Below the pieces are notes generated by a model. That model saw nothing but the letters and a program-made list of their open reading frames with translations, had not been told where the DNA came from and made no database searches. Shown piece after piece: positions 1 to 64,000 of a stretch of DNA of 64,000 nucleotides. Both the position numbers and the translations under genes were made by a program. The DNA is taken from IMG/VR virus record IMGVR_UViG_3300050035_000086, positions 1 through 64,000 of that record; one strand, 5' to 3'. Within the stretch, counting starts at the first letter, position 1. The number at the start of each line of letters is the position of its first letter. Source of the stretch: a virus.

Positions 1-172
1 TCAGTGACGTGTCATGATGTGTTGGCTGTCGCCACAAGAGTCTGACCTAAGAGCCCGATTCCAGCCTCGAAGCAATTTGATCTGAAAGACCGCGACACCT
101 GCGGCAGCGTTCCGAAGTTGATCGACTCGGGACGAGTGGTGCGACGGCGGGGAGAGACCACGCTGCTATTTT

Positions 173-248
173 GTGGGTTGAGCTAGTATGGTTATAGCGA
201 TCCGTTGAAGCCGGATAGAAATCCGTTCGATTCGGATAACCCGCACCA
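173..248 (+). tRNA. tRNA-Phe(GAA)
   Basis: Acceptor GTGGGTT/AACCCGC, anticodon arm ATCCG-ttGAAgc-CGGAT, T-loop TTCGATT, encoded CCA. Confidence 0.85.
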
Positions 249-249
249 T

Positions 250-325
250 CAGGGTATAGTGTAGGCTGCTAACATCCCGCGCCTGGAACGCGGTGTCCGA
301 GGTTGAAATCCTCGTACCCTGACCA
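250..325 (+). tRNA. tRNA-Pro(TGG), C33
   Basis: Acceptor CAGGGTA/TACCCTG, anticodon arm CCGCG-ccTGGaa-CGCGG, CCA end. Confidence 0.8.
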
Positions 326-333
326 AGTTTAAC

Positions 334-408
334 GGCCCTGTAGTATAACGAACAGAACATCGGTCTACGAAACCGAAGATCGCAGTTTAAGTCTGCGCGG
401 GGCTACCA
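334..408 (+). tRNA. tRNA-Arg(ACG)
   Basis: Anticodon arm TCGGT-ctACGaa-ACCGA, acceptor GGCCCTG/CGGGGCT, CCA end. Confidence 0.85.
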
Positions 409-414
409 AGTTTT

Positions 415-488
415 GCCGGGTTCAGTTAGTGGCAGGCTGTCTGATTCCAAACCAGACTACGTGGGTTCGATTCCTACACTCGGTGCCA
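415..488 (+). tRNA. tRNA-Trp(CCA)
   Basis: Loop ttCCAaa, T-arm GTGGG-TTCGATT-CCTAC, discriminator G, CCA end. Confidence 0.8.
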
Positions 489-493
489 TTTTC

Positions 494-571
494 GCCAGTG
501 AAGCTCATAAGGATGAGCAAGCCTCTCATAAAGGCGAGGAAGCTACGGTTCGAGTCCGGCGACTGGCACCA
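494..571 (+). tRNA. tRNA with CAT anticodon (Met or Ile2)
   Basis: GCCT-ctCATaa-AGGC arm, GCCAGT/ACTGGC acceptor, TTCGAGT T-loop, CCA; some stem mismatches. Confidence 0.7.
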
Positions 572-577
572 AGTTTT

Positions 578-671
578 GGGCGATAGCATCGGCTGTGCGG
601 GGAACCCTTATAAAGTTCCGAAAGCGCCAGATTAGCGCAACGGTCGGGATCGACACCCGAGTCGCCTACCA
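578..671 (+). tRNA. Atypical long-variable-arm tRNA with TAT anticodon (identity uncertain)
   Basis: Acceptor GGGCGAT/GTCGCCT, short D-arm, loop ctTATaa, variable hairpin GCGC-cagatta-GCGC, T-arm TCGGG-atcgaca-CCCGA, CCA. Confidence 0.7.
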
Positions 672-672
672 C

Positions 673-749
673 GGGTCGTAAGCATTGATGGTCAGATGCA
701 CCCGACTCTTAATCGGAAGAGCAGGATTCGAGTTCCTGACGACCCACCA
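673..749 (+). tRNA. tRNA-Lys(CTT)
   Basis: CCGA-ctCTTaa-TCGG arm, GGGTCGT/ACGACCC acceptor, CCA. Confidence 0.85.
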
Positions 750-801
750 ATCTTAAAGGAAATTGCAATGCGAAAATGCGAAGACAAATCGGATAAACAA
801 C

Positions 802-877
802 GGGGTCGTCGCATAGAGGCAACTGCAACGAACTTTTAATTCGAAAGACGTGAGTTCGAATCTCACCGGCCCCACCA
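802..877 (+). tRNA. tRNA-Lys(TTT)
   Basis: CGAA-ctTTTaa-TTCG arm, GTGAG-TTCGAAT-CTCAC T-arm, CCA. Confidence 0.85.
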
Positions 878-881
878 TTTT

Positions 882-957
882 GGCCCCTTAGCTCAGCGAA
901 CAGAGCAGTCCGTTTCTACCGGAAAGGTCGAGAGTCTGAATCTCTCAGGGGTCCCCA
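882..957 (+). tRNA. tRNA-Arg(TCT)
   Basis: TCCG-ttTCTac-CGGA arm, GGCCCCT/AGGGGTC acceptor, GCTC D-arm, CCA. Confidence 0.8.
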
Positions 958-963
958 AGTTTT

Positions 964-1042
964 GACCCCGTATCTCCCTCGTTTCCTAAACGAGAAAGAG
1001 TAAAAGGAAATGATGCCAGTTCGATTCTGGTCGGGGTTCCCA
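964..1042 (+). tRNA. D-armless tRNA-Arg(CCT)-like gene
   Basis: Acceptor GACCCCG/CGGGGTT, anticodon arm CTCGT-ttCCTaa-ACGAG only 7 nt after acceptor, T-arm GCCAG-TTCGATT-CTGGT, CCA. Confidence 0.7.
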
Positions 1043-1045
1043 ATT

Positions 1046-1122
1046 GCCGCCGTACCGGTTTGGATTCCGAATCCAAGGGCCGTAGATGAATCAGGCAGGT
1101 TTGAATCCTGTCGGCGGCTCCA
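1046..1122 (+). tRNA. D-armless tRNA-Arg(CCG)-like gene
   Basis: Acceptor GCCGCCG/CGGCGGC, anticodon arm TTGGA-ttCCGaa-TCCAA 7 nt after acceptor, T-arm GCAGG-TTTGAAT-CCTGT, CCA. Confidence 0.7.
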
Positions 1123-1127
1123 GTTTT

Positions 1128-1205
1128 GCCGGGTTGGTGTGAGTGGTCTAAACCGTTTCCCCTACAAGGAAAATTTCGCTGGTTCAAATCCAGCACCCGG
1201 TACCA
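1128..1205 (+). tRNA. tRNA-Val(TAC), C33
   Basis: TTTCC-ccTACaa-GGAAA arm, GCTGG-TTCAAAT-CCAGC T-arm, CCA. Confidence 0.8.
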
Positions 1206-1210
1206 TTTAT

Positions 1211-1284
1211 GGGCGACTCGTCCAATGATAGGACCCTCCCCCGATTAGGGAGATATTGCGGTTTGAGTCCGTGGTCGCCTACCA
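1211..1284 (+). tRNA. tRNA-Ile(GAT), C33/T37
   Basis: CTCCC-ccGATta-GGGAG arm, GGGCGAC/GTCGCCT acceptor, CCA. Confidence 0.75.
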
Positions 1285-1289
1285 AGTTT

Positions 1290-1363
1290 GCGCGGTTGGT
1301 ATATTGCTTGTGCCCTGGTCCTCCAAACCAGAGAAAGGGGTCGAATTCCCCTACTGCGCTCCA
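1290..1363 (+). tRNA. tRNA-Gly(TCC), C33
   Basis: CTGGT-ccTCCaa-ACCAG arm, GCGCGGT/ACTGCGC acceptor, discriminator T, CCA. Confidence 0.8.
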
Positions 1364-1464
1364 TCTTAGTCCAGATAATGGACGCCCATCGAGACTCCGT
1401 TTGAGTCCGCGAAGTACAGTGGGGCCGTCGCCCCAAAACAACTAACCCCACAAAGGATAAACAC

Positions 1465-2097
1465 ATGGCATCTCAAGATACTTCTATCGGTTACGCAAAC
1501 GGATTGTTTGTTCAGTCCATCACCACTGGAACAGAAACTGCTCTCCTTGTTCCCGCAACGGCTGGAATTTTTCCCGGACTTCCCGGCCCTGATCAGCCTG
1601 CTAGCACTGGCCTAGATATCGGCGTTCCCCCGGATGTTCAGTTCGGTGTGTGGGACGGACACCCGTTCAAGGTGCTCGTAGCTGGTAAGATCAATACAGG
1701 CGCTTCGATCACGTTCCTCGCCAATCTGTATTACGTGCCCGCCGCTATCGCCACTGCCCAGACCGCCGCTACTTTGGCAAACGATACAGTTGTTGTGTCA
1801 AACGCAGCGTCTGCTGCTTTCTCTGGGGCCGGTAACTTTGTTACGGAAGCAGAGTTCTTGTGGGATTCTGTTTCTAAGAAGTTGGTTGGTTTCGTGACAG
1901 CTAGTCAGGTAAACGGCGTTAACATCGCTGCCAACTCTGGAACCGCCGGAACTAACGTGGCAACCTCTGTTGTTACAGTAACATACACCGCCGGAACGAC
2001 CCCAAATCCGTTGAACTTCATTCCTTCGTTTACCTTTGGCACGGCAAACGCGGCGAACACTGTACAGTTGACGGAGTTCACTATTACTCGCGCCTAA
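1465..2097 (+). CDS. Putative virion structural protein (beta-rich; paralog of 24794-25483)
   Basis: RBS AAAGGA, T/A/G-rich 210 aa, shared motifs with 24794 ORF (FLWDSVSKKLVG vs LIWDAVSGKLNG; NAANTV vs GAANTI). Confidence 0.6.
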   Translation: MASQDTSIGYANGLFVQSITTGTETALLVPATAGIFPGLPGPDQPASTGLDIGVPPDVQFGVWDGHPFKVLVAGKINTGASITFLANLYYVPAAIATAQTAATLANDTVVVSNAASAAFSGAGNFVTEAEFLWDSVSKKLVGFVTASQVNGVNIAANSGTAGTNVATSVVTVTYTAGTTPNPLNFIPSFTFGTANAANTVQLTEFTITRA

Positions 2098-2107
2098 TAA
2101 CAACCCA

Positions 2108-2127
2108 CGGGGGTCTTCGGACCCCCG
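2108..2127 (+). terminator. Stable cUUCGg hairpin (terminator or transcript stabiliser)
   Basis: CGGGGGTC-TTCG-GACCCCCG just after the stop of 1465-2097; no clear U-tract. Confidence 0.45.
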
Positions 2128-2139
2128 ACTGGAGACCAA

Positions 2140-2361
2140 ATGGACACCTTCATTGAAGCAGTATGCGGCGTTCTATTTGTTCTAGCGGTTCTGTTCGCGG
2201 TTGATCGGAGTCTTTGGATCAAGGAAATCGAGACCGACTTGAACAACTTTTTGGGCGATTCTTTAGCTGCTCGTGATATGGCTGAAGATTCAGTTCGAGT
2301 ACACTATCAAGCACAAGCTAGTGCTATTAAAGCACTTATCAGAAAACATTTCAAGCTGTAG
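2140..2361 (+). CDS. Small membrane-anchored hypothetical protein
   Basis: RBS GGAG, N-terminal hydrophobic helix. Confidence 0.6.
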   Translation: MDTFIEAVCGVLFVLAVLFAVDRSLWIKEIETDLNNFLGDSLAARDMAEDSVRVHYQAQASAIKALIRKHFKL

Positions 2362-2369
2362 AGGAATAC

Positions 2370-2702
2370 ATGGCGAACTCACTTAATACGCTGCCTGCGG
2401 TCATTGACACAGATATTACTTCGTGGAGGACTGCCTCCGGTTATTTACAAGGAGTTCGAGTTATAAAGATCACCCTGGCGGTGGGGGCGAGTGCTGCTTC
2501 CTCCGCTGGGGTTATTTCTATTACAGCCCCCTCTGATAACTCCTTGCTTTGTTACCCAATGCTCGTTCCTGCTGGTCAACCTGCTTACACCGTTTTGTAC
2601 AACGAAAACCAGGACGTCTCCGGAGTCGAGACCTGGAGAGACTTTGCGGTTACAGGACTGACCGCTACTGGCACAAGACTGTTTGTCTGGTACAAGGTAT
2701 AG
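2370..2702 (+). CDS. Hypothetical (putative small structural) protein
   Basis: RBS GAGGA, 110 aa, beta-strand-like composition. Confidence 0.6.
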   Translation: MANSLNTLPAVIDTDITSWRTASGYLQGVRVIKITLAVGASAASSAGVISITAPSDNSLLCYPMLVPAGQPAYTVLYNENQDVSGVETWRDFAVTGLTATGTRLFVWYKV

Positions 2703-2707
2703 TCCAG

Positions 2708-4144
2708 ATGAAAAAACTTCTTTTGTTTCTCTTTGTTCTCGCTCTTGCCAGTCCATTATCTGGACAAGTTCCTGTGTTTCCGCAGGCGGCTGCGACCGCC
2801 ACCAGCATCTCTGGAGGAGGGGCGGGGGCTCAGCCCTACCAAACAGCCGCTAGTACGACCTCCTTTGTCTATCCGGCAACCGACGCAAATATGCTCACGA
2901 TGGACCTAAACCGCACCGACAGCTATACGGAACGCGGCACAATCGAGTGGCCCTACAAGAACCTTTCCACGCTGGTCATCCCAAGCACGGGATTAGCGTC
3001 GATCTTCTCCAGTCCAAATGCTTCTTATTCAAACCCTACCGCCGTTACTCTCCCCGCAATTCCCATCACGATATACGGCAACAATTCGACGTGGACTCCG
3101 ACAGGTGGGCTTACCGTCGCGGCTAAGATCATTTCCTACGATTTGATCGACGGCGCGGCTGTGACATACAACTACGCGGGTACTGAGCGTAGCGAGAAGC
3201 ATGGCGGGGCATTTCTCGGAAACGTCAATCTTACTCAAGGGTATCTTCATGCGTTCGGCACGAATCTAAGCGGAAACAGCAACACTTTCACGGTAGGCGG
3301 GGCTTCGACCGCCGCGTTGCTTTATGGAGAGGCAATTACCGGAAGCCAGAAGATTACATCGGGAGGTCCGGGGGCGTTAATTGCCCTGTACAACCCAAAC
3401 ATGACTAAGTCGAGCGGCTATAACGTCGATATGACCTCTGGTGGCCAGTTGCTTTTGAGTGGCGCACTGCTGAACACGGTTGCGGGAACCGCGAACATAT
3501 ATCTTCCGACAGCCAATACGTTGTCAACTGTCCACGCAATCAGCGGCCTCATTGTTGGAACGGGAACCGGCGTCAACTGCGTAAATGGCACGACTACCTA
3601 CGTGGTCTATGGGTTTAACCTCGCTCCGATCACGAATTGCACCCTTGTTCCCGGCTACCAGGGGCCGACAGCTTTCCAAGGGGCAATATCCGTACCAGCG
3701 GCAACGGGAATCTCTAGCGTAACAACCGGAACAGCGGCTAGTGCTGGATATGTCGGGCAGGTTCTTTCCTCAAAGATTTCTAGCGGTTCGGCAGTATCCG
3801 AATCAACCGGGGCCACAGTAAACGTCACGAGCTTGACGCTTACGGCGGGCGATTGGGACGTTGAGGGTTCGGTGGTTTTCAAGCCATCAAGTGTGACTAT
3901 TCCGTCTGGATACAACGCGTGGATAGGAATCAATTCGACATCTGTCACGATTCCCTCTGATGGTACCGAAGTGGCTGTCACGCCTGGAACCGAATCTAAT
4001 CAAAGCTCTGGTTTTGGGGGATCAATTCCAAGACAGATTTATAACGTGTCAACTTCCACGACGGTTTATCTTGTTGCGCAATCCAACTTTACGGCAGGCT
4101 CTATGGGAGTTTATGGATACCTGACGGCGCGGAGAGTTCACTAA
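2708..4144 (+). CDS. Fibre/appendage-like protein with N-terminal signal-peptide-like sequence
   Basis: Likely start ATG 2708 (MKKLLLFLFVLALASPLSGQ); Ser/Thr/Gly-rich; C-terminal 'VTSLTLTAGDWDVEG...LTARRVH' fibre-tip-like domain. Confidence 0.6.
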   Translation: MKKLLLFLFVLALASPLSGQVPVFPQAAATATSISGGGAGAQPYQTAASTTSFVYPATDANMLTMDLNRTDSYTERGTIEWPYKNLSTLVIPSTGLASIFSSPNASYSNPTAVTLPAIPITIYGNNSTWTPTGGLTVAAKIISYDLIDGAAVTYNYAGTERSEKHGGAFLGNVNLTQGYLHAFGTNLSGNSNTFTVGGASTAALLYGEAITGSQKITSGGPGALIALYNPNMTKSSGYNVDMTSGGQLLLSGALLNTVAGTANIYLPTANTLSTVHAISGLIVGTGTGVNCVNGTTTYVVYGFNLAPITNCTLVPGYQGPTAFQGAISVPAATGISSVTTGTAASAGYVGQVLSSKISSGSAVSESTGATVNVTSLTLTAGDWDVEGSVVFKPSSVTIPSGYNAWIGINSTSVTIPSDGTEVAVTPGTESNQSSGFGGSIPRQIYNVSTSTTVYLVAQSNFTAGSMGVYGYLTARRVH

Positions 4145-4168
4145 CCTAAGATTTAAGAAAGGTACAAA

Positions 4169-4348
4169 ATGAAGAATGATTCGAAGATCGAAAAGAAGTC
4201 CTCGAAAGTAGCGGCGAAGTCTGCTAAGAAGTCTGAGAAGGCGGAAGAGAAGGCCGAGAAGAAAATCGGCTCCGTGAAGATAAAAATCAAGGCCAAAGCC
4301 TCGACTCCTGAGCAGGCCAAGAGTATGCTGAAGAAAGCAATCAAGTAA
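4169..4348 (+). CDS. Small Lys-rich basic protein (59 aa, not in ORF track)
   Basis: RBS AAAGG; MKNDSKIEKKSSKVAAKSAKKSEKAEEKAEKKIGSVKIKIKAKASTPEQAKSMLKKAIK*. Confidence 0.7.
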   Translation: MKNDSKIEKKSSKVAAKSAKKSEKAEEKAEKKIGSVKIKIKAKASTPEQAKSMLKKAIK

Positions 4349-4383
4349 TTTAACCCGTCCATTATCTGGACAAAGGAATAATC

Positions 4384-4710
4384 ATGGCAGAGTCAAGAGC
4401 CAAATCCGGCATGGGTGGAAAGTCCGGAAAGAAATCTTCCAAAAAGTCGGGTCACATTCATGAGACCCATATCCGCCACTACAAGAGCGGCGGGCACGAA
4501 GTAACCCACCACTACAAAGATGACGCCGGAAATATTACCCCAGGTGATCCGGATATGATGGCGGACAAAGCGGCCCTTATGGCACACCTTCAGAATACGA
4601 TTCCCGACAATGGATCAGCGCAAGCAGCCCCCACAGGACCTCCTCAAGCCGCTGATGCCTCCCAACAGCAAGTAGCTCCTTCGCAAGCTCAAGCCCCTCA
4701 AGGTATGTAA
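4384..4710 (+). CDS. Hypothetical protein (basic/His-rich N-terminus)
   Basis: RBS AAAGGA, 108 aa. Confidence 0.65.
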   Translation: MAESRAKSGMGGKSGKKSSKKSGHIHETHIRHYKSGGHEVTHHYKDDAGNITPGDPDMMADKAALMAHLQNTIPDNGSAQAAPTGPPQAADASQQQVAPSQAQAPQGM

Positions 4711-5397
4711 ATGACACTCGCACACAAATTGACGGCAGCGGCGGCAATCGTTCTACTCGTGCTTTTGGTAGTTGGCGGAATTGCGTGGAGACAGGACCAT
4801 AAAGCCCTGTCACAATCTAAGGCGGTTGAATCTGCACAAAAACCAATTATTGCGCAAGCGACTGCTGACAAGGTGGTGACGACCTCCGATCTTACCAAAG
4901 CTCTGGCCGCGATTCAGCAGCAAAGAACCGTAGTAGTTACTGTCCCGCAAGCCGCCGCCGCAATCGCCCAGGCTATTCCAAATCTTCCTCAGCAAGTCCA
5001 AGTTCAAAACGTACCCGCTACGGCAACGACTCCAGAATCCCAAAGCCTAGTCATTCCCCAAGCCGATATTCCGGCCTTTCAAAAATACAAGTTAGATTGC
5101 GATGAATCGAACGCAAAACTACTGGCTTGTGCCAAGAACGCTGTTGATGACAAGACTATCCTAACTGCGACTGAGAAAGAGCGTGATTCTTGGAAACAAA
5201 CTGCCCAAGGCGGAACCTTCTGGACACGTCTCGGATCTGGGTTGAAACACTCAGGGTGCGGAGCGGCGGGAGGGTTGGTTGGCGTAGAAACTGCCCAATC
5301 TAGAAACGCTACTCCAATGACTGGTATTACCGCTGGGGCAGCAACTTTTGGAGGGTGCGAAGTTTTATCTTACTTTTTAGGGAGACGCCACAAATGA
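4711..5397 (+). CDS. Membrane-anchored coiled-coil protein, possible spanin-like
   Basis: N-terminal TM helix then helical Ala/Gln-rich region; adjacent to holin-like ORF. Confidence 0.45.
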   Translation: MTLAHKLTAAAAIVLLVLLVVGGIAWRQDHKALSQSKAVESAQKPIIAQATADKVVTTSDLTKALAAIQQQRTVVVTVPQAAAAIAQAIPNLPQQVQVQNVPATATTPESQSLVIPQADIPAFQKYKLDCDESNAKLLACAKNAVDDKTILTATEKERDSWKQTAQGGTFWTRLGSGLKHSGCGAAGGLVGVETAQSRNATPMTGITAGAATFGGCEVLSYFLGRRHK

Positions 5398-5711
5398 ATG
5401 GTAATTGGGCGGCTGGTTTTTTAAGGTCGCAACTCTCAGACAAAGATGGAACTGTTAGCAACACCCGAGTCCTGTTAGCTCTGGTTGTTAGTCATATACT
5501 AGCTTGGATCAGCGCTCTAGTTTGTCTATACGCTTGGTTTACTTTCAAGACACACACCCCCGTTACGATGACCGATATTGTGACATTTTTGGGGTCTGTT
5601 ACTGTATTCGCTACGTCTCTCTGCGGGACGTTGCAACTCATCAAAACCGGCGGAGACGCCGTTAACAACCGAGCGCCGAATGCTCCTCCTCAGATTCTGC
5701 CGCCCGCATAG
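5394..5711 (+). CDS. Two-TM membrane protein, putative holin
   Basis: Start ATG 5394 overlaps previous stop; two hydrophobic segments after 'SNTRVL'. Confidence 0.5.
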   Translation: MNGNWAAGFLRSQLSDKDGTVSNTRVLLALVVSHILAWISALVCLYAWFTFKTHTPVTMTDIVTFLGSVTVFATSLCGTLQLIKTGGDAVNNRAPNAPPQILPPA

Positions 5712-5720
5712 GAGATTCAA

Positions 5721-5855
5721 ATGAGTTTTGTAATCACAGCAGTAGTTGCTTTTACCGCTGGAGTAGTTCTTACCCTTTTCTACCGTAAACAGGTCGAGAA
5801 GAAGCTCCACGACGAAAAGAACGCAATCCTCGCCGAAGTCAAGAACAAAATCTAA
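5721..5855 (+). CDS. Small single-TM protein (44 aa, not in ORF track)
   Basis: RBS AGGAG; MSFVITAVVAFTAGVVLTLFYRKQVEKKLHDEKNAILAEVKNKI*. Confidence 0.6.
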   Translation: MSFVITAVVAFTAGVVLTLFYRKQVEKKLHDEKNAILAEVKNKI

Positions 5856-5876
5856 TAACCCCTAGAGGGAACTGAT

Positions 5877-6083
5877 TTGACTTTCGAAGTTCTGGAAAGA
5901 CTCAGATTGTTTGTGGGCGGTCACCGGCAAAAATCGTTGATGGCCGCGCAAAATTCTCGGCTTAATGGATACAAGTCAGTTGCCTTAGAGCACGAGAATG
6001 AAGCGGCACTAGCTGCGGTAATTCTTCAAGATTTAGCGAACGAAAAAGGAACTAGTTATGCCAATCCGAAAACCAACTACTAA
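5877..6083 (+). CDS. Hypothetical protein
   Basis: TTG start with GAGGG RBS, fills gap in operon. Confidence 0.45.
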   Translation: MTFEVLERLRLFVGGHRQKSLMAAQNSRLNGYKSVALEHENEAALAAVILQDLANEKGTSYANPKTNY

Positions 6084-6240
6084 AGTTGGGAAGCAGAAAG
6101 CCGTTAAGGGCGTGATGGAAGAATTTAAAGCAGGAAAACTGCACTCAGGGTCCAAGAAAGGACCCAAGATCACAAACCCAAAACAGGCAATCGCTGTGGC
6201 ATTATCCGAGAGCGGACAATCAAAATCCAAAAAGAAGTAA
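6058..6240 (+). CDS. Small basic protein, DUF6496-like
   Basis: VMEEFKAGKLHSGSKKGPKITNPKQAIAVALSE matches the remembered family pattern. Confidence 0.65.
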   Translation: MPIRKPTTKVGKQKAVKGVMEEFKAGKLHSGSKKGPKITNPKQAIAVALSESGQSKSKKK

Positions 6241-6249
6241 GGATCAGTC

Positions 6250-8283
6250 TTGACAGCAAACTACGATGAACTCGTTGATCAGTACCAAACAGCCGATCAG
6301 ATACCAAACAACGTGCTGTATGAGTACCTAGACGAGAATAAACAGAACATAATCAATCTCTCCCAAATAGAGAATATACCAGAATCCAAACTGGGAAGAG
6401 AAGTTCGTCGTCGTTGTGTTTTCGACATCAAGTGGTTGGCTCAGTACTTCCTGTGGGATGCTATGGCCGCTAGTGATGGCGGATTGAAACCTGTTTCCAA
6501 TAACATATTTCTCGACCCCCAGTACGATATCTTTGCTGAATTGTTTGCTAAGAAAGATCCAGCAGTTCCGATTCACAAACTCAGTCCCACCAAGACCAGA
6601 GTTTTGTTGTGGCCAAGAGGCGGAGCCAAAAGCTCGTACGATCACGTGGACACATTTCAGTGGATAATTGCTTACCCTGATGTCCGAATTTTATACCTTA
6701 CAGCAGAATCCAGTTTGTCCATTGGATTCGTCGGCGAGCTTAAAGGTTTCTTTACCCTCCGAGAAGATACTCCCACTCTGTCGAATCTGTTTTTCCCGGA
6801 ACATTGTTGCTTGGCAAAGGACATGAAAAAGGGAACAGTCTTTACGACGCCTGTATATAAGAACAAGAAAACAGGACGTAAAGAACCTACGGTTATCGCC
6901 TCATCGGTAGGAAAAACCAAGAGCGGATACCATTATGAAGTAATCAAATGTGATGACTCTGTGTCCGATAAAAACACTGAGACTGAAACCCAGTGCCAGA
7001 GTGTTTCTGAGAAGTTGTTCTTAGCCGAAAACCTCTTGATTCCGGGCGGAGATGGCTTCCCCATATTCTACATCGGAACTAGGTATCACGATCTCGACCA
7101 CTACGGCGCTCTCCTTGAGAAATATCTAGATAAAGGTGAAGTAGAAATCACCTCAGGAGTAGGCTGGAAGTTCTACCACAACAAGACCTACAGTATTGAT
7201 ATTCTGATCGGCAAAGCCTGCCAGATCAAGCCAGAGGTTGCTGAGAAACTGTCCAGAGAGGGCAGACCAGTCACCTATGCAGAAGCAGGCGAAGCTGGAT
7301 GCGATATTCTCCTCCCCAACATCATGTCGTACTCGTTCTTCATGGGCAAGTTCTCGAAGAATGAAAGAGTCACAGAGGGGCAGCTTAATCAGAATCCCCA
7401 GACTACGAGTGACGTAGAGTTCGACCGAATGTTGATGCTTCGGGCCACAGTTCCCTATCAGATGCTCCCCCGAGAAGGACCCTGCTGCCAGTTTTGGGAT
7501 TTCGCCTTTAGTCAGAAAAAAGGCAGAGACTACTCGACGGGTGCGTCCATTATCTGGACAGAAGAGGATGAACTTACCGCTAAGGGGGAGAAGACGGGGA
7601 ATAAGAAGACGGTTGGGTACGTTCGCAAGATCGTCCGAGACCGCTTCAATCACTCCACCCTCGCCCAAGCCGTAGTTGATCTTGCCGTAGAAGAGCATCC
7701 ATTTGTTATCGGAATTGAAGATGCCGCCGGGTCTCGTTTCTTGGAGCCTACAATTATTTCTACAGCACTCCGAACAAAAGATGCTCGCGTAATTGAGTTG
7801 TGCTCTCATATCGATTGGGTTACTCCGGACAACCAGATAGATGCCAAGCGGGTAAGAATGCGGTCGATGTATCCTTGGATTTCCGAGGGAAGACTCAAGT
7901 TCCTGAATGCCTGCATGGCTCCCAAAGAGTCCAATTTGGAAGTTTTCTATTCCGAATGGCAGAAATGTTTAGTAAGCCATCACCATGATGATATCCCAGA
8001 CGTTGTATCTCAGATGCCCAACCGATACGCTCCTCGGGCCACCCAAGCCATAGTCGAAAACAACGTTGAGATGTTCTCCCGCATAGATCAAATAGGCTGG
8101 AACGAACTCTTCAATGAAGATTACATGGCACAGAACGGCTCGTGGATGGACGACAACGGAAACATCATAAACCAAGAACAGCCAATTATGCCGACAGCCG
8201 ATCTATTCCAACCAGAACCAGAAGCATCAACTCAAACGCCCTATGGGATGCCAAACGTCCTCGGGGCTGGGTTTTGGGGGTAG
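6250..8283 (+). CDS. terL: Terminase large subunit
   Basis: Walker A-like PRGGAKSS, Walker B IKCDD, IGTRY coupling motif, RNase H-like nuclease WDFAFS...HDDIPD. Confidence 0.9.
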   Translation: MTANYDELVDQYQTADQIPNNVLYEYLDENKQNIINLSQIENIPESKLGREVRRRCVFDIKWLAQYFLWDAMAASDGGLKPVSNNIFLDPQYDIFAELFAKKDPAVPIHKLSPTKTRVLLWPRGGAKSSYDHVDTFQWIIAYPDVRILYLTAESSLSIGFVGELKGFFTLREDTPTLSNLFFPEHCCLAKDMKKGTVFTTPVYKNKKTGRKEPTVIASSVGKTKSGYHYEVIKCDDSVSDKNTETETQCQSVSEKLFLAENLLIPGGDGFPIFYIGTRYHDLDHYGALLEKYLDKGEVEITSGVGWKFYHNKTYSIDILIGKACQIKPEVAEKLSREGRPVTYAEAGEAGCDILLPNIMSYSFFMGKFSKNERVTEGQLNQNPQTTSDVEFDRMLMLRATVPYQMLPREGPCCQFWDFAFSQKKGRDYSTGASIIWTEEDELTAKGEKTGNKKTVGYVRKIVRDRFNHSTLAQAVVDLAVEEHPFVIGIEDAAGSRFLEPTIISTALRTKDARVIELCSHIDWVTPDNQIDAKRVRMRSMYPWISEGRLKFLNACMAPKESNLEVFYSEWQKCLVSHHHDDIPDVVSQMPNRYAPRATQAIVENNVEMFSRIDQIGWNELFNEDYMAQNGSWMDDNGNIINQEQPIMPTADLFQPEPEASTQTPYGMPNVLGAGFWG

Positions 8284-8284
8284 C

Positions 8285-8653
8285 ATGAAACTATTTGTCC
8301 AGATAATGGACGACAATGGCGAGGTCCTAGACGAATACTCATGTGACCCGTGTCAACCAAGTCGATGGAATGCTCCGACCGAGCAGAAATTTATCGGGAA
8401 GATGCCACAACAGTCATCCGACGTTGTAAATAACGGCACGTATGAGTTGTTCGGAATCACTTTCCAACCCCACCTCCGAGTGGATCGTCCGAATGGTTGG
8501 TCAACTCCCCCTCCCGACAGTTCCCCTGTCGTACTCCCCGGCTACAAGCCGTCTCCTAAACCATCCTTCCCGTGGAGCAAGTCTGCTCCGACCCCTTCTC
8601 CAAAACAAAATCCCGCAACGGGTTTCCCGCCTGCGGTAATACCAAGAGGATAA
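8285..8653 (+). CDS. Hypothetical protein, Pro-rich C-terminus
   Basis: ATG 8285 immediately after terL stop. Confidence 0.6.
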   Translation: MKLFVQIMDDNGEVLDEYSCDPCQPSRWNAPTEQKFIGKMPQQSSDVVNNGTYELFGITFQPHLRVDRPNGWSTPPPDSSPVVLPGYKPSPKPSFPWSKSAPTPSPKQNPATGFPPAVIPRG

Positions 8654-8654
8654 T

Positions 8655-8951
8655 ATGACCACAGGAACCCTTATTTCGCTCGGCGGGAATCTCGAATCTC
8701 CGCGCAACTCAAAACCATCTGATTACCCCGCTGTCGGCCCTTCCGGCCCCGAGGGCGAAGCCAAGGGAGCAGGACAACTCGTTTCCCTCACCACAGAACA
8801 AGAAGGTCCGCAGCACGCCCAAGACGAGGGGGAGCATACCCCCGCAAAGTGGGGCAAGGCTGACTGGAAAGTAGGAACGGCCAGCGAAGGAAGCACATCG
8901 ATTTCCATTCCTTACTCTGTAGATTTTGAAACTGGCGAACACACCTGCTAA
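8655..8951 (+). CDS. Hypothetical protein
   Basis: RBS GAGGA, contiguous in operon. Confidence 0.6.
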   Translation: MTTGTLISLGGNLESPRNSKPSDYPAVGPSGPEGEAKGAGQLVSLTTEQEGPQHAQDEGEHTPAKWGKADWKVGTASEGSTSISIPYSVDFETGEHTC

Positions 8952-8979
8952 TAACTGTCCATTATCTGGATGAGGTCCG

Positions 8980-11900
8980 ATGAATAAACTTTTTTTGCTG
9001 CTTCTTATTCCGATTCTTGCTTTTGGTCAAGCCACCACGGGGTACCACCGGGTCAATCAGCTTATATCTCGCGGAACTTCTGGAGTTACTGCTCAAATTG
9101 TTCCCAATGGGTCTATCTACGTAACCAACACGGTTACGGGAGCGACCGCAACTATTTATTCGGACCCCGGTTTGTCCATCCAGATCACTTCGGGGTTGGT
9201 TACCTCCGACAAAAATGGCAACTACGACTACTATATCCCACTGAGTTACTGTGTCAATGAGGCCGTTTCCTCTCCGGGACAAGGAAGTTATACCACAAAG
9301 AATATCTGCATAAACTCTGCGGGGGGTATCATTTCCGCCGGAACCGCAGGCCAGATTCCATATTACGCCGCAAATGGAACTACCGTGTCTCCGACTAGTT
9401 CTCTTCCAAATGGAATCACCGCTGCAACCCAAACCACGGGCGACAACACCACCAAAGTGGCTACGGATGCTTTTGTTCTTGCCAACGCTCCAACCGTAAA
9501 TTTCGCGGCTCCTCCTGTTCTAGGCAGCGCAACTCCGAACGTAGTCAATGGCACGAACGGAAACTTCTCAGGCACCGTCGCGGCTGGCACTTCGATGTCT
9601 GCGCCAGTAACTAATGGCGTGCAGACGGTTCCAGCGATTAGCGGGGATGCTACCACAGCCATCAATTCAGCGCTCTCGTCTGCCGGACCGGGAGGAACTG
9701 TGCAATTAACTCCCGGGTCTGTCTATACGACCCTCGGAACGATTAACGTCACACAGCAGGGTCTGACATTAAACTTTAATGGTGCCTGCATCAAACCTAC
9801 GGGAACCGGAGATAGTCTGCTGGTGAACGTGACGACTGGAATGATTGCTAACGTGGTGCTCAACTCACCATGCTTTATTGCAGGGGGGGCATCCACAGGC
9901 GCGTCGATCCATGATACGTCCAGCGTGTTTGGTACGAAAGTCAATAACCCTTCGTGGAAACAGCTTTCTGGAAACTCGCCGTCGAACGGATATTATTGGC
10001 ATTATCTGATTCAAGTGAATGGAGACGAACAGTTTACTATCGATGGGGCACAAGTTAACGGGACGTTTCTCGAATGCGATGTGACATTCTGCGGAGACGT
10101 GCTCTATAACACGCCCGGCCTGGGAACTGGCTCTGCCGCTGTAGTTTATTTGAACAATTCGAGCTTCAATCTGGAGAATGACGGCAACGGTGTGGACTGG
10201 GGAGGCTACGGAAATGATCTGCATTTGAGCAGTGTGGTGATCGAGAACACTTCGCAGTTCATGATTCGTTCTACTCCGACCGGTGCCGGTACAGGTGATG
10301 TAATTTGCGACAAGTGCCACTTGGAGGATACTGGGAGCAGCACAAATCCCGCCTTAAACGGCATCCACGCAGTTGCATTAGTCATTATGAACGGCGGGAC
10401 TTTTCATAATCACGGCGGAAGGCTTGAAGGTGCAGACATGACCTTCCACGCTACGGGCACCACGGGATCAACTGCCTGGAGTTATTTCTTTATTGCCAAA
10501 AGTGCGACTTACGGAGACACGGCTCCAATACCCTGGGGCCACGTTTCTAACGGGACAGCGGACTGGGTTGGGTCGAGTGTGGCCCTCACCTTCCCGTGCT
10601 TTACTCCGACGGGCAGCGACACAATTACGTACTCGATTTTGCGGACCACGGGGACAACTCCCTACCCGAATGATAATGTCTCGGATGTGGTGGCGATGGG
10701 ACAGACTTGCACGGGGACTTACTGGACATATACAGACACAGTTCTCACCTCGGCTCTGACGACTTATACTTTCACGGTCAACAGGTATAGCTTCTTTCCT
10801 AACAAAGTTCAGTACTTCTGGGGCAGTATTTTTCTCGGTGGCGCTGCCGCGAATGACAATACCCAAGAAGGGTCCTACACCGGAGACTGTCAGTTTGGTA
10901 ACAACGTTATTACGGCTCGAAATTACTCGCTGGTCAACTTTCCGCAAGTGTGGTGCGACAGTCCGTCCTATACCTATAATCCAAACGGAAGTCCTGTGAA
11001 TGTGGTTCAGGCGGTCCATTATACCCCGTATTACCAATCTGCTTTCATGCTTCAGAATAAATTCGGTGTGTACACTGGTGGAGGACAGAAGGGCGTTCTG
11101 AATCTCGGCTACTCTAACGCCCCGATGGACATTCTCACACTGTCAGACAGCAGTCCCTATAAGACGCTTTCCACATCGGATAATAGACCTGGGCACGATG
11201 CGGCAGACTCTGCTTTGGGGTCTGACAGTTCGACTGGAGACTTGGCACTGCGCAGCGGCAGTTCAATCGATTTGTATGTAAATAATTATTTCGATGGCTC
11301 GAATTGGCAGGAAAAGCTCACCGGCAATACAAAGATACTGAAATCCTCCTACGTGAATTGGACTGGGTTACTGGGCCTCCCAGCAGGAACGGCAAAATAC
11401 GGACTTCAGATAGATACAAACGGGGCCATTTCCCCCACAGGAACCAATAGCATCCCGACAGCGCAGGACCTTACAACGACGTATCTTTGCATCGGAAATA
11501 GTGGAACGTGGCGTCCCTACACATGCACAACGAGTCCGAATTTCACACAAACAAGCTGGGATTTATTTCTCTTTGTTCCCGACGTGACAAACACGAATGC
11601 GGGGGGTCTATCTCCTGAGTTAAACATCAACGGAGGTGGGAACGTGTATATCTACCAGCAGACTGCTGCCGGTCCTGCAACGCAAGTTCCAGCGGGAACT
11701 TTGCAGGCAGGGGTTCCGTATTGGATCGCTCATTCACCGGCATTCCAATATCTTTTGGTTGGACCTGCCGTACAACCGATCACGCTTACCGCTACAGGAA
11801 CGAGCGGGGCGGCAACCTATTCAAACGGCGCGCTAAACATTCCACAGTATGCGGGCGGATCGGCCAGTACGGTCCCCGGTGACCTGATTTGCGCTCATAT

Positions 11901-12885
11901 GGGAGACACCACCATTGACAACCTATCTATCACAGGCGGTAGCTGCGCAGGCGGTTCTTGCACCATCAATGTGAATACGGGAAACCAGCGCATCTACCAG
12001 GTGCCAGGCCAACTGTTCGGCATCGTCGGCAGCAGCACGACGGGTTTGAATGGCGGTCCATACACGCTGACATCCTCAACCGGGCTGCTCATGACGTTCC
12101 CTCAGACGGCGTCTTCCGGCACAGTGTCCAGTGGGGGCGATGTGTTTCTGTGGTGCGAAAATCAAGCAGCCGATGCCACTACCGCGACCGCCTTTTCTAA
12201 TAACACCATTCCTGTGCCAGCTAACACGATGGTCGCGGGAACTCCTTTGAATCATAGGGCGCAACTATCCTTTGTGAGCAGCTCTACGCCGCCCGGTTTG
12301 ACTCCCACTCAGGTTTTTATAGGGTCAACTCCGGTACTGGCCACAGCGGGTCCTTCGGCTATTGACGGCAGCATGGCCTTCCGTATGGGAGAGATTGGGT
12401 TCGATCTGGTTCCGCTCACCGTAGGCAGCAGCGGCTTGATAACAGCTTCATGGCTTGGGATTCCGTCGCTGCCCATGAGTTACCAGTCAACCGCCTACTG
12501 GTACAACATCAACACGCCAAACCCCACGATGATCAACACAACCAATTCAAACGTGGTATCGCTATCGACGGCCTATACCGCGACGGGTTTGGGGTCCATC
12601 ACGGCCAGCAGCGGATGCACGGTGACCGGCTCGATCGGCCAGACGGTGTTGCTGACCTCTTTCAACAACGGCAACACGACGGCTACGGCGACCGGCACGC
12701 TGATCGCAGCCAATACGATTTCCGGGGCTACATGGGTGGTGACGAACACCGGCCAGGCAGCCACGGCTGCGGCGACTTCCGCAACATGCGGTAACGGTAC
12801 GGCCACGGCCAGCGGGACAGCCACTTTGACCACCACGCTGGGCGGCGCGCAAGGCAATGCGGTCATGCTGGTGAGTTTGCAATAA
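8980..12885 (+). CDS. Tailspike/tail fibre-like protein with signal-peptide-like N-terminus (1301 aa)
   Basis: MNKLFLLLLIPILAFGQ; fibre motif TTGDNTTKVATDAFV; beta-helix entry motif DATTAINSALS...GGTVQLTPG. Confidence 0.7.
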   Translation: MNKLFLLLLIPILAFGQATTGYHRVNQLISRGTSGVTAQIVPNGSIYVTNTVTGATATIYSDPGLSIQITSGLVTSDKNGNYDYYIPLSYCVNEAVSSPGQGSYTTKNICINSAGGIISAGTAGQIPYYAANGTTVSPTSSLPNGITAATQTTGDNTTKVATDAFVLANAPTVNFAAPPVLGSATPNVVNGTNGNFSGTVAAGTSMSAPVTNGVQTVPAISGDATTAINSALSSAGPGGTVQLTPGSVYTTLGTINVTQQGLTLNFNGACIKPTGTGDSLLVNVTTGMIANVVLNSPCFIAGGASTGASIHDTSSVFGTKVNNPSWKQLSGNSPSNGYYWHYLIQVNGDEQFTIDGAQVNGTFLECDVTFCGDVLYNTPGLGTGSAAVVYLNNSSFNLENDGNGVDWGGYGNDLHLSSVVIENTSQFMIRSTPTGAGTGDVICDKCHLEDTGSSTNPALNGIHAVALVIMNGGTFHNHGGRLEGADMTFHATGTTGSTAWSYFFIAKSATYGDTAPIPWGHVSNGTADWVGSSVALTFPCFTPTGSDTITYSILRTTGTTPYPNDNVSDVVAMGQTCTGTYWTYTDTVLTSALTTYTFTVNRYSFFPNKVQYFWGSIFLGGAAANDNTQEGSYTGDCQFGNNVITARNYSLVNFPQVWCDSPSYTYNPNGSPVNVVQAVHYTPYYQSAFMLQNKFGVYTGGGQKGVLNLGYSNAPMDILTLSDSSPYKTLSTSDNRPGHDAADSALGSDSSTGDLALRSGSSIDLYVNNYFDGSNWQEKLTGNTKILKSSYVNWTGLLGLPAGTAKYGLQIDTNGAISPTGTNSIPTAQDLTTTYLCIGNSGTWRPYTCTTSPNFTQTSWDLFLFVPDVTNTNAGGLSPELNINGGGNVYIYQQTAAGPATQVPAGTLQAGVPYWIAHSPAFQYLLVGPAVQPITLTATGTSGAATYSNGALNIPQYAGGSASTVPGDLICAHMGDTTIDNLSITGGSCAGGSCTINVNTGNQRIYQVPGQLFGIVGSSTTGLNGGPYTLTSSTGLLMTFPQTASSGTVSSGGDVFLWCENQAADATTATAFSNNTIPVPANTMVAGTPLNHRAQLSFVSSSTPPGLTPTQVFIGSTPVLATAGPSAIDGSMAFRMGEIGFDLVPLTVGSSGLITASWLGIPSLPMSYQSTAYWYNINTPNPTMINTTNSNVVSLSTAYTATGLGSITASSGCTVTGSIGQTVLLTSFNNGNTTATATGTLIAANTISGATWVVTNTGQAATAAATSATCGNGTATASGTATLTTTLGGAQGNAVMLVSLQ

Positions 12886-13266
12886 GGGAAGAACTAGTAC
12901 GGCCTTCTCCCGATCCGTTCTTCCCGCCGCAAGGATTCTGGAAATTTCGGCCTCGGACATTGTATTCTGTACCAGAAGTCGTGGTTGTTTGGGTCGTCCA
13001 AGTTTGATTCGAACGTGGGAGAATTCTCCGTATCGTTCGAGAGCAACTGACGTATTGGCTTGGTGGGAGTAGGACAATCCCGCCTTGCACATATTCGTAA
13101 GAATCTCGTTTGCTTTCCGGGCGGTCGGATGAAATCCTATCTCCGGAAATAGACGCCGAATTGCAGATACGTGGTTATATACAGTTGTGCTGCTCAATCC
13201 CCGCTGTCCGTACAAATAACGAGAGAAGTTTTTCAAGATTGTTTCTGGTTTCAGTTTTCGGGCCAT
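12886..13266 (-). pseudogene. Truncated tyrosine recombinase (XerC/D-like N-terminal domain only)
   Basis: ATG 13266 with AGGAGG RBS; FSRYLYGQRGLSSTTVYNH...MSEAEISRILAA...REKAVLVL, then similarity stops before the catalytic R at the tailspike stop codon. Confidence 0.7.
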
Positions 13267-13284
13267 AGCCCCTCCTTTAAAACC

Positions 13285-13313
13285 ATAATAGCACAAGTCC
13301 ATTATCTGGACAA
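13285..13313 (-). promoter_or_regulatory. Sigma70-like promoter of recombinase remnant overlapped by the 15-bp motif
   Basis: TTGTCC-17 bp-TATTAT with TG extension; motif 13297-13311 covers -35 and spacer. Confidence 0.5.
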
Positions 13314-13326
13314 ACTAAGGACCTAA

Positions 13327-15405
13327 ATGTCAGTTCTCCCTGAACCCGTAATTGATGTTCATCAAGATTTAACTCCAGATGAAGCGCGCGTATTCCTCAA
13401 TACGGGGACATGGGGCGATGACGGAGCTCGAAAACTTGCGGTACAAGATGCCGAAAGAGCCGAGTCTGACGCGCAGAGAAAAAGCTGGATAATGGCCTGG
13501 GTTTCTTCTAGGGACTTGTACGCCAGTATCTACGCCCCTAATTTTTGGCCTGGGACTTCAATCGAGGCATCTTCTGTAAATTTCTTCACCGTAGCGACAG
13601 CTGTAAATGGCATTAACCCCCAACTTCTCGCTGGTTTATTCTACGAGAATCCTCCCTTTATGGTTCAGGAAAGACCCGGAACTTCGGCACAGTGCGCCCG
13701 GGCAGTTTCTGCTCTGCTAGGATATCAACTCGAAGATATCAACTTCCGAGAAGAACTCCGTCTTGGTTTGATGAACTGTCTGCTATTTGGTACAGCCATC
13801 TTCCAGGAGGGGTGGGAAAAATATACCAAGACCCGGAAGATTGTTAAGCGAAAGAACCCGGTTATTAAGATTCCGAGCACGATTCCCGGAGCACCAGAAA
13901 CCTCAATTTCAGACGACGAGTTAGAAGTAGAAGAGATCGAAGAAGTAATCGACAGACCTACTTTTGAGCACATAGTCAATCTTCGGGAAATTCTGGTAGA
14001 CCCAGGTTTGGAAGTTCCGGAGATTCGCAAAGCTAAGTATGTTGTTCGTCGTCGCTACATGACGTGGGACGACATCGATAAGTTGCGCGACCGTGAGGGG
14101 TATGACATTCCGTCCCGCGAGAAAATGCTTGAGTTGTTTCTTCCCCCGAAGGAGCCGGTTGAATCTAATCCTCAACAGGAAGGCGGACGTAATCCTTTGT
14201 GGGACGCGCGCGCGGAATCTCCGTGGGAAGCAACTACAATCGATCCTTTCCAGCAACCTCTGGAAGTCCTCGAACGTTGGGACAACAAAACCCTAATCGT
14301 AGTGATCCAGAAAAAGGTAGTCATCTACAACGGACAGAATGCCTACGGTAAAATCCCGTTCCTGAGCATTGGATGGTGGGATCAGCCTGGAGCTTTCTGG
14401 TCCATCGGATTAGGCCGGTTGATTGGCACCGAGCAACGTGTCCAAGCTGGTATCACGAACCTGATGATGAATATTGCGAACCTGAAGCTGAATGCTCCTA
14501 TGGTTCGCGTAAAAGGAAAGTCGGTCCCGACACAAAGCATCCGAATCGGTCCTAACAAAATGATCGAAGTAGATGCCCAAGGCGATCTACAACCTCTGAA
14601 ATTCGGAGACCCGGTACAAGAAGCCAATCAGCTCTTTGCCATGTCTCAGCAGAGGGTAGATTCGGTGTCGGGGGCCAACCCTATTACGTCTCAGGGAAAC
14701 GCGGGGTCGGCTGGACACTCTAATCTCGCGCGGTCATCTGCCGGGGCCTCTCTTCTCGGACAAGGTGCGTCAAATATCATCTCCGATTGTATTGATAAAC
14801 TGGCTAATCAGGTTTTGGTGCCGTATTTGTATGACATGCAAGAGATGAACTCAATGATGCTGCCGTACAGCCAACTCGATTGGATCATGTCAGAAGAACT
14901 GAAGCATGATTATATAACAGAAGGGGGGGATCTTGTTGAGATACTGAACGCCAAGGTGAAGTTTACAGTATTAGCGGGAGCAAAAATGCAAACACGCCGA
15001 AACATGGCCCAAGGTTTGCCCATGCTTACTCAATTTCTAGCTAATCCTTCCGTTATTGAACAACTTGCCCTAGAGAACAAGAAGGTTGACGTGAACGAGA
15101 TTTGCCGGATGTGGTTTGAGGCTAGTGAATTCAAAAATCAGAACGATGTGATTATTGACATGACTCCTGAAGACCAACAGCGTCAGCAGCAGAAAAGCCA
15201 AAATGGGGCCGCTCAACAGAAGTTCCAGCAGCAGCAAGCTCTTCTTCAGCAGAAGGCTGCGGCAGCGGAGCAACTTGCTGATTCTGAAAATGTCGCGCGC
15301 GCCGCCCGGGACGTACTTCGGGAGGGCTTTAAAAAGTCCGTAGAACCGGAAATGCTTACGGGACAACCTCAAACTAGCGGATCAGGATTTGGTGGAAACC
15401 TCTAG
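13327..15405 (+). CDS. Portal protein
   Basis: 692 aa, position between terminase and scaffold/capsid, typical segments (LLFGTAIF, YGKIPF, FWSIGLG), Q-rich C-terminal helix as in podoviral portals. Confidence 0.8.
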   Translation: MSVLPEPVIDVHQDLTPDEARVFLNTGTWGDDGARKLAVQDAERAESDAQRKSWIMAWVSSRDLYASIYAPNFWPGTSIEASSVNFFTVATAVNGINPQLLAGLFYENPPFMVQERPGTSAQCARAVSALLGYQLEDINFREELRLGLMNCLLFGTAIFQEGWEKYTKTRKIVKRKNPVIKIPSTIPGAPETSISDDELEVEEIEEVIDRPTFEHIVNLREILVDPGLEVPEIRKAKYVVRRRYMTWDDIDKLRDREGYDIPSREKMLELFLPPKEPVESNPQQEGGRNPLWDARAESPWEATTIDPFQQPLEVLERWDNKTLIVVIQKKVVIYNGQNAYGKIPFLSIGWWDQPGAFWSIGLGRLIGTEQRVQAGITNLMMNIANLKLNAPMVRVKGKSVPTQSIRIGPNKMIEVDAQGDLQPLKFGDPVQEANQLFAMSQQRVDSVSGANPITSQGNAGSAGHSNLARSSAGASLLGQGASNIISDCIDKLANQVLVPYLYDMQEMNSMMLPYSQLDWIMSEELKHDYITEGGDLVEILNAKVKFTVLAGAKMQTRRNMAQGLPMLTQFLANPSVIEQLALENKKVDVNEICRMWFEASEFKNQNDVIIDMTPEDQQRQQQKSQNGAAQQKFQQQQALLQQKAAAAEQLADSENVARAARDVLREGFKKSVEPEMLTGQPQTSGSGFGGNL

Positions 15406-15412
15406 AAAACAG

Positions 15413-15441
15413 TTGACATTTCGTAAATGATGTGGTAAACT
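15413..15441 (+). promoter_or_regulatory. Sigma70-type promoter
   Basis: TTGACA-17 bp-TAAACT with TG extension; motif variant 15475 just downstream. Confidence 0.7.
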
Positions 15442-15522
15442 GTACTTGTTGTAAAAACCCACCAAAATTAAACCGTCCAGATAGTGGACTGCTCGCGTTC
15501 TGCGGATTGCAGAAGGAGAACT

Positions 15523-15732
15523 GTGACCCAGCCAAACTTCCGTACAAATTTCAACGCTATCCCGGCCACCGACTACGACCGAATGTCGAATGCTGAGATT
15601 CAGAACCTAATCAACCAAGCCCACCAAATCAAAACAGGCCGAATGGGTAGAGTATCAGCCGCGCCCCCTCCTCCGCCAAAAGGCTACGTAGACCTCGACG
15701 GACTCATTAAGAGGTACGGAGGAAATCAATGA
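15523..15732 (+). CDS. Hypothetical protein
   Basis: GTG 15523 with AAGGAG RBS. Confidence 0.55.
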   Translation: MTQPNFRTNFNAIPATDYDRMSNAEIQNLINQAHQIKTGRMGRVSAAPPPPPKGYVDLDGLIKRYGGNQ

Positions 15733-16070
15733 CCGATATTGCTTATCCTGACGAACTAGAAAGCAAGATCGACGTATACGAGCGAGGGCGCGTTTTAAGA
15801 ACAGTTCCAGACCAAGCGTGGGACATTATCTTTGATACTGTCCACAGCTACGTAGATAGTATCGACCAACAACACCGGAATTTACCGCCGGGAGATTCTT
15901 CAGTTGTAGCCTCCCACGCGGGCCTCTCGGTCATGAGTCAATTCGAACAGTTCTTCAAGGAAGATCTCGAAAACGCGATGGATTTCGCCGCGCACCCAGA
16001 CGAAGAGTTTACAAAATATCTGAGCGGCTTCCGAGATAGACTTGATGTTTTGAAACAACAGGAGGCGTGA
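15729..16070 (+). CDS. Hypothetical head-region protein
   Basis: RBS GGAGG, overlapping start/stop. Confidence 0.65.
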   Translation: MTDIAYPDELESKIDVYERGRVLRTVPDQAWDIIFDTVHSYVDSIDQQHRNLPPGDSSVVASHAGLSVMSQFEQFFKEDLENAMDFAAHPDEEFTKYLSGFRDRLDVLKQQEA

Positions 16071-16399
16071 TGGGAAATTCCGAGATACGAATATTCCATA
16101 CAAACCTCGAAAACAATGGCACATACCGGGATGTCGTTCTCCTCTCCGATCATCTAGATGAGTTGATAGAGGTTGAGAAATCTCATAAATCGGATTGGAG
16201 TCGGTTAAACAGAGCTTTCAAAATCGCCAGCGACAAAACAATTGACCAAGATATTCGTATTGGCCAGTTGGAAAAAGCGCTAGAATCTTCGCAAACACAG
16301 ATCATGTCTACGCAAGAATTTAGTTTGTACGAGATAAAAAAGCGGGACGAGATAATCAAACAACTACAAAATAGACTTGATGCTTCGTCGTCCAGATAA
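16067..16399 (+). CDS. Hypothetical coiled-coil protein
   Basis: RBS AGGAGG; stop TAA lies inside the motif at 16390. Confidence 0.55.
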   Translation: MMGNSEIRIFHTNLENNGTYRDVVLLSDHLDELIEVEKSHKSDWSRLNRAFKIASDKTIDQDIRIGQLEKALESSQTQIMSTQEFSLYEIKKRDEIIKQLQNRLDASSSR

Positions 16400-16474
16400 T
16401 GGACAATCTGCAAGATAAACTACCCCATTTTTCCTTAACCACCTACCCGTTGATATTGGATTATATCAAGAGGA

Positions 16475-17647
16475 ATGAACAACATGAGTAAGCCCGTAAA
16501 TGACCCCTGGCTCCTGAACTCCGACGGAAGCCCCGACCCATTCGCAAACAACGTAGATTGGAATATGCCCGATCTTCCCAACCTCGACGAGGACATCAAC
16601 GACCAAGATCCAGTTCTTGCCCCTCAAGACCCAGACCCCGAAGTAGTTGAAACTCCGGTCGTCGAAGTCCCACCACCGCCTCCCGAGGAGCCAGAAGAAC
16701 CCGAAACAATGGATCTCGAAGATGGTACTCAACTAGTCTTGAGTAAAGACAAAGGCGTGTGGGTTGGATCGGTCGTAGGTCGAGCGGGAAGCGCCCAAGT
16801 CTACAAAGGGGCCACCAAGAATAAACTGATCTTGGAAGTCCTGAAGGCTCAGGCAAATGCTACCAAGAAGATTCGGGAGCAGAACGCTAAGATCAAGTTT
16901 GGTGCTATTCCCACCAAGCCGGTAGCACAAACACAGACCCCTCAGCCGTCTCCTGTCCGGCAACTCACAGCAGACGAGATTTTTGAATATCGAACTTTAT
17001 GGGAGTCGGACCCAGTAGCCGCTAATGACTTCTTGCTCCAAAAGACTCGCGGGGTGACGATGGACCAAGTCCTGAATCTTGCCCAGCAGGGAGCACAAAA
17101 AGGATCGTACGCAGCCAATCAGCTTACCGCCGAGCAGGCAAATAAAACCTTCTTGGCGAACAATCCGGACTACTTCCCGGATAACAATTTTGTGAACTTC
17201 AACCTGCTACTTCAGTGGCTGGCAAAGTTCAAACTCGGCGAATCAATCCGAAAGGGAGAAGAAGAAGCTGTATTCAATAAGCTGCTCTCCACCGGAAACT
17301 ACACAGCCGAAAATCTTGAGGAAGCCTTCCAAGACCTGAACAATGATGGTTTGATGATTCAGGCACCAAGGCAACCCAAAACACCTTCACCGGAAACGGT
17401 GGAAACCCCTCCGCCGGTAGCGGTTCAACACGAACCGGCACCTGCGCCGCGTCCCGACTCACGGATTGTAAGTCAGGTTACGCGCCCGAGAGCGGCACTA
17501 GGAATTGGTAGGAATGACGTAACACCCGTCAAACCTCCGGAGTCTCCGAACGCGCCCTCAGCCGAGGATTTTGAGAACATGACAGACGAAGAGGTGGCGA
17601 ATACTCTCAATGCCATTCGTCGGGCACGTGCTCAAAGTCGGCGCTAA
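16475..17647 (+). CDS. Putative capsid scaffolding protein
   Basis: Acidic/Pro-rich termini, helical core, immediately upstream of the capsid gene. Confidence 0.6.
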   Translation: MNNMSKPVNDPWLLNSDGSPDPFANNVDWNMPDLPNLDEDINDQDPVLAPQDPDPEVVETPVVEVPPPPPEEPEEPETMDLEDGTQLVLSKDKGVWVGSVVGRAGSAQVYKGATKNKLILEVLKAQANATKKIREQNAKIKFGAIPTKPVAQTQTPQPSPVRQLTADEIFEYRTLWESDPVAANDFLLQKTRGVTMDQVLNLAQQGAQKGSYAANQLTAEQANKTFLANNPDYFPDNNFVNFNLLLQWLAKFKLGESIRKGEEEAVFNKLLSTGNYTAENLEEAFQDLNNDGLMIQAPRQPKTPSPETVETPPPVAVQHEPAPAPRPDSRIVSQVTRPRAALGIGRNDVTPVKPPESPNAPSAEDFENMTDEEVANTLNAIRRARAQSRR

Positions 17648-17673
17648 AAACTAACACAAAGGAGTATCTCTAA

Positions 17674-20316
17674 ATGAGTTACTCACCAGCATCAATCGTG
17701 ACTTCGGGCGCATTGCCCAACCTCGTAGCTATTCACTAAAATCTTGGTGAATTCAAACTGTTCTAAATCGGCGAAAATCTTCTTGACAAGGTCTGCTAGG
17801 TGTGGTAGACTATAGTTATCGAATAAAGAAAACGCCGAGGAAACCGTGAAAGAGAAAACCAAAAGTTATATGGCTGGGATTCTAGATGCAGAAGGTTGCC
17901 TCCGAATCGCCACCCACAAACGAGGCAACAAAACCTACTACGAACCCAAGGTCTATTTGAGTAACAAATCAAAGGCCGTGATGCAGTGGTCGGTCCTACA
18001 TTTCGGGGGAAGTTTCGTCCGAAATGTAAACAACAAAGCAGGGGAAGATTGGTTCATTTGGTATCTTCAATCATTTCCCACCGTTGTTAGTTTCCTCAAA
18101 ACTATTCTGCCCTACTTGAAGTACAAGAGGGAGCAAGCTGAAACTCTTATTGAGTTCATTGAGAACAGAGAAAATCTGTCCGACAACCAAAAGAACGAGT
18201 ATGTTCTGAAACTCAAAGAGATGAAGCAACACGGGTCCGTAACGACTGAAACGAACAGCAGCTATCTAAAAGCAGAACCAGCATACCTAGCCGGATTCTT
18301 TGATGGCAAAGGTTGTGTTCGGGTCAATAAGACTCCGATGAAAAACACAACCGCCTACCATCTAATTGTATCTATTGCCAACAACGACCGATCTGTTTTA
18401 GATTCTTGTAAAGAACTCTATGGCGGAGATGTCAGAGCCAAAGGGAAAAGAAATTGCTTCTCTTGGAGTTTATTCTCCAAAGCAAGCATTGAAAAATTCC
18501 TCGTGGATAGCCTTCCGTATCTTGTAGTTAAAAGAGACGAGGCGTTGGCGGCACTAGAATACGTTCAACTAAGACGAGCACAATGCCCAGCAAAACGCGA
18601 AGCCTTGTATCTTCGGTTGATAGCTTTAAAGAAGCTGAAGACACAGTCTGAACTGCATAGTGATATGCAGAGCGCCCCAGCAGAGATGCTGACGGCCTAA
18701 AACACACTGATGAACGTGAAGCAATTCCTAACCTGAAGGCACAAACTCCCTTCCTCAGCATGACGAAGCAGCGTCCGCTGCCCCTCCGTCAGGGAAACCA
18801 AATTCAGTGAACAATATTGCTGAATCCAAATCCGGCTATATCGGTGGACAACTCTCTGAGTCAATACCGAGGGAAGACTGGGAAACCAGAACCCGTAGAG
18901 GCTAATACGCCGGACAGTCCATTATTTGGACTGAAGATAGAGTCCGAGCTATGGGGTGACCTATAGAGCGACCTTGTGGTGACGCAAGAGAGGCGAAAGC
19001 CTAGTGACCCGAAAGGGCATTTCCAAAACAAGACTGTCTTCACCTACGCTCTGCTTGCCGCTAACCTTAATCAGGCTGCGGAAGGCACAGTCGGATCTCC
19101 TATCAGTGAATCCAGCAATAAAATTGTCGCGACCATCGGGCAATATGCTGATTTCATTAATAGTTCCGACCTTGCCCTGGACGTTGCAATTGACGACCCG
19201 GGTCTCCTTCAGAACTTGGCAAACGAACTGAACTACCGCTTGGCTCTCACCCTCAACTCCCTCGTCCAGCTTACCGCTGACTCGGCTGTTGCGGTCGATA
19301 GCTTGGTAAACATCCAGCTTGCAAACGGCTCGTATCTGACTGCGAATAACATCCGGTCTGCTGCTCAGTCGCTGGTAAGCGTTAACGCTCGTCCTCTCGT
19401 GGACAACAAATTTGGTGGAATCATTCACCCTAATGTAGTCCGCGACGTGCTGAACGACACCTCCTTTAATGGTCTGACCGACATTATCAAGAGGTCTGAG
19501 GAAATGCGCAACATGCTGTTTGAACTGCCTAAGAATGAGGATACCATCTCGTTCGCCGGGGTCACGTTCAAACAGACATCCACTGCCCCCACTGTAACAA
19601 TCTCCGGAAATACCTATGGACTTGAAAGTCTAGTAGCCTGAAGAAGTAATTCTTCTTGAATCACGTCGCTAATTCGGTGGACATCTCTCAGAGACAATAC
19701 CGAGCCAAACCCAAGAAATTGGGAAGTGTGTAGAGAGCATAGACGACGCTCCTGAAAAGGATGATGATGTGCTCCGGCCTGTATGGCGACATACAGAGAC
19801 TGATAGAAATACTCAGTCCCGTCCAGATACTGGACGAGTAACAAAAGCGTACAATAGTTATATTTTCGGCGATGACGCAATCTTCTCCGTCTTCCTGGGG
19901 AAGAATCCAAACGATGGATCGAAGAACTATCAAATGGTAGCTTAGGGGAGTAATTCCCTTCGAACACACCGCTAATTCAGGGAACAACTCTTCGGAGTCA
20001 ATCCTGAGCGAAGCCCGAAAGGGAACGTGCAGAGGCCATACACGGTGCCCCTCGAAAGAGGGTGATGAGATGGTCCGCTCTATACGGCGACGTATAGAGG
20101 TGGGCGGAACAAGAAACGACCCACCCTTGTCCAAATAATGGACATGTAACACAGAGGAAATTGTTCATACAGTCCGCGCCAGAACAAGGCAGCGTGAGTG
20201 ATCCGGCCCGTCAAATCGGCGGGTGGGTCAGTTACAACGTGAGGTATACCAATACTTTGCGTCCGGGCTCGACAATGACGCTTCGTCGTTTGCAGTCGGA
20301 AACATCATCCAGCTAA
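17674..20316 (+). CDS. Major capsid protein, spliced: join(17674-17737,18710-18808,19037-19617,19850-19930,20158-20316), 327 aa
   Basis: Exons sum to 984 nt in frame: MSYSPASIVTSGALPNLVAIH-Y-EREAIPNLKAQTPFLSMTKQRPLPLRQGNQIQ-F-FTYALL...QYADFINSSD...IIHPNVVRDV...SGNTY-YNSYIFGDDAIFSVFLG...KNY-KLFIQ...DPARQIGGWVSY...SETSSS*; resembles N4-gp56-like capsid proteins; RBS AAAGGAG. Confidence 0.88.
17783..17811 (+). promoter_or_regulatory. Intron-internal sigma70 promoter for the endonuclease ORF
   Basis: TTGACA-17 bp-TAGACT with TG extension, 35 nt upstream of GTG 17846. Confidence 0.7.
17846..18700 (+). CDS. Intron-encoded double-motif LAGLIDADG homing endonuclease/maturase
   Basis: Motifs YMAGILDAEG and YLAGFFDGKG, each followed by 'LPYLxxKREQA/KRDEA' helices. 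Confidence 0.88.
   Translation: MKEKTKSYMAGILDAEGCLRIATHKRGNKTYYEPKVYLSNKSKAVMQWSVLHFGGSFVRNVNNKAGEDWFIWYLQSFPTVVSFLKTILPYLKYKREQAETLIEFIENRENLSDNQKNEYVLKLKEMKQHGSVTTETNSSYLKAEPAYLAGFFDGKGCVRVNKTPMKNTTAYHLIVSIANNDRSVLDSCKELYGGDVRAKGKRNCFSWSLFSKASIEKFLVDSLPYLVVKRDEALAALEYVQLRRAQCPAKREALYLRLIALKKLKTQSELHSDMQSAPAEMLTA
18809..19036 (+). mobile_element. Group I intron 2 (228 nt, ORF-less)
   Basis: P1 ATTCAGT/GCTGAAT U-G; P3 CCGGC/GCCGG; J8/7-P7 GAAGATAGAGTCC; terminal G19036; removal restores QIQ-F-FTY. Confidence 0.88.
19618..19849 (+). mobile_element. Group I intron 3 (232 nt, ORF-less)
   Basis: Exon ends CTAT pairing with GTAG; P3 CGTCG/CGACG; P7 GAGCA/TGCTC; P8 TCCT-gaaa-AGGA; terminal G19849. 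Confidence 0.83.
19931..20157 (+). mobile_element. Group I intron 4 (227 nt, ORF-less)
   Basis: Exon ends CTAT pairing with GTAG; P3 CACCG/CGGTG; P7 GGCCA/TGGTC; P8 CCCTC-gaaa-GAGGG; terminal G20157; similar to intron 3. Confidence 0.83.
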
Positions 20317-20342
20317 TGGATGAAATAATTTCGATTTTCTTG

Positions 20343-20370
20343 TTGCATTTCCACGAATCTGTGGTATAAT
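20343..20370 (+). promoter_or_regulatory. Sigma70-type promoter upstream of free-standing HNH gene
   Basis: TTGCAT-16 bp-TATAAT, extended -10 TGTGGTATAAT. Confidence 0.65.
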
Positions 20371-20447
20371 GTACTTGGATTCGAATTCAAAGGTAAAGGG
20401 CGGCGCTGACCCGTCGCCCCAAACCTCATGGTCAGATGAGGATAAAA

Positions 20448-20981
20448 ATGAAAACCAAAGTTTGCAAGAAGTGTGGAATAGAGAAATCAGTAGAAGAGTT
20501 TGGTAAAAAGCTGTCGGGATGGACTGCCTTGTGTTTAGATTGCACGCGGCGGAGAGATAGAGAACGATATGCGGCCAATCACGAGGAAATTAGGGAAGTG
20601 CAAAATGAGTACTACTCTAAGAACTCGGCAAAGATAATGGCGCAGATGAAGCAGGCACTAAAGAATCACCCGGAAAGAGGTCTTCTTAGGTTAGCTCAAC
20701 GTCGCTGCAAGAAGTCGGGGGTTGTTTGCACGATAACTGAGAAAGATATTGTAGTTCCGGAGTTTTGCCCCATCCTGGGTTTGAAGTTAGAATTTGGGGA
20801 AATGGATAACCGAAACAACTCTCCGAGCCTGGACCGCATAATCCCCGAACTAGGGTACGTCCCGGGAAACGTTGCTGTAATCTCGTATAGAGCCAATCGA
20901 ATCAAAAACGAAGGTCTAGCAGAAGAGCACCGCAAGATAGCCGACTGGATGGACGCCCAAAAGGAACTCACCAATGCCTAA
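20448..20981 (+). CDS. Free-standing HNH-type homing endonuclease
   Basis: N-terminal CKKC...CLDC zinc motif; CPILG...SPSLDRIIPELGYVPGNVAVISYRANRIKN. Confidence 0.8.
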   Translation: MKTKVCKKCGIEKSVEEFGKKLSGWTALCLDCTRRRDRERYAANHEEIREVQNEYYSKNSAKIMAQMKQALKNHPERGLLRLAQRRCKKSGVVCTITEKDIVVPEFCPILGLKLEFGEMDNRNNSPSLDRIIPELGYVPGNVAVISYRANRIKNEGLAEEHRKIADWMDAQKELTNA

Positions 20982-21318
20982 CCTCCTATTTTCGTTGACA
21001 GCAAAGGACTTCGAGTTCCAAACCTTCTGCACAGGAGGAAACGGGGGCCAGCATCGCAACGCCAAGCAGAACGGTGTCCGGTGCATTCACCCACCCTCTG
21101 GAGCCGTTGGTGAACACCGAGATGGCCGAGACCAGTTCCGAAACAAGCAGGAAGCGTTCCGAAAGTGCTGTGAGTCCCCCAAGTTCAAGGCTTGGCACCA
21201 TGTCGAGGTCCTAAGACACACCGGGGAGCTACGAGAGATTGAAGAACGGGTAGACCGAATGATGTCTTCCGAAAATATCAAGATCGAGTATTTGGGAGAA
21301 CCAGAATATGTCTGCTGA
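20974..21318 (+). CDS. Peptide chain release factor-like (RF-1/GGQ domain) peptidyl-tRNA hydrolase
   Basis: TGGNGGQHRNAKQNGVRCIHPPSG...RDQFRNKQEAF. Confidence 0.85.
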   Translation: MPNLLFSLTAKDFEFQTFCTGGNGGQHRNAKQNGVRCIHPPSGAVGEHRDGRDQFRNKQEAFRKCCESPKFKAWHHVEVLRHTGELREIEERVDRMMSSENIKIEYLGEPEYVC

Positions 21319-21646
21319 TCAGCCCCTGAGTGCAAAAATAGAAGGCGATGAGCTTGTTATTCGAATCGGGGTTGGAACCCTGGCCTGGGCCGCTGAATTT
21401 GAAGGTCGAGAGCCATTCTGGGATTTCAACGAGGAACGAAATAAGTTTGTTCAGCTCTGGAAGATTACTGACGATCTAGGCTGGGCGGAAGATGTCTGTC
21501 GAGAGATTAACCGAGAAGAGGAAGACGGAAGTAGCCCGCTAACCAACCTTCTTGACAAAGCATCCGAAGAGGCTCTAGATCAGGGAAGTCTAAGTGTTTG
21601 GTCTCCAGAACTAGACCCAATCGATCCGGAGGATGAAGATGCCTGA
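21308..21646 (+). CDS. Hypothetical acidic protein
   Basis: RBS GGAG, overlapping previous gene. Confidence 0.6.
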   Translation: MSADQPLSAKIEGDELVIRIGVGTLAWAAEFEGREPFWDFNEERNKFVQLWKITDDLGWAEDVCREINREEEDGSSPLTNLLDKASEEALDQGSLSVWSPELDPIDPEDEDA

Positions 21647-21893
21647 CATCTGTCCAGACTGTGGTCGAGACCTAACCGAGATCAACAATAGCATTTGGGC
21701 CGATTACTGCCACATAAAACTTGGGGGCCGTCCTTTTTGGGATGTCTGTTTGCCTCCTCTCACAGAGGAGGACCATAAAAGGCTCGAACCTCTCATAAGA
21801 CCGATGGTAGACGAATTATCCAAAAGACTGGCCGAGACAATCGATTCGATTTTGAAAGACGAGGAAAATAGCAGATGCCTAATGCCTCAGTAA
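21639..21893 (+). CDS. Hypothetical protein with CxxC
   Basis: RBS GGAGG; CPDC. Confidence 0.5.
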   Translation: MPDICPDCGRDLTEINNSIWADYCHIKLGGRPFWDVCLPPLTEEDHKRLEPLIRPMVDELSKRLAETIDSILKDEENSRCLMPQ

Positions 21894-22313
21894 CCACCGG
21901 CCCCTCGATGCCTAACACGACCGCGACGTACTACGGAACCAAACGTAAACCCAAGAAAGCAAAGAAGACCAAGAAGAAATGAAGCTACTGACCGACGGAG
22001 TTCCTAGAATCTACACAGAAGGTGTGATCTACCCACCCAACCAGATTCCTCTGGAGCACTTGGTTGCCTGCAATTCTGGCCGGGTCCGGAACATCACTCC
22101 ACAGAAAGAGTCCAAACAATGGAAAATGTAGCCGGTGTTCTTTTCGTAGGATTTTTCGCCGCTTGTTTTATTTGGCTGTTGGTTTATGACAAGAGGCACA
22201 GATAATGGATAAGTTGGTCCGGTTTCCTGACGACTTTCGCCCCAGCCCGATACACAGTGGAATCGTCTACGAGTACTCTCCTGGTTTTTGGGTAAAAATT
22301 CCGTATAAAAGTG

Positions 22314-22342
22314 TTGACAAACCCACCAAACTATAGTACAAT
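22314..22342 (+). promoter_or_regulatory. Sigma70-type promoter
   Basis: TTGACA-17 bp-TACAAT upstream of 22376. Confidence 0.7.
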
Positions 22343-22375
22343 GTTTTTAGTGAACTTCAGACTTTAAGGAGAAAT

Positions 22376-22582
22376 ATGGCAGACGAAACTACCACACAGC
22401 CTACGATTGAAGAAAGCATCACGGCATTGCAGACCTCCAACACCAATATCCTTGCCCGGCTGACTAAGTTGGAAATCGAAGTAGCTGCGATTCCGACGAC
22501 TACTACAGACCCCGCCGTCACCGCGTTGACCGAGAAGTTTACCAACCTCGGAGATGCTCTTGACCGCCATGGAATCAGGTAA
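22376..22582 (+). CDS. Small coiled-coil hypothetical protein
   Basis: RBS AAGGAG. Confidence 0.65.
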   Translation: MADETTTQPTIEESITALQTSNTNILARLTKLEIEVAAIPTTTTDPAVTALTEKFTNLGDALDRHGIR

Positions 22583-22584
22583 TT

Positions 22585-22740
22585 ATGGCCGCTAAACACC
22601 CCGGCTTCTCTGCCGTTCAAAAGAAAATTCAAGGCTCTGGCTATTCCAAGGAATCGGCTGGGGCTATTTTGGCGTCTGCGACTCGCGGAGCGAGTAAGAA
22701 GGCCAAGACCAAGAATCCGAAACTCAAAAAGGTGAAGTAG
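22585..22740 (+). CDS. Small basic protein (51 aa, not in ORF track)
   Basis: MAAKHPGFSAVQKKIQGSGYSKESAGAILASATRGASKKAKTKNPKLKKVK*. Confidence 0.65.
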   Translation: MAAKHPGFSAVQKKIQGSGYSKESAGAILASATRGASKKAKTKNPKLKKVK

Positions 22741-23060
22741 TGGACCGCATACGAGGAAATATCGAGCACTACAAGATTTGGCTCCGCTCAGAATTTCGAG
22801 AAGGAGTTCTTCGTCCTGATTTTGGAAGGAATTCTGGAAAGACCCAAGCTCTGATTGAACTTGCCCACGAACAGATTCATTCCGGAATGCGGGTAGCTAT
22901 TTTGGCGGGGACTCCCAATCTGTCTTTAACCGTAAGAGATCGGTATATTCGAACCTTCGGAGAAGAGGAAAATATGCCGATTTTTGCGGGACAAGAAAGT
23001 GATCTCAAAGGAAAGATAGTAGACGACATTTTTGATGATCGTCCCGAGTGGTCCAAGTAA
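22740..23060 (+). CDS. Hypothetical protein with P-loop-like motif
   Basis: GRNSGKT. Confidence 0.5.
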   Translation: MDRIRGNIEHYKIWLRSEFREGVLRPDFGRNSGKTQALIELAHEQIHSGMRVAILAGTPNLSLTVRDRYIRTFGEEENMPIFAGQESDLKGKIVDDIFDDRPEWSK

Positions 23061-23281
23061 TGGACCGCCCCCTCAAACTAAAGAAGAAGAGTAGCCAGAT
23101 TCACGAAGGATCGACCTACGACCCGAGTACAGAACGACTGACTACCGTTCTGAATGGCGCGACGGTGGCTTACCACCAAGTTTCTCCCGAAATTATCGCC
23201 GGGTTGGAACAAGCCGATAGTCCCGGGTCGTATTTCCACCAACACATTCGTAACGCGCACAAGAACACCAGAGTTCGTTAG
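23060..23281 (+). CDS. KTSC-domain protein
   Basis: SSQI...YDPSTERL...YHQVSPEIIAGLEQADSPGSYFHQHIR; start ATG inside motif variant 23051. Confidence 0.8.
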   Translation: MDRPLKLKKKSSQIHEGSTYDPSTERLTTVLNGATVAYHQVSPEIIAGLEQADSPGSYFHQHIRNAHKNTRVR

Positions 23282-23284
23282 ATC

Positions 23285-23440
23285 GGCTGTCCATATCCTT
23301 CCTCCTCCTTTATACGGACAGCCAGCCGGGGCTTGAACCTTTCTCCTCCTTTATTTCAGGCCTCGGCCCCCTAAGTTTGCCCTTCTCCCCTTTCGGATTA
23401 TTCTGAGAGAATACGGATCGCGACCGTCGCGGAAGGGCAA
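23285..23440 (+). ncRNA. Candidate sRNA: tandem hairpins with CCUCCU-containing loops
   Basis: GGCTGTCC/GGACAGCC around CCTTCCTCCTCCTTT; GCCGGGGCTTGAA/TTCAGGCCTCGGC around CCTTTCTCCTCCTTT; TTGCCCTTC/GAAGGGCAA. Confidence 0.5.
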
Positions 23441-23558
23441 TTCAAATGAATAACCGCGAAGTGGGGCGGTTTCCGATGCGATAAGCCTCTCAACGATGCT
23501 CAAATCGTCGCAGCGTTTTCCTTCCGGAAGGACCCCAACTTTTGTCCGAATAATGGAC

Positions 23559-23731
23559 GCGCAGGTCGCCATAGACTAGCCAATCCGATAGTTCACTAGC
23601 CCTGAACGAGCGGGGAGGCGGGTTGAGCAGGTTGGATAGTACTGGCAAGATTTTAGATGACCTCTACTATCGTAGTCAGACTACGATTCCAACCGGGCAA
23701 CGCTCGATCTTAAATCTAACCTGCGGCCTGC
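23559..23731 (+). ncRNA. Candidate structured ncRNA (~175 nt)
   Basis: Closing stem CGCAGGTCGC/GCGGCCTGCG; inner stems GGGTTGAGC/GCTCGATCT, GGTTGGA/TCCAACC; no credible ORF. Confidence 0.45.
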
Positions 23732-23751
23732 GATTTTTACCCAGAGGAACA

Positions 23752-24132
23752 ATGCCAAAAATAGCCGATCCTTTCGACGACCACTACCAGCATCTGAATC
23801 ACCTCCCCGACTCCACCCTCCGCGACTTAGCTCGCAACGACGCAGCCCCCAGAGACTACCGCAAATTTGCTGTGGAGCTTCTATGGGTCCGCAAATCTCC
23901 CTACGTCAAGCACACCGACCTACGCGAATTTGTCCAAGAACTGGAAGCCGAGTACGAAGGAATCTCGTTCGAATTCCCGGCACCGGTTGTAGAAGACGGC
24001 CCAGGACCGCTAACTGCCGGAATCACTACGAAGACCATGTTCGGCTCCGACGAAGTTCCCACTCCTACAGAAGCTCCTGATGAGGATAACCCTCCTCCGA
24101 AGCCTCGAAAGAAGAAACCAGATGATGCCTAA
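23752..24132 (+). CDS. Hypothetical protein
   Basis: ATG 23752 with GAGGA RBS. Confidence 0.6.
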   Translation: MPKIADPFDDHYQHLNHLPDSTLRDLARNDAAPRDYRKFAVELLWVRKSPYVKHTDLREFVQELEAEYEGISFEFPAPVVEDGPGPLTAGITTKTMFGSDEVPTPTEAPDEDNPPPKPRKKKPDDA

Positions 24133-24748
24133 AGGAACTGCCGTCTGCTTTGTAGCACGCCACGGAGAAACTATACTAAATGCTACCAATTCGTTTCGTG
24201 GGTCCGCCAACCCACCCCTAAACGATACCGGAATTAAAGAAGCCCACGAACTCGCCAAGTTTTTAGAGGCGTTTGAAATCTCCCACGTAGTCTCTTCCGA
24301 CAAACAGCGCGCGACTAAAACCGCTGAAATAATCGCTAAAGCACAGCACACGGATGTTCACCAAACTCCCTTCCTCCGAGCCTTGAACGTGGGCAAATTT
24401 AGTGGGCAGAAAAGAACCCCCGAGTCCGAAGCCGAACTTCAAACCTATCTGGACGATCCCGATTGTAAAATTCCCGACGGTGAGTCCCTCAATGAATTCA
24501 AGGGTCGGATTCATCCCTGTATCACAGAAGCTATTGATTTGTTTTGTCAGTCTGGAATTCCTCCTCTCGTCGTAGCCCATAGTTCGATTATACATGAAGT
24601 GGGTGCGATGCTCAAAGGCAACCATAAAGGAGTTCTAGTCGAACCGGGCGGAGCGATAGCGATCTATTTCAACGGATCGAAACTAGATGTAGAACCAATC
24701 TTCAAACCTCTTCTTATTTCTGGCACACACGCAGAAACGATAACCTAA
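24122..24748 (+). CDS. Histidine phosphatase (phosphoglycerate mutase-like) family protein
   Basis: RHGET catalytic motif, SSDKQRATKTA, GESL, VVAHS. Confidence 0.88.
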   Translation: MMPKGTAVCFVARHGETILNATNSFRGSANPPLNDTGIKEAHELAKFLEAFEISHVVSSDKQRATKTAEIIAKAQHTDVHQTPFLRALNVGKFSGQKRTPESEAELQTYLDDPDCKIPDGESLNEFKGRIHPCITEAIDLFCQSGIPPLVVAHSSIIHEVGAMLKGNHKGVLVEPGGAIAIYFNGSKLDVEPIFKPLLISGTHAETIT

Positions 24749-24793
24749 CGCCCGTAGTGGCAAAGATAACCAACCAACTCTAAGGAGTTTTAC

Positions 24794-25483
24794 ATGAACA
24801 GCGATACCTTTGCCGGACTCTCCGGCGTCCTAACGGGCAACCCAACCTACCGCAACAATCTTCTTCCTCTAACCGGCTTGGGAACTACCGAGACCTTGGT
24901 CAACATGGCCACGGATTCCTCCCTCACGACGGGGGTAGCCGCGTTTGTTCGTGCCCCTCTTCAGACTGACATTATTGGAGGCAACGCTCCTCTGGATCAG
25001 AACGAAAACGGAAGCAGTATCGGTGGCAACCTGGGCCGTCCCGGACAGGACTACAGAGGTGCGCGCCCGTATTTCAATTCGAATAGTTTCAATGGTCGTC
25101 CGATTATCTTGCAGGCTTCTGGATACTTTACCTCAGCGACAACAACGACAACGGCCCATCAGATTAACTTGTATCAAGCTACTGCTGCGAACGGAGCGCA
25201 GCTAACGACTAAAAATACAATTTTCTCGGCGCTGTCTTCCGCCACTCTGGCTGCTGGAAACTACAACTACTTGATTCAGGTCAGTTTGATTTGGGACGCA
25301 GTTTCGGGCAAGCTGAATGGGTGGGCGGAAGCCAATGTGGGCGGTACTTATACAGCTCGAACAGCCTTGACCCCCATCACTGTGGCCTCCCCGACCGACT
25401 TATTCTTCTTCCAGTCCGTTAAGTTCTTCAACGGCGCAGCCAATACAATCACCCCGGTTGAATTAAATATTTCACAAACCTAA
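24794..25483 (+). CDS. Putative virion structural protein (paralog of 1465-2097)
   Basis: RBS AAGGAG; shared C-terminal motifs with 1465 ORF. Confidence 0.6.
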   Translation: MNSDTFAGLSGVLTGNPTYRNNLLPLTGLGTTETLVNMATDSSLTTGVAAFVRAPLQTDIIGGNAPLDQNENGSSIGGNLGRPGQDYRGARPYFNSNSFNGRPIILQASGYFTSATTTTTAHQINLYQATAANGAQLTTKNTIFSALSSATLAAGNYNYLIQVSLIWDAVSGKLNGWAEANVGGTYTARTALTPITVASPTDLFFFQSVKFFNGAANTITPVELNISQT

Positions 25484-25672
25484 TCGAACGTGCGGGTGTT
25501 TCTACGTAGTAATGCGTAGAGCGGGTATACGGGTCTCGGAGTCTTGCAGTAAAACCAAACGTAAGGTATCGAGAACACCCGTAACAAATTCGAGGGGTAA
25601 GACGTTGGAATTTTATGCTACCCAGGTAAGCCCCTCGAAACAATTTGTCCGAAAAATGGACTACGAGGTTTT

Positions 25673-25954
25673 ATGTCAGTTTTCATTGAAATCCACGATG
25701 AACAAAAAGCAGACGAAGACATTGACACAAGTTGTGTATCTTGCACAGAAAACGTCATCGGCTATGTAATTGCCGCAGTTGTGAAACATGATGACGGAAA
25801 GATCACCCTAGAGAGAGAAATCTCAGTCAACACCGACGACGTTATCGATAATCAACTTGCCGAATCTGTGGTTAAGAAAATCGAAGCAAAGCTGAATGAA
25901 GCTTTCCCCGATCCCAACAAACCAGAACCTAGTAAGTTGTGGGTGCCTGACTAA
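25673..25954 (+). CDS. Hypothetical protein
   Basis: RBS GAGG. Confidence 0.6.
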   Translation: MSVFIEIHDEQKADEDIDTSCVSCTENVIGYVIAAVVKHDDGKITLEREISVNTDDVIDNQLAESVVKKIEAKLNEAFPDPNKPEPSKLWVPD

Positions 25955-26649
25955 TGAGTGATTCAATCAAGAGCGAGTTTGATGTTGTTGACTACGAAGC
26001 AGGCGCTTCGAACGACGTAAAGGGCCAAGAATGTGTAGGTTGCAGACGCCTCCTTCGCTGGGACTTCTACGACAAAGACTCTTCCCGAAGCTCTGGATAC
26101 GATCCGATGTGCCCCCTCTGCAAAGCATCCCCAAAACTTAGTATGGCTGAGCACACTGCCCGACTCCGAGAGATGAATTACAACTCCGAGGGAACCCGAA
26201 GACAGCGCCATCCTGATTCTCAGTTTCTATGGGAGAAGCAACCTGGACGCCCAATGGAATGCTCGGTGTTTCTAGCCAAGCTGAAGCACGCCTACCCAAA
26301 TCTGCACGTTACCCAAGGTGGAGTCACCATCAACGGTGCTATTGTTGACCTAGCTTTGTATGCTACGTCTGGAGTAAACCGTCCAGAATTCAATGGGCAG
26401 AGCTTTAAGTACATGGGGTACGTGACTCTCGGAATCATGCCCGAATACTCTGAATATGAGTTCAACGAACGAGACATCCTCCAGCGCTGTACTCAAATTG
26501 GTTGGCGGTCGGTTCTTCTCCGGTTCGTAGAGAACAATATTCTGTCTGAAGAACAATGTGAAGCAGAGTTTGGAGTGCCGTCTGGGGGAGCAAATTCCCT
26601 CTGGTACAAGAAACTGAATAACCATCGCAACGCAAAGAAAATAGCCTAG
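25954..26649 (+). CDS. Hypothetical protein with N-terminal zinc-finger-like motif
   Basis: CVGC...CPLC. Confidence 0.6.
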   Translation: MSDSIKSEFDVVDYEAGASNDVKGQECVGCRRLLRWDFYDKDSSRSSGYDPMCPLCKASPKLSMAEHTARLREMNYNSEGTRRQRHPDSQFLWEKQPGRPMECSVFLAKLKHAYPNLHVTQGGVTINGAIVDLALYATSGVNRPEFNGQSFKYMGYVTLGIMPEYSEYEFNERDILQRCTQIGWRSVLLRFVENNILSEEQCEAEFGVPSGGANSLWYKKLNNHRNAKKIA

Positions 26650-26701
26650 TCCAGATAATGGACACAAAACCCTGATCGGCTGGATTAGCCGTGGAGAATG
26701 T

Positions 26702-27331
26702 ATGACAATCAAAGCCATAAAGCCCTTCGAAAAAGAAACTGTTTCAGCGCCTGTTGAAAATACTTCCTCTACTGAAACCCCCAACCAGTTCAACAGTAGC
26801 GCCTCCCCGATTTCAACAGACGCCTTGCTCACCCTGATTGCTTCAATGCAGCAACAACTGCTCGCTTCACAGCAAGCCGCAGTAGAAGCTAATGCCAAGC
26901 TCGCGGAAGCTATTTTGGAAACCACTAAGCCTCGCGAAGTCCTGAAGTCAAAATCTGAACTGGCAAAAGAAGCCAACGAAAAGAAGTTTGACGAAGCCGC
27001 CAAGGAACTGAAGCGGCGTCAGCGCGCTAACCTTCTCTACAACCAAGATAACTGCGACCACATCGCCGGTTGCAACGAGTTGTCCGAGCAGCGCGACATC
27101 GCCGGACGTACCTCAATCATCTGGCATCGCAACGACGTGGGCGTCGATATCGGCATTTGCACAAACTGCCAGCGCATCTTCCACCCGACCGACACTGTCG
27201 ATTCTCGGGGAAATTCCTATACCTACTGGCGGAAAAAGCCCTCGTTCAACAAGCTGTCCGCAGCCGGACACCGAACGATGCAGAATCCTCAACAGGCGAT
27301 GGATGAGTCTTACCTACACGATCTAGAGTAA
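26702..27331 (+). CDS. Hypothetical coiled-coil/zinc-binding protein
   Basis: RBS GGAG; CDH...CTNC. Confidence 0.6.
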   Translation: MTIKAIKPFEKETVSAPVENTSSTETPNQFNSSASPISTDALLTLIASMQQQLLASQQAAVEANAKLAEAILETTKPREVLKSKSELAKEANEKKFDEAAKELKRRQRANLLYNQDNCDHIAGCNELSEQRDIAGRTSIIWHRNDVGVDIGICTNCQRIFHPTDTVDSRGNSYTYWRKKPSFNKLSAAGHRTMQNPQQAMDESYLHDLE

Positions 27332-27351
27332 TCCTTGTTGAACGAGGCGGA

Positions 27352-27807
27352 ATGAAAAACTTGTCTTACGAAAACTGGGTTGCCCAATTCGTAGAGAACC
27401 TGTCTGAGTATTTCAACCTTGGCGGCTGGAACATCCACATCGACTACGAGGATGAACCCTCCAAAGACGGGTGCTATGCCAGCAACGATATCAACTCCCC
27501 CTACCAATTCTCCACGATTACTCTTTATCAGCACTCGCGAGAAGATTTTGAGTCGGGGGAGCAAGACTTGCTGGTCATGTCTATTGTCCACGAATTAGTC
27601 CACATCTTCCTCGATCCGTTCCAAGACTATATGCACCCGCATCTGTCGATAACCACAACCCCATTATTCATGAGCACCTTAGAACAGCAGACGCAAAAGT
27701 TGACGATGGTGTTCTTGAAGACCCTTCCCGAAGACATTATCCCTCCTTTTCCCAAGGTAAAAAATGGCAAGTACAATTCAGCTTCAAAGGACGATAAACA
27801 GAAGTAG
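27352..27807 (+). CDS. Putative HExxH metallopeptidase-like protein
   Basis: SIVHELVHIFL. Confidence 0.55.
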   Translation: MKNLSYENWVAQFVENLSEYFNLGGWNIHIDYEDEPSKDGCYASNDINSPYQFSTITLYQHSREDFESGEQDLLVMSIVHELVHIFLDPFQDYMHPHLSITTTPLFMSTLEQQTQKLTMVFLKTLPEDIIPPFPKVKNGKYNSASKDDKQK

Positions 27808-28480
27808 TCAGTTCATCCGACTGGCTCCTTTGACGTTTACGTCCAACACGGCCAACGACCCGGCGTTCTCAAATGCCGACTGGGTTATGCAGACGATACT
27901 AGCCCCTCCCTTCGCTTGGCGGTGGAATCGAAACGCGACGGCAACCCCAACGTCACCTACGTTTGTAACAACACCGGGAGTGTCGGACTATTTGGTATCT
28001 TTGCCCACTTTTGGGTGGATCGAGAAAGCTGTCGGGTATGATGTCGCTGATGGATATAGAGCTTTCGAACTTCAAGTAGGCTTAGTCTCCGGAGGAGAGT
28101 CTCTTCAGAACGAACCGGCGCGTATTGCCGCACAGTACGATGACGACTCGGGAAACATTACCTTCCGTTTGTTTCCCCCTCCCGATGACAAAATCTATAA
28201 TATCGTAGTCGAATACCAGAAGTGTGCCCCTCAGTTCTTAGTAACAACCCAAACTTGGGCACCAATCCCGGACTATATGAGTTACATTTATAACTCCGGA
28301 TTTGACGCGAAGTCGTACGAGTATGCGAATGATCCACGATTTGGATCGGCTATGCAACTTTTTTACACGCAACTAGCTTCTGTTGCTGAAGGATTAGACA
28401 CCTCCCAAAAGAATATCTGGTTAGCAGATCGTTTGAACTCGATGCGGCAAACGATGGCTGTGCAATCGGGAAAAGCTTAG
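27764..28480 (+). CDS. Putative head-tail adaptor/tail protein
   Basis: N-terminus similar to 28493 ORF (VMQTILAPPFAWRWNR vs VMCRILDESMPWKWNR); FRLFPPPD motif typical of adaptors. Confidence 0.55.
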   Translation: MASTIQLQRTINRSSQFIRLAPLTFTSNTANDPAFSNADWVMQTILAPPFAWRWNRNATATPTSPTFVTTPGVSDYLVSLPTFGWIEKAVGYDVADGYRAFELQVGLVSGGESLQNEPARIAAQYDDDSGNITFRLFPPPDDKIYNIVVEYQKCAPQFLVTTQTWAPIPDYMSYIYNSGFDAKSYEYANDPRFGSAMQLFYTQLASVAEGLDTSQKNIWLADRLNSMRQTMAVQSGKA

Positions 28481-28492
28481 AAAGGAGAAAAT

Positions 28493-29593
28493 ATGCCGAT
28501 AATTACTGGTAATCAGAGTACCTCTATCACGGTTTTAGAATTAGCTAAGCAGATGAAAGCAAACCCCGAGTTCTATAATGTCCTCGGAGGAGCTGCTGGG
28601 TACTCGACAGAGCCGTTGCTGACCGCCTGTAACGATGTCATGTGCCGGATTTTGGACGAGAGCATGCCGTGGAAATGGAACCGCAAGGTTATCCCTCCTT
28701 TCCTGACAGTCTCTCTCCAGCAAGACTACTGCACAAATATAACAGACCTTAGTTGGCTGGAGGCCTGCTGGATTGTGGATATCAATAATTCCACATCCAA
28801 CTCCAACGGCGCTCCTAAACCTAGTCGGCCAATGGAGACAGTCCGAGACCTAGTTCAAACCTCTGTCCAGAACGTTCCTTTTCAGATAGCTTTCGTTTTC
28901 AACAATCAGGCGTATCTAGGGTTGTGGCAAGCTAATACCGAGTACGGCTGCGGGTATGGGGTCGCACAACTCCCTCGGTCCCCCATTCAGCAGTTCATGG
29001 ACGAGAACGGGAACATTCTATTCATCGACTCGACACAGCTGGGAATCAATATTGAATCGCCTGGATACACCGGGACCACAATCTCTCTTCCGTCTAATTC
29101 TCCGTATGGCGTGTCTGGAAGTACGCAACCCGCCGCAGACCCTAATGCGACTCCTGGGACTCTTGTACAAGACGGAACCGTTATATGGACTGTGGCGGAC
29201 CCGTGGGGGTACTGCTTTAGAATTTCACCTCTGCCCGCCCTAAACGGCCTCTGCTGGTTCATTGGCGGACAATATCAGGCGCTCCCTCCTGTGCTGCTAA
29301 CTATGCAGCAGACGATTGACCCTGTTCCGAATTCCATGACGTTTCTATTTCGGGCCGGTGTTCGCGCACAGTTGCAAATGTTTAACGGCAACCCAAAAGG
29401 TGCTCAAGCTTACGCCGAGTGGGAGGAACAGCTACGCGCGAGCTTACGTGGCGCGGACCGCCAGCAAGAGGAGAACGTACTTTACCCCAGCCAGACCATT
29501 TTGAACGGCGGGGGATTCGGGTCTACATGGGCCGGGATAGGCGCAGCTCAGCCCTATGGACCCGCTTTTATGGGTCCTGGTTACGGGTACTAG
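28493..29593 (+). CDS. Putative head-tail adaptor/tail protein (paralog with insertion)
   Basis: As above; contains 'WQANTEY...DGTVIWT' module also found in 30835 ORF. Confidence 0.55.
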   Translation: MPIITGNQSTSITVLELAKQMKANPEFYNVLGGAAGYSTEPLLTACNDVMCRILDESMPWKWNRKVIPPFLTVSLQQDYCTNITDLSWLEACWIVDINNSTSNSNGAPKPSRPMETVRDLVQTSVQNVPFQIAFVFNNQAYLGLWQANTEYGCGYGVAQLPRSPIQQFMDENGNILFIDSTQLGINIESPGYTGTTISLPSNSPYGVSGSTQPAADPNATPGTLVQDGTVIWTVADPWGYCFRISPLPALNGLCWFIGGQYQALPPVLLTMQQTIDPVPNSMTFLFRAGVRAQLQMFNGNPKGAQAYAEWEEQLRASLRGADRQQEENVLYPSQTILNGGGFGSTWAGIGAAQPYGPAFMGPGYGY

Positions 29594-30201
29594 CCAAACA
29601 AATTCGCCGTCTCTTTTATCTTTGGGAGTATGATCCTATATTTGTGTTTAGGAAAAGACCCAGCCTTTGTATAGCCAAGTTCTACCATCTGCTGATTGGT
29701 TCGAGTCTTGGGTCCCGCTTTTCTCGCCACCATTTTTCCGTTAGGGTCCTTCCAAACATCTTGAGGCTTAGTCAAACCGAGATATTCCCAGTTTGTTGCT
29801 TTGTAAATTGCTCCCGTGTGTCCCTGCATTTCGTCTGCATACGTGACCAAGCACTCGAAGCGACGGTCAGATCGAATTAGCTTCAGACTTTGTCCGAGCA
29901 GGAAACTGGCCCCGTTTTGAGGAACTTCCGGGGATACAACGAGTCTAGACAACGAAAGAACCTTTCGCCAATCTCCATCTGGGTAGGTATTCATCGCGCA
30001 CGACTTCGTAGGCGGGAGCCACCAAGCCACTCCGAGACAGTCAAATAGATTTTCTTTGTGGTATAGGCCGTGGACATACACAGCGGTATTTGATCCACCT
30101 TTGGCGTAGTGGTATTTCTCTACCATCTCCCTAGCCGCAGAGAGGGAAGTCACACGAACTTCGTAATCCTTTTTTGAGAGAACTGGAACACAGGGTTTCA
30201 T
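29590..30201 (-). CDS. mom: Mom-like (GNAT-fold) DNA modification protein
   Basis: VEKYHY...LSLSRLVVSPEVPQNGASFLLGQSL...LVTYADEMQGHTGAIYKATNWEYLG. Confidence 0.75.
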   Translation of the reverse strand: MKPCVPVLSKKDYEVRVTSLSAAREMVEKYHYAKGGSNTAVYVHGLYHKENLFDCLGVAWWLPPTKSCAMNTYPDGDWRKVLSLSRLVVSPEVPQNGASFLLGQSLKLIRSDRRFECLVTYADEMQGHTGAIYKATNWEYLGLTKPQDVWKDPNGKMVARKAGPKTRTNQQMVELGYTKAGSFPKHKYRIILPKIKETANLFG

Positions 30202-30208
30202 ATTCTAC

Positions 30209-30391
30209 CTATCGGACGCTGTGGAAAATTAACCAATTTCCACCAAAATAAATAATCCCCGCAAGTCCCAAAAACCAGCGTCCTCGTAGTTTTCTGATGT
30301 GTCCTTCCAGATAGAAAATGTGTTGGTCGTACCAAGCCAAATTATCTCCCGTGCAGTATGTAGATCCTACCCAGTTCCACATATTTTTCAT
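30209..30391 (-). CDS. Small membrane protein
   Basis: RBS GAGG; upstream of mom-like gene. Confidence 0.5.
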   Translation of the reverse strand: MKNMWNWVGSTYCTGDNLAWYDQHIFYLEGHIRKLRGRWFLGLAGIIYFGGNWLIFHSVR

Positions 30392-30408
30392 TTCTCACCT
30401 CTGAAAAT

Positions 30409-30438
30409 AGTATACTACCGTTCCACTCTTTCTGTCAA
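30409..30438 (-). promoter_or_regulatory. Sigma70-type promoter of the mom-like operon
   Basis: TTGACA-18 bp-TATACT on - strand; motif copy 30446-30460 abuts the -35. Confidence 0.55.
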
Positions 30439-30454
30439 CCGAAAAATCCAGATA

Positions 30455-30835
30455 ATGGACAAAATGAAACCTTTCTACGGAAATATCGAAGATTTAACAA
30501 CTCGAAATTCCAACTTCAGGAAAGTACTTTTCACGGGGAAGCTCCAACTGGTTCTGATGTCCCTGAAGCCAGAAGAAGAAATCGGCGAAGAGAAACATCC
30601 CTCCGATCAGTTCTTCCGTGTCGAGCAAGGAACTGCGGTCTTCGTCCTGAACAAGGAAGATGTATTTATTGCCCGAGACGGAGATTCTGTAGTAGTCCCC
30701 GGTGGCTCGTACCACAACGTAATCAACAAATCCAAGACCTCTACTTTGAAATTATACACGATATACTCCTCTCCCGAACACCCTAGTAAAGAGATTAAGA
30801 AAACCAAGAAAGAAGCAGAGGCCGCTGAGAAATAA
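30455..30835 (+). CDS. Cupin-domain protein
   Basis: NFRKVLFTGKLQLVLMSLKPEEEIGEEKH-DQFFRVEQG...VVPGGSYHNVIN...LKLYTIYSSPEH. Confidence 0.85.
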   Translation: MDKMKPFYGNIEDLTTRNSNFRKVLFTGKLQLVLMSLKPEEEIGEEKHPSDQFFRVEQGTAVFVLNKEDVFIARDGDSVVVPGGSYHNVINKSKTSTLKLYTIYSSPEHPSKEIKKTKKEAEAAEK

Positions 30836-33800
30836 TGGCAAACCAATTTCAACTAAATGGATCGACTTCCGGTAAACAAACCCGGTATACCGGGCTGTGG
30901 AATGCCTCGTGGACTTCCGGAATTTGGACCAATAGAAGTCCACTCAGAGAAGGACCGGTCACCCGAATGGAGGCCCGGTACATTGGCGCACGTAATGACT
31001 GTTTCTGGGACGGGTCCAACATTGAGATCAGTCAGAGACTGACCCCCGTCCGCCGCCCGGGTCAGACGCAATATAACACGTCCACTTTCTCCGCCATCAA
31101 CTGTTTCTATGAATTTCGATTGTTCAACACCAACACCGAGACCATCAAAGTGATGGCCGATACTGCTGGTACTTTATTCGATGCCACTGGACCCTCTGGT
31201 CAAATTGCTGTATGGTCGAAATCCGCAGGCGCTGGGCAGACATACATGCAGTATGTCGCCAACAATTTGTATTTCGGAAATGGGGTAGACCTCAAGAAGT
31301 GGGTCCAGAATCCCGTCGGGTGGCTTGCGTCAAATAAATATACTGTAGACGAAATGCAGACGTTCGTTATTGACTCCAATGGAAACTTGGAGCAGTTGAC
31401 CCAGTGCATTATCCCGGTCGTATCAATTGGAATCGCATCGAACGTCCTCACGGTCACTTTCGACCGAAATGTTACCAACTACTTGACCACCGGGTTGAAT
31501 ATCAATTTTAGGGGCTTGACGGTAGCTACCTTCCTTAATGGCTACGACCCAAAGAACCAAGTAATCACGATCAGTAACGTTTCGGGAACCACGGTCCAAG
31601 CCCCCTTTGTCTACAACAACTACGCCACTACCGCAGATTCTGGAACTTGCTATGTAGTGGAAGGTGGAACCCCGTACTCTGGGGGAACTGTTCCTGTCTG
31701 GAATACCGCTTTGATGGGAACTACCACAGACAATGTGTGTTTGTGGGTCAATCGCGGAACCCCTCTTGAGAATTTCGGAATCGTTGGGCCGACTCAGCAA
31801 ACCATGAGTTTTACGGTAAATACCAACTCAAACTCTTGGGCAGATAACACCTACTACTCGATCCTGGATTCAATCATTGATAACAACGGAAACTTACAGA
31901 AGGTAACGACATCTGGAAAAAGCGGATACTATGGCTCGGGTTCATTCCCCACGTGGTCCACTACTCTCGGTGGTACTACCGCCGATGGTACTGTTGTTTG
32001 GACGGTAGTACAGCTCGGTCTATGGAACCCCTCTGCTCCGAATGTGACCACTTGGCTTCCTAACCATACATACACGAATGGAGCTTTGATAACCGCCACC
32101 CCAACTGGTGGATCGCCTTCGGTGTTCCAACTTCAGGGTTTTGCAGAAGCGCAGATTTCCGGAGCGGTCACGGCCTACTTGTACCCAGGAACCGGGTCTG
32201 GGGCTGTCACTCAATTCAACCACTCCTTTCCCCTGTCTACCGGGTCCGCACTGGGGTCAGCGACTGGCAACAGTTTTTTATTTGACCCAGCTAGTACTTC
32301 GGTATTCGGAGCTAACCCAATTCAATGGGCTACTCTTAACTCCTCGGGGACAACCACGGGGTATACCACCCCTTTTCCAACGCATACCAATACCTACGAA
32401 CTGGTGGTTTTGGGAAATATTGTATTTCCCGAGGCCGGAAACTACACAATATCCATCGTCCACAAAGACGGTATGTTTTGGGGAATGGGTAATTCTGCGA
32501 CCGTAATTAGCGGACCATCAAACGACCCTAGAAACAATACGGTAACGGCTGTTCAGGGATATCCTGTTTTTGGCGGAACTAATACCAACGCTTCTGGGGT
32601 AGACCTAACAGAAGACTTTGTCATTAATATACCGACCGCAGGAACCTACCCGATTGAAATTGACTATGCCTATTGGTATCATAGCGGACAGACTTTGGTT
32701 CTGACCGTAAACGGAGTCAATCCTGTCCCAGGAACTATCTCAACGTTGAGAACCAGCGGACCTACCGCCCCGACGTGGCCAGCATTCAGTTCGGCCTACG
32801 CTCCCGGATATGCTCTGGCTAACGAGACTTCTGGGCAATTGGTGTGGGCCAATATAGGACTTGTGACTGATTTTTCGTGGACAACCAAGACGTATTATCT
32901 AACAAACAGTTCGGCTGGGATTATTGACTCAAACAGTTATTCTGAAATTCCGTATGAGTCCGGAACAACCACCACCTTGGCCCCTACTTTTGTCAAAACT
33001 TTCAACGGGATTACGTCAGACAATCCAAACTTAATATGGCTAAACACGGGAAAGGCATCTATCGTCGCAGCAGGAAATTTATCGACCTCGGCGGGAGGAT
33101 GGCAATATTGTATCGCTCTGGTCAACACGCTAACTGACACCGTATCTAATGCTGGACCAGTCACAACAATCACTGGAAGTTTTGTGGGTGCTTCAGGGGT
33201 TCACCTATCTGGGGGTCTTCCCGACGTATCTGTTATAGACCCACAGGTGGACTATGTCGCCATCTTTCGAACTAAGGATGGCGGAGGAACTTATTACCTA
33301 ATTCCTCCTACATACAACCAAAATACAGTTTATACCTTGCCGTTGTCCGAGTACCTCGCGAACGGATATACAGACACGACTCTTGATGCGGATCTTAACT
33401 TCCTCATCTCTCCCGCGCTTTCTTACGAGAATACTCCTCCCGGAAACGTGGGAACTGGAACGCAGGGGATGATCAATTTTACCTACCATCTAAGCCGTCT
33501 CTTCGCAAGCACGGGAAATATAGTCTACTGGAGCACGGGTCCAGATACGACCGTTGGAAATGGAAACGAAGCTTGGTCTCCGTCTAACTCCTTTACCTTT
33601 CCTTCTCTTGTAAAGAGAATTGTATCCACCAGTATTGGAGCTTTAATATTTACAGTTTCTGACGTGTACCTTATTGCCGGGAAAGCCACATCCTCCAGTC
33701 CCCTGTTTCCTACTCCATACATCCCCGGGCTTGGTCTTCTATCTTACAACGCCCTTTCCACCAACGGAACATTGATTTATTTGCTTACCGCAGATAATCA

Positions 33801-34494
33801 ATTTGTAGAGCTTAACCCGCACTCCGGAGTGAGTCAGCTTGGAAACCCAATTGGTGACAAGCTGCAAACATGGGACCCATCTCTCGCCTATGTCACTTGG
33901 CATGTCAGCGGATCGAGAGACCAAGCCCTATATGTTTCAGATGGCTCTACGGGGTGGTATAGACTTATGACCACACCTAGTCCAGAAACTGGACAAACTT
34001 GGTGCCCCTTCGCCACTATTCAGGGAGGAGCTAAGGCCGTCCAATCTGTTGAAGTATCTCCCGGAGTAACTAAACTGCTAGTGGGTCCTACAACTTCCGG
34101 ACCCATTTTGCAACGAGACTACTCGGTAAACACAGACAACGGAACGGCGTATCCGGCATTTGGAACTCTGGGAAGTATAGTTCTAGCGCACCCAGGTCAA
34201 CTTGCAGAATTGGTATTTGTCACTTTGGATAGCACTGCGGTTGGCTCACATCCCACCGTTAGTACTCTGATTGATGAGATATCGGGAACTTTCGAATCTA
34301 TGCCTTCTTATGTTCCGGACCCAACACAACTTCCAGCAAGTACCACGCTCTACGGAGACAGATTCTACTTCTCTCAAACTCAACAACCTGCTATTTGTCG
34401 CCATCTCATGCTGAAATTTTCGTGGCCTGCTGAAAACTACGCAAATGAACTTTTAGCAATGACTATCTTTGGCGGTCCTACGGAGGAGTTGTAA
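30835..34494 (+). CDS. Large tail protein (podoviral nozzle/stabilisation-type beta-propeller with inserted carbohydrate-binding-like domain)
   Basis: 1219 aa; position after adaptors; repeated W-x3-T-Y...DSNGN modules; PA14-like segment (FPEAGNYTISIVHKDG...AGTYPIEIDY). Confidence 0.6.
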   Translation: MANQFQLNGSTSGKQTRYTGLWNASWTSGIWTNRSPLREGPVTRMEARYIGARNDCFWDGSNIEISQRLTPVRRPGQTQYNTSTFSAINCFYEFRLFNTNTETIKVMADTAGTLFDATGPSGQIAVWSKSAGAGQTYMQYVANNLYFGNGVDLKKWVQNPVGWLASNKYTVDEMQTFVIDSNGNLEQLTQCIIPVVSIGIASNVLTVTFDRNVTNYLTTGLNINFRGLTVATFLNGYDPKNQVITISNVSGTTVQAPFVYNNYATTADSGTCYVVEGGTPYSGGTVPVWNTALMGTTTDNVCLWVNRGTPLENFGIVGPTQQTMSFTVNTNSNSWADNTYYSILDSIIDNNGNLQKVTTSGKSGYYGSGSFPTWSTTLGGTTADGTVVWTVVQLGLWNPSAPNVTTWLPNHTYTNGALITATPTGGSPSVFQLQGFAEAQISGAVTAYLYPGTGSGAVTQFNHSFPLSTGSALGSATGNSFLFDPASTSVFGANPIQWATLNSSGTTTGYTTPFPTHTNTYELVVLGNIVFPEAGNYTISIVHKDGMFWGMGNSATVISGPSNDPRNNTVTAVQGYPVFGGTNTNASGVDLTEDFVINIPTAGTYPIEIDYAYWYHSGQTLVLTVNGVNPVPGTISTLRTSGPTAPTWPAFSSAYAPGYALANETSGQLVWANIGLVTDFSWTTKTYYLTNSSAGIIDSNSYSEIPYESGTTTTLAPTFVKTFNGITSDNPNLIWLNTGKASIVAAGNLSTSAGGWQYCIALVNTLTDTVSNAGPVTTITGSFVGASGVHLSGGLPDVSVIDPQVDYVAIFRTKDGGGTYYLIPPTYNQNTVYTLPLSEYLANGYTDTTLDADLNFLISPALSYENTPPGNVGTGTQGMINFTYHLSRLFASTGNIVYWSTGPDTTVGNGNEAWSPSNSFTFPSLVKRIVSTSIGALIFTVSDVYLIAGKATSSSPLFPTPYIPGLGLLSYNALSTNGTLIYLLTADNQFVELNPHSGVSQLGNPIGDKLQTWDPSLAYVTWHVSGSRDQALYVSDGSTGWYRLMTTPSPETGQTWCPFATIQGGAKAVQSVEVSPGVTKLLVGPTTSGPILQRDYSVNTDNGTAYPAFGTLGSIVLAHPGQLAELVFVTLDSTAVGSHPTVSTLIDEISGTFESMPSYVPDPTQLPASTTLYGDRFYFSQTQQPAICRHLMLKFSWPAENYANELLAMTIFGGPTEEL

Positions 34495-35255
34495 TGTCCA
34501 CCCTAGCACAAGCAACCTCCAAAACAGTAGAGGAACTGGGACTCAGGCGGGTATCCTCCTCTGCTTCCTCCTTTACTCAAGCGATTTCGGATACCTCTCA
34601 AAGTAGCGGAACACAGACCACACGATGCCCAGTTCCCCCTATTTCTATTTCCCCTGATTCTCTTTCCTCATACGATCAAAAAGGTTTGGTGCCTCAAGCC
34701 CGATTTATGGCCTCCCTTCCTCTATTCCAAGATACATCTTCTACGGGAGTTTCAGTTACCAAGACGGTTGTCGCTAGCGGGGGTTCAGCATCTTCTGGAT
34801 CTTCTTCGGGATCGTCGTCTTCTGGGTCCTCATCTTCGGGTTCTTCCTCCTCTCCGACAAACACTATTCCAACCAACACGGGGATTATTACACCAGCAAT
34901 CAGTCAAGGTTCTCCTTTTTTGACTTCTTTGCAAATGTCTCCTTTGTTTATTTTGTATAAGGTAACAGTTAGCTCTCCCGCGCGCGTCGAACTCTATAGC
35001 ACCTCTGGGGCGCAAACGCTGGACAGGGGGAGACCCGCAACTACCCCGGTATCCTCAGGAACGGAAAACGAAGTCATCGGAGATTTTAATTTGGCCTTGA
35101 GTACAGAATCTCCCTGGCTATGCTCTCCCGCTCCGACCGGATTTAATGGGGACGACCCGATCTCTTCAACTATATATCTGACGGTGACGAATCTTAATCC
35201 GTCTACTTCTCCCATAACAGTTTCCTTGTCCTATCTTCCTCTAGGAGGATCTTAA
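34494..35255 (+). CDS. Tail-associated protein with Ser/Gly linker
   Basis: SSGSSSGSSSSGSSSSGSSSS linker. Confidence 0.55.
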   Translation: MSTLAQATSKTVEELGLRRVSSSASSFTQAISDTSQSSGTQTTRCPVPPISISPDSLSSYDQKGLVPQARFMASLPLFQDTSSTGVSVTKTVVASGGSASSGSSSGSSSSGSSSSGSSSSPTNTIPTNTGIITPAISQGSPFLTSLQMSPLFILYKVTVSSPARVELYSTSGAQTLDRGRPATTPVSSGTENEVIGDFNLALSTESPWLCSPAPTGFNGDDPISSTIYLTVTNLNPSTSPITVSLSYLPLGGS

Positions 35256-36478
35256 TGGGTCAAATTTATCCAACTCCATCCTCCTTCGGGCAGTCCCTAA
35301 CCATTAATACAACTGCTCCCCTAACCGGAGGGGGTCCTGTTTCTTCGGGAGGAAGTCTTACCCTGGGTCTTTCGACCAGCAATGATTCAACCCGTCGAGC
35401 ATACGTAGTTACTCCTGCTCCAGACGGAAATACTGCCAATTTTACGATAGTCGGATTCCCGCCTGGGTCAAACGTTTCTTACGCTGACGTTTTCGTTGAC
35501 GGAAAACTTCAGTTTACTTCTACTTTTACTCTGTCAGGTTCTACCCTTTACCTGAATACTCCTCCCACAACCGGGCAAAAAGTTAGGGTAGTATGCTCGA
35601 CTCCGTCCGACAACCGACAGCAGTTCACATTAACTTCCTCTTCTTCCACCGTTTTCACGTTTCCTTCTGTTTCTCCCCAAAGTGCTTACGTAGATGTCTA
35701 TGATGGAAATGGAAAACTGCAAACTGTTGGGGCAACTGGGTACTACCTCGATATTACCGACGGAGCGTACTCTGTTGTTTTTGCTTCTGCTCCGGTGATC
35801 CCCGTTGTCGCTGTGTTCGATCCTACGGTAAACAGTGGTCGTAATTTGTACACAACAACGGCCATTACTTCGACAACCTTCAGCATATCTGGCGGATCAC
35901 CTAGCACCCCCTACATTGATGTGTTTGACCAAGGTTTGTTTCTGATGGACGGCTCGTCTTACGACTACACCCTGAGTTATACTTCCGGGGTGTGGATCAT
36001 AACATTTGCAACCGCCCCGGTCGCTCCTGTTGCTATCTTCGCCCCGGCTACTGTAATTCCCCCCTCCCAGAGTATCGGTTCTGTAGTTAATACTCTAAAT
36101 GGACTGTCCGGAAATGTTACCCTAGTCCCTGGGTCAAATATCACTCTGACACCTTCTGGGAATACGATCACCATAGCGTCTACGGGAGGAGGGGGTGGTT
36201 TTACCTCGGGAAGCACCTCAAGCGGATATTGGGTAAAAGACCCTACAGGACATATTCACCAGTGGGGCAATATTACAACCGATATTAATAGCGGAAGCGT
36301 TGTGGTAACTTTTCCAACTCCTTTTACCACCGCATTAAGTATTTCCGTACTTGTAGCAACTGTATCGGCAGCAGACCGAATTACTTACGTGAATAACGGA
36401 ACTGCGAACGATGTTGGCTTCTCTGTGTCAAACAACGGTTCGGGTGGATTTGCCTCTTGGACTGCTGACGGATTCTAA
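35255..36478 (+). CDS. Tail fibre protein with gp53-like C-terminal domain
   Basis: Three internal repeats (DVFVDG/DVYDGNG/DVFDQG), VNTLNGLSGNVTL, SGYWVKDPTGHIHQWG...VTFPTPF. Confidence 0.7.
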   Translation: MGQIYPTPSSFGQSLTINTTAPLTGGGPVSSGGSLTLGLSTSNDSTRRAYVVTPAPDGNTANFTIVGFPPGSNVSYADVFVDGKLQFTSTFTLSGSTLYLNTPPTTGQKVRVVCSTPSDNRQQFTLTSSSSTVFTFPSVSPQSAYVDVYDGNGKLQTVGATGYYLDITDGAYSVVFASAPVIPVVAVFDPTVNSGRNLYTTTAITSTTFSISGGSPSTPYIDVFDQGLFLMDGSSYDYTLSYTSGVWIITFATAPVAPVAIFAPATVIPPSQSIGSVVNTLNGLSGNVTLVPGSNITLTPSGNTITIASTGGGGGFTSGSTSSGYWVKDPTGHIHQWGNITTDINSGSVVVTFPTPFTTALSISVLVATVSAADRITYVNNGTANDVGFSVSNNGSGGFASWTADGF

Positions 36479-36528
36479 AACGCCCCAAAATAATTTCTTG
36501 ACCTTCAAATCTAAAACTTAGGATAAAC

Positions 36529-36849
36529 ATGCAAGCACCTTGGAACCCAATGACGTGGGCATCAGAACACTGGCCGCAACTTGTGGGATGGACGGCTGTG
36601 GCAACCTTTCTGTCTTATATCTACCAGTGGGCAAAGAACTTAGGCGGATACGCCACGTCTCTAACCGCAACGAGAGATGATTTAGGCGCGATTAAGTCTA
36701 ACCATATCCCTCATCTTCAGAAGGAGTTGGAGATGGTCAATCAGCGACTCGAAACAGTCAATACTAATCTTGAAGGAATTCGAGAAGACTTTCGTGACGG
36801 CATTAATCGTCTAAGCGACAGTATCAATGTTTTACTGACGAGGCTTTAA
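36529..36849 (+). CDS. TM + coiled-coil protein (possible holin-like)
   Basis: Single TM followed by heptad repeats. Confidence 0.45.
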   Translation: MQAPWNPMTWASEHWPQLVGWTAVATFLSYIYQWAKNLGGYATSLTATRDDLGAIKSNHIPHLQKELEMVNQRLETVNTNLEGIREDFRDGINRLSDSINVLLTRL

Positions 36850-37254
36850 ATGGATCTTATGTTTGTGCGTCCGGCTAAACTGGGAGATGAGACGAAATTT
36901 TTGGACTGGTCTGTAGAAAATCCAGATAATGGATTTGATCCAGAGGTTGCTAAATCTCCGTCTACATTCGTTCTATGTGCTTACGACAAAACGGGAGCAG
37001 TAGCTTACCAGCCGGTCCAGCAAGTATTCATGATGGACTCCTACGCGGGCCGTCCCGGAAATACTAAGTTGCAAACAGCGGTGGCTATGAAGGAATTGTT
37101 CCAGGAGACGGTTACCCAAGCACACATAAAAGGCGTGTCCGAAATTTACTACCTCGGGACAGAGGTAGGAACCGATGCAATGACTACCAAGCATGTTTTT
37201 GAAGAGCTTCCATACAAGGTTTTTCGCGTGAAAGTTGCTAGTCTAGAGGGCTAA
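36850..37254 (+). CDS. GNAT-like virion assembly protein (position of P22 gp14-like genes)
   Basis: Starts 'FVRPAK', precedes ejection-type genes. Confidence 0.4.
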   Translation: MDLMFVRPAKLGDETKFLDWSVENPDNGFDPEVAKSPSTFVLCAYDKTGAVAYQPVQQVFMMDSYAGRPGNTKLQTAVAMKELFQETVTQAHIKGVSEIYYLGTEVGTDAMTTKHVFEELPYKVFRVKVASLEG

Positions 37255-38148
37255 ATGAAGATCAACACATTTTTGGAATTCGTTTGGAGTTCCCGGCAAA
37301 ATCGATACATACTTGTCCGCAATCAGTCCATTACCTGGACTGGTGGGGTTGCTCTGTGTAAAGCAGAGGGGCCTAGCTCTGAACAACAAGGAATAGCCTC
37401 CTCCCAACAATCTTTCTACAACACGCTACAAAAAGACTACGGAACACAGTTCGCAAACCAGAGTAATATTTTGAATGCTCTGAACAAATCTTTGTCCCCC
37501 ATTATAAATGCAGGAGTCGGTCAGTATGGGTTTGGAAATGCTGAGGACGCGGCAATGCGTACTCAGTCAACTTCGGGAACCGCGAGCGCCTACAGAAGTG
37601 CGAAACAGGCGTCTGGGGAAGCGCAAGCAGCGCAAGGCGGAGGAGATACTTTTATCGGCTCTGGTGTCAAAGCGCAGACAAACGCGCAACTAGCCAATTC
37701 TGCCGCTTCTACTGAAGCAAATCAGCAACTAGGAATTACGCAACAGGGGTACCAAACCGGAAGATCAAATTATTTCAACGCAGTCAATCAGGAACAAAAT
37801 GTAGCTAATGCTTATAACCCCTCCGCGTACGGCCAGATGGCGAACTCGGCGGGATCTGCGGCGTATGGGTCGGCCTCAAACAATCAACAACTAAAAGCCG
37901 CAGCAGACGCTGCAAATAATCCTTGGGGACTCGTCGGGGGAGTAGCTGGTGGCATCGCGGGCTCTTTCGTAGGGATGCCGGGGGCTGGATACGCTCTTGG
38001 GTCTTCCTTGGGGGGTGGTTTAAGTGGTGCAACTTCTTCGGGGGGAAACTCTGGCGGTCTTGCTGGTGGGTTTGGTAATCTAGATACCACAGGAGGATCA
38101 ACTTTCATGGAGCAGTTGAAGAATTTCGGATCGGGCCTGGGCAGATAA
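37255..38148 (+). CDS. Putative DNA ejection/pilot protein
   Basis: Q/A/S/G-rich helical body with Gly-rich hydrophobic C-terminal hairpin. Confidence 0.6.
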   Translation: MKINTFLEFVWSSRQNRYILVRNQSITWTGGVALCKAEGPSSEQQGIASSQQSFYNTLQKDYGTQFANQSNILNALNKSLSPIINAGVGQYGFGNAEDAAMRTQSTSGTASAYRSAKQASGEAQAAQGGGDTFIGSGVKAQTNAQLANSAASTEANQQLGITQQGYQTGRSNYFNAVNQEQNVANAYNPSAYGQMANSAGSAAYGSASNNQQLKAAADAANNPWGLVGGVAGGIAGSFVGMPGAGYALGSSLGGGLSGATSSGGNSGGLAGGFGNLDTTGGSTFMEQLKNFGSGLGR

Positions 38149-38149
38149 T

Positions 38150-38542
38150 ATGAGCGAACGAAGAATTGAAGCACTGGTTGACGCTATTGCCCACTTACGG
38201 GGTTCGTCCACTAACCCGGACTCTGATTTGTACCAGATTCGAAACCCGATTGGTACTATGAGTTTTTCTCGTCCCGGACGCAATGAGGTAGATGCTGAGG
38301 GACACCGCGTGTTTAAATCTTGGTTAGCCGGGTATCGAGCCGCTGTATTTGATCTTACCATCAAGTGCAAAGGAGAGTCTCGTGCCAACCTAAAACCTAC
38401 CGATCTACTCGAAAATCTATTGCGCGTTCTGGGAATTACTGAGAAGCTGGGGCAAGATCAAGTAGTTAAATTCCTGAAGCGCGCCCTCAAAGACCAATCC
38501 ATTACCCGGACCACCCCTCTATCATATTTTGTCGAAAACTAA
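38150..38542 (+). CDS. Hypothetical protein, possibly lysozyme-fold virion protein
   Basis: RNPIG...GHRVFKSWLAGYRAA resembles NNPGN-type virion proteins. Confidence 0.35.
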   Translation: MSERRIEALVDAIAHLRGSSTNPDSDLYQIRNPIGTMSFSRPGRNEVDAEGHRVFKSWLAGYRAAVFDLTIKCKGESRANLKPTDLLENLLRVLGITEKLGQDQVVKFLKRALKDQSITRTTPLSYFVEN

Positions 38543-38550
38543 GGACCACA

Positions 38551-40197
38551 ATGCCTGATAATCTTCCTAATCCCGATGCGTCTGCTGTTGTAACTGCACC
38601 CGCTGGACCTCCTGCTCCCCAGACTCAATCTCCCGATATGGGGGATCAGCAGATTCCACAACAACCGATGCAAGCCTTTAATCCCCCCGCGCGTGGAGTC
38701 CCCGCCTCCCAACCACAGCAACCCGCCCCACAAAGCGGATGGCACAAGGCTCTTCAGAGCTTAATGGGAAGTTCTACCCAATATCAGCAGACCCCAAACG
38801 GCCCAGTTCCAGTTCAGGTCCCGAATAAACCCGGGCAGTTGTTCCGTAGTATCTTGGCTGGGGCCATCATGGGAGGAGCTGCGGGAGAAGAAGCGCACAA
38901 CCAGAATCCCTACGGGGGTTTTGCTGGCGGTTTTATGCCCGGGGCAAAAGCGGGTATGCAGAACCAGCAAGCGGAGCAACAGAGAGCGCAACAGCAAGCT
39001 CAGCAGCAATGGCAGAACCAGCTAACAGCGAACAAGGAGCAGAGAGACAAAGATAAAGACCAAAGAGAAGCGACAGCCGCCTCGACTGAGGATATGGTTC
39101 AAAAAGCTCGAATCGCCCAAGCAAACGCAGAAACCTTGAGAACAAACCAATTAGTTCAGGGATCTAGCTTTGACCTCCACCAAAGAATAGCGGACGCGGA
39201 CAAGGCGCGCATCTCTACGTTCGTAAACGCCGGAGTAAAGCCAACTTACGAAGATATTCCAGAATCCCAAATGAATGATATCATCAAGAATGCCCCCGGG
39301 TCCGGGTCTCTTGACTGGAGAGCAACCGGGACCAAAACTGTGATGGTGAAAGACGCAAACGGAAACGAGACTCCTTCTTTCGAGCTGGTATATTCCGCCT
39401 ACGATCCAAAAACATCTGCCCCTCTATCTCAGGCAACTATTCAGCAGTGGGATAAAGATGGACTTTTCAAGTATCATCCGGAGTATAAAGATATTGTCAA
39501 AACCGGGAAGGTTCTAAGTGCCGATCAGTTCACATCTCTAGACCAGCAGGCCCAAAACTACGCGAACCAAAGCCTCGCACAAACCAAAAATGATTTAGAA
39601 GTTGAGCTCGTCAGGGCACAAATCGGGGAAGCAAAAGCGGCTATTGCCGCTCATCAGGCTACTACTCGTAGAGAAAATCTGTCTACTTCAGAAATGGCTA
39701 CAGAGGACGCTCGGAAGAACCGAGAAGAAAACGCTTGGAAACATCTCGCAGCCGCTGGAAATGATCCTTCTAAAATAAGTGCAGAAGACCGAGTCGTCAT
39801 AGGACGAGCTTCTGCTCCGGTAGCTGCTGCCGCTCTTGCGGGGATTAAAGTCGCAGCCCAAGAAGCACAAAACGGAGACGCCGACGCCGAATCCCAACTC
39901 CCTGAATTGTGGAGGCAGTATAACGCTCTCAGCCGATTGGCTAGCTTCTCGAATGAGTCTTCAGCCTCAGCGGTTGATCCAATTCAGGCTACCGTTGATT
40001 CTCTCAAGGGTAAGTCTGCCCACGAAGTTGCCGCTTCTCTGGACGACCCAAAGAATAAAGTTCCTGACGCCGTTAAAGCACAGGTATGGAAGAAGCTAGG
40101 AATGCAGCCGCCATCGTCCTTGAGTCCTCTCGGACAAGGTGCGCTGAGGGCCGTAGAAACGATAGGCCCAGCTCTTAACGCAATACCGATCTTATAG
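38551..40197 (+). CDS. Putative ejection (internal virion) protein
   Basis: 548 aa, Pro/Gln-rich N-terminus, Gly-rich helix, coiled coils. Confidence 0.6.
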   Translation: MPDNLPNPDASAVVTAPAGPPAPQTQSPDMGDQQIPQQPMQAFNPPARGVPASQPQQPAPQSGWHKALQSLMGSSTQYQQTPNGPVPVQVPNKPGQLFRSILAGAIMGGAAGEEAHNQNPYGGFAGGFMPGAKAGMQNQQAEQQRAQQQAQQQWQNQLTANKEQRDKDKDQREATAASTEDMVQKARIAQANAETLRTNQLVQGSSFDLHQRIADADKARISTFVNAGVKPTYEDIPESQMNDIIKNAPGSGSLDWRATGTKTVMVKDANGNETPSFELVYSAYDPKTSAPLSQATIQQWDKDGLFKYHPEYKDIVKTGKVLSADQFTSLDQQAQNYANQSLAQTKNDLEVELVRAQIGEAKAAIAAHQATTRRENLSTSEMATEDARKNREENAWKHLAAAGNDPSKISAEDRVVIGRASAPVAAAALAGIKVAAQEAQNGDADAESQLPELWRQYNALSRLASFSNESSASAVDPIQATVDSLKGKSAHEVAASLDDPKNKVPDAVKAQVWKKLGMQPPSSLSPLGQGALRAVETIGPALNAIPIL

Positions 40198-40212
40198 CAA
40201 CATAGGAAAATC

Positions 40213-43200
40213 ATGTCTAACTCAGTAGACCTTAGTGGAATCTGGGGGCAAACAACCGCCTCCACAGAAACTAATGCTCCTGCTCCTCCAAGCGCTGTCG
40301 ATTTAAGCAGCATTTGGGGGGCGCAAAAATCATCTCCAGTTGCCCCCACTTCAACTCCCGGGGCCGCCGACCTCAGCAGCATATGGGGTGGAGGTTCTGC
40401 GCGTCCAGATAATGGACAACCTGCCCAACCTATTCAGCATGTTTACCAAGACCCAAATCAAAGTTGGTATAAAAGGGCCTGGGACTTCGCACAGACACCG
40501 ATCACGGAAAGTCTCTTCGGAATGCCAGAAGAAAGAGAAGGGGCTGGTGGCCTTGAGCGCGGTATAGAACACATTGCATCTGGGTTTACGAGTCCCCTCT
40601 CGCTCGCGCTGACCGCTGCCACCTTCGGCACTGGGTCTTTGATCGAAAGCGCCGGAGCAACTGCCCTCAAAGAAGCCGGACTCTCTACTGCCGAAATTGC
40701 AGATGCTGTCAAAGGCTCCCAAGCGGCTCTAGGTGCTCTCAAGGAAGCGAAGTCAGTGGACCCAGTCATTCAACAAGCTCTGGAAGCGGGAGGGCACGAT
40801 CTGGGTCTTCTGGATCGGGCTAGGAAACTCGTGTCTCCGTTAAATCGAGACGCGGAGTTCGGTTCGTCTGCAATTCAGAACGCCCTAAAGGAATCTGGAA
40901 AATTCTCCCCAGAAGAACTAGAAGCTCTGGGTAAGGCCGGAGACGCAGTCGCCGAAGCCAAGGCTGGATTCCACCCAGTTGAAGACGCCGTACGCGAAAC
41001 AGGCGCAGATGTAGACGTTTGGAAGCGCGCGCAGAAAGCCCTATACGATAATGGCCTGACTGAGCAGGACCTATTGTCTAAAAATATGCTCGAAAACGGG
41101 GCCTTCCAAGTCCTGCGTCACACGATCCCGGATCTACCTGTCGCTGCTACTGCTCGAATGGCCAAGACTGCGAATGCTGTTTTGAATGCCGGATTTACCC
41201 TCCAGCAGTTTGAAACAGCAGCGGCTATGTCTCCCCGATTCCTCGACGCTCTCAAAGAAGGGGACACCGATAAAGCTTGGGAGTACGGAACAGAAGCCTT
41301 TGCAGGCGGTGCTTTGGGAATCCTCGGGACGCCTCACGCTCTTCACGCAGCGGGAGAACTGTTCAAACCGCTTCTGGAGACCGACAAGTTCAGACCCAAC
41401 GACGAGTTTTTGGCAATGGACCGGGCTAACAAGGAACGTGAAGTTCAACATGCAGTCGGAGAACAAGAATCCATCAATTTGGATAGCCGCGTTCGGAAAA
41501 TTCTCGGACACGAAACTCCCGGCTTTAAGGATAAGGTATTTGGCCCAAATGCTGATGTAAAATCACAGAAAGAACTTGAACTAGCTTCTGTGTTTCATCA
41601 GGTGGTCACCGGAGGAGACGCTGAAAAAGCGGCTGTTTGGCACGACGCTCTTGCGGAGGCATTGGGCAAAGACGAGCGCTTGACGAAGAGTCCAGATAAT
41701 GGACAGTATGGTCCAGCTAATGAAGCCGATGAGTGGGATCAGCTTGAAAACGAGGTTCATTCTCGAACTGGAAAGGACCCGGCGGACGTTTCTTATGCCG
41801 AGTTACAGAAAGCAGGAGTATCTCCAGAACTACTAAACAACTGGGATAAGTACACAAAGAGAAACCCGTTTTCAGCCGACACCCCAGAATTGTCTAAATA
41901 TGCTCGCACACAGACTCTCTCAGGAATCGGAACCGCTAATCCTGTTTTACTTCTCAACGACTACGCTCACGAACTACTCACCCGTGTTTGTATGAACACT
42001 CGGAACTGGTACGGAGCTGAGTTTAACACAGAAGATGTTGGGAAACTGGTGTCCGCTCTTCGAGAAGAGGCACAAAAAGGAGACAGAGGAAACCTCTCGG
42101 TACTTGCGAACGAACTAGAAAAAGCCGCGTCGGGGGGTAGGTCTGTGGTCGCCGTTAAGAAAATCGGTGGTCTCGCGCAGACATCTACCATTGCTCACGA
42201 GCAGACACACGTCTGGCAGACTAAATATCCTCTGACCCCGGAGCAACTGAAGCCGGTACTCGGTGATCCTCTGTACCGAGATGCCCTAAACGATTTGTAC
42301 CGCAAAGGATATAAGTCGGATACAGATACGCTTCCAGATGAAATCCTGTCTCATCTATCCACTGATGATCGACTTGGGTTATCAAAAACAGAAGCAAAGG
42401 ACTTGACAAAGAAGTTCTTGTCGTTGTATCCTAAAGAAGCAATATCGGAATTCCCGAACAGAAATGAAACCACTCTAAATGCCCTGAAGGAGCTAGGATA
42501 CGATGAGAATATTAACCAGACCGCAAATCGAGGAATACTTTACCAAACGTCACGAGTCTTCGGAAACGGAGCGGGGTCTCCGCACCCCTACCTCCCCGAC
42601 AACATCCGAGAACTCATCGCCGACAACAACTTCAAAGCACTCCCCGATAGCTATAAAGCCACTGTCTTAGCCTCTTTAAAGAGAGTTGCTAACGGAGAAC
42701 TATCTGACCGGGAGCTTGAAGCAGCCAAAGCTCTGAGAGACGAGCAGGCTCGCAATTTCCAAATAGGATCGTCCAACGATCTTCTGCACTCGTTCGTCCA
42801 AGACTACATGACCCGTACCTACAAGGACCTGAATCCAGACGGTAAGGTTGTTGCGTCCGAAGCCAAGCAGGGTAAGTTCGCTACGAACGTCACGATGGCT
42901 CGTCAGCGCGTATATGACTCTCACCTAACCGCCCTTCTGAAATCTCCAAAGCCAATCGACTTTGATCCGGTGTCTGTAACAGCTAAAGGACGCGGAGAAC
43001 TCATCAAAGCAGCGGCAAACAAACAGTTGATTGACACTCTCCGCGATCAGTTCACTCGCGGCTCAGACGGTCGTCCTGCGGTAGTTCTCTCAGGACAAGG
43101 CCAAGTTGTGTCTGGACAAAATGGGGAAGACCCTAAAACTTTCATCGACCCAAACCGGGTTCGTAAAATCAACATTGCAGATTCAGTAGTCCAGCAACTG

Positions 43201-45303
43201 GACAAATCAGGAGACCTCCAAAGATTCTTGGACGAAGGAACCATCAAGGACCTGACTCCATACGTCCATCCATCGAATATCCAAGCAGCTATCGAAAAGT
43301 TGGAGGAGCAGTCTACTCGTAAAGAAGCTCAATATGACGAAGTCGGGAACAATAAGCTATCAACCGACATCATGTATTTGAAGTCGATGGCAGCTAACAA
43401 AGACTACTCAGGACTCAAGGAGTTTAACGACGCGCAGAAGAAGGTTTATGCGTGGGACCCCCAAGATTACATAAGTCTAAATAACAATGCAATGAAGGGG
43501 TGGAACTTCGTAACCAACGATTCTGCTGGGCATAACATCTTGGTCCGGTCAGATATTCGTGTCCATCCTGAGTTTGCGGAGTACCTGAAGAACCGTCTGG
43601 GTCTGGAACCGTCGGCGGTCGCCAGCAGCGCGGTGGGGAAAGCCTTGCTCGGAGCCGGGACCAAGATGAAAGAGACGTTGCTGTCTCTATCTCCGTTCCA
43701 CATGGTTCAGGAAGCGCTACGCGGAATCATGATAGGAATTAACCCGTTCCACAAAATTGGTCCGGACATTCTTACCGGGGCTAAGGTAGACCCACTCGAC
43801 CCTAATTCACCCACGAAGATTAACGTGGGTGTCCGAAACGGACTGACCGTGGGTACTGACTACAAATCCTTGCAGGACCATTCTGAAGGTGTCGCTGCGG
43901 GCGGCGGAATTCTTCGTCTGATCCCCGGAGTCGGGAAACCTCTGTCTAATGCCATGGACTGGTACCAGTCGTTCTTGTTCAAACGCTATATTCCCGCCCT
44001 TAAAGCGCGCGGTTACGAACTTATGTTTGATCGCTACCAAGAGGCGCATCCCGACTGGGAAATAGACCACGTCGCAAAAGTAGCAGCTACCCACGCCAAT
44101 AACACGTTTGGTGGAATTAATTGGAAAGCGATGGGCAGATCAGCTACGAATCAGGACTGGGGGCGCTTATTGCTGCTAGCTCCTGATTGGCTTGAGGCGG
44201 AGATGCGCTCTGGGGCCAATCTGTTCAACAAAGATGAAGGCGGACTAGGCCGTGCGCAAGTCGCCAAGATGGCTCTCGGTTTGTGGGGGGTAGCGCGCGT
44301 TCTGAACTACGCTTCTACTGGTAGTTTTCACAACGAGGCTCCCTTTGGGTTAGCCGTCAAGAACAAAGAAGGCAAGGAAACGGTCTTCGGCATTAGAACT
44401 CTACCCACCGACCTTCTTCACGCGGCGTCTGACCCAGTAGGGTTCCTCAAAGGACGTTTAGCCCCTACCATACGTACGGGGGAAGAACTCCTGTCCCAAC
44501 GCGACCAGTTTGGAAGAAAGCTGGCTCCAGAAGACTTGTGGGCAGACGTTTTCAGGAACATGGCTCCTATTCCTGCTCAGACTATAGGACAAATGGTATC
44601 GGGGTCCGGGCCTTCTGTAGGCAACCCGGGGCAAGTATGGAAATCTATCGGAGGCACTGCCCAAACTTATCAGACCCCCGCTCAGAAGCTAGCCGCAGAA
44701 CTGGCTAGTAATCACAACGAAGATGGCCCCGTGGACTCGTCACAAATGGCTCGCCATTCTAGAGTTATGCAGCTAGAAGATCAAGTAAGATCAGGAGACC
44801 TTTCTTGGCCGGACTTGATGAAATTGACGTATGAGACAGATCAGTTGAAGGAATCGGAGCTGAAACATATTCAGCAGAATCTTCAGAAAACGAAGGGGCT
44901 GGATTCTTCAATGGCCTCTCTCTACACTAGAGCTTCGAGACTGCCCGCCAAAGAATACTTGCAACTTTTAGATGTGACAAATCCTTCCGAGAAAACGGCT
45001 TTGGTTCCTCTGACAATACAAGTTCAGAGACGGTACCTGACCAAAGCTAAGAAGGATGAGACCCCCGAAGAGAGACAAAGGGATCCAGTATTCCAGAGAC
45101 TGTTGAGAACAATCCCTGGGAGAGAAGAAGCTGCTCCGCAGCCGCAGTCTCAAGCAGCTCCTCCGCCCGTGGTTTCTCCGGCTATACAAAAGGAAGTAGC
45201 ATATCTCTATACAGCTACTCACCCGAATACTGGGCATAGAGTTGGGTCAAATGACGGTCATACGTGGTTTGATCACCAGACGGGAGAACCAATAAATGGC
45301 TAG
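40213..45303 (+). CDS. Very large internal virion/ejection protein (1696 aa)
   Basis: Last large gene of structural arm; N-terminal DLSxIWG x3; internal IAHEQTH. Confidence 0.65.
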   Translation: MSNSVDLSGIWGQTTASTETNAPAPPSAVDLSSIWGAQKSSPVAPTSTPGAADLSSIWGGGSARPDNGQPAQPIQHVYQDPNQSWYKRAWDFAQTPITESLFGMPEEREGAGGLERGIEHIASGFTSPLSLALTAATFGTGSLIESAGATALKEAGLSTAEIADAVKGSQAALGALKEAKSVDPVIQQALEAGGHDLGLLDRARKLVSPLNRDAEFGSSAIQNALKESGKFSPEELEALGKAGDAVAEAKAGFHPVEDAVRETGADVDVWKRAQKALYDNGLTEQDLLSKNMLENGAFQVLRHTIPDLPVAATARMAKTANAVLNAGFTLQQFETAAAMSPRFLDALKEGDTDKAWEYGTEAFAGGALGILGTPHALHAAGELFKPLLETDKFRPNDEFLAMDRANKEREVQHAVGEQESINLDSRVRKILGHETPGFKDKVFGPNADVKSQKELELASVFHQVVTGGDAEKAAVWHDALAEALGKDERLTKSPDNGQYGPANEADEWDQLENEVHSRTGKDPADVSYAELQKAGVSPELLNNWDKYTKRNPFSADTPELSKYARTQTLSGIGTANPVLLLNDYAHELLTRVCMNTRNWYGAEFNTEDVGKLVSALREEAQKGDRGNLSVLANELEKAASGGRSVVAVKKIGGLAQTSTIAHEQTHVWQTKYPLTPEQLKPVLGDPLYRDALNDLYRKGYKSDTDTLPDEILSHLSTDDRLGLSKTEAKDLTKKFLSLYPKEAISEFPNRNETTLNALKELGYDENINQTANRGILYQTSRVFGNGAGSPHPYLPDNIRELIADNNFKALPDSYKATVLASLKRVANGELSDRELEAAKALRDEQARNFQIGSSNDLLHSFVQDYMTRTYKDLNPDGKVVASEAKQGKFATNVTMARQRVYDSHLTALLKSPKPIDFDPVSVTAKGRGELIKAAANKQLIDTLRDQFTRGSDGRPAVVLSGQGQVVSGQNGEDPKTFIDPNRVRKINIADSVVQQLDKSGDLQRFLDEGTIKDLTPYVHPSNIQAAIEKLEEQSTRKEAQYDEVGNNKLSTDIMYLKSMAANKDYSGLKEFNDAQKKVYAWDPQDYISLNNNAMKGWNFVTNDSAGHNILVRSDIRVHPEFAEYLKNRLGLEPSAVASSAVGKALLGAGTKMKETLLSLSPFHMVQEALRGIMIGINPFHKIGPDILTGAKVDPLDPNSPTKINVGVRNGLTVGTDYKSLQDHSEGVAAGGGILRLIPGVGKPLSNAMDWYQSFLFKRYIPALKARGYELMFDRYQEAHPDWEIDHVAKVAATHANNTFGGINWKAMGRSATNQDWGRLLLLAPDWLEAEMRSGANLFNKDEGGLGRAQVAKMALGLWGVARVLNYASTGSFHNEAPFGLAVKNKEGKETVFGIRTLPTDLLHAASDPVGFLKGRLAPTIRTGEELLSQRDQFGRKLAPEDLWADVFRNMAPIPAQTIGQMVSGSGPSVGNPGQVWKSIGGTAQTYQTPAQKLAAELASNHNEDGPVDSSQMARHSRVMQLEDQVRSGDLSWPDLMKLTYETDQLKESELKHIQQNLQKTKGLDSSMASLYTRASRLPAKEYLQLLDVTNPSEKTALVPLTIQVQRRYLTKAKKDETPEERQRDPVFQRLLRTIPGREEAAPQPQSQAAPPPVVSPAIQKEVAYLYTATHPNTGHRVGSNDGHTWFDHQTGEPING

Positions 45304-46225
45304 TCCTGGAAATCCATTATCTGGACAACAACCGACTCCTCCGGCGGGCTACAAACTTGATGTGACCCCTCCGGAAGGGTATGCGTTGGACCAGAGCGTA
45401 CCTGAAAGTCAGCAATCGATCCCACCTCCTACACCCAATCTAGCGGCGCAACCCCCTGAGGTTCTGCCACAGGCAATGCACCCGGTTCTACAGCAGATAT
45501 TGAAGGAAAACCAGGGACTCGCTAAAAATTTCAACGCAGACAACACTTCTCTAGTGTTTGCCAGCGGAGAGAGACAGCAGCGAGGACTCAAGGAAAGAGG
45601 AGGTCTAGAATTCTGGCACCCAGAAGGAGAACCTGTTGATAAGGGAGGCGATCCGACCTACCCAACTCCACAACTCGGAAAGAATGTTCTTGAAGTATAC
45701 AGTGATGACTTGAAGAATGACCCAATCTCCCTAAAGCAGGCACTCGTTGGCGACTTATTGCACGGAATGACGAGTGATCCTTATTGGAAGAATCTCCGCG
45801 ACCAGTTTATGCAGAACTTTACTCCGCAGGAGAGGAAACGACAAAAAGATGCACAGACGTGGTGGGAAGACGTGAACGGAGATAGACACGCGGAACAAAA
45901 GGGAGAGGTTGGACATTCGCTGGGTAATGGAACATACGATGCCTATATTCGAGGATGGATATTTAATGAGGGGGAGGGAAAACAAGGGCAGATGGAGCAA
46001 GGAAATACTATGTATTCCCCCAAACAACTACAAATCTTACAGAAGATGCAGGAGTATCTAAAAACTGGAAAGATTTCTACTGCCCCACTAAAAAATACCC
46101 GTAGTAGGCCAGAAAAGATAGTTCCTAAGAAGGAGCCAGTTCGACCAGAACCAGATTGGGATGCCAATGACTACAAAAGGAATGGTCTAAAAGTACCTCC
46201 TTCTCTAGCTACTCTCAACAAATAG
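45296..46225 (+). CDS. Hypothetical virion-associated protein
   Basis: PPAGYKLD/PPEGYALD N-terminal repeats; RBS GGAG. Confidence 0.55.
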   Translation: MASPGNPLSGQQPTPPAGYKLDVTPPEGYALDQSVPESQQSIPPPTPNLAAQPPEVLPQAMHPVLQQILKENQGLAKNFNADNTSLVFASGERQQRGLKERGGLEFWHPEGEPVDKGGDPTYPTPQLGKNVLEVYSDDLKNDPISLKQALVGDLLHGMTSDPYWKNLRDQFMQNFTPQERKRQKDAQTWWEDVNGDRHAEQKGEVGHSLGNGTYDAYIRGWIFNEGEGKQGQMEQGNTMYSPKQLQILQKMQEYLKTGKISTAPLKNTRSRPEKIVPKKEPVRPEPDWDANDYKRNGLKVPPSLATLNK

Positions 46226-46235
46226 TCTAGCAAAC

Positions 46236-46273
46236 AGAAGCCCCGAATCCTCTATAGGACCGGGGCTTTTTCT
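46236..46273. terminator. Intrinsic terminator at convergence of the two genome arms
   Basis: AAGCCCCG...CGGGGCTT followed by T-tract; motif copy 46276 immediately adjacent. Confidence 0.75.
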
Positions 46274-46293
46274 GTGTCCATTATCTGGACCGT

Positions 46294-46509
46294 CTAATCC
46301 GCATCTGGTAAACCGAAGTAATGTCTCCACCCCTCGGTTCCAAACGTATCATCACCATCCGACTCGTCTAGCTTCTGTTCTACGATGTCATAGTGTGAAA
46401 ACACAGACATCAGTTCTGCCGGGGATGCTGCTCCTACGATAGCCTTTCCCCTGATGGTGTAGATTTCCTTCTCGGTCAAAAGTTTTGGTTCTTTAAATTT
46501 CAGAGTCAT
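46294..46509 (-). CDS. Hypothetical protein
   Basis: Overlapping operon arrangement, RBS GGAG. Confidence 0.55.
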   Translation of the reverse strand: MTLKFKEPKLLTEKEIYTIRGKAIVGAASPAELMSVFSHYDIVEQKLDESDGDDTFGTEGWRHYFGLPDAD

Positions 46510-46900
46510 CTTTCTTCTCCTTGGTTAAAAAATCGTATCTTTCCCTAATCAGATCAATCAAAACCGGATCTCGATACCCGTAGACATCCGGAATGCCGAG
46601 GTTTACAATTGGCCTCTCTTCCTCTCCTAGCATTTCCCGCAATTGCGCTTCCTGCCGGTCATCCATACATACAATAAGGTCCGCCCATTGCAACAGAACT
46701 TCATCTACCGGGACCAGAGCAAACTCCGCCGTCAGCCCCGCCGCCCTGGTGTTGAAGTTGTACGGTTCTTGCGACAGGACCATAGCCGCTGTTGGTGAAC
46801 GAAGAATCCCAGCGGAGCAAACACAGAGGACCTTCTTGTACTCGCCCTGGTATGGATTTGTACTATTTGCTAGCCTGTTCATGAGGAAGTTCGTTGACAT
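46493..46900 (-). CDS. Low-molecular-weight protein tyrosine phosphatase family protein
   Basis: VLCVCSAGILRSPTA (C-x5-R), TRAAG, WADLIVCMD, LGIPD. Confidence 0.88.
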   Translation of the reverse strand: MSTNFLMNRLANSTNPYQGEYKKVLCVCSAGILRSPTAAMVLSQEPYNFNTRAAGLTAEFALVPVDEVLLQWADLIVCMDDRQEAQLREMLGEEERPIVNLGIPDVYGYRDPVLIDLIRERYDFLTKEKKDDSEI

Positions 46901-47201
46901 TTTTATTATCCTTTTCAATTTCCAATTGTAGCATAGCCAGCGCCCTCCACGCAACTTTTGCGCTGTGTCGTACGCCATCCGTATCTACGGTTCCTTTTTC
47001 CATCAAATGGCGAAGCAATGTATCTTCTTGATCGCCAGACTTTTCTCTAGCCCAATGAAGTGGTTCTCCGCTGTTGTGTTGTTCGTTTCCAATGTAGGAC
47101 AAATGGGCAACATCTGCCAAGGCGTCGGGGAAATATTGGAACAAACCCGACCACAGAGGAATCTTCTTCCTCTCAACAGGATCAGTCGGAAGCAATGACA
47201 T
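46863..47201 (-). CDS. dATP/dGTP diphosphohydrolase-domain (DUF5664-like) protein
   Basis: YFPDALADVAHLSYIGNEQH...TLLRHL...DTDGVRHSAKVAWRALAML. Confidence 0.7.
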   Translation of the reverse strand: MSLLPTDPVERKKIPLWSGLFQYFPDALADVAHLSYIGNEQHNSGEPLHWAREKSGDQEDTLLRHLMEKGTVDTDGVRHSAKVAWRALAMLQLEIEKDNKNVNELPHEQASK

Positions 47202-47598
47202 TGTCTATCCTTTCACCTTCCAAGAAGGAGTCAAAGTCCGAATAATGGACAACTTGGGGTAAATAATGGAAAATGTTCTCTTCGCCTCCGATCACTACAA
47301 TCCTCTTGCCTGTACCTAAAGCATATCCAAACTCAGCATGGCGACCGCCTCGTGGTGTTCCGATAGTGGGGTCCTCTGAAAAGAATACGAACGTGTCGGC
47401 GGCGTCGATATCTTCGAGGTCGATGTATGCGGTATGTCGGCAGAACTTAGGCGTAAACTCGTGAAGATGGGCTGTCTCTGATCCCGTCTCCTCAAGCCAT
47501 CGACTCGTTACTTTGATGTTGTGTTCGAGAAGAATAGGAACCAAAGACTTGATTTCCTTCTTCCTGGAATATCTAGCAGCTAAGTATACCTTCATCAT
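47182..47598 (-). CDS. Nucleoside 2-deoxyribosyltransferase-like protein
   Basis: KVYLAARY...DLEDIDAAD...GGRHAEFGYALG. Confidence 0.75.
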   Translation of the reverse strand: MMKVYLAARYSRKKEIKSLVPILLEHNIKVTSRWLEETGSETAHLHEFTPKFCRHTAYIDLEDIDAADTFVFFSEDPTIGTPRGGRHAEFGYALGTGKRIVVIGGEENIFHYLPQVVHYSDFDSFLEGERIDNVIASD

Positions 47599-47769
47599 CT
47601 CCTCCAAATTGAGCCTGTCTTCGGGTCCATCCCATACTTCTCGTTACTCAAAGAGTAGGTCCGAGGTTTCCGATCCGGGTCTCTTCGTCCAGTCGGGGAC
47701 TTCGGTTCGTCTAGGTTATGAATGGGTGTGTACTGGCCCCCAAGATCATGAAGCCACCCAATCCAAATT

Positions 47770-48357
47770 TCAAACAGATTCTTGTCTCTCAATTTTTTCC
47801 TCTCTAGATTCTCTGTATTCTCGAATTGCTTTGCCAACTAATACCCACTCTTCGTAGCAGCGAAGCAGCTTTGATTCGTTACATCCTTTGCAGCAAGGAA
47901 CGCAATTTTCAACCGAATATCCCTTTGAACTATCCTTTCGGTCTAGATTATGTCCCCTAGAGGTATCATTTGTGCTATGCTTGCACCACACAAGAGGGAA
48001 GGAGCAGTAGTGGCATACGAAGTTCTTTTGGGCAAAATTTTGGTACTCTTCGAAAGAAAGATTTACCGAAATATGTCTCTTCTTGGCATCTCGTACCAGC
48101 CGAGCGTAAGGGACCCAATACGGTTCTTTTTGAAGGGCCTTCGTTATTTGCTCCTTCTGATAACATGTGCAACTTATAGTCAATCCACCTTTTAAGCTGG
48201 AATGGCTTATTATCTTTTCTTTTCCGCAGTCGCAGCGACACAACCACCTTCTTTTGCTTTCGTTTTTTCCTTTAGTTCTTTTTCTAGCCGCCTCTTGTAT
48301 GACGACAAGTTTACCGAACCTCTGATTAGTGAGGTCTTGAAGCGGAACAGTTCTCAA
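47770..48357 (-). CDS. HNH homing endonuclease
   Basis: DLTNQRFGKLVVI...WLCRCDCG; CHYC...LDRKDSSKGYSVENCVPCCKGCNESK. Confidence 0.85.
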   Translation of the reverse strand: MRTVPLQDLTNQRFGKLVVIQEAARKRTKGKNESKRRWLCRCDCGKEKIISHSSLKGGLTISCTCYQKEQITKALQKEPYWVPYARLVRDAKKRHISVNLSFEEYQNFAQKNFVCHYCSFPLVWCKHSTNDTSRGHNLDRKDSSKGYSVENCVPCCKGCNESKLLRCYEEWVLVGKAIREYRESREEKIERQESV

Positions 48358-49205
48358 AGTTCGTCTAGGCTCCTTACTTTAAATAGGCTCCTTACTTTAA
48401 ACCCAGAAGCACGGGCGTGGCCCCCACCTCCGTAGAGCTTAGCAATCTCGGACACGTCTAAGCCATACTCGTCTGATCGCAAACTAAAGATAGCGGAAGT
48501 TCCATCTAGGTAGAACGTCGCCCCGAACGGCTCTCCCCGGGCCAAGATGTTTCCGGCTTCGGAGCACAGAGTATAAGGCAGGTTCGCCGTCCAGACTTCA
48601 TGACCTCCGATTTTGAACCGGAACTTGTTTTGAAGAAGCTCATTGATATCTTTGGTCTGCTTCTTCAAGATTATGTTTCCATACCCTTCTATCTCTCGCG
48701 CTTCGTGTGGATCTTCCAAAAGCTTACGGAGGAAGTCCCAGTTTTCAAAGTCGTACTCAGTTGCAAACAAGTAGGCCGAGATACCTTTGGTCTCTTCGAA
48801 GTGGAACCTCCACAGGTCTCTATCCTCTACGTAATTCACCAGCATCGGAATATCTTCTACTGGGTGAAAATAATCCCAAGCCAGACGTGCGCCGGACTTC
48901 TCCATGTCGAATTTCACAGACACGTTTTCTGGGAGATCGACTAGATCAGCTTCCGCGCTCTTGTGGTGGTCCAGGATTGTGATCGATTTTGCCTTCGCGG
49001 ACATCTCCAAAATCACAGGACGCTTGTAGGAGAAGTCAACAAACCAAACCTCTCTATCTGTTACATCCGGAGGGTCTTCCTGGTATTTTCCAGGATAGAA
49101 TTCCCAGTCCGGATGTACTTTCCAAATTGACCAAGCTGCTGTGAACCCGTCAGCGCAGGGACTATGATAAATTACTAGAGGCGTCATGTAATCCTTTCTG
49201 TCCAT
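48354..49205 (-). CDS. DHH/DHHA1 phosphoesterase
   Basis: YHSPCADG, VDFS, LDHHKS, DRDLW, GGGGHARASGF; start ATG lies in motif 49200. Confidence 0.88.
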   Translation of the reverse strand: MDRKDYMTPLVIYHSPCADGFTAAWSIWKVHPDWEFYPGKYQEDPPDVTDREVWFVDFSYKRPVILEMSAKAKSITILDHHKSAEADLVDLPENVSVKFDMEKSGARLAWDYFHPVEDIPMLVNYVEDRDLWRFHFEETKGISAYLFATEYDFENWDFLRKLLEDPHEAREIEGYGNIILKKQTKDINELLQNKFRFKIGGHEVWTANLPYTLCSEAGNILARGEPFGATFYLDGTSAIFSLRSDEYGLDVSEIAKLYGGGGHARASGFKVRSLFKVRSLDEL

Positions 49206-49213
49206 TATCTGGA

Positions 49214-50689
49214 CTAAACCCTCGTCTGAATTGTACCAGTAACACCCCGGCGTCTGTCAACTATGTAGCTCGACAAAGCAGCATCTGATATAAACGCGTT
49301 TCTCTCGTGAAAACGGTCTGCTCCTCGGAGGGAGGACATCTGGTAGTGTGTCCCACCTGTCAACTCTTGAACAACCTCGTGGTGCAGGTGTCCGGTGAAG
49401 AAAGCACGGTAGATCGTCTCCGCCCACAACCTCGGTTCTTCCTTCGCCATTGTTGCCATGTACTGCGGAGGTTTGAGCGCCCCGTCCCCGTGGGCAAACC
49501 CCATCAACGTGTCCCCGTAGCAAGCGTATGCCCGAGTCTTGGCAGAAAACACAACTTCTACTGCGGGATCAGCTTGGTACTTGACCTGGAGGCACTTCAG
49601 CAAAGCTAGGCTGAGCAGCCGGTCATGATTGCCCGGGACAAAAAGTATCAGGACTGGGGCCACACTTCGAAGCATGTCAACATCTCGGAACGCAAGGTCT
49701 ACGCCCTCAGAGAAAATCTGCGCAGCGGTTCCATCCAGTTCTTGCGGTGTTCCGCGAGTCGTCCCTCCTTGGTCGTTGTCAATAGTCAGAAAATCATTTC
49801 CCGAGGTGTAGATAAACTTGTCAGGTTTTCCCTTGTCTGCCACGTCCTCCAAAAGTTTCGTCCTGGCGTAGACAAGACGCTCCTCTGCTTCTTTGCGGCT
49901 GAAGTTTTCTCCGGTCTCGACTTCCCAACCCGAACCTCCGTAATGAAGTTCTCCCGCGCTGGTGACTACTGCAAACGGATTTCGAGGAGACTTCAAATTA
50001 AACACAGGAGGAGTATATGCCGGGATGAGCGTAGACAAGTGGTCCTGCAACGGAACGATAAAGTTCTGTTCAAGATCATTCCACTTCTCGGCGTCTATCT
50101 TTGTCTGGTGCCAGCGTTTCTTCTCGAATCCTTCCCATACCGCCTGCCGCCTCTGTTGGAAAGCGTCATCTGCCAAGTCATCCACTTCCCGAGCCATGAC
50201 TTCTTCGCGGGTAAATGGCTCCGCTTCATGGGTCCAGCCATGCACTGCTTTAAGTTCTTGAAACTGGTCGCGGGGGATTGCAAAGCGACGACAAATTTCA
50301 TTGATCGTAGAAGGCTTTCCGTCCCAATCAGAGTATGCCTTCTTCATCGACCGGAATTTGACACCGTTGATGACTAAAGGTTTAGGACGACATTTTAGGA
50401 AAGTGATGTATGTGTCAGAATCTCCATTATACACGTATTTTTCGTTTTGTACCCACGTTCCTTCTGGCTCATCAAAGGATACCTCGTTGCTTTGAGTCGG
50501 ACCGTCCTCAATAGGCCACGGTTCGGCCTCTTCATTAAGAGGGAGAGGCCGCTGGAGGATTCGGTCCACAGTCTTATGGTGGAGACCAAACTGCTTAGCG
50601 ATCCAGCGATGAGACGCTTCGGGATTAAGGGTGGAGCACTCGTGTACCCGAGTCTTGAGTTCTTCTGGAACTGGTGTTGTCTTAGGCAT
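49214..50689 (-). CDS. Calcineurin-like metallophosphoesterase with N-terminal HTH
   Basis: GELH, GNDF, PGNHD, FAHGD, TGHLHH; HRWIAKQFGLHHKTVDRIL. Confidence 0.8.
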   Translation of the reverse strand: MPKTTPVPEELKTRVHECSTLNPEASHRWIAKQFGLHHKTVDRILQRPLPLNEEAEPWPIEDGPTQSNEVSFDEPEGTWVQNEKYVYNGDSDTYITFLKCRPKPLVINGVKFRSMKKAYSDWDGKPSTINEICRRFAIPRDQFQELKAVHGWTHEAEPFTREEVMAREVDDLADDAFQQRRQAVWEGFEKKRWHQTKIDAEKWNDLEQNFIVPLQDHLSTLIPAYTPPVFNLKSPRNPFAVVTSAGELHYGGSGWEVETGENFSRKEAEERLVYARTKLLEDVADKGKPDKFIYTSGNDFLTIDNDQGGTTRGTPQELDGTAAQIFSEGVDLAFRDVDMLRSVAPVLILFVPGNHDRLLSLALLKCLQVKYQADPAVEVVFSAKTRAYACYGDTLMGFAHGDGALKPPQYMATMAKEEPRLWAETIYRAFFTGHLHHEVVQELTGGTHYQMSSLRGADRFHERNAFISDAALSSYIVDRRRGVTGTIQTRV

Positions 50690-51138
50690 TACTTAGTCTC
50701 CTTTTGAATCTCTTCCAGCATCCACAAAGCAGTCATTGTTTCCCCGTCTTGCAAACCATAAGTGTAGGTTGTAAGATCTTCCGTAGCGATGTGTCGAGTC
50801 ATATCTCGGGCCGCTCTGACTTTCAGTTTGGTAAGGATTTCGTCCGAGAGTTTTATACGGGGGTCTTCGTCCAGATAACGGACAAATTCATCAGAATATT
50901 CAGACCACGCATCTGTTACCCATGTAGTTCGAAAAAGTCCTATCAAACGAGGTTTGAACGTCCTTTTAATAACCGCTACACCAGATCGCAGGCCGCAAGT
51001 CGAACACACTTCTTCTTCGTCTGACCCGATAAACTGGTGCCACGAAACAGATTGAACGTGCCCGTTGGCACAAGCAAACCCAATTCTGTATGTTATCTCT
51101 GGATCGGGTTTAGGCGGGGAAGGCTTAAACCAACTCAT
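50689..51138 (-). CDS. Hypothetical protein
   Basis: RBS GAGGAGG; CANGH...CSTC. Confidence 0.55.
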   Translation of the reverse strand: MSWFKPSPPKPDPEITYRIGFACANGHVQSVSWHQFIGSDEEEVCSTCGLRSGVAVIKRTFKPRLIGLFRTTWVTDAWSEYSDEFVRYLDEDPRIKLSDEILTKLKVRAARDMTRHIATEDLTTYTYGLQDGETMTALWMLEEIQKETK

Positions 51139-51480
51139 GCTTCCTCCTCGTATTCCGACCTGAAATATCTCAAACTACCTAATCCTCGCTCAATAATAAG
51201 TCTCTCTTTAAGAAGAGAAACTATTTCTCGGCGAAGAGCCAATGTTTTAGTCAGATTTTCTACTTTCCTCTGGGTGAGGAATAGTTCAGCTTCTCTGAGA
51301 ATATTCATTTCTCCTCCTCTTCAATATCAGCCTTCTCAGTAATCAAGAGGGCTACTCCTACTAGCGCGGAGAACCCGCCCAGCAGCCAGGAACGTTGGAT
51401 AAAGGCTTCTACCGCCGCTGCCCCAAATACAGAGGCGAGGATGGCTTCTACCGTTCGGCGTTCGAGTTTGATTTCGTGCA

Positions 51481-51690
51481 TCATCGGCCCTCCGCAAAAT
51501 AAACGACAATTCCCAGCAGAAGAATGAAGAGGAAAACCGCGAGGAAGATGCCAGCTCCGATCCAGATGGGGCTTAGCACCCACCACCAACTCCACGTAAT
51601 AAACCCCACTAGCTTGAGGGTAACGAAGATTAGGGTAAGCCATCCGCCGAGACCCACTCCTTGGTAAGAATTTACTGTTACGTTGCTCAT
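51481..51690 (-). CDS. Small transmembrane protein
   Basis: LIFVTLKLVGFITWSWWWVLSPIW, a common phage TM-protein pattern. Confidence 0.7.
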   Translation of the reverse strand: MSNVTVNSYQGVGLGGWLTLIFVTLKLVGFITWSWWWVLSPIWIGAGIFLAVFLFILLLGIVVYFAEGR

Positions 51691-51835
51691 GCTGTCTCCT
51701 TGTGCTCTTCACAGCGCGCTGATCGAGAGGATAGATCGGCACCGCCTCTCTTGTCTTTCTTGAAAGCCCAGACGGTTGCGGGTTGTTGACAAACGGAGCA
51801 CTTACGAGGTGTCGAGTATTCTGAAATTGGTTTAG

Positions 51836-52303
51836 TCATTTTGTCTCCTGTCCAGATAATGGACTTCCCTTCTGAAAGTTTTCGAGGTAGTCTGCGGCAG
51901 CACGTAGAAGTCGTGGATCGTCGCCAAACTTTTGAATCCCCGAATTTATTTGGTACGAAAGGAGCCCACGGACGCTCGCACGGAGTAGGTCTCTCTTGAC
52001 CTTTCGAATCACAAGTGATTTCTTCGCGTTGAAACCAACAAATTCAGACCCGTTATATGTTGCGACCGCTTCCCACCCCTCCTTGAGCTTGGTGGTCTCG
52101 ATCTTGACCTTCTTCCATGAGTGGTCATGGTCAACATGCAGACGCCGAGTTCCTGCGGGTTTTCCGCTTACCCAGCAAAGCCCGTTGCTCCTTCTAGCCA
52201 TCTCATCGTACTCGCGAAGAGTGATATTGTATGTCTTTTGGAGTCGGCGGTCGGCCTCCTTGTCGAGTTGTACTTTGGTCTTATGCTTTACTTTTCGTGT
52301 CAT
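51836..52303 (-). CDS. Endonuclease VII-like protein
   Basis: YNITLREYDEM...RRLHVDHDH...VRGLL; Zn-binding cysteines largely lost. Confidence 0.7.
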   Translation of the reverse strand: MTRKVKHKTKVQLDKEADRRLQKTYNITLREYDEMARRSNGLCWVSGKPAGTRRLHVDHDHSWKKVKIETTKLKEGWEAVATYNGSEFVGFNAKKSLVIRKVKRDLLRASVRGLLSYQINSGIQKFGDDPRLLRAAADYLENFQKGSPLSGQETK

Positions 52304-52464
52304 AAACTTCCTTTCGAACAACGCCACTGGGCCGGAGACGTGACGCTCCAAATCTGTTTCATCGGCTTTCCACATGCCGGACAAAAAGGCGGTTGGTCGC
52401 TTATCTTGACCAGCTTCTCCGCCTTCTCTCCGCAGTATACGCATTGGTAGTTGTAAACCGGCAT
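52300..52464 (-). CDS. FmdB-type zinc-ribbon protein (54 aa, not in ORF track)
   Basis: MPVYNYQCVYCGEKAEKLVKISDQPPFCPACGKPMKQI. Confidence 0.75.
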   Translation of the reverse strand: MPVYNYQCVYCGEKAEKLVKISDQPPFCPACGKPMKQIWSVTSPAQWRCSKGSL

Positions 52465-52626
52465 TTAGAACACCCTCGCAAGAGTATATCCAATTGAGGC
52501 CCCTACCAAAAGTCCAGCAATTGCCTCCCACCAACCAAAGTGGTAAACTTCGGTGGAGATCAAAGCAGAATGAATCTCCTCCATCTTTTCGTACAGCTCT
52601 TTGACAGTCAGTCTTTTCCTAGCCAT
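52465..52626 (-). CDS. Small membrane protein
   Basis: RBS AGGAGG; C-terminal TM. Confidence 0.5.
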   Translation of the reverse strand: MARKRLTVKELYEKMEEIHSALISTEVYHFGWWEAIAGLLVGASIGYTLARVF

Positions 52627-52634
52627 GTTACCTC

Positions 52635-52841
52635 CTACTCGTTTTTCCAAATGGTGGTAATTTCCACATCGCGTCCATCTTGGTAGTCCCCGAGTATGGA
52701 AATGAAATCTTCTACCTTCAGCTTTTTGGCCTCCACTAAGGCGGCGTCCCAATCTTCCGCACCAATTTCTACCCCAACGTCAACCGATATTCTGCCGGTA
52801 ATACTGAAGGTCTTCAATTTAGAAGCTGTTTTTGTTGCCAT
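52635..52841 (-). CDS. Hypothetical protein
   Basis: RBS AAGGAG. Confidence 0.6.
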   Translation of the reverse strand: MATKTASKLKTFSITGRISVDVGVEIGAEDWDAALVEAKKLKVEDFISILGDYQDGRDVEITTIWKNE

Positions 52842-52849
52842 GTTTCTCC

Positions 52850-53221
52850 TTATTTGACGAACACAAGTCCGCCAATGGTTGTGGTAATGTTATACCCTTT
52901 AGGCAATGAAGACTCGTCCAGTTCGGGTTTGGGGGCAAAGTAGATAGCCCCTCCGGTTACGTCCGACACCAGCTTCGAGGTAACCGAATCGATCCTGGAC
53001 AGTAGCTGCTGGAACTGAGGGTCTCTCGTGTCGGGAAACTCGCCCGGGTTTTCTTCGAGCCAACGCCAACAGTTTTCATAGAGGTCTCCGTCATACCAAC
53101 CAGCCGCTGCCCGATTCAGGAACACTTGGCAGACCGCCAGCATTGTCTGGTGGAGTTCTGTCTTGGCGGCGCGCCAACAAGCAAGGGCTACTTGACTCTG
53201 TTTGAAGTCTGTCCCGGTCAC
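52850..53221 (-). CDS. SleB/CwlJ-like cell wall hydrolase homolog, apparently lacking catalytic Glu
   Basis: ALACWRAAKTE...MLAVCQVFLNR...DVTGGAIYF...TIGGLVF. Confidence 0.6.
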   Translation of the reverse strand: MTGTDFKQSQVALACWRAAKTELHQTMLAVCQVFLNRAAAGWYDGDLYENCWRWLEENPGEFPDTRDPQFQQLLSRIDSVTSKLVSDVTGGAIYFAPKPELDESSLPKGYNITTTIGGLVFVK

Positions 53222-53535
53222 TGACCCTCCTGTCCATTATCTGGACTCGGCTCCGTCCAAGGTTCAACTGGTTTCCGTGTGGAAATATCCACCACCGGGG
53301 TCTGCTTGATATCGTACCCAAGCGGAAGGAAGTACATCGCCGCGTGTAGTTGGCAGCAGAAGGACTTCGTAACTCCTCCCTGGTTGAAGATTACTAGGTA
53401 CTGAGCTTCGGAAGGAGCCTGCGCTTTTCCACTTTCAACATCATCCTTACACCATTGTATCCGAAGAGCGGCGTTTTGTCCAGCTTTACATTCTGGATAA
53501 TCACAAATAACTTCGATTGTGTTTCGAATGCCCAT
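53218..53535 (-). CDS. Hypothetical Cys-containing protein
   Basis: RBS GGAGG; CDYPEC...FCCQLH. Confidence 0.55.
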   Translation of the reverse strand: MGIRNTIEVICDYPECKAGQNAALRIQWCKDDVESGKAQAPSEAQYLVIFNQGGVTKSFCCQLHAAMYFLPLGYDIKQTPVVDISTRKPVEPWTEPSPDNGQEGQ

Positions 53536-53543
53536 TATCCCTC

Positions 53544-53927
53544 CTAATATTTCTTCCCATTAGCCTTCATCCGGTTCTCCCGCTTGTGGTCTTCGCGAGT
53601 CTTATTGTATTCCAATTTCTCCGCGTAAGCCCCACCCAGGTCCATCCCCAGTCCAGCAGCAATATCAAAGATTCGGATGACGGCGTCAGCAAGCTCTACT
53701 TCAATCATTTTCCGGTGAGGAAGGTGGTCATCCATCAAGTTCTTCCGATGTCCCTCCATCGCCTCGCTAATTTCGCTGTGGACTAGACATAGAAGTTCTC
53801 CCACATTTCGTTCGGTCGGTTTTCCAGTTTCCAAATCTACCCACCACTTTTGATTAATCTCGTGAACTTCCTGGGCGAGATCGTTTATGATCGCTGCTGC
53901 AAACTTTACTTGATAGTCTTCTGACAT
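53544..53927 (-). CDS. MazG-like NTP pyrophosphohydrolase
   Basis: LVHSEISEAMEGHRK...EVELADAVIRIFD...KLEYNKTR. Confidence 0.8.
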   Translation of the reverse strand: MSEDYQVKFAAAIINDLAQEVHEINQKWWVDLETGKPTERNVGELLCLVHSEISEAMEGHRKNLMDDHLPHRKMIEVELADAVIRIFDIAAGLGMDLGGAYAEKLEYNKTREDHKRENRMKANGKKY

Positions 53928-54439
53928 TATTCCACCTCGAAATATTTCTTCAGATTTTTGATCCCGCTATCTACTAGGTTCGCTACCTGTCTGCGGCTGA
54001 TTCCAAAATCTCCGGCGGTCTCTCGCTGTGACTTCCCGTCTACGAACACGTTGTAGATTACTCTGTACTCATCCAAAGGAAGACTATAAATAGCCCCATA
54101 CAATTCTTCGTCTGAGACCTCTGCAACCGGCTGCGGTATCTTCTCAGCTTGGTGCATAATCTTGGGCAAGGAGAGCGACACCAGCCGGGGTCCGGGATCT
54201 TCCTTGGTGCGCTGTGGGTGCTGCCCAGTTCGCCACAAGTCTGTGATCCGGCTTCGGCAAATTCGAGCGGCGTAAGCCTCTCCTTTTCCCTTGTCTATAC
54301 CTTTTTGAACGTGATACTTCTTTTCAAGCAAGGCTACGTAGCACTCCTGGCTCAGGTCTTCCCTCTGATCGGCGGGGATTTTAAGCCGCGAAAGAACTCG
54401 CTCGATTACCGATTTGTATTTAAGAACGTCAATGTCCAT
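53927..54439 (-). CDS. Sigma-70 family (ECF-like) RNA polymerase sigma factor
   Basis: REDLSQECYVALL (region 2), C-terminal HTH GKSQRETAGDFGISRRQVANL (region 4). Confidence 0.75.
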   Translation of the reverse strand: MDIDVLKYKSVIERVLSRLKIPADQREDLSQECYVALLEKKYHVQKGIDKGKGEAYAARICRSRITDLWRTGQHPQRTKEDPGPRLVSLSLPKIMHQAEKIPQPVAEVSDEELYGAIYSLPLDEYRVIYNVFVDGKSQRETAGDFGISRRQVANLVDSGIKNLKKYFEVE

Positions 54440-54440
54440 T

Positions 54441-54845
54441 TTATTCCTTGGGACTCAATTTTGCTGTTTGCCATCTTCTGTCTTTGTGTGCCGCATCTGG
54501 CCCCGTTTGATGGCATGACCGGCATAGTGCCTCACAATTTGTTAAACTTACTTCCCCACCAGACCCCTTCGGGACCCTTTCGTTCATCTCACCACTTACC
54601 CAAGTGATTGTTCTTCCACACTTTTCGCACTCGAAGTTTCCAGATAATGGATTCCAACACCTACGGAATACTTGCTTACGAATTCCCCCCACTGCCTCCG
54701 CCTTGGTCATTTCTACCGTGGGGTAGTTCAACCGCTGCTTGTCTCGGAAGATACGAATTGGGAGACCGGTTTCGCCGAGTTCTACGCGGACGGTTTTAGT
54801 CATATCGATAATCCCTTTGTCCCAAGTACGTTCGGATTTCAGCAT
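54441..54845 (-). CDS. HNH-like protein
   Basis: CEKCG...NERVPKGSGG...NCEALCRSCH. Confidence 0.6.
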   Translation of the reverse strand: MLKSERTWDKGIIDMTKTVRVELGETGLPIRIFRDKQRLNYPTVEMTKAEAVGGIRKQVFRRCWNPLSGNFECEKCGRTITWVSGEMNERVPKGSGGEVSLTNCEALCRSCHQTGPDAAHKDRRWQTAKLSPKE

Positions 54846-55172
54846 CTACCGTTCGAGAAATATAGTCTCCAACCCAGTCACCAAATGTTATGAGGCGTCC
54901 ATCTTCCGTTTCAATAGGTGGCATCGAATCCAGATACTTGAAAACCTGCTCGGGTGTCGATCTAATGCGGTACATTTCCCGGTCAATCATTCATACTCCT
55001 TATTACCCCAAATACCAGACATATCCCATATAGTTGGAGTTGTTTGCTTTCTGGAAATATATTTTGGGTAAGAACAAAGTTAAGAGCTAAGAGGACAAAG
55101 AACAACGATCCGGAGTCCGCCAGAACACGAGAGGTGTGCCTAAGCACTCCAGAAACCCCCGCTAAAATGGAA

Positions 55173-55901
55173 TCAGTTTTTGACATCGCTTAGTTCTCCT
55201 CTCCAAGTTGAAACCGATTCTCGAACTGCCGCTAAGAATACCTGTTTGTGCAACTCATGCTCCGACTCGGACGTGATCTCCAGCACTTGTTTCCCCAACT
55301 TCCAGAACTCGTCTATCTCTTTTCTCTCGTCTGGCGTAGCGTAGAACCCGGGAAGCTCCAACCAAAGCCCAGAGGGAAGCTCGTGGACATGAAGAAGCTC
55401 ATTTACCTTGACCCGAAGCTGGGCTGCTGTTACTTTGGGGCGAAGAGCGTAGTCCATTATCTGGACAGTATAGCATCCGTTTCCATCACCATCTTCATTA
55501 TCCGTATCGTTGATTTCTGCGTGTACGTTTCCGTCGTTCTGGACCAGTCGTCTCAATTCATGAGCTTTAGTAATCCCAATCTCTTCCAACTTGCTCTCAG
55601 AAATATGCGGAAGCAAAACTTCAGCTACAGACAGTATAGCATACAATTGTGACCTACGTCTATCTATTTTTTCGCGAATCGTCTCCAAGTAGGAAGAAAA
55701 CCGGTCAAAACCGTAGGCTATCCAGTACTGCTGTAGCTTTACCTCCCGGAGAAGAGAACCGAGGCGGGCATAGGAATGGGAAAGTCTCTCTTCGTGGGAG
55801 CATATCTGACCGATGAGTGCATCAATTTCCTTTCCTTTTACGAGAGCGTCTTCCTGGTTTAGAGGAGGAAGGTAGGAAGGTATTGTCTGAATTTCGTTCA
55901 T
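55173..55901 (-). CDS. Hypothetical DNA-binding-type protein
   Basis: LGSLLREVK...YGFDRFSSYLE...RRSQLY...IGITKAHEL pattern of phage helical DNA-binding proteins. Confidence 0.5.
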   Translation of the reverse strand: MNEIQTIPSYLPPLNQEDALVKGKEIDALIGQICSHEERLSHSYARLGSLLREVKLQQYWIAYGFDRFSSYLETIREKIDRRRSQLYAILSVAEVLLPHISESKLEEIGITKAHELRRLVQNDGNVHAEINDTDNEDGDGNGCYTVQIMDYALRPKVTAAQLRVKVNELLHVHELPSGLWLELPGFYATPDERKEIDEFWKLGKQVLEITSESEHELHKQVFLAAVRESVSTWRGELSDVKN

Positions 55902-56980
55902 TACTTCGTCTCCTTCTTCCCCGCCATCGGCATTACCAAAGTAGTCATATTTCCGGATTCCAGACGTATCGGCTTGTTCTTGTCTACTAGACCCAAAGTA
56001 GCCTCTTCCCCCGCTTTTGCCAAGAATGCGGACAGATACTTGGCCTTAACCCTCAGATTCGAGACAGTTACCGGCTGAAACAAGGGGTCCGGGTCGATCT
56101 GTTCGTAGGGCGCTTCGTCTGAGGCGGTTGATCCTACTCCAGTATTTCTATATTGTACCACACCTTCGGCGAATTGTAAATCTATTCCTCCTTGATCTAT
56201 AGATTCGTCAATTAAAGTCTCAACCGTACGGAGAGCAGCTACCCACTCCTCCGTCTTGAATCCGAACTTGAGCTTCGAAGGAATTGCCAGAAGCCCGTCA
56301 AAATTCGGGAACGTCTGGGTCGGTTTGGAAGCGAATACGCGGATTCCTCCCGACTGGGCGTACAGGTGCGTATTGGATTCCCCGAGGGAGATCGTACCGT
56401 CCATTATCTGGACTATTGCAGCCGCCGGGAGATTCAACGTCATCTTGAATTCGAACGGGACTGAGTTGCCCACGGTCGCCACGGTAAGCACGTTCGCGTC
56501 TGTCCCCACAATTCGATAGCCGGATGGAGATTCTTCCTCGATACCCAAAGGCAGGCTCTGGAGCAGGACAACACCGCCGAACGCCGAAGCCTTATTAGGA
56601 GACGCCGAAGCAACAGCAATAGACAGGGCCTTCTTGAGATCGACAGAAGCCAGTTCCAGGACCTTGGTAGGAGGCTCGGGAATCTTGAGAGGCTTGATAT
56701 CCTGGATTTCCAATTCGATCTTCGCGCGCGCCGACTTCAGAGACAGGAGCTTCTCTTCCTTGGCGATCTCGACTTGTCCGGACATTCGACCTACGACCTG
56801 AGAAAGCTTCTTTCCGTTGACCGAGAAAGTTCCCCCTAGTCCGGATAATGGACTTTCTGAGACAACCCAAATGTCACTATCCTGGGCGCTTATGCCGTGC
56901 TCTCCGATTTGGTAGAACTCGGTACGAACCGGCGAGAACACCCTAAGACTTTTCTTTAGCTCTGTGGCGACTATGTTCAC
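55901..56980 (-). CDS. dnaN: DNA polymerase III beta sliding clamp-like protein
   Basis: 359 aa; VGTDANVL, FPNFD, KAKYLSAFL, KPIRL...LVMPM. Confidence 0.75.
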   Translation of the reverse strand: MNIVATELKKSLRVFSPVRTEFYQIGEHGISAQDSDIWVVSESPLSGLGGTFSVNGKKLSQVVGRMSGQVEIAKEEKLLSLKSARAKIELEIQDIKPLKIPEPPTKVLELASVDLKKALSIAVASASPNKASAFGGVVLLQSLPLGIEEESPSGYRIVGTDANVLTVATVGNSVPFEFKMTLNLPAAAIVQIMDGTISLGESNTHLYAQSGGIRVFASKPTQTFPNFDGLLAIPSKLKFGFKTEEWVAALRTVETLIDESIDQGGIDLQFAEGVVQYRNTGVGSTASDEAPYEQIDPDPLFQPVTVSNLRVKAKYLSAFLAKAGEEATLGLVDKNKPIRLESGNMTTLVMPMAGKKETK

Positions 56981-57279
56981 TGATTATCCCTTTCATATCT
57001 TGCTTCTTCTAGCCACCCTTCAACCGGCATAGAGAATCGAGTGAGTCGGTCCCTAGATTCGTTGCATAATTCTAAGGCTCGAAATAGAAGATCTCTATCT
57101 GGACTGCCGAGAGATTCTTCTCTGTAGATCATTTTCTGAATCTCAGACAACGGCTTTCCAAATAGGGTGTTCCCAGGGTCGGACATAATCTCTTCTATAA
57201 GTCTTTCGCGTGATCGAAAGCTACCCAGCGATGCGTTGCCCACATTTTCTCGATCTCCTAAATCCTCATTCAAACCCAT
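56977..57279 (-). CDS. Hypothetical protein
   Basis: RBS GAGGAGG. Confidence 0.5.
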   Translation of the reverse strand: MGLNEDLGDRENVGNASLGSFRSRERLIEEIMSDPGNTLFGKPLSEIQKMIYREESLGSPDRDLLFRALELCNESRDRLTRFSMPVEGWLEEARYERDNQ

Positions 57280-58453
57280 TTGGGTCCTCCTCTTCGTGGT
57301 TTGTATCCAACACTTTGGATTGTAACATACTGTCCATCCAATCCGCAATCTTTAAATGCTCCTCGGCGGTGCCGTCGTTTTTGAGCAGGTTTGCGCGATA
57401 CGAAATAACAACAACGTTACCTTTAAAATATCCCAGAGAAGAATCAATTCTGTCGAGAGTCGGCGAATAACTTTCTAGTCGCCCAACCCCTCTCCGCAAA
57501 ATCCAACCGAAAACGGGACATATTCTCGGTATTTGTATATCTTCTTTGGTAAGTTCAAACAACAAATCTCGATCTTTGGCTCTTCTCTTCGCGTTATGGT
57601 ACATACTGACTACAATTTGCTTAACTTCCTTACTAAGCGACAAAAACTCCCCCGAAGGGTGCCCGGAAGACATCCATTCTGAAATTCTTCTGTGTTCCTC
57701 CGCAGTTCCACTATTTTTGATTCGATTAGCTCTATTCGAAATTACAAATATGTTGTCAGGAACGTATCCCATGTTAGGAATAAAGCGATCCAAAGAAGGA
57801 GAATTATCCCCAGAAACCCCCCGCGCGCGGCGAATAGGTATCCCAAGAACTGGACACGTAGCCGGAACTGATATATCATCCTCCGTGATTGAAAAAGGAA
57901 TAAAGAATTTTTCGGCTCTTGTTTTTGCACCATCTACCAACCCCTTCTCTAGGTGCGTGTCTTCGTACACGTCCTGATAAAGTTTCATGTACCTTTTGTG
58001 TTCAGGGGTTTGTTGCCTCTCTCTGTTTCTCTGTTTTGTGGACTCTTTTTGCCTATAATCGCGCTGAGCTTTCTTACTCTGGGGTGTATTTCTGTACGCC
58101 CCTTGATACTCCCGCATGTACTCGATACGGTTTTGAGTCTCTCGGTATTTCTTTTGGCATGTCTTGCAGCTACTGCATTTTCCATCTTCTTTGGTTGTAT
58201 CTCGGCTAAAATTCATTAGCTCTTGGGACTCTCCGCAGGTTCCGCATACTTTAAACAGAGCCTGCCCAAGAGGCGCGGCAAGCAATAGGTTATTTTTCTT
58301 CCTGTTTCTTTCGGCGCGCTCTGCGTCAGATTCTTTTTGGCACTCCTTACATCTTGCTTGCAGTCCATCTTTAGCTTTTCTGTTTTTAGAAAAGCATTCT
58401 ACTTTCTTGGATTTTCCGCAAGTACAACATGATTTTTCTGCTTTTTGGATCAT
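57266..58453 (-). CDS. HNH homing endonuclease with two tandem nuclease domains
   Basis: Two CxxC...CxxC units plus two CPV(L/F)G...SP(S/T)LDR...GY...NxxVISxRANxxKN domains. Confidence 0.8.
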   Translation of the reverse strand: MIQKAEKSCCTCGKSKKVECFSKNRKAKDGLQARCKECQKESDAERAERNRKKNNLLLAAPLGQALFKVCGTCGESQELMNFSRDTTKEDGKCSSCKTCQKKYRETQNRIEYMREYQGAYRNTPQSKKAQRDYRQKESTKQRNRERQQTPEHKRYMKLYQDVYEDTHLEKGLVDGAKTRAEKFFIPFSITEDDISVPATCPVLGIPIRRARGVSGDNSPSLDRFIPNMGYVPDNIFVISNRANRIKNSGTAEEHRRISEWMSSGHPSGEFLSLSKEVKQIVVSMYHNAKRRAKDRDLLFELTKEDIQIPRICPVFGWILRRGVGRLESYSPTLDRIDSSLGYFKGNVVVISYRANLLKNDGTAEEHLKIADWMDSMLQSKVLDTNHEEEDPNGFE

Positions 58454-60330
58454 TGTTCCTCTTCGTACCGGTCCGAAATTTGCTCGAAGCTGGCGAACTC
58501 ACCAAACGATGTCAGATAGCAAGCCGAGTTTCCGGTTCCCATCGAGCGACCCTTCAGGAGCTTCACTAACGTTTTATCCTCGTACACTCCCTTAGTCATC
58601 GTGGGGTCGTCTGCTTTGTTTAGTTCTCGGTGAATCGTAACCACTGAGTTTGAGGCGTCCGCCCAAGCTCCGGAACCTTTTGCATCTGTCAGATGAATCT
58701 GCTTGCCCTTTGTCTGCTGCGTTGCCTTCCGGGGCTGACCCACGTTAAAGAACACAACCTTGTAGGTCTCAGCTATCTGCTTGATCCGGGTCATTGCCGC
58801 TGTCTGCACCTGCGTCTCGTTGTTCATTCCCGTGGTCAGGTGGTGGAAGTGATCCAACACGACCCCATATGGCGACAAACGTTTAATAGCAGCCTCAAGT
58901 AGATCAAGGACCGCGTTGATGTCATTCAAAACTGGATCAAACCCCACGTAATATTCCACGCCTTCCAACTCATTCGCGGCCTGTTTCTTATCAAAGCCGG
59001 TCAGAAAATTTCTATCTTTCCTGAGAACCTGCGCTGTCACCATTGTAGCAATCTCAGCAGGACGCATTTCGGCTTGGAAGTTTACAAACGACCGACCGTA
59101 CTTCCTGGCATTATACAAAGTCCATTGTAACACAAAAGTGCTCTTGCCCATACCACTATTCGTGGCATTGATTCCGACCACGTCCCCAGGCATGATGTTC
59201 ACCATTGTGTCTACGTCGTGCCACGGAGCGCGCATTCTATCTGGGTGATCAGAGAGAACCGCGTCATCTCCGGACCGCATAGTTTCCTGCAAGGAATATA
59301 CAGAGGGCATAGGCTGTGACTTAGCCTTGCTTGTCAACTCGTCTACAAGATTCTTGAATTTTGAAAGGTCTCGTCCGCAGGCTTCGAGGAACGTCTGGTT
59401 GCCGTCCTTCATTCCTTCTGGCCAAGTTAGTAGATAGGTCTTCTCCCCCAACTCCTTCCATAATTTTTCCATGTACCCGGAGCCGGTTGCGTCCGTATCC
59501 CCAGCCAAGACCACGTAGGACGCCTTCATCAACTGGTCCTTCATACCGGGTGTTAGCTTTGTTCCCGCAGAAGGAACGGATACCGAACACAATCCTATTT
59601 GAGCGAGAGCTGCGCAATCGAACTCACCCTCAACTACGTAGACAGGTTCAAAACAGTCAATGGCTTCCGTATTAAACAAAGCCGTAGACATCCCCGGCTG
59701 ACGGCTGAACCCTCCTGGTTTTTTCCTGACGATTGATCTGTACTTGACACCAATAACCTTATCCCCTTCGATTGAAGGAAAGGCAATCCATCCCTTGTCT
59801 GCTAGGTCTGCTCCTTCGTTTCCAGACAAAGACCCAATATTTTGTGCAAAGCCAAGTCTTAGCTGCTGGGCCGTTGCAAGTGTTATTCCGCGTTCCTCCC
59901 GGAGAAACGTACACGCGGCTTCTGAGTTTGCCAAAGCCTTCTCTAGTGCGCCCCACCTACTCAGGTCGATGGTTTTATAAACCTTAGACTCAGCTACTGG
60001 GCGAAAAGTAGATTCCACCTTGGTCTTAGCTTCCTCCCAAGATGAGGTCTGTCCAATTTCTTTCTTGACTTTTTCCAAAGCCGTCGCGAAGTCGCAGTTA
60101 TCTACTTCCTGTAAAAACTGGAATATGTTGCCTGTTTTTCCGCACCCGAAACATTGGAATCTCTGGTCATCAAAAACGTTGAAACTGGCGGTCTTCTCAG
60201 TGTGCCCAGGTAGCGGGCATAGTCCCGCGTAGGATTTACCGCTATTCCTCTTCAGATGAGTATATTTCCCGTAGATTTTAAGAACCGCCGGGTTTTCTTT
60301 GATTTCGTCCAGATTATCCACTATGTCCAA
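58450..60330 (-). CDS. Primase-helicase (CHC2 Zn finger + TOPRIM + DnaB-like helicase)
   Basis: CPLPGH...CFGC; VVEGEFD; DTDATG; KDGN; ATNSGMGKST; VLDH. Confidence 0.9.
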   Translation of the reverse strand: MDIVDNLDEIKENPAVLKIYGKYTHLKRNSGKSYAGLCPLPGHTEKTASFNVFDDQRFQCFGCGKTGNIFQFLQEVDNCDFATALEKVKKEIGQTSSWEEAKTKVESTFRPVAESKVYKTIDLSRWGALEKALANSEAACTFLREERGITLATAQQLRLGFAQNIGSLSGNEGADLADKGWIAFPSIEGDKVIGVKYRSIVRKKPGGFSRQPGMSTALFNTEAIDCFEPVYVVEGEFDCAALAQIGLCSVSVPSAGTKLTPGMKDQLMKASYVVLAGDTDATGSGYMEKLWKELGEKTYLLTWPEGMKDGNQTFLEACGRDLSKFKNLVDELTSKAKSQPMPSVYSLQETMRSGDDAVLSDHPDRMRAPWHDVDTMVNIMPGDVVGINATNSGMGKSTFVLQWTLYNARKYGRSFVNFQAEMRPAEIATMVTAQVLRKDRNFLTGFDKKQAANELEGVEYYVGFDPVLNDINAVLDLLEAAIKRLSPYGVVLDHFHHLTTGMNNETQVQTAAMTRIKQIAETYKVVFFNVGQPRKATQQTKGKQIHLTDAKGSGAWADASNSVVTIHRELNKADDPTMTKGVYEDKTLVKLLKGRSMGTGNSACYLTSFGEFASFEQISDRYEEEQ

Positions 60331-60551
60331 TCCCCTTGTATATCCCTACTCCGAAGTTGCCTCCGGAATTCGACCCAGTCTTCGTCTTCGTCGAGCTGGA
60401 CAGTAATTATCTCAGACGCTTTGTCTATAGCAGTTGGGGCGCTGAAAGTAATTCCGAAGAATTCACCCCGGCGCTCTAGGTACTCTCCTGCGAACAAGAT
60501 GAGATCGGGTAGGGGCTCGTTATTTCTCAAGCTGAATTCACTGATTAGCAT
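60321..60551 (-). CDS. Hypothetical protein
   Basis: RBS AGGAG. Confidence 0.5.
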   Translation of the reverse strand: MLISEFSLRNNEPLPDLILFAGEYLERRGEFFGITFSAPTAIDKASEIITVQLDEDEDWVEFRRQLRSRDIQGDWT

Positions 60552-60693
60552 GTCATCTCCTACACTTCCAGTTTGTATCCGTTGTTTTCGGCCCACGTTT
60601 CAAGCTGCTCTGCCGAGAACACATCGTCTGGCTCTAGGTTGTTTTGAATCCAAGACACAGAGTCATCGTTCAGCGCACTACTAAAATCAGGTC

Positions 60694-61272
60694 TCATACT
60701 TCCTCCTCTTTCCTCGGACTAACCAGAATCGCGGTTGAGTAGTCAGGCTCCCAAAGTTGAATCGACTCGTTCGCTTTATTGAACTCCGTCAATGCCGCTT
60801 CGAGTTCTTCGAGACCGTTTAGGTCTGACGTACCGGCATCTTCCCACATGTTGTCCAAAAGATTGCAAGTTACATCTTCCAAATCAACCGTAGGCAAACC
60901 GTGAGTTTTGCAGGCCCAGACATATTCAGGCTCCTGCCCCTCTTCGTACCGGTCGATGGCCTCATCTACAGACTCATAAAATTCATCGCCATCAAGAACG
61001 TGATCTCCGGTATATTCTGCCTCCGTGATCTTGGTGGCCTTCTCAAATCGGTCCCACTCTTTCTTGCTTTCCTTCAGGACCCACTCTTTGTGTTCGCATT
61101 CCTCGCAGACTTTGTAGGAGCCATAACGCTTGATTGTCTTTCCGCAAGCGCACAGACGCTCTCCGTGGCAGAAGTCCGCCTCTTCCTTCGTTCGGGCGAC
61201 TACTTTACACTCCGAACAGTAGAAGATTCCCGCAGTAGTTCCGTCTGCTTTAAAAAGCTCGATTGCTGACAT
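60694..61272 (-). CDS. Hypothetical Cys-rich/acidic protein
   Basis: RBS GAGGAGG; motif copy 61284 directly upstream. Confidence 0.6.
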   Translation of the reverse strand: MSAIELFKADGTTAGIFYCSECKVVARTKEEADFCHGERLCACGKTIKRYGSYKVCEECEHKEWVLKESKKEWDRFEKATKITEAEYTGDHVLDGDEFYESVDEAIDRYEEGQEPEYVWACKTHGLPTVDLEDVTCNLLDNMWEDAGTSDLNGLEELEAALTEFNKANESIQLWEPDYSTAILVSPRKEEEV

Positions 61273-61307
61273 TATTCCTCCTCGTCCATTATCTGGACAC
61301 AAAACAA

Positions 61308-62486
61308 TTATATCACAGCTTTGTCAGTTTCGGACAACAAATCTGCGAGAGGATCGAAGATATTTTCGTCTGCCTGCTTCATCTTCTCTCGCGCTTGCCG
61401 GTCAATCTCGGCTTCTTCTTGGAGTCGTAGGGCGGTCGCGTCTCTCAGGGTCTTGGCTTTTTCGGCTTCCTGCTTCTGCTTCCGAGCGGAGTACGCGAGG
61501 TTGTCCACTATCTGGACAAACTTTCCAGGGGCGTACGACAGGTTTTTGGTATCATTCAGGTCCTGCGTTTCGACCCAGGTTTTGAACGCCGACTTGATTT
61601 CCTCGGCGGTGAACTCTTTCAGCACTTCTGCTAACCGCGCCCGTTGCTTGTCTAAGAAGCATACAAGGCCCCCAGACGCGTAGGAAAGCTCCCGGACTAG
61701 GGAAACTACCTCTGGGTCTTTGGCGGAGGCTTGTAGAGGCGAATCTGACCTCAAACGATCCTCAGCGCTCTTCAGGTATGAGGAAATGGCACCATACGGA
61801 AAGTCGTCTCCTTGATTTTCCTGAATCCACTCTTCAAAGTCACGGGCAACTGCGCCGGTCCCGTGGGCGATACCGAGAGCCTTAACGTCGTCCCAGGTTC
61901 CTTTGTGGCCACCTGCCTTGGCTCCGTACTGCGCTGCAATTTTGGTAAGTTCGTCTTTCAGCTTCATAGTTTCTCCTTGTCCGTTATCTGGATTTTCAAA
62001 ATCTTCTTCAGAGAAAATTTCAGCATCTTGCTCTGAAATGCTCTGCTCTGTATCTGCTCTGCTCTGCTCTGCTATATGGCAAATTGTGGCAAGCTCTGGC
62101 AATTGCTTAGCATTTGCTTGTCGTTCCTTTGTTTTCTTCATTTTAGCCAAAGCTCCTGCTTTTCCTGCTCTGGCCCTCTCGGCTCGTACCGCATCGTCGT
62201 CTGTTCTCTGCTTCTCCAGCTTAGAGTTGACTAGAGAACCATCTTCTTGCTCTTCAAAGAAGACCTTGAGGGACGGCCAGCATTCAGACATAACTTCTAC
62301 TGGGCACCCACAGATGTCTGCAAGCTCCTCTATTTTTGAAGGGATCGACCCTTCACACCACTGCTCATCCAGAAGATCGCGGTAGAGACCTCGGGCTACA
62401 TAGTCCAAACGCTGAACCTTTCGGTTGGCGCGCCAGTCTCTCCACAGCCATTTGAAATAGGGCAGGGGCTCCGTATTTTTTCCCAC
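61308..62486 (-). CDS. Replication initiator protein (DUF1376/YdaU-like N-terminus)
   Basis: LPYFKWLWRDW...ARGLYRDLLDEQWCEGSIP...ELADICG...RARAGKAGA. Confidence 0.75.
   Translation of the reverse strand: MGKNTEPLPYFKWLWRDWRANRKVQRLDYVARGLYRDLLDEQWCEGSIPSKIEELADICGCPVEVMSECWPSLKVFFEEQEDGSLVNSKLEKQRTDDDAVRAERARAGKAGALAKMKKTKERQANAKQLPELATICHIAEQSRADTEQSISEQDAEIFSEEDFENPDNGQGETMKLKDELTKIAAQYGAKAGGHKGTWDDVKALGIAHGTGAVARDFEEWIQENQGDDFPYGAISSYLKSAEDRLRSDSPLQASAKDPEVVSLVRELSYASGGLVCFLDKQRARLAEVLKEFTAEEIKSAFKTWVETQDLNDTKNLSYAPGKFVQIVDNLAYSARKQKQEAEKAKTLRDATALRLQEEAEIDRQAREKMKQADENIFDPLADLLSETDKAVI
62029..62120. repeat. Short tandem repeats inside initiator gene (candidate iteron/origin region)
   Basis: (TGCTC)n run 62029-62073 and GGCAA x3 at 62078-62102. 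Confidence 0.45.
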
Positions 62487-62574
62487 AGATCGTCCCTCCC
62501 ATCGTAAAACGTTATTTCCAGTCGTAAAACAGTATTATACTACCTGTTTCATGGGAATCCATTATCCGGACAGC

Positions 62575-63102
62575 TTAAAATTCAAGCAGAGACCCGTAGG
62601 GAACGTACAAAGGGTGCCAAGGTCTTCCCTCGTTCGTCTTTTTCAGGCACCACAGTTTCCGATTTAGCAAAGCCGTAGTTTCTCGGACTCGGCGAATTAG
62701 GAACGTCTCGTTCTTGAAAGTTGATCCCCAGGCGGCTACTACGGTCTCCTCTGGTGGAATCTCTCGAACGTAGGAGTCATTCAGAGGGCCAACCACGTCC
62801 AGGCAGTCCCCATAATAGGCTTTTTGCAAATCCTTTGGGTTGGTTGCTCGGAATGCGAACAGGTTGATAACCCGAATAGCATTGTATCCGTTGAGTTTAG
62901 CAAATCCGACACACTTTCTAATGGTCGGATCATCTTTGTCTGCATCGGCTGTGCTTGGGTTCAACATTACGAAATTCAGCACCTGTCGTGGATCAAACAC
63001 GTCGTCCGGCCACTCTCGGTAAAGGGTATATCGGTACCTTCCGTCTTCGCTTATTACAGCTTCCTTGTATGTTTCCATTATCTGGACCTTTTTGCCGGAC
63101 AT
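62575..63102 (-). CDS. DUF1643 family protein
   Basis: YRYTLYREW, FVMLNPSTAD, DDPTIRKC, NLFAFRATNP, VAAWG, PWHPLY. Confidence 0.85.
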   Translation of the reverse strand: MSGKKVQIMETYKEAVISEDGRYRYTLYREWPDDVFDPRQVLNFVMLNPSTADADKDDPTIRKCVGFAKLNGYNAIRVINLFAFRATNPKDLQKAYYGDCLDVVGPLNDSYVREIPPEETVVAAWGSTFKNETFLIRRVRETTALLNRKLWCLKKTNEGRPWHPLYVPYGSLLEF

Positions 63103-63321
63103 TTAACCGGACACTTCCTCTTCGTCCGGAGCAAGATACTTCAAGTCTAGCGGGTGTACGGGGACATCGAACTTCTGGCCATCGAAGCGGACATGGACGT
63201 ACATATCGTAGGACCGTTTTCGCACTACCGTCCCGAACTCAGGTCTATGGCCTTCCATAGAAACCCTCTGTCCAATTTCAACGGGAACTCCATAATACTG
63301 TTTTACATATTCGTAGGCCAT
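63103..63321 (-). CDS. Hypothetical protein
   Basis: YVKQYYGVP...VHP pattern; contiguous operon. Confidence 0.6.
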   Translation of the reverse strand: MAYEYVKQYYGVPVEIGQRVSMEGHRPEFGTVVRKRSYDMYVHVRFDGQKFDVPVHPLDLKYLAPDEEEVSG

Positions 63322-63590
63322 TATCGGTCCAACTTTCCACCCAGAATTTTAGGCTCTTCGGTTTGATCAAGTAGTAGTCCGTAGTGGCTGATGCACGGCT
63401 CAGGTAGGTCCTCTTCGAACTCGCACAAATCTTCTATGTCGTCAAAGGAATCCGCGCCCCAACGAACGTAGTCCAACCCTCCATCTGTGAACGTTCCACA
63501 GGGGCAAGACACAAAGTCGTGTCGGTGCCTCGACTCCAGAATTGTATTACACTTTTTGCAGCGTATTCGGTTACGTACGATACGTGACAT
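63321..63590 (-). CDS. Small Zn-binding protein
   Basis: NRIRCKKCNTILESRHRHDFVSCPCG...DGGLDY. Confidence 0.7.
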   Translation of the reverse strand: MSRIVRNRIRCKKCNTILESRHRHDFVSCPCGTFTDGGLDYVRWGADSFDDIEDLCEFEEDLPEPCISHYGLLLDQTEEPKILGGKLDR

Positions 63591-63738
63591 TACTCCTCCT
63601 CATCTTCAAAATCTAACCACTCGGCTTCGGCTTCTTTGTAGAAGCTAAACTCCTGATCATAAGCCACGTCGAGAGCGGTTCCTTCGTCAGCGGCTTCTAC
63701 TTCCGTGTCCCACTGGACGCTTACTCTCCACTTTGACA

Positions 63739-63957
63739 TTATTCTTCCTCACGTTCCGCAGTCATGAAAAGCCTGCTAAATATTTTTCCTCCGGGTTCGT
63801 CAATATATTGGGACAGCTCATCGGAAGCGGCATACAGCGCTTGACGGAAGATTCGAGCGTTCTTCTTTTCTTCTCGTGCCTCTTTTCGGAGTCCTGAAAC
63901 TATGAAGGAGTGCATATCATAGTCAATCTGATCCTTCTTTTGTTTGAACCAAAACAT
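63739..63957 (-). CDS. Hypothetical protein
   Basis: RBS GGAGG. Confidence 0.55.
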   Translation of the reverse strand: MFWFKQKKDQIDYDMHSFIVSGLRKEAREEKKNARIFRQALYAASDELSQYIDEPGGKIFSRLFMTAEREEE

Positions 63958-64000
63958 TATTCTTCCTCCATTCTAGTTACAGTGCTGGTTCCTACGTATC

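Follow-up and report, generated by a model that had tools for sequence, protein, structure and literature searches.

In the 92,952-nt (~93-kb) record of an uncultured phage, the sole capsid gene is interrupted four times, and we consider it very probable that this is a single HK97 capsid gene, related to that of phage N4 (gp56), which carries four group I introns of one family that are selfish rather than regulatory. The first 64,000 nt of the record are referred to as the window. As we read it, the late capsid transcript would lose all four introns by guanosine-initiated two-step transesterification: the guide sequence of each intron would hold the 5′ exon by means of a P1 helix that includes a U·G pair, the terminal G of each intron would mark the 3′ splice site, and splicing would yield an mRNA for a capsid protein of 327 residues. 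The ribozyme of the first intron also carries a LAGLIDADG gene through its P6a and P8 loops, with a promoter-like element ahead of that gene in the P5 loop. Optional at every site, the introns would be selfish mobile elements, part of a swarm spread over at least 32 positions of the capsid gene in related phages, with the guide sequence apparently setting where an intron copy can live.

Results

Among the open reading frames of the region, no intact capsid ORF lies downstream of the scaffold-like gene. Cutting out positions 17738-18709, 18809-19036, 19618-19849 and 19931-20157 leaves 984 nt, corresponding to 327 codons and a stop, and both observations bear out to the base what the first-pass annotation had read from the letters. 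A Shine-Dalgarno-like AAAGGAG (17658..17664; this and all features below are on the + strand), identified by sequence reading, stands 9 nt ahead of the capsid ATG. The coding sequence then runs through exon 1 (17674..17737, 64 nt; residues 1-21 and base 1 of codon 22), exon 2 (18710..18808, 99 nt; codons 22-54 and base 1 of codon 55), exon 3 (19037..19617, 581 nt; residues 55-248), exon 4 (19850..19930, 81 nt; residues 249-275) and exon 5 (20158..20316; residues 276-327 and the stop codon). Intact homologs of 327-328 aa tiled these five exons exactly in tblastn searches, and a separate spliced protein-to-DNA alignment gave the identical five, including exon 1, for which tblastn covered residues 1-21 of the query. 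The 75 full-length uninterrupted homologs aligned to the joined product without gaps at all four junctions, and the residues of the two split codons, Y22 and F55, were invariant among them; the four junction peptides (IHYER, QIQFFTY, NTYYNSY and KNYKLF) all occur in uninterrupted homologs, the closest of which (P0003) is 95.7% identical to the joined product. Megablast of the region against GenBank phages returned no match, and exact searches of viral contigs and of metagenome contigs for spliced junctions 2 and 4 were likewise negative. At the level of sequence comparison, these alignments confirm that the capsid gene is really split into five pieces by four predicted group I introns. Since no intact ORF is there for a caller to find, automated annotation does miss the gene, as had been foreseen.

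The assignment of all four inserts to group I is supported by boundary rules, pairing and covariation. Intron 1 (17738..18709, 972 nt) carries a LAGLIDADG ORF, and introns 2 (18809..19036, 228 nt), 3 (19618..19849, 232 nt) and 4 (19931..20157, 227 nt) have no ORF. Each is preceded by T and has G as its last nucleotide (omega G; positions 18709, 19036, 19849 and 20157, respectively), a rule obeyed at 135 of the 168 junctions that were placed by protein alignment alone (chance expectation, ~18). The predicted guides of introns 1 (GGTGAAT, 17746-52) and 2 (GCTGAAT) pair with the exon ends ATTCACT and ATTCAGT, each giving a 7-bp P1 with a U·G pair; in both introns 3 and 4 the guide GTAG pairs with the exon end CTAT, placing the U·G at the 5′ splice site in a P1 with just 4 exon-side base pairs. 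Over 91 family members the mean P1 was 5.9 bp, versus 3.5 bp in mismatched exon-intron controls. The Rfam model RF00028 (gathering score, 50) matched every insert, with introns 4 and 2 above the gathering score (63.8 and 51.0 bits) and introns 3 (38.3 bits, E = 1.5 × 10−7) and 1 (28.6 bits, E = 1.2 × 10−4; a partial match, split by the ORF) below it; the search with group I models that had been proposed at first pass therefore recovered all four introns, but only two of them at the gathering level.

The P3-P9 core showed heavy covariation over 64-66 related introns. Core cells were paired in 82.5% of cases, versus 32-47% with slid partners, a measure that is inflated because the sequences are related and the structure was drawn from one of them; double changes were found at 33 of the 38 core pairs, P7 was 98% paired, and P9 was 99% paired with 6 covarying pairs. 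The putative guanosine-binding pair in P7 (A2 columns 94/143) was G-C in every one of the 63 distinct sequences, and the base beside it (A2 column 93) is unpaired. Introns 2-4 have complete canonical cores, GNRA-capped P9 helices and P9.1/P9.2 extensions, and intron 3 aligns across the full core of the intron family. A covariance model of the intron core was built on 140 positions; the lineage model R1 scored 118 bits on intron 2, which belongs to its training set. In a genome search with one pattern, the P9 hairpin motif was found in introns 2-4 only and not as a dispersed repeat. Pairing and covariation thus agree with the earlier description of each intron as following a T that can form the P1 U-G pair, ending in G and containing P3, P7 and P8, and from these features we infer that the four introns are actually spliced.

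The core of intron 1, although split by the ORF, could be assigned strand by strand: P3 (CTGTT, 17758-62, with AACAG, 18254-58), P4 (TCGGCG, 17768, with CGCCGA, 17833), P6a (CCGTG, 17844, with CACGG, 18230), J6/7-P7 (GTAACGACT, 18239-47), P8 (CAGCT, 18259-63, with AGCTG, 18633-37), P7′ (AGTCT, 18645-49) and P9 (18653-70). Compensatory changes were seen in P3, P6a and P8 across four orthologs (including those of L012, L011 and L042), and model R1, whose training set did not include intron 1, matched its 5′ half with 19.8 bits and its 3′ half with 39.1 bits. Three other candidate strands were ruled out by the compensatory changes together with alignment to ORF-less orthologs, namely TCGGCG/CGCCGA as P3, TAGACT as the 5′ strand of P7 and a local AGCTT/AAGCT hairpin as P8.

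Threaded through this core is an ORF (17846..18700) for a predicted double-motif LAGLIDADG endonuclease of 284 aa, which matched Pfam PF00961 (40.8 bits; cutoff, 23.1) and phrog_5046 (E = 1 × 10−39). The P6a loop encodes its first motif (GILDAEG, residue 11) and the P8 loop its second (GFFDGKG, residue 150); linker residues 128-139 are read from the core strands, and the C-terminus overlaps P8′-P9.1. Motif 1 keeps its catalytic acidic residue, whereas the acidic position of motif 2 is Lys, versus Glu in the other 21 aligned long (≥270 aa) family members. Because Lys replaces this catalytic Glu, present-day homing of intron 1 is doubtful, and the protein may be restricted to nicking, be inactive or serve as a maturase. 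Ahead of the ORF, in the P5 loop, a sigma-70-like TTGACA-N17-TAGACT with an upstream TG (17783..17811) is the best promoter-like match of the region (10 of 12 positions). Its counterparts in orthologs read TTGACT..TAGCAT and TTGACA..TAATAT, and two ORF-less introns have the element in L5 as well. With 8 matches in the window versus 1.4 expected, TGTGGTANNNT is over-represented. By these resemblances the P5-loop element would be a promoter.

A maturase role would bear on a second reading, in which the four are real group I introns that depend for splicing on the LAGLIDADG protein or on an RNA chaperone of the host or the phage. For fungal mitochondrial introns, maturases that descend from homing endonucleases are established and, like them, the protein here lacks one catalytic acid yet retains an intact frame of 284 aa; the short P1 of introns 3 and 4, and the small size of the introns with their few peripheral stabilising elements, would also suit a need for help. 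We nevertheless judge such dependence unlikely: introns 2-4 have the complete cores, capped P9 and P9.1/P9.2 extensions described above, relatives hold many ORF-less introns, some capsid genes (for example, those of L023-L025) are without any intron ORF, and the Lys substitution occurs in one sequence only.

We assessed how the introns are distributed among related phages. The sites of introns 1-4 were occupied in 9 of 57, 15 of 59, 4 of 61 and 14 of 61 non-redundant relatives, respectively, so that each window site was occupied in 7-25% of relatives and empty in 75-93%, and the empty alleles aligned without gaps at these positions (that is, as precise empty sites). The number of introns per capsid gene ranged from 0 to 8, at ≥32 sites, and 27 of the 68 complete capsid genes of relatives had none. 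One similarity network joined 109 of the 112 intervening sequences, 30 of the 31 intron ORFs belonged to one LAGLIDADG family and, in the phage record itself, introns were confined to the capsid gene. Copies 98% identical to introns 2 and 4 occupy the same sites in L006 and L005, respectively, and intron 3 has an ortholog (L039_744) that is 89% identical; L005 and L006, which are close relatives, contain 3 and 6 introns, with the endonuclease ORF in a different intron. No two coding sequences with ≥97% nucleotide identity had different numbers of introns, and residues at insertion sites were only marginally more conserved (0.892 versus 0.865, P about 0.06). Given site occupancies of just 7-25% and 27 of 68 genes without an intron, the overall pattern fits optional mobile elements.

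The same distribution bears on a proposal made in the first-pass annotation, in which the four splicing events are kept as a checkpoint that couples capsid synthesis to GTP/Mg2+ or delays its timing. The most abundant virion protein would indeed depend on four splicing events, and group I splicing requires guanosine and Mg2+. However, none of the four introns is conserved, as the occupancies and the intron-less genes indicate, and even L005 and L006 differ in their intron sets and in the intron that hosts the endonuclease ORF; stability would be expected of a regulatory device under selection, and this instability counts against a checkpoint. With the introns optional at all four sites, the proposal is not supported, and we regard it as very improbable.

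For the selfish introns that we favour, the relationships between sites are informative. Introns at different sites that share the last four exon bases had cores 73% identical, versus 52% otherwise, and introns of subfamilies recurred behind the same 4-7-nt exon motif; from this recurrence, the guide sequence appears to decide copy location. That endonucleases drive homing, and how introns reach new sites, are matters that we infer. To the idea that the compact intron family spreads within the capsid gene by guide-directed insertion, a choice of sites expected of reverse splicing and not of endonuclease homing in its classical form, we give somewhat less than an even chance.

The capsid nature of the product and selection on its exons were evaluated separately. 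The capsid product matched the major head protein family PHROG 1357 (E = 1 × 10−15). A structure model, predicted with moderate confidence (pLDDT 62) on the 95.7%-identical homolog P0003 and not on the joined product, had the capsid of phage N4 as its best match (9e99_A; E = 7.6 × 10−10, probability 1.0), followed by the Moo19, DEV and cyanopodophage capsids (HK97). The HK97 fold that had been expected from structure prediction was thus recovered for this homolog, and the model supports an HK97 capsid nature for the joined product. P0003 scored 39.9 bits (E = 3 × 10−10) against NCBIfam TIGR04387 (N4 gp56), under the 60-bit equivalog cut-off, and JGI annotators label homologs as N4 gp56-type major capsid proteins; by its scores, the capsid protein is related to the N4 gp56 family but, by the NCBI cut-off, lies outside it. 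Strong purifying selection acts on all five exons, with pN/pS values of 0.02-0.04 in each of them (relative to intron-less alleles). In every short exon synonymous changes were numerous, and each comparison gave 0-3 amino-acid changes (0-2 for those with L007 and L008): in exon 1, compared with the intron-less L007, 12 codon differences were synonymous only and 0 changed an amino acid, and the corresponding counts for exon 2 were 15 and 0. Frames were open in all 42 complete relatives whose junctions obey the T/G rule.

That the pattern comes from a defective phage, an artefact of assembly or inteins, leaving a dead gene from which no capsid protein is made, is scarcely credible: ORF callers see no intact capsid gene and the record, assembled from a metagenome, is rated 86% complete, but this is the sole capsid gene of the record, pN/pS is 0.02-0.04 in every exon, no frame defects remain once the introns are removed and the same introns are 98% identical in independent assemblies, and inteins are rejected because the inserts hold stop codons in the exon frame, shift that frame and fold as ribozymes.

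Discussion

A phage capsid gene in five fragments is, as such, already published. In a crAss-like Zeta-group phage (cMAG OLRF01000054), the major capsid protein (MCP) ORF lies in five fragments with four inserts (Yutin et al. 2021, PMC7886860), and the same study stresses the failure of automated annotation (PMC7886860). The two cases are alike in having a capsid ORF cut into five by four inserts. The crAss-like introns, from gut phages of Bacteroidetes, were recognised by the endonuclease domains that they encode (PMC7886860), whereas three of the four introns here are ORF-less and were identified by RNA structure, in an unrelated ~93 kb phage lineage with an N4-type capsid and 0-8 introns at ≥32 sites. 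Small group I introns (~206 nt) also interrupt essential genes such as terL in the Jug jumbo gut phages, in which there are ~18 introns per genome, in many genes of 360-402-kb genomes, and 37 of 76 introns were confirmed as spliced by metatranscriptome reads (PMC12880540). Given the five-fragment crAss-like MCP (PMC7886860) and the ~18 introns per genome of the Jug phages (PMC12880540), the earlier remark on the rarity of multi-intron late genes is dated. The phage studied here resembles the Jug phages in that small group I introns interrupt an essential gene, but differs in that all introns of the record are in the capsid gene.

In 1999, Landthaler and Shub are said to have described three group I introns in one gene, orf142 of Staphylococcus phage Twort, and these are reportedly spliced in vivo and in vitro. 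Both there and here, several related ORF-less group I introns occupy one late phage gene (three in Twort, with splicing shown, versus four in this phage and as many as eight in relatives, with splicing predicted). The T4 td, nrdB and sunY introns, which carry GIY-YIG or HNH endonucleases, each within a single loop, share with ours the combination of a ribozyme and an intron endonuclease with a promoter-like signal, as well as presence/absence polymorphism; in contrast, the double-motif LAGLIDADG ORF described here spans L6a and L8, and its linker is translated from the core. Fungal mitochondrial introns are known to include ORFs that extend across core sequences, and fungal mitochondrial cox1 is a sink for many LAGLIDADG-bearing group I introns, the number of which varies widely between close relatives. 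Like the capsid gene, cox1 is one conserved gene that collects many group I introns, although it is an organelle gene with several intron subgroups, whereas here a single compact intron family occupies a structural gene of a phage.

If spread by guide-directed insertion is true, the capsid gene of this soil phage lineage would rank as an intron sink alongside cox1 of fungal mitochondria, with up to eight introns, at ≥32 sites, in a 984-nt coding sequence and a per-gene load above those of the crAss-like MCP (four inserts) and Twort orf142 (three introns). Because gene callers miss the capsid gene, surveys that use capsid markers would under-count or mis-split this phage and many of its relatives. 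On group I intron spread, the lineage supplies a natural data set (>100 distinct introns of one family, ≥32 sites and matched empty alleles), in which the recurrence of subfamilies after the same 4-7-nt exon motif makes reverse splicing versus endonuclease homing testable. The ORF-less ribozymes of ~230 nt, each with a guide fitted to a different target, would amount to a ready-made series of retargeted ribozymes.

Directly 3′ of the capsid gene lies a predicted free-standing endonuclease gene (endonuclease VII/HNH-like; 20436..20981), the product of which had no Pfam match at E ≤ 0.01 and matched phrog_3322 (E = 5.7 × 10−33) and phrog_1035 (E = 7 × 10−24). This endonuclease could possibly be a trans-acting partner of the ORF-less introns.

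Results and discussion

Downstream of the portal gene (13327-15405; Pfam SU10_portal) and a scaffold-like open reading frame (ORF) of 390 amino acids (16475-17647), an intact capsid ORF was absent. Joining five exons (17674-17737, 18710-18808, 19037-19617, 19850-19930 and 20158-20316), which begin at an ATG at 17674 preceded by a Shine-Dalgarno-like AAAGGAG, yielded 984 nt (327 codons and a stop). The parent IMG/VR record (92,952 bases, rated 86% complete) contained no second capsid gene, leaving the split gene as its sole one. The first-pass annotation had proposed that four removals would restore a 327-amino-acid frame, and this gene model was borne out: intact homologs tiled exactly onto all five exons in a tblastn comparison with the window, a spliced protein-to-DNA alignment of our own writing, blind to the earlier coordinates, returned identical exons, and the joined product aligned to 75 full-length homologs with zero gaps at the junctions and with the split codons Y22 and F55 invariant.

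Exon 3, the largest, retrieved 267 relatives when used as a query, many of them uninterrupted proteins of 326-330 amino acids that one source labels 'N4-gp56 family major capsid protein'. The closest homolog of the joined product, the intact protein P0003 (95.7% identical), matched PHROG 1357 (major head protein; E 1e-15) and, at 39.9 bits, NCBIfam TIGR04387, under that model's cut-off of 60. The annotated major head protein of the cultured Tunturiibacter phage Tunturi_3, a 97.6-kb podovirus with an Acidobacteriota host, was 41% identical to exon 3; the paper describing the Tunturi phages makes no mention of introns. An HK97 fold had been expected of the spliced protein, and it was recovered in an AlphaFold model of P0003 rather than of the joined product (35 homologs as input; pLDDT 62, pTM 0.62), whose top structural match, to the phage N4 capsid (9e99; E 7.6e-10, probability 1.0), ranked ahead of further HK97-fold capsids. 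Relative to three intron-less alleles (L007, L008 and L009; ~78-80% nucleotide identity), the window coding sequence showed pS of ~0.8 and pN of ~0.02-0.03 (ratio 0.02-0.04), and every short exon carried many synonymous-only codon changes and 0-3 amino-acid changes, indicating that the five exons are maintained as a single reading frame.

All four inserts (introns 1-4: 17738-18709, 18809-19036, 19618-19849 and 19931-20157) matched the Rfam Intron_gpI model, two above its gathering score (63.8 and 51.0 bits) and two below (38.3 and 28.6 bits). Each is preceded by T and ends in G. A guide sequence lying 7-16 nt into each intron base-pairs with the end of the exon before it (7, 7, 4 and 4 bp for introns 1-4, respectively), including a U.G pair at the splice site. 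From 80 related loci we extracted 112 distinct intervening sequences, 109 of which formed one similarity network. In an alignment of 64-66 ORF-less members, including window introns 2-4, a P3-P9 core with a P3/P7 pseudoknot, drawn from intron 4, was 82.5% paired, versus 32-47% with partners slid by one to three columns; the aligned sequences are interrelated and the structure was taken from one of them, but the margin over the controls is still large. Both sides had changed in 33 of the 38 core pairs. Pairing reached 98% in P7, where a G-C pair adjoining an unpaired base was invariant, and 99% in P9, which had six covarying pairs. Together, the Rfam matches, P1 pairing and core covariation uphold the earlier group I call, which had been made from the exon-terminal T, terminal G and P3/P7/P8 elements. 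Compact and lacking both P5abc and P7.1/7.2, the core is presumably similar to that of IC3 introns in bacterial tRNA genes, a likeness that we take as a lead only.

Intron 1 also contains a 284-amino-acid LAGLIDADG ORF (17846-18700; Pfam LAGLIDADG_1). R1, a covariance model built for the family core without intron 1 in its training set, matched a 5' half (17754-17894), a 3' half (18592-18672) and, weakly, a third segment inside the ORF, which corresponds to the missing core centre. There, GTAACGACT (18239) is the family J6/7-P7 consensus, with its partner AGTCT at 18645; P3 pairs CTGTT (17758) with AACAG (18254), P6a pairs CCGTG (17844) with CACGG (18230) and a long-range P8 pairs CAGCT (18259) with AGCTG (18633). 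Compensatory changes in orthologs support P3, P6a and P8 (for example, CCTTG/CAAGG in P3 and CCAA/TTGG in P6a of the ortholog L042, and CAGTT/AACTG, CAATT/AGTTG and CAACT/AGTTG in P8 of the other three). The ORF therefore runs through the ribozyme: LAGLIDADG domain 1 occupies the P6a loop and domain 2 the P8 loop, linker residues 128-139 are encoded by core strands, and the tail overlaps P8' to P9.1. Motif 2 of the window endonuclease reads GFFDGKG, with Lys (residue 155) where the 21 other aligned long members of the family have Glu, so the protein is possibly decaying or in another role; one active site may have been lost, which would leave a homing endonuclease in decay, a nickase or possibly a maturase.

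Intron load varied widely among relatives. The gene was complete at 68 loci; 27 of these were intron-less and the others carried one to eight introns (eight in L039, seven in L084, and six in L006 and L036). A preceding T and a terminal G were found at 135 of 168 junctions placed by protein alignment alone (~18 expected by chance), and all 42 complete genes with junctions obeying this rule were open after intron removal. Rule-obeying insertion sites numbered at least 32, with 13, 2 and 17 per gene third, crowding the first and last. By length, the intervening sequences were either short (190-290 nt) and ORF-less or long (600-1300 nt) with an ORF from a single LAGLIDADG family, and group I matches were confined to the capsid gene in this record and in the fetched flanks of relatives. 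The closest relative, L005, shows the reverse of the window: its intron at site 163 of the coding sequence holds the endonuclease ORF, and that at site 64 has none. The exon targets of these two sites differ in a single base (ATTCACT and ATTCAGT), and the two introns fall within one core subfamily.

This polymorphism bears on what the introns do. The first-pass annotation had suggested that splicing could act as a checkpoint on capsid production, which predicts conserved introns; however, each of the window's four sites held an intron in only a minority of non-redundant relatives (9/57, 15/59, 4/61 and 14/61). Considered together, structure, selection and polymorphism point to a capsid protein that would be translated from an mRNA spliced four times, and to introns that are probably optional mobile elements. 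Core subfamilies followed short exon motifs: CTAT (sites 744, 747, 756 and 825), ATTCA(C/G)T (sites 64 and 163) and ACGT (sites 742, 879 and 908), and core identity between introns at different sites was 73% if the last four exon bases were shared and 52% otherwise. The shared motif is compatible with guide-directed, reverse-splicing-type insertion, and also with a filter sparing only splice-competent insertions. Directly after the capsid gene, a free-standing endonuclease gene (20436-20981; phrog_3322, endonuclease VII / HNH-like) could be a candidate trans-acting helper for movement of ORF-less introns.

Some inserts in relatives had unusual boundaries. In L018 (4952-4997; also L019-L021), residues 297 and 298 are separated by a 46-nt, stop-containing gap that follows a T and ends in G; after it come a 39-nt micro-exon and then a full-size intron. 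Comparable places near residue 297/298 occur in L031, L032, L039, L061, L083 and L084. The spliced aligner has a minimum intron of 80 nt, and it misplaced the junctions in these loci. The window contains no short insert of this kind. ORF-bearing inserts of 650-1060 nt at residue 185/186 (L074, L077, L079, L080 and L081), and likewise the residue-73 inserts of L029, L030 and L082, lacked a T...G boundary by protein alignment, their best placements ending in A; the alignment may be slightly shifted here, or these inserts may obey another boundary rule.

The multi-intron gene orf142 of phage Twort reportedly has three introns. A split capsid gene as such is of a kind already known: like the window gene, the major capsid protein ORF of a crAss-like phage is broken into five fragments by four inserts, three of which encode domains characteristic of group I introns (PMC7886860), and jumbo gut phages carry ~18 small group I introns per genome, with splicing shown by metatranscriptome (PMC12880540). 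The load in relatives of the window phage (eight introns in 984 nt, and 32 or more sites) goes beyond the published cases that we found.

The best promoter-like match of the region, TTGACA-N17-TAGACT (17783-17811), lies in the P5 loop of intron 1, is conserved in orthologs and shares TGTGGTA, a motif enriched in the window. This promoter-like cassette (TTGAC(A)-N17-TAnnnT), together with a small hairpin that covaries (CTGCTA..TGGTAG / CTATCA..TGATAG), recurs in the P5 loop of two introns without an ORF, in L036 and L039 (sites 106 and 163), much as a movable module would. The extended -10-like sequence TGTGGTANNNT occurs eight times in the window (9647, 15431, 17801, 20360, 22386, 36301, 52880 and 56152; 1.4 expected), once inside intron 1 and once 66 nt upstream of the free-standing endonuclease gene, and is likely a promoter element of this phage. 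The end of that endonuclease gene is overlapped by 8 nt by a small ORF (20974-21318) related to the RF-1-domain peptide chain release factor family (phrog_3122, E 5e-24), and nine tRNA genes (Rfam tRNA matches) are clustered at the window start (173-1202).

Follow-up and report, generated by a model that had tools for sequence, protein, structure and literature searches.

A group I intron in the major capsid gene of a phage carries a LAGLIDADG gene that is threaded through the intron's own catalytic core. One domain is encoded in loop L6 of the ribozyme and the other in L8, and the core RNA in between encodes the linker of the protein. The helices and the splice junction are shown below, as are both domains and a double constraint on the shared bases. 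We have considerable confidence in the overall explanation that seems best to us: this is a threaded mobile intron, it would be expressed from two RNAs, and it would have gained its L8 domain after "core creep," that is, after the reading frame had extended into the core. The initial annotation of this DNA had placed the ORF, its two domains, the P6, P7, P3, and P8 strands, and a promoter-like site at the same positions where we find them.

A capsid gene with four group I introns

The window is a 64,000-nt stretch of viral DNA (IMG/VR record IMGVR_UViG_3300050035_000086). Positions 17674-20316 of the window contain a phage major capsid gene that is interrupted by four group I introns (Table 1). 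The spliced exons encode a 322-amino-acid protein, and residues 1-322 align to the major head protein of Tunturiibacter phage Tunturi_3 (E = 5e-65). Using megablast, we found no match between this region and deposited phages. The habitat of the phage is peat, and the RNA of its relatives was drawn from a peat metatranscriptome.

Table 1. Features of the capsid gene and of intron 1. All features are on the + strand.
Feature	Positions	Details
Capsid exon 1	17674..17737	MSYSPASIVTSGALPNLVAIH plus the first base of a Tyr codon; tblastn match to the Tunturi_3 major head protein
P1 hairpin	17731..17752	AUUCACU 17731-37 (exon end) / GGUGAAU 17746-52 (internal guide); U17737.G17746; loop 17738-45
Group I intron 1	17738..18709	972 nt; LAGLIDADG ORF within
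P3	17758-63 / 18253-58	CUGUUC / GAACAG; compensatory changes in 5/6 pairs
P4	17768..17838	UCGGCG / CGCCGA; encloses P5 and its extension
Predicted sigma-70-like promoter	17783..17811	TTGACA-N17-TAGACT, TG before the -10; 10/12 matches; in the P5 extension, inside P4
Shine-Dalgarno and start codon	17837-40 and 17846-48	GAGG and GTG; within the P4' and P6 5' strands
P6	17844-48 / 18230-34; 17839-41 / 18236-38	CCGUG / CACGG; GGA / UCC
LAGLIDADG homing endonuclease ORF	17846..18700	GTG start; 284 aa plus stop
Domain 1 coding sequence	17849..18229	L6 insert; closed by P6
P6'-J6/7-P7-J7/3-P3'-P8 5'	18230..18263	Core RNA; also codes the linker HGSVTTETNSS, residues 129-139
P7	18244-48 / 18644-48	GACUG / CAGUC
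P8	18259-63 / 18633-37	CAGCU / AGCUG; double changes in 5/5 pairs
Domain 2 coding sequence	18264..18632	L8 insert; closed by P8
P8'-J8/7-P7'-P9-P9.1	18633..18697	Also codes the C-terminal tail ..LKTQSELHSDMQSAPAEMLTA
P9	18653-59 / 18664-70	5/7 pairs covary
P9.1	18678-81 / 18688-91	4/4 pairs covary
Capsid exon 2	18710..18808	..EREAIPNLKAQTPFLSMTKQRPLPLRQGNQIQ; matched to the capsid protein; fits the spliced model
Group I intron 2	18809..19036	ORF-less; Rfam match 18799-18966, 51 bits
Group I intron 3	19618..19849	ORF-less; Rfam 38.3 bits
Group I intron 4	19931..20172	ORF-less; Rfam 63.8 bits; agrees with the spliced model

We compared this gene to 221 related loci from IMG/VR and metagenomes, whose labels begin with L. 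The metagenome scan, run with the protein alignment, keyed on the generic LAGLIDADG motif, and most of the proteins that it yielded were distant. The capsid genes of the relatives have differing sets of introns, at six or more sites. For instance, intron 3 is missing from relatives L002-L007, and L029 has a threaded endonuclease intron at the site of intron 2.

The splice sites of intron 1 are 17737|17738 and G18709|18710, so that the intron ends with the terminal G (G18709) of a group I intron. L029 is an empty allele for site 1 and reads ..ATTCACT|ATGAACG.., which is exactly the junction predicted for intron 1. L002 has a 1-nt indel at ~18699, which indicates that this stretch is non-exonic; the stop codon of the ORF (18698-18700) is 9 nt inside the 3' end of the intron. 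Peat metatranscriptome contigs contain the joints 17737|18710 (in three runs of one study) and 18808|19039 and retain 18710-18808 in between. These joints are from relatives that are 90-97% identical, and because intron-less DNA alleles share the habitat, the RNA joints could be theirs. Intron-bearing RNA contigs start at 17739 and 17741.

The complete ribozyme core lies in intron 1

Introns 2 and 4 pass the gathering threshold of the Rfam model RF00028 (50 bits). Intron 1 does not: its score is 28.6 bits, with a spurious alignment. When we ran Rfam on intron 1, whole and in pieces, nothing was found on the 5' part, and P3/P7 were placed neither inside nor outside the ORF. The generic model fails because of the two inserts of ~370-380 nt. 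A core profile (nhmmer) that was trained on non-threaded relatives had a sole match, at 18235-18251, which is the linker; this match is supportive of the threaded reading, though not decisive (E = 0.05).

The Rfam results could also be explained if the real ribozyme were only 18799-18966, in which case a single long intron would span 17738-19036 and the ORF would sit in an extension at its 5' end. Within that span, the gathering score is passed only at 18799-18966. However, 18710-18808 codes for conserved capsid residues (NLKAQTPF..), the RNA contigs hold it between two joints, L029 has an empty site 1 with a separate intron at site 2, and covariation backs a full core inside 17738-18709 (see below). 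We consider the one-long-intron reading to be refuted by these observations and give it almost no credence. The initial annotation had raised the prospect that covariance modelling would place P3 and P7 outside the ORF. Since the Rfam match belongs to the separate intron 2, with a coding exon in between, the threaded reading of intron 1 stands.

The pairings of intron 1 exceed chance. We aligned 7 related full-length introns, and for controls, the partner strand was slid by 1-3 columns. In the alignment, 92.8% of cells were paired (versus 30-39% in the slid controls) and 25 pairs had changed on both sides (versus 2-8). None of 500 shuffles reached the observed pairing values. The double changes in P3 span about 500 nt of coding sequence, and those in P8 span about 400 nt.

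Individual helices are supported as well. P1 has 7/7 pairs, with the U.G pair of group I introns, and a C-G pair becomes G-C in site-2 relatives. The P4-P5 region folds as predicted (z = -3.5), as does the P9-P9.1 region. Among relatives, a C-G pair of P4 becomes U-A, and GGA/UCC in P6a becomes GCA/UGC. P6b and P8b have low covariation scores because they are out of register for distant members of the MAFFT alignment. Read by eye, the sequence of P6b varies between lineages yet pairs in each, and P8b pairs in each lineage.

The conserved core of a group I intron (P3-P4-P6 and P7-P3'-P8, with the P3/P7 pseudoknot) is complete in intron 1. Strands of P6, P6', P7, P3', P8, P8', P7', P9, and P9.1 all lie within 17846-18697, which is inside the ORF.

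The ORF encodes a two-domain endonuclease

In all of the relatives, the start codon (GTG or ATG) is at the same place. The protein has two LAGLIDADG motifs, YMAGILDAEG (residues 8-17) and YLAGFFDGKG (residues 147-156). PF00961 from Pfam covers residues 148-219 (40.8 bits, versus a cut-off of 23.1). The AF2 model (pLDDT 83) contains two LAGLIDADG domains, each headed by one of the motifs and with an alpha-beta-beta-alpha-beta-beta-alpha fold, which domain 1 forms with residues 3-128. Foldseek matches to LAGLIDADG enzymes have E values of 1e-13 to 4e-17, and the closest structures are those of the homodimeric enzymes I-MsoI and I-CreI in engineered single-chain form. By sequence, the closest PDB entries are I-MsoI, I-CreI, and I-CvuI. 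The two domains of one protein are close paralogs (59-77 bits when compared to each other).

We propose that intron 1 is a mobile group I intron with a single-chain LAGLIDADG gene interleaved with the ribozyme. P6'-P7-P3'-P8 would be read as a flexible interdomain linker and P8'-P7'-P9-P9.1 as a disordered C-terminal tail. In the AF2 model, pLDDT is below 50 only in residues 133-139 (the linker) and 266-284 (the tail). The empty site found in L029, ..GCTATTCACT|ATGAACGTG.., is a candidate for the sequence that the enzyme would cleave.

Of the two metal-binding acids, Glu16 in motif 1 is kept, but motif 2 has Lys155 (AAA, 18308-10) instead of an acid, so the nuclease of this copy may be crippled. 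Position 155 is Glu or Asp in all of the relatives. Lys155 results from a single transition, and we found it only in this assembly and in its likely source sample. Glu155 is kept in a 96% identical copy, in the strain from the RNA runs, and in P0001. The mutation may be recent, and either neutral or deleterious.

Alternatively, the protein from this copy could act as a nickase, or serve as an RNA maturase and aid the folding of the insert-laden ribozyme, and no longer be a double-strand homing nuclease. The loss of the metal-binding acid in motif 2 would be consistent with this. LAGLIDADG maturases are known, such as the protein of the Thermotoga neapolitana 23S rRNA intron (PMC3984707), and the fold matches include I-AniI (1p8k), which is a bifunctional endonuclease and splicing factor. 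On the other hand, the limited distribution of the single transition, along with the Glu in P0001 and in the strain from the RNA runs, is evidence to the contrary. We lean against this alternative.

The shared bases are constrained twice

The core and tail strands are read both as helices and as codons, so the same bases are selected twice. Comparing intron 1 to three relatives, 18230-18263 has 2-3 differences in 34 nt, while the domain-coding loops differ at 18-33% of positions. The divergence at third positions is 0.09-0.18 in the core-coded stretches and 0.31-0.56 in the domain-coding ones. Synonymous sites are near-frozen solely in the core-coded parts, and this constraint is seen across four site-1 orthologs. 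In comparisons that reach down to 33% identity, GSVTTE and KxQSEL are the peptides that the protein conserves best. Covariation, the conservation of synonymous sites, and the protein model agree with the initial annotation's claim of one domain in L6, another in L8, and core RNA as the linker. We also confirmed its claim that the C-terminus reads through P7' and P9; the full path is P8'-P7'-P9-P9.1.

These results also bear on whether intron 1 is decaying and no longer splices. If so, the core strands in the ORF would be relics and the ORF would behave as a free-standing gene. In favor of decay, this copy has lost the catalytic acid of motif 2, and its splicing is a prediction. But all of the helices are intact and covarying, the core-coded synonymous sites are constrained in the four site-1 orthologs, and the 96% identical copy retains Glu. 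Furthermore, an essential capsid gene requires the exact 17737|18710 junction. We think that decay is very unlikely.

A second transcript may separate translation from splicing

The Shine-Dalgarno sequence and the start codon are paired in P4'/P6, and the ORF runs through the core, so a conflict between translation and folding is predicted. It follows from the anatomy of the intron: a ribosome on the ORF would need to open P6', P7, P3', P8, P8', P7', P9, and P9.1. The initial annotation proposed that the two processes compete on the same molecule.

The putative promoter in L5 suggests another arrangement. The promoter scan by itself was not significant (4 sites versus 2.2 expected), so support for this site comes from its conservation. 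Of the 7 aligned introns, 5 retain both TTGACA and GGTGTGGTA; outside of these elements, L5 of the three closest relatives is ~40% different from that of the window. The element is also present in two introns of L029 (iB and iD). It is absent from two of the 7 aligned introns (L181 and L217) and from L183. As a match to the consensus, this is a predicted promoter.

In the model that we propose, the ribozyme folds in the long capsid pre-mRNA, which would hide the Shine-Dalgarno sequence and the start codon in P4'/P6, and splicing would follow. The nuclease would be made from another, shorter RNA with its start at the L5 promoter. Because this transcript would lack P1 and the 5' strands of P3 and P4, it could not form the ribozyme, and the ribosome-binding site would be free. 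Two RNAs would thus solve the conflict between translation and splicing without competition on one molecule.

Origin of the second domain

Many related phage introns have the same threaded layout: among the best 150 cluster representatives (clustered at 50% identity), at least 36 have the core peptide between both motifs. There are also five single-domain forms with an insert in L6 only (in L029, L014, L017, L041, and L217), and there are forms with tandem domains in L6 (one in L029, and in L009 and L183). In all of these L6 forms, the same frame continues across the entire 3' half of the ribozyme. We found no L8-only form among the 221 loci by regex scans, but the second scan was noisy and this absence is weak evidence. 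We rejected one candidate, L089 (39% identical to domain 2), since this single-domain gene is free-standing and there is no intron core in its vicinity.

We built an unrooted tree of the domains. All of the L8 domains are on one side of a branch (support 74/85) and the L6 domains are on the other side. This split fits one founding event. Either an independent L8 gene or a domain copied or inserted in frame into an already translated L8 would be compatible with the tree, and any order of events read from it would be drawn from an unrooted, weakly supported branch (74/85).

The initial annotation had proposed that two single-domain insertions, in different loops, were later fused through the core, and it suggested a survey of homologous introns for L6-only and L8-only versions. 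The first half of that expectation held, as the five L6-only forms turned up, and the L8-only forms did not. The opposite positions of the L6 and L8 domains in the tree would be consistent with such a fusion, and an ORF with a single motif is known to run from P6 to P9 in the L1917 intron of Synechococcus C9 (PMC1995217). Against fusion, the frame is already open through L8 in every L6 form, and domains 1 and 2 are close paralogs. Overall, fusion of two independent genes seems unlikely to us.

Because the frame was already open, a single in-frame insertion or domain copy would be enough, and it would be simpler for L8 to gain the second domain in frame than for two genes to fuse. Most likely, the ancestral intron had a single-domain gene in L6 that already ran through the 3' half of the ribozyme. 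An in-frame second domain entering L8 would then turn a homodimeric enzyme, similar to I-CreI or I-MsoI, into a single chain.

We tentatively suggest a broader reading, which we find plausible but slightly doubt. The frame that is open through the ribozyme's 3' half might be a scaffold that acquires domains loop by loop, with the L6 single, L6 tandem, and L6+L8 forms being living intermediates from homodimer to single chain, and the L5 promoter might split the transcripts into a precursor and a ribozyme-dead mRNA. If so, the ribozyme core would be a protein linker that is fixed by selection on RNA, and the identity of the transcript would separate translation from splicing.

Comparison to known systems

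In intron 1, about 100 nt of catalytic RNA double as the linker and tail of a two-domain enzyme of a working type. Threaded introns form a large and diverse family in phages, and the single, tandem, and threaded forms are found together in the same capsid genes. They provide a natural system for studying how one sequence meets RNA and protein constraints at once, how translation and ribozyme folding are kept from colliding, and how monomeric double-motif LAGLIDADG enzymes arose from homodimeric ones. Introns of this kind escape generic covariance models, so the output of gene callers will contain capsid genes that look broken and endonucleases that look "free-standing." In the literature, we found no paper that describes endonuclease domains in L6 and L8 with a core-coded linker.

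Introns in capsid genes have precedents. Tailed phages with self-splicing introns in their capsid genes are reported for the Cluster J mycobacteriophages (PMC3706429). Here, a single capsid gene has four introns, and its relatives have differing sets at six or more sites.

The protein resembles engineered single-chain meganucleases, namely mMsoI (3fd2) and single-chain derivatives of I-CreI (3mxa/3mx9), in having two I-CreI/I-MsoI-like domains that are joined by a flexible linker. Its sequence identity to them is 16-19%. The linkers of those enzymes were designed, while the linker here is set by P7, P3, and P8 of the ribozyme.

Overlap between an ORF and a ribozyme core is already known. The 23S rRNA introns L1917 and L1931 of Synechococcus sp. 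C9 and S. lividus C1 contain LAGLIDADG ORFs (Haugen et al. 2007, PMC1995217; Table 1 of Edgell, Chalamcharla & Belfort 2011, PMC3073962). As in intron 1, these ORFs run from P6 through P7, P3, and P8 and stop in P9 (PMC1995217), so that the same nucleotides are ribozyme core and reading frame. PMC1995217 places these ORFs in peripheral regions, and PMC3073962 lists the S. lividus intron with an 81-nt overlap and with P8 as the insertion site. The Synechococcus ORFs have a single motif and an rRNA host, whereas intron 1 is in a phage capsid gene and has a complete domain on either side of the core, which is the linker of a single-chain enzyme.

In the td intron of phage T4, the ORF for I-TevI is in the P6 loop, its 3' end is part of P6a/P7, and its ribosome-binding site is sequestered by RNA structure (PMC3073962). 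That review also treats the consequences of translating an ORF within a structured ribozyme. However, I-TevI is a GIY-YIG enzyme, and the overlap of its ORF with the core is confined to 20 nt at one end (PMC3073962). The translated part of the core and P9 region in intron 1 is about 100 nt long and is split into two blocks, with an entire domain between them. In the core creep model, ORFs extend into the core via the loss of stop codons (PMC3073962), and this fits the read-through tails that we see in the family of intron 1. Intron 1 extends core creep to an extreme case.

The capsid gene and its introns

The gene at 17674-20316 encodes a phage major capsid (head) protein, with pieces about 40% identical to the major head protein of Tunturiibacter phage Tunturi_3. 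The window is part of an IMG/VR virus record (92,952 bp) that is estimated to be 86% complete, and near-identical DNA is present in peat metagenomes. Joining the five exons of the capsid gene gives an open frame of 322 codons. Across residues 1-322, the spliced product aligns at 38% identity (E = 5e-65) to residues 1-343 of its Tunturi_3 counterpart.

Coordinates of the exons and introns of the capsid gene and of the ribozyme helices of intron 1
Feature	Span or 5' strand	3' strand	Length
Exon 1	17674-17737		64 nt
Intron 1	17738-18709		972 nt
Exon 2	18710-18808		99 nt
Intron 2	18809-19036		228 nt
Exon 3	19037-19617		581 nt
Intron 3	19618-19849		232 nt
Exon 4	19850-19930		81 nt
Intron 4	19931-20172		242 nt
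Exon 5	20173-20316		144 nt, including the stop codon
P3	17758-63	18253-58
P4	17768-73	17833-38
P6a	17839-41	18236-38
P6b	17844-48	18230-34
P7	18244-48	18644-48
P8	18259-63	18633-37
P9	18653-59	18664-70
P9.1	18678-81	18688-91

The splice sites of intron 1 are defined by a related locus, L029, whose site 1 (the insertion point of intron 1) is empty: its sequence, ..GCTATTCACT followed directly by ATGAACGTG.., corresponds exactly to 17737 joined to 18710. The stop codon of the endonuclease ORF (18698-18700) is therefore intronic, 9 nt before the terminal G18709. In another relative, L002, 1 nt is deleted near 18699, which rules out this stretch as exon. The P1 helix of intron 1 (AUUCACU/GGUGAAU, with a U.G pair at 17737) mirrors that of intron 2 (AUUCAGU/GCUGAAU).

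Three peat metatranscriptome runs, all from a single study, gave contigs in which 17737 is joined to 18710. In the same study's RNA contigs, 18808 is joined to 19039 with two extra letters, equivalent to excision of intron 2 together with a variant base, and one RNA contig of 640 nt has exons 1, 2, and 3 joined. Both joints were absent from the DNA run that we compared. As caveats, the contigs are 90-97% similar to the window, and this DNA run includes a relative's intron-less site-1 allele. We consider the RNA data to be support for splicing, not proof. RNA contigs that carry intron 1, from runs X5 and X14, begin at 17739 and 17741, or 2-4 nt after the 5' splice site; an adapter remnant precedes one of them. 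These starts would fit excised introns or intron-3' exon intermediates, but contigs cannot prove RNA ends.

The set of introns varies among relatives of this gene. Intron 3 is missing from L002-L007, L029 has introns at site 2 (the insertion point of intron 2) and at three further sites, and L009 has an intron at a different site again, close to the 5' end of the gene, which brings the family to at least six or seven insertion sites. Introns 3 and 4, which are just 81 nt apart, both follow exon CTAT, and ATTCA(C/G)T precedes both intron 1 and intron 2. These shared letters suggest that introns spread from one site to another where the guide sequence matches.

About 130 nt past the capsid stop codon, a 177-codon ORF (20448-20981) has CxxC pairs and an HNH-like-looking stretch (..SLDRIIPELGYVPGNVAVISYRANRIKN..); a TTGCAT..TATAAT-like site lies upstream, and no Pfam family matched the ORF at E ≤ 0.01. 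The ORF may encode a free-standing nuclease that mobilizes the ORF-less introns. Nine tRNA genes (Rfam) are clustered near the start of the window, at 173-1202.

The endonuclease ORF runs through the ribozyme core

The initial annotation proposed that the LAGLIDADG ORF of intron 1 is threaded through the catalytic core, with one domain in L6 and the other in L8, and we found this interleaving to be real and its structural interpretation to be right. The GTG start (17846) lies within the 5' strand of P6, and residues 1-128 are the L6 insert. The frame then reads 18230-18263 (P6'-J6/7-P7-J7/3-P3'-P8) as a linker, HGSVTTETNSS. Domain 2 is the insert in L8, closed by P8, and the final 22 codons cross P8', J8/7, P7', P9, and P9.1.

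Two group I matches in Rfam are above threshold, one at 18799-18966 (51 bits) and another at 19921-20097 (63.8 bits), and two are below it, one at 19614-19796 (38.3 bits) and another at 18395-18670 (28.6 bits). The match at 18799-18966 is the neighboring intron, and does not place P3 or P7 of intron 1 outside the ORF. The P4-P5 domain and the P9-P9.1 region each fold alone as expected (z = -3.5 for both). A short profile of J6/7-P7-J7/3, trained on non-threaded relatives only, has one match in intron 1, at 18235-18251 (E = 0.05).

For a comparative test, we gathered related introns from IMG/VR by protein and DNA-pattern searches. Threaded relatives included site-1 orthologs in L002 (79% protein identity), L008 (76%), and L206; site-2 members in L029 (intron iA, 35%) and L181; and L217. 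Across an alignment of seven full-length threaded introns, 92.8% of cells in the proposed helices are paired, versus 30-39% if partners are slid by 1-3 columns, and 25 of 52 pairs show changes on both sides, versus 2-8 in the slid controls; none of 500 shuffles reached the observed values. For instance, P3 occurs as CUGUUC/GAACAG, UCUAGC/GCUAGA, or UUUAGC/GCUAAA, and P8 as CAGCU/AGCUG, CAGUU/AACUG, CAAUU/AGUUG, CGAUU/AAUUG, or UGCUC/GAGCA. Between the window and L002, the P8 changes are 375 nt apart and both are synonymous in the ORF.

At third codon positions, divergence from the three site-1 orthologs is 0.31-0.56 for the loops that encode the two domains, compared with 0.09-0.18 for the linker read from core RNA and 0.05-0.27 for the tail. 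The best-kept protein stretches, down to 33-35% identity, are GSVTTE(T/M) and K-x-Q-S-E-L. The bases common to core RNA and codons are under double constraint.

The endonuclease protein

AlphaFold predicts two alpha-beta-beta-alpha-beta-beta-alpha domains (pLDDT 83, pTM 0.82). pLDDT is below 50 only at residues 133-139 and 266-284, which are the parts encoded by P7/P3'/P8 and P7'/P9/P9.1. The top fold matches are engineered single-chain forms of homodimeric I-MsoI (3fd2) and I-CreI (3mxa, 3mx9), followed by I-OnuI-type enzymes and I-AniI; the nearest solved proteins by sequence are I-MsoI, I-CreI, and I-CvuI. The two domains within one protein are notably close to each other (59-77 bits), whereas the halves of natural double-motif LAGLIDADG enzymes have usually diverged far more.

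The window's copy has Lys155 (codon AAA, 18308-10) at the catalytic acid of the second LAGLIDADG motif (FFDGKG). Every relative has Glu or Asp at this position, including Glu (G at 18308) in the 96% identical protein P0001 and in the strain from the RNA runs.

Origin and spread of the threaded layout

The L029 capsid gene, which lacks intron 1, has its threaded intron at site 2 and three other introns: one with both domains in L6, one with a single domain in L6, and one without an ORF. Other single-domain L6 forms are in L014, L017, L041, and L217, and other L6-tandem forms are in L009 and L183. In all of these simpler forms, the frame continues in the same phase through P6'-P7-P3', a short P8, and P7', at least into P9 (read-through peptides include ..KPVETNTPDPSEKWTAKIESEL.. 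and ..ISLTTNTVACPDNGQMIESDL..), so L8 is already translated in them. In L217, two endonuclease-bearing introns lie close together: a single-domain L6 form that reads through the core (~4600-5200), and a threaded one (5357-6348) whose ORF stops in P8' (..KSLQ*) rather than entering P9.

In an unrooted tree of the domains, all 11 of the L8 domains lie on one side of a branch (74/85; 73% of bootstrap trees) and all L6 domains on the other, and the topologies of the two subtrees seem to match in part. This pattern is consistent with the threaded layout having been founded once and then having diverged over a long time and moved into several insertion sites. The initial annotation suggested that two single-domain insertions had been fused, and proposed a survey for introns with only one of them. 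That outline is plausible, and L6-single forms do exist, but our searches of related loci found no L8-only member. Because of this, and because L8 is already translated in the simpler forms, we consider it more likely that an intron with an L6 ORF gained a second domain in frame, within L8, which is probably the simpler route, than that two independent genes were fused; the tree, being unrooted and weakly supported, cannot discriminate between these routes.

In an exhaustive protein search, 9,099 matches reached E ≤ 1e-3, 450 reached 1e-10, and 28 reached 1e-30. A core-type peptide lies directly before motif 2 in at least 36 of the 150 top-scoring representatives of 50%-identity clusters, and 6 of the 150 have two motifs and then core and tail peptides; these counts are a protein-level proxy, with the RNA-level check confined to the loci named above. 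The threaded-type layout is widespread among the capsid genes of soil and peat phages.

Proposed expression, and comparison with known systems

The ribosome-binding site (GAGG, 17837-40) spans P4' and P6. In the folded precursor, this site and the start codon would be paired, and translation of the ORF would require the ribosome to unwind most of the catalytic core. A sigma70 promoter had been noticed within the loop closed by P4, and we located this promoter-like site in the P5 extension (TTGACA-N17-TAGACT, with TG upstream). A transcript from this site would be without P1, P3 5', and P4 5'; it would be unable to fold as a ribozyme and would leave its ribosome-binding site accessible. Both TTGACA and the TGTGGTA block are kept in 5 of the 7 aligned introns and in introns iB and iD of L029; elsewhere in L5, the three closest relatives are ~40% different from the window. 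Three members (L181, L217, and L183) lack the site, so the promoter is not obligatory. In the site-2 threaded intron of L029 (1990-2075), the -35 hexamer (TTGACA) is able to pair with a TGTCAA located 35 nt downstream, so the promoter DNA would double as a P5-extension helix in the RNA.

We found no description of a two-domain enzyme whose domains are divided between L6 and L8, within our incomplete coverage of the literature. This layout is a variant of ORF/core overlap, which is the known part: overlap of endonuclease ORFs with the ribozyme core has been named "core creep" (PMC3073962). The closest case is the L1917 intron of Synechococcus C9, whose ORF runs through P7, P3, and P8 and stops in P9 (PMC1995217). 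The proposed L5 promoter is alike in logic to the separate control of the nuclease I-TevI in the td intron of T4 (PMC3073962).

Follow-up and report, generated by a model that had tools for sequence, protein, structure and literature searches.

The closest described counterpart of the sites reported here is the stoperator system of Cluster A mycobacteriophages (L5, Bxb1; PMC6550527, PMC9283540), in which dozens of copies of a short asymmetric site are spread across a temperate phage genome. Stoperator motifs are similar but not identical from genome to genome and track phage relatedness, and most of the sites share a single orientation with respect to transcription (PMC6550527). The phage described here likewise has upwards of 20 copies of a short asymmetric site scattered through its genome, and their consensus is specific to the lineage. 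However, this site is a near-palindrome, its orientation is not predominantly one-way (212:160 genome-wide), about 70% of its copies are in genes and some lie inside ribozyme helices; no repressor was found among 50 ORFs. The capsid gene also resembles that of Cluster J mycobacteriophages, which contains group I introns (PMC3706429): in both, some introns carry homing endonucleases and others are ORF-less, and insertion sites vary among relatives. For Cluster J we found no report of peripheral helices that carry, or co-vary with, the phage's dispersed DNA site.

Two further systems share part of the pattern. Dispersed palindromes of compact mitochondrial genomes, namely the PstI palindromes of Neurospora, the GC clusters of yeast and the double-hairpin elements of Allomyces, are found between genes and, as in this phage, in peripheral regions of group I introns, where they occupy the loops. 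They are viewed as mobile elements whose insertion lengthens the sequence, whereas the phage copies arise by substitution within existing sequence and replace a hairpin of similar size. The lambda boxB hairpin of N antitermination matches the phage site in format, being 15 nt long with a stem of 5 bp and a pentaloop rich in purines, but a genome has just two boxB copies, both in sense orientation and placed after early promoters, whereas the phage site is present in 30-70 copies, in both orientations and mostly in genes.

The window, the 64,000-nt stretch of DNA that was analysed, contains 26 matches to GTCCA-N5-TGGAC compared to 0.59 expected from shuffled sequence (largest shuffle count 3), and the 92,952-bp genome of this peat phage contains 36, with a spacer of always 5 bases. 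The comparison set comprised 80 related loci from IMG/VR together with 8 relatives. Under a relaxed definition G000 has 54 sites and each of six relatives has 29-70, every genome with its own variant, and two of the related genomes scanned had no site. Variants were homogeneous within a genome and differed between lineages, among them the spacers AATAA and GAAAA (the latter, in lineage G004, being equal to the nutR boxB loop), the arms TTCCA/TGGAA and the form GTCCG-CAAAA-CGGAC; L009-L014, L077 and others also carry a variant-arm form. Density was about 3.0 sites per kb in noncoding DNA and 0.44 per kb in genes, a difference of about 7-fold, and reached 4.4 per kb in ORF-less introns. Across six genomes, no information content was left beyond 1-2 bases on either side of the 15-mer. 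For seven of eight in-gene copies the alignment to orthologues, among them those of site-less phages, was gap-free at the site, while at the eighth (40403) a flanking low-complexity stretch was gapped. These alignments indicate that in-gene copies arose by substitution, not insertion.

Three copies of the site lie in the major capsid gene. Its exon-intron boundaries were set by tblastn with P0001, an uninterrupted capsid homologue of 327 aa, to which the joined exons align without a gap. The layout, with all features on the + strand, is as follows.

17674-17737, +, exon 1 of the major capsid gene, amino acids 1-21 plus base 1 of codon 22, final base U
17738-18709, +, intron 1, with a LAGLIDADG endonuclease ORF at 17846-18700
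18710-18808, +, exon 2
18809-19036, +, intron 2, ORF-less group I, 228 nt
18915-18933, +, P8 hairpin of intron 2, CAGTCCA-TTATT-TGGACTG, with the site core GTCCA-TTATT-TGGAC at 18917-18931 and a pyrimidine loop in the RNA
19037-19617, +, exon 3
19618-19849, +, intron 3, ORF-less group I, 232 nt
19820-19836, +, terminal 3' hairpin of intron 3, CGTCCAG-ATA-CTGGACG, with the site core GTCCA-GATAC-TGGAC at 19821-19835
19850-19930, +, exon 4
19931-20157, +, intron 4, ORF-less group I, 227 nt
20128-20144, +, terminal 3' hairpin of intron 4, TGTCCA-AATAA-TGGACA, with the site core GTCCA-AATAA-TGGAC at 20129-20143
20158-20316, +, exon 5, ending in the stop codon TAA (20314-20316)
20307-20321, +, weak site copy over the capsid stop codon, ATCCA-GCTAA-TGGAT

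The intron assignments were supported by Rfam model RF00028. Introns 2 and 4 exceeded its gathering score of 50 (51.0 bits at 18799-18966 and 63.8 bits at 19921-20097), which places them in group I, and intron 3, which is homologous to intron 4, aligned to the full model at a score under that threshold (38.3 bits, E 2.6e-07, 19614-19796). Nothing else in the rest of the genome reached the gathering score for a group I intron in the Rfam search. The 5' splice sites of introns 2, 3 and 4 follow a U paired to G in P1 (U18808·G18819, U19617·G19633 and U19930·G19937), and the final intron bases are all G (G19036, G19849 and G20157). Removal of the introns restores QFFTYALL, as in homologues, at intron 2, and TY|YNSY and KNY|KLFIQ, as in P0001, at introns 3 and 4, and all three are predicted to be self-splicing. 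The ORF of intron 1 matched LAGLIDADG_1 (Pfam, 4.4e-10), the 3' part of this intron was only weakly matched by Rfam, and the site is absent from it.

The capsid gene of this phage family has at least 15 intron insertion sites and is among the densest intron hot-spots that we are aware of. Because the introns of relatives occupy common insertion sites at 77-100% identity (100% for the L003 copy of intron 3), describing the ORF-less introns as long-term residents, as the first-pass annotation did, is plausible. A blastn search of the capsid region against cultured phages (50,697 records) gave only two matches of about 50 nt, both to the intron core. In protein comparisons Tunturiibacter phage Tunturi_3 was the nearest relative in culture; its capsid protein is 41% identical and its annotated capsid gene is intron-free.

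The three hairpins had been proposed from the sequence at first reading, and both their positions and their sequences were borne out, as was the placement of the intron 2 hairpin in P8, which the Rfam alignment reproduced. In introns 3 and 4 the 3' splice site lies exactly 13 nt past the end of the hairpin. Predicted arm-pair probabilities were 0.87-1.0 (ViennaRNA), with 0.94-0.97 for P8 of intron 2. Three copies in 687 nt of ORF-less intron compare to about 0.27 expected at 36 per 93 kb (Poisson P ~0.003). The exact consensus is found in 24 of 36 genome copies versus none of the three in introns, whose spacers TTATT, GATAC and AATAA are each 1 base off; these copies may be decaying, RNA-tuned or imported. 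As for the weak copy over the capsid stop codon, L005 has GTCCA-GCTAA-TGGAC at 1251-1265, overlapping the 3' end of its capsid-gene match, which ends at 1257.

The intron copies of relatives resembled the sites of their own genomes. Among 45 distinct intron copies, which share ancestry and hence are not independent events, 38 could be scored against genome variants and differed on average at 1.16 positions from the non-intron consensus of their own genome, compared to 2.75 when the consensus came from another genome; none of 10,000 label shuffles fitted as well, in a test somewhat inflated by the related loci L009-L014. In G006, where the genome variant is GTCCG-CAAAA-CGGAC, the intron copies read ATCCG-CAAAA-CGGAT and, in one case, the exact variant. 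G002 pairs a genome-wide TTCCA-GATAA-TGGAA with TTCCA-TTATC-TGGAA in an intron P8, all copies of L027 have AATAA, and those of L030 and L036 have GAAAA. Arm changes among the intron copies were compensatory and tracked the genome variant. Taken together, these comparisons indicate that intron copies follow each phage's own site variant. Homologous introns do have hairpins at these positions, but these are their own genome's variant or unrelated sequence, which does not refute the claim of the first-pass annotation.

These data bear on the possibility that GTCC...GGAC hairpins are simply old in this intron family, so that the resemblance reflects shared ancestry, or seeding of the genome from introns, instead of uptake by them. 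P8 of the intron-2 type, including its large endonuclease-bearing members, is indeed almost always GTCC(A/G)-N5-(T/C)GGAC-like in all lineages. Descent alone, however, does not predict that spacers and arms in introns switch with the genome variant, compensatory arm changes included. Furthermore, G008 has about 30 sites yet an uninterrupted capsid gene, and genomes hold 30-70 sites versus 1-5 intron copies. We regard either version as highly improbable.

The helices that carry the site tolerate different sequences. Both positions, P8 and the terminal 3' hairpin, are occupied by a conserved helix whose stem is of unrelated sequence in homologous introns, hence their tolerance. Of the 45 intron copies, 38 could be assigned, half to P8 (19) and half to the terminal hairpin (19); among the remaining 7, some adjoin a variant of the sequence that follows P8. 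The terminal helix showed compensatory changes at all five pairs, with 25 homologues supporting the helix of intron 3. Intron copies replace a pre-existing hairpin of similar length. This free variation, together with lineage tracking, supports the earlier proposal that the site was acquired by the introns where their structure tolerates it.

The hairpin loop is able to change fast: two introns of 227 nt with 98% identity differ at 4 positions, of which 3 are in this loop. In L036 the entire hairpin is swapped with flanks still 89% identical. Such changes would also be expected if the 15-mer were functionless and merely spread and homogenised by biased gene conversion or template switching, a self-propagating short-patch process for which intron helices are easy targets and no binder is needed. 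Homogeneity of variants within a genome and the similar stems of non-motif terminal hairpins (CGTYC...GRACG) fit this process as well. On the other hand, site spacing was more even than random in 4 of 6 genomes (CV 0.65-0.74 versus 0.97), orthologous sites hold their position yet switch variant, and conserved proteins retain exact 15-mers, three features that suggest selection, and no enzyme for such conversion is known here. Spread by conversion alone is therefore unlikely in our judgement, although not negligible.

The orientation of the copies differed between introns and the rest of the genome. Intron copies favoured the orientation that gives a purine loop and G·U pairing (39:6, Fisher 8e-5), and so did those with G/T variants considered separately (15:1, Fisher 0.002). 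Genome-wide, orientation to transcription was counted on gene calls from a greedy ORF heuristic and came to 212:160; no single genome showed a significant bias, and G/T-arm variants inside genes were divided 43:44. What is selected outside introns is therefore neither an RNA loop nor RNA pairing, though the excess of G5/T11 over A5/C11 arms (126:17) would also fit selection on a single-stranded hairpin.

An RNA function could account for the intron bias if a phage protein bound the purine-loop hairpin in introns and mRNA leaders and coupled splicing, or translation of the genes downstream, to the state of infection. Consistent with this, the 5-bp stem with a GAUAA or GAAAA pentaloop has the geometry of lambda boxB, many intergenic copies lie 0-5 nt upstream of a Shine-Dalgarno sequence, and there is a slight sense excess genome-wide. 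However, intron 2 of this phage and five other intron copies present a pyrimidine loop, the copies ahead of ribosome sites at 4357 and 13297 have the exact consensus in the opposite, 'wrong' orientation, a motif-like hairpin is missing from the terminal position in 27 of 43 distinct tails of homologous introns, and most sites are in genes, where the G/T variants show no strand preference. Folding constraints explain the intron bias more simply, and we consider such a function quite unlikely. The suggestion in the first-pass annotation that the motif works as an RNA stem-loop whose binding protein couples capsid splicing to a regulator did not find support: homologous introns hold the site in P8 in either orientation, many carry unrelated hairpins, and hardly any sense preference is seen outside introns. 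A protein-bound RNA role in splicing is, accordingly, not supported. It is very unlikely, too, that the element acts at two levels, with one phage protein reading duplex DNA genome-wide as well as the purine-loop RNA hairpin; if it did, the copies in P8 and the terminal hairpin would allow the regulator to stabilise or block folding of the capsid ribozymes, and capsid production would be tied to the lysis-lysogeny state.

The three hairpins are true copies of the genome-wide 15-bp site, and we think it reasonably probable that this site is a DNA-level target of a phage protein and was taken up at dispensable helices. A putative phage-encoded sequence-specific protein would recognise the site on double-stranded DNA, with a specificity that drifts between lineages, and the sites would form a stoperator- or operator-like network. 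Substitution or short-patch conversion would write the site into existing sequence wherever the cost is low, which would explain its roughly 7-fold higher density in noncoding DNA. Introns, though noncoding, could fit a 15-bp near-palindrome only at ribozyme hairpins that were already dispensable, namely at the P8 tip and in the final 3' hairpin ahead of the splice site. At both places the ribozyme fold would filter the orientations and arms that survive, favouring loops rich in purines and G·U over A·C. One sequence thereby appears to answer two demands, as a DNA site and as an RNA helix.

In favour of such a network, the genome encodes an integrase (PF00589, 44.5 bits), so that a temperate lifestyle is probable. 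Against it, no binding protein and no classical HTH repressor emerged when 50 ORFs were compared to Pfam and PHROGs. When the presence or absence of G000 ORFs was compared between site-bearing and site-less genomes, the sole DNA-binding candidate limited to site-bearing genomes was an ECF-like sigma factor (53927-54439), which we do not claim as the binder; absence from G005 and G007, only 77-78% complete, is weak evidence in this comparison.

Other readings of the site were rejected. First, a ParB/parS-type site does not fit a genome with no ParB_N domain. Second, a sigma-70-type promoter is at odds with the lack of flanking conservation, the presence of both orientations and the location of most copies in genes; in some variants either orientation offers a -10-like hexamer, but this does not hold for the GGTAA or CAAAA lineages. 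Third, there is no U-tract beside the site, as an intrinsic terminator would have. Fourth, a mobile palindromic mini-element of the MITE, REP or GC-cluster type disagrees with the gap-free alignment of 7 of 8 in-gene copies and with the replacement of hairpins in introns. Lastly, a boxB-type hairpin is not expected in both orientations, at 30-70 copies and mostly inside genes.

This phage family would provide a clear natural case in which a single sequence meets two unrelated demands, that of DNA recognition across the genome and that of a helix in a ribozyme. Its relatives constitute a built-in evolutionary control, as intron helices shift with the phage's site down to compensatory arm changes, and the system offers a measure of sequence freedom in the peripheral helices of group I introns. 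Tracking by the intron helices marks the motif system as actively maintained, and a family of about 100 phages from soil and peat, uncultured and probably temperate, is available in which its binder may be sought by co-variation.

The three hairpins proposed in the first-pass annotation were present at the claimed positions within introns of the major capsid gene. The capsid protein is a member of a large family, labeled "N4-gp56 family major capsid protein" by one source, many members of which are uninterrupted and 327–329 aa long. All exon/intron junctions were set by aligning one such uninterrupted homologue (P0001, 88–97% identical) to the region:

17674-17737, exon 1
17738-18709, intron 1
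18710-18808, exon 2
18809-19036, intron 2
19037-19617, exon 3
19618-19849, intron 3
19850-19930, exon 4
19931-20157, intron 4
20158-20316, exon 5

Rfam identified group I introns at 18799-18966 (51.0 bits), 19614-19796 (38.3 bits), and 19921-20097 (63.8 bits), with a weak match over the 3' part of the remaining one of the four, which holds a LAGLIDADG gene. A U precedes every 5' splice site, pairing with G in P1 in introns 2–4, and every intron ends in G. The site hairpin is P8 in intron 2, as shown by the Rfam alignment, and the last helix in introns 3 and 4, where the distance to the splice site is exactly 13 nt in both, with the form NGTAACA...G. Arm-pair probabilities predicted by ViennaRNA for the three hairpins were 0.87–1.0. 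Two endonuclease VII/HNH-type paralogues (PHROGs 3322 and 1035 for the pair) were also observed in the window:

20436-20981 (+), free-standing gene directly 3' of the capsid gene, with its own sigma-70-like promoter
57266-58453 (-), larger paralogue in the replication module

Relatives of these genes are present in site-bearing genomes and none were found by tblastn in two relatives, G005 and G007; an endonuclease of this type could be the homing source for the ORF-less introns.

The window comprises the initial 64 kb of a 92,952-bp virus contig (G+C 50%) and contains 26 copies of GTCCA-N5-TGGAC, compared to a mean of 0.59 and a maximum of 3 in dinucleotide-preserving shuffles. The whole genome (G000) contains 36, always with a 5-base spacer, and its site consensus is GTCCAGATAATGGAC or the reverse complement. 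Each of the three intron copies is one base from this consensus, a deviation that could reflect decay of the site, tuning for the RNA, or arrival together with the intron; the AATAA spacer occurs in three copies genome-wide, two of them intronic. When the site definition was relaxed, 15 of 54 sites fell within the ~5% of the genome outside called ORFs, a density of ~3.0 per kb versus 0.44 per kb in genes. Since the density in the ORF-less introns (3 copies in 687 nt, or 4.4 per kb) is of the same order as in other noncoding DNA, no special attraction of the site to introns is needed. In four of six genomes, gaps between sites were more even than chance would give (CV 0.65–0.74 versus 0.97 expected; largest gap ~5 kb). 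A recurrent layout of stop codon, site in either orientation, Shine-Dalgarno sequence, and start codon 10–15 nt past the site was seen at 4357, 13297, 49200, 51850, 53232, and 61284, and may be forced by short intergenic spacers. A weak copy also lies across the capsid gene stop codon (20307-20321), where six full-length homologues share the C-terminal peptide SETSSS and one related locus, L005, has a full GTCCA...TGGAC copy.

We scanned IMG/VR with exon 3 and obtained 80 loci with capsid proteins 49–98% identical. The capsid gene is an intron hot-spot, with ~128 introns (93 distinct) spread over no fewer than 15 insertion sites. A single gene can contain as many as five (L003, L033, L036); many relatives are uninterrupted. 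Two intron types recur. In the intron-2 type, the variable hairpin is P8. In the intron-3/4 type, P8 is short and capped by a GNRA loop, and the 3' end has a fixed order of P9, a second hairpin, CC, the terminal hairpin, and (A)GTAACA. The terminal hairpin is motif-like in 16 of 43 distinct tails; nearly all of the other 27 have another stem instead, such as CGTTC/GAACG, CGTCTA/TAGACG, CGCCC/GGGCG, or CATCG/CGGTG. RNAalifold recovered the three helices from 25 tails, and each base pair of the terminal helix showed compensatory changes. Together with the varied stems, this indicates that the terminal helix is conserved as a structure but unconstrained in sequence. In one G006 locus (L077), an exact copy of that genome's own variant was seen at a third place, apparently the P6 tip of the intron after aa 236.

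We then fetched eight relatives whole and used their commonest 12-mers to reveal each genome's version of the site; no word was over-represented in G005 or G007.

Site version in each genome
G000: GTCCA-GATAA-TGGAC
G001: GTCCA-(T/G)AAAA-TGGAC
G002: TTCCA-GATAA-TGGAA
G003: GTCCG-G(A/G)TAA-TGGAC
G004: GTCCA-GAAAA-TGGAC
G006: GTCCG-CAAAA-CGGAC
G008: GTCCG-AATAA-TGGAC plus the G000 form

G008 carries the site yet has an uninterrupted capsid gene, showing that site system and introns are independent. Intron copies follow their own genome's version. For 38 copies, from loci with a derivable non-intron consensus, the mean Hamming distance was 1.16 to their own genome's non-intron consensus compared to 2.75 to others', a match equaled in none of 10,000 label shuffles. 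In G006, one intron has ATCCG-CAAAA-CGGAT as P8 and another contains the exact G006 15-mer; in G002, P8 of the intron 2 homologue (87% identical) is TTCCA-TTATC-TGGAA, both outer arm bases having changed to fit its own genome. The spacer is AATAA in all L027 copies, intronic and non-intronic, and GAAAA in all copies of L030 and L036. Some orthologous sites differ by the lineage spacer alone, as upstream of the G000 gene at 4384 and its G004 counterpart. Intron 4 and its L002 counterpart have four differences in 227 nt, three in the hairpin loop, destroying the site in L002, and the L036 counterpart of intron 3, after 195 nt at 89% identity, switches to a different terminal hairpin; by these alignments, turnover of copies is local and fast. 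The comparison suggested in the first-pass annotation is answered as follows: homologous introns elsewhere contain a hairpin that is either unrelated or of the version typical of the local phage. This lineage tracking supports and sharpens the earlier proposal that sites were acquired at structurally tolerant positions.

The alternative proposal, an RNA stem-loop whose binding protein couples splicing to a regulator, was not supported and is judged unlikely. First, with orientation set by the spacer and compared with the local gene strand (greedy ORF calls), the purine loop was sense in 212 and antisense in 160 cases across seven site-bearing genomes, significant in no single genome, and the common arm variant GTCCG...TGGAC, whose RNA would contain G·U or A·C depending on orientation, was split 43:44 inside genes. 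Second, homologous introns hold the P8 site in opposite orientations (TTATT/TTATC in the window copy, L003, and L014; GATAA in L002 and L025). Third, sequence conservation ends 1–2 bases either side of the 15-mer. Lastly, seven of eight in-gene copies align gap-free to orthologues, including those of site-less phages, and were thus made by substitution in place; the eighth (40403) has gaps in a flanking low-complexity stretch. From these sequence comparisons, what is recognized appears to be the duplex, or at any rate something other than the transcript. The site also has an intrinsic asymmetry; with arms oriented by the spacer, GTCCG...TGGAC outnumbers GTCCA...CGGAC 126 to 17, independent of transcription direction. 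Intron copies depart from the genome-wide balance: 39 of the 45 distinct ones are oriented so that the RNA has the purine loop (Fisher 8e-5 versus genome), and intronic G/T arm variants favor the G·U orientation 15:1 (P = 0.002). The ribozyme fold acts as a filter on whatever the DNA-level process supplies.

Other genes were also noted:

8980-12885 (+), ORF of 1301 aa located between terminase and portal, with no Pfam or PHROG matches; conserved in G001–G004 and G008, not found in G005–G007
53927-54439 (-), ECF-like sigma factor gene, adjoining an HNH gene and two genes away from that of a DnaN-type clamp (55901-56980)
G000 88479-89603 (L123 4479-5603), outside the window, tyrosine integrase (PF00589, 44.5 bits), conserved in G001–G004

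The phage is probably temperate. By tblastn, the sigma factor is the sole DNA-binding candidate limited to site-bearing genomes; it matched Pfam Sigma70_r2 and r4 just below cut-offs and the PHROG "RNA polymerase sigma factor" at 1.5e-10. The dispersed, asymmetric, and lineage-specific pattern is closest to the stoperator network of Cluster A mycobacteriophages, whose motifs are similar but not identical between genomes, track relatedness, and lie predominantly in one direction relative to transcription (PMC6550527), whereas sites in this phage family lack that orientation rule. The stoperator repressor binds an asymmetric site as a monomer with two domains (PMC9283540); Pfam and PHROGs searches of 50 ORFs found no repressor for the site described here. 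Because of these two points, we do not place the site in the stoperator family and describe it instead as one that would work like an operator network.
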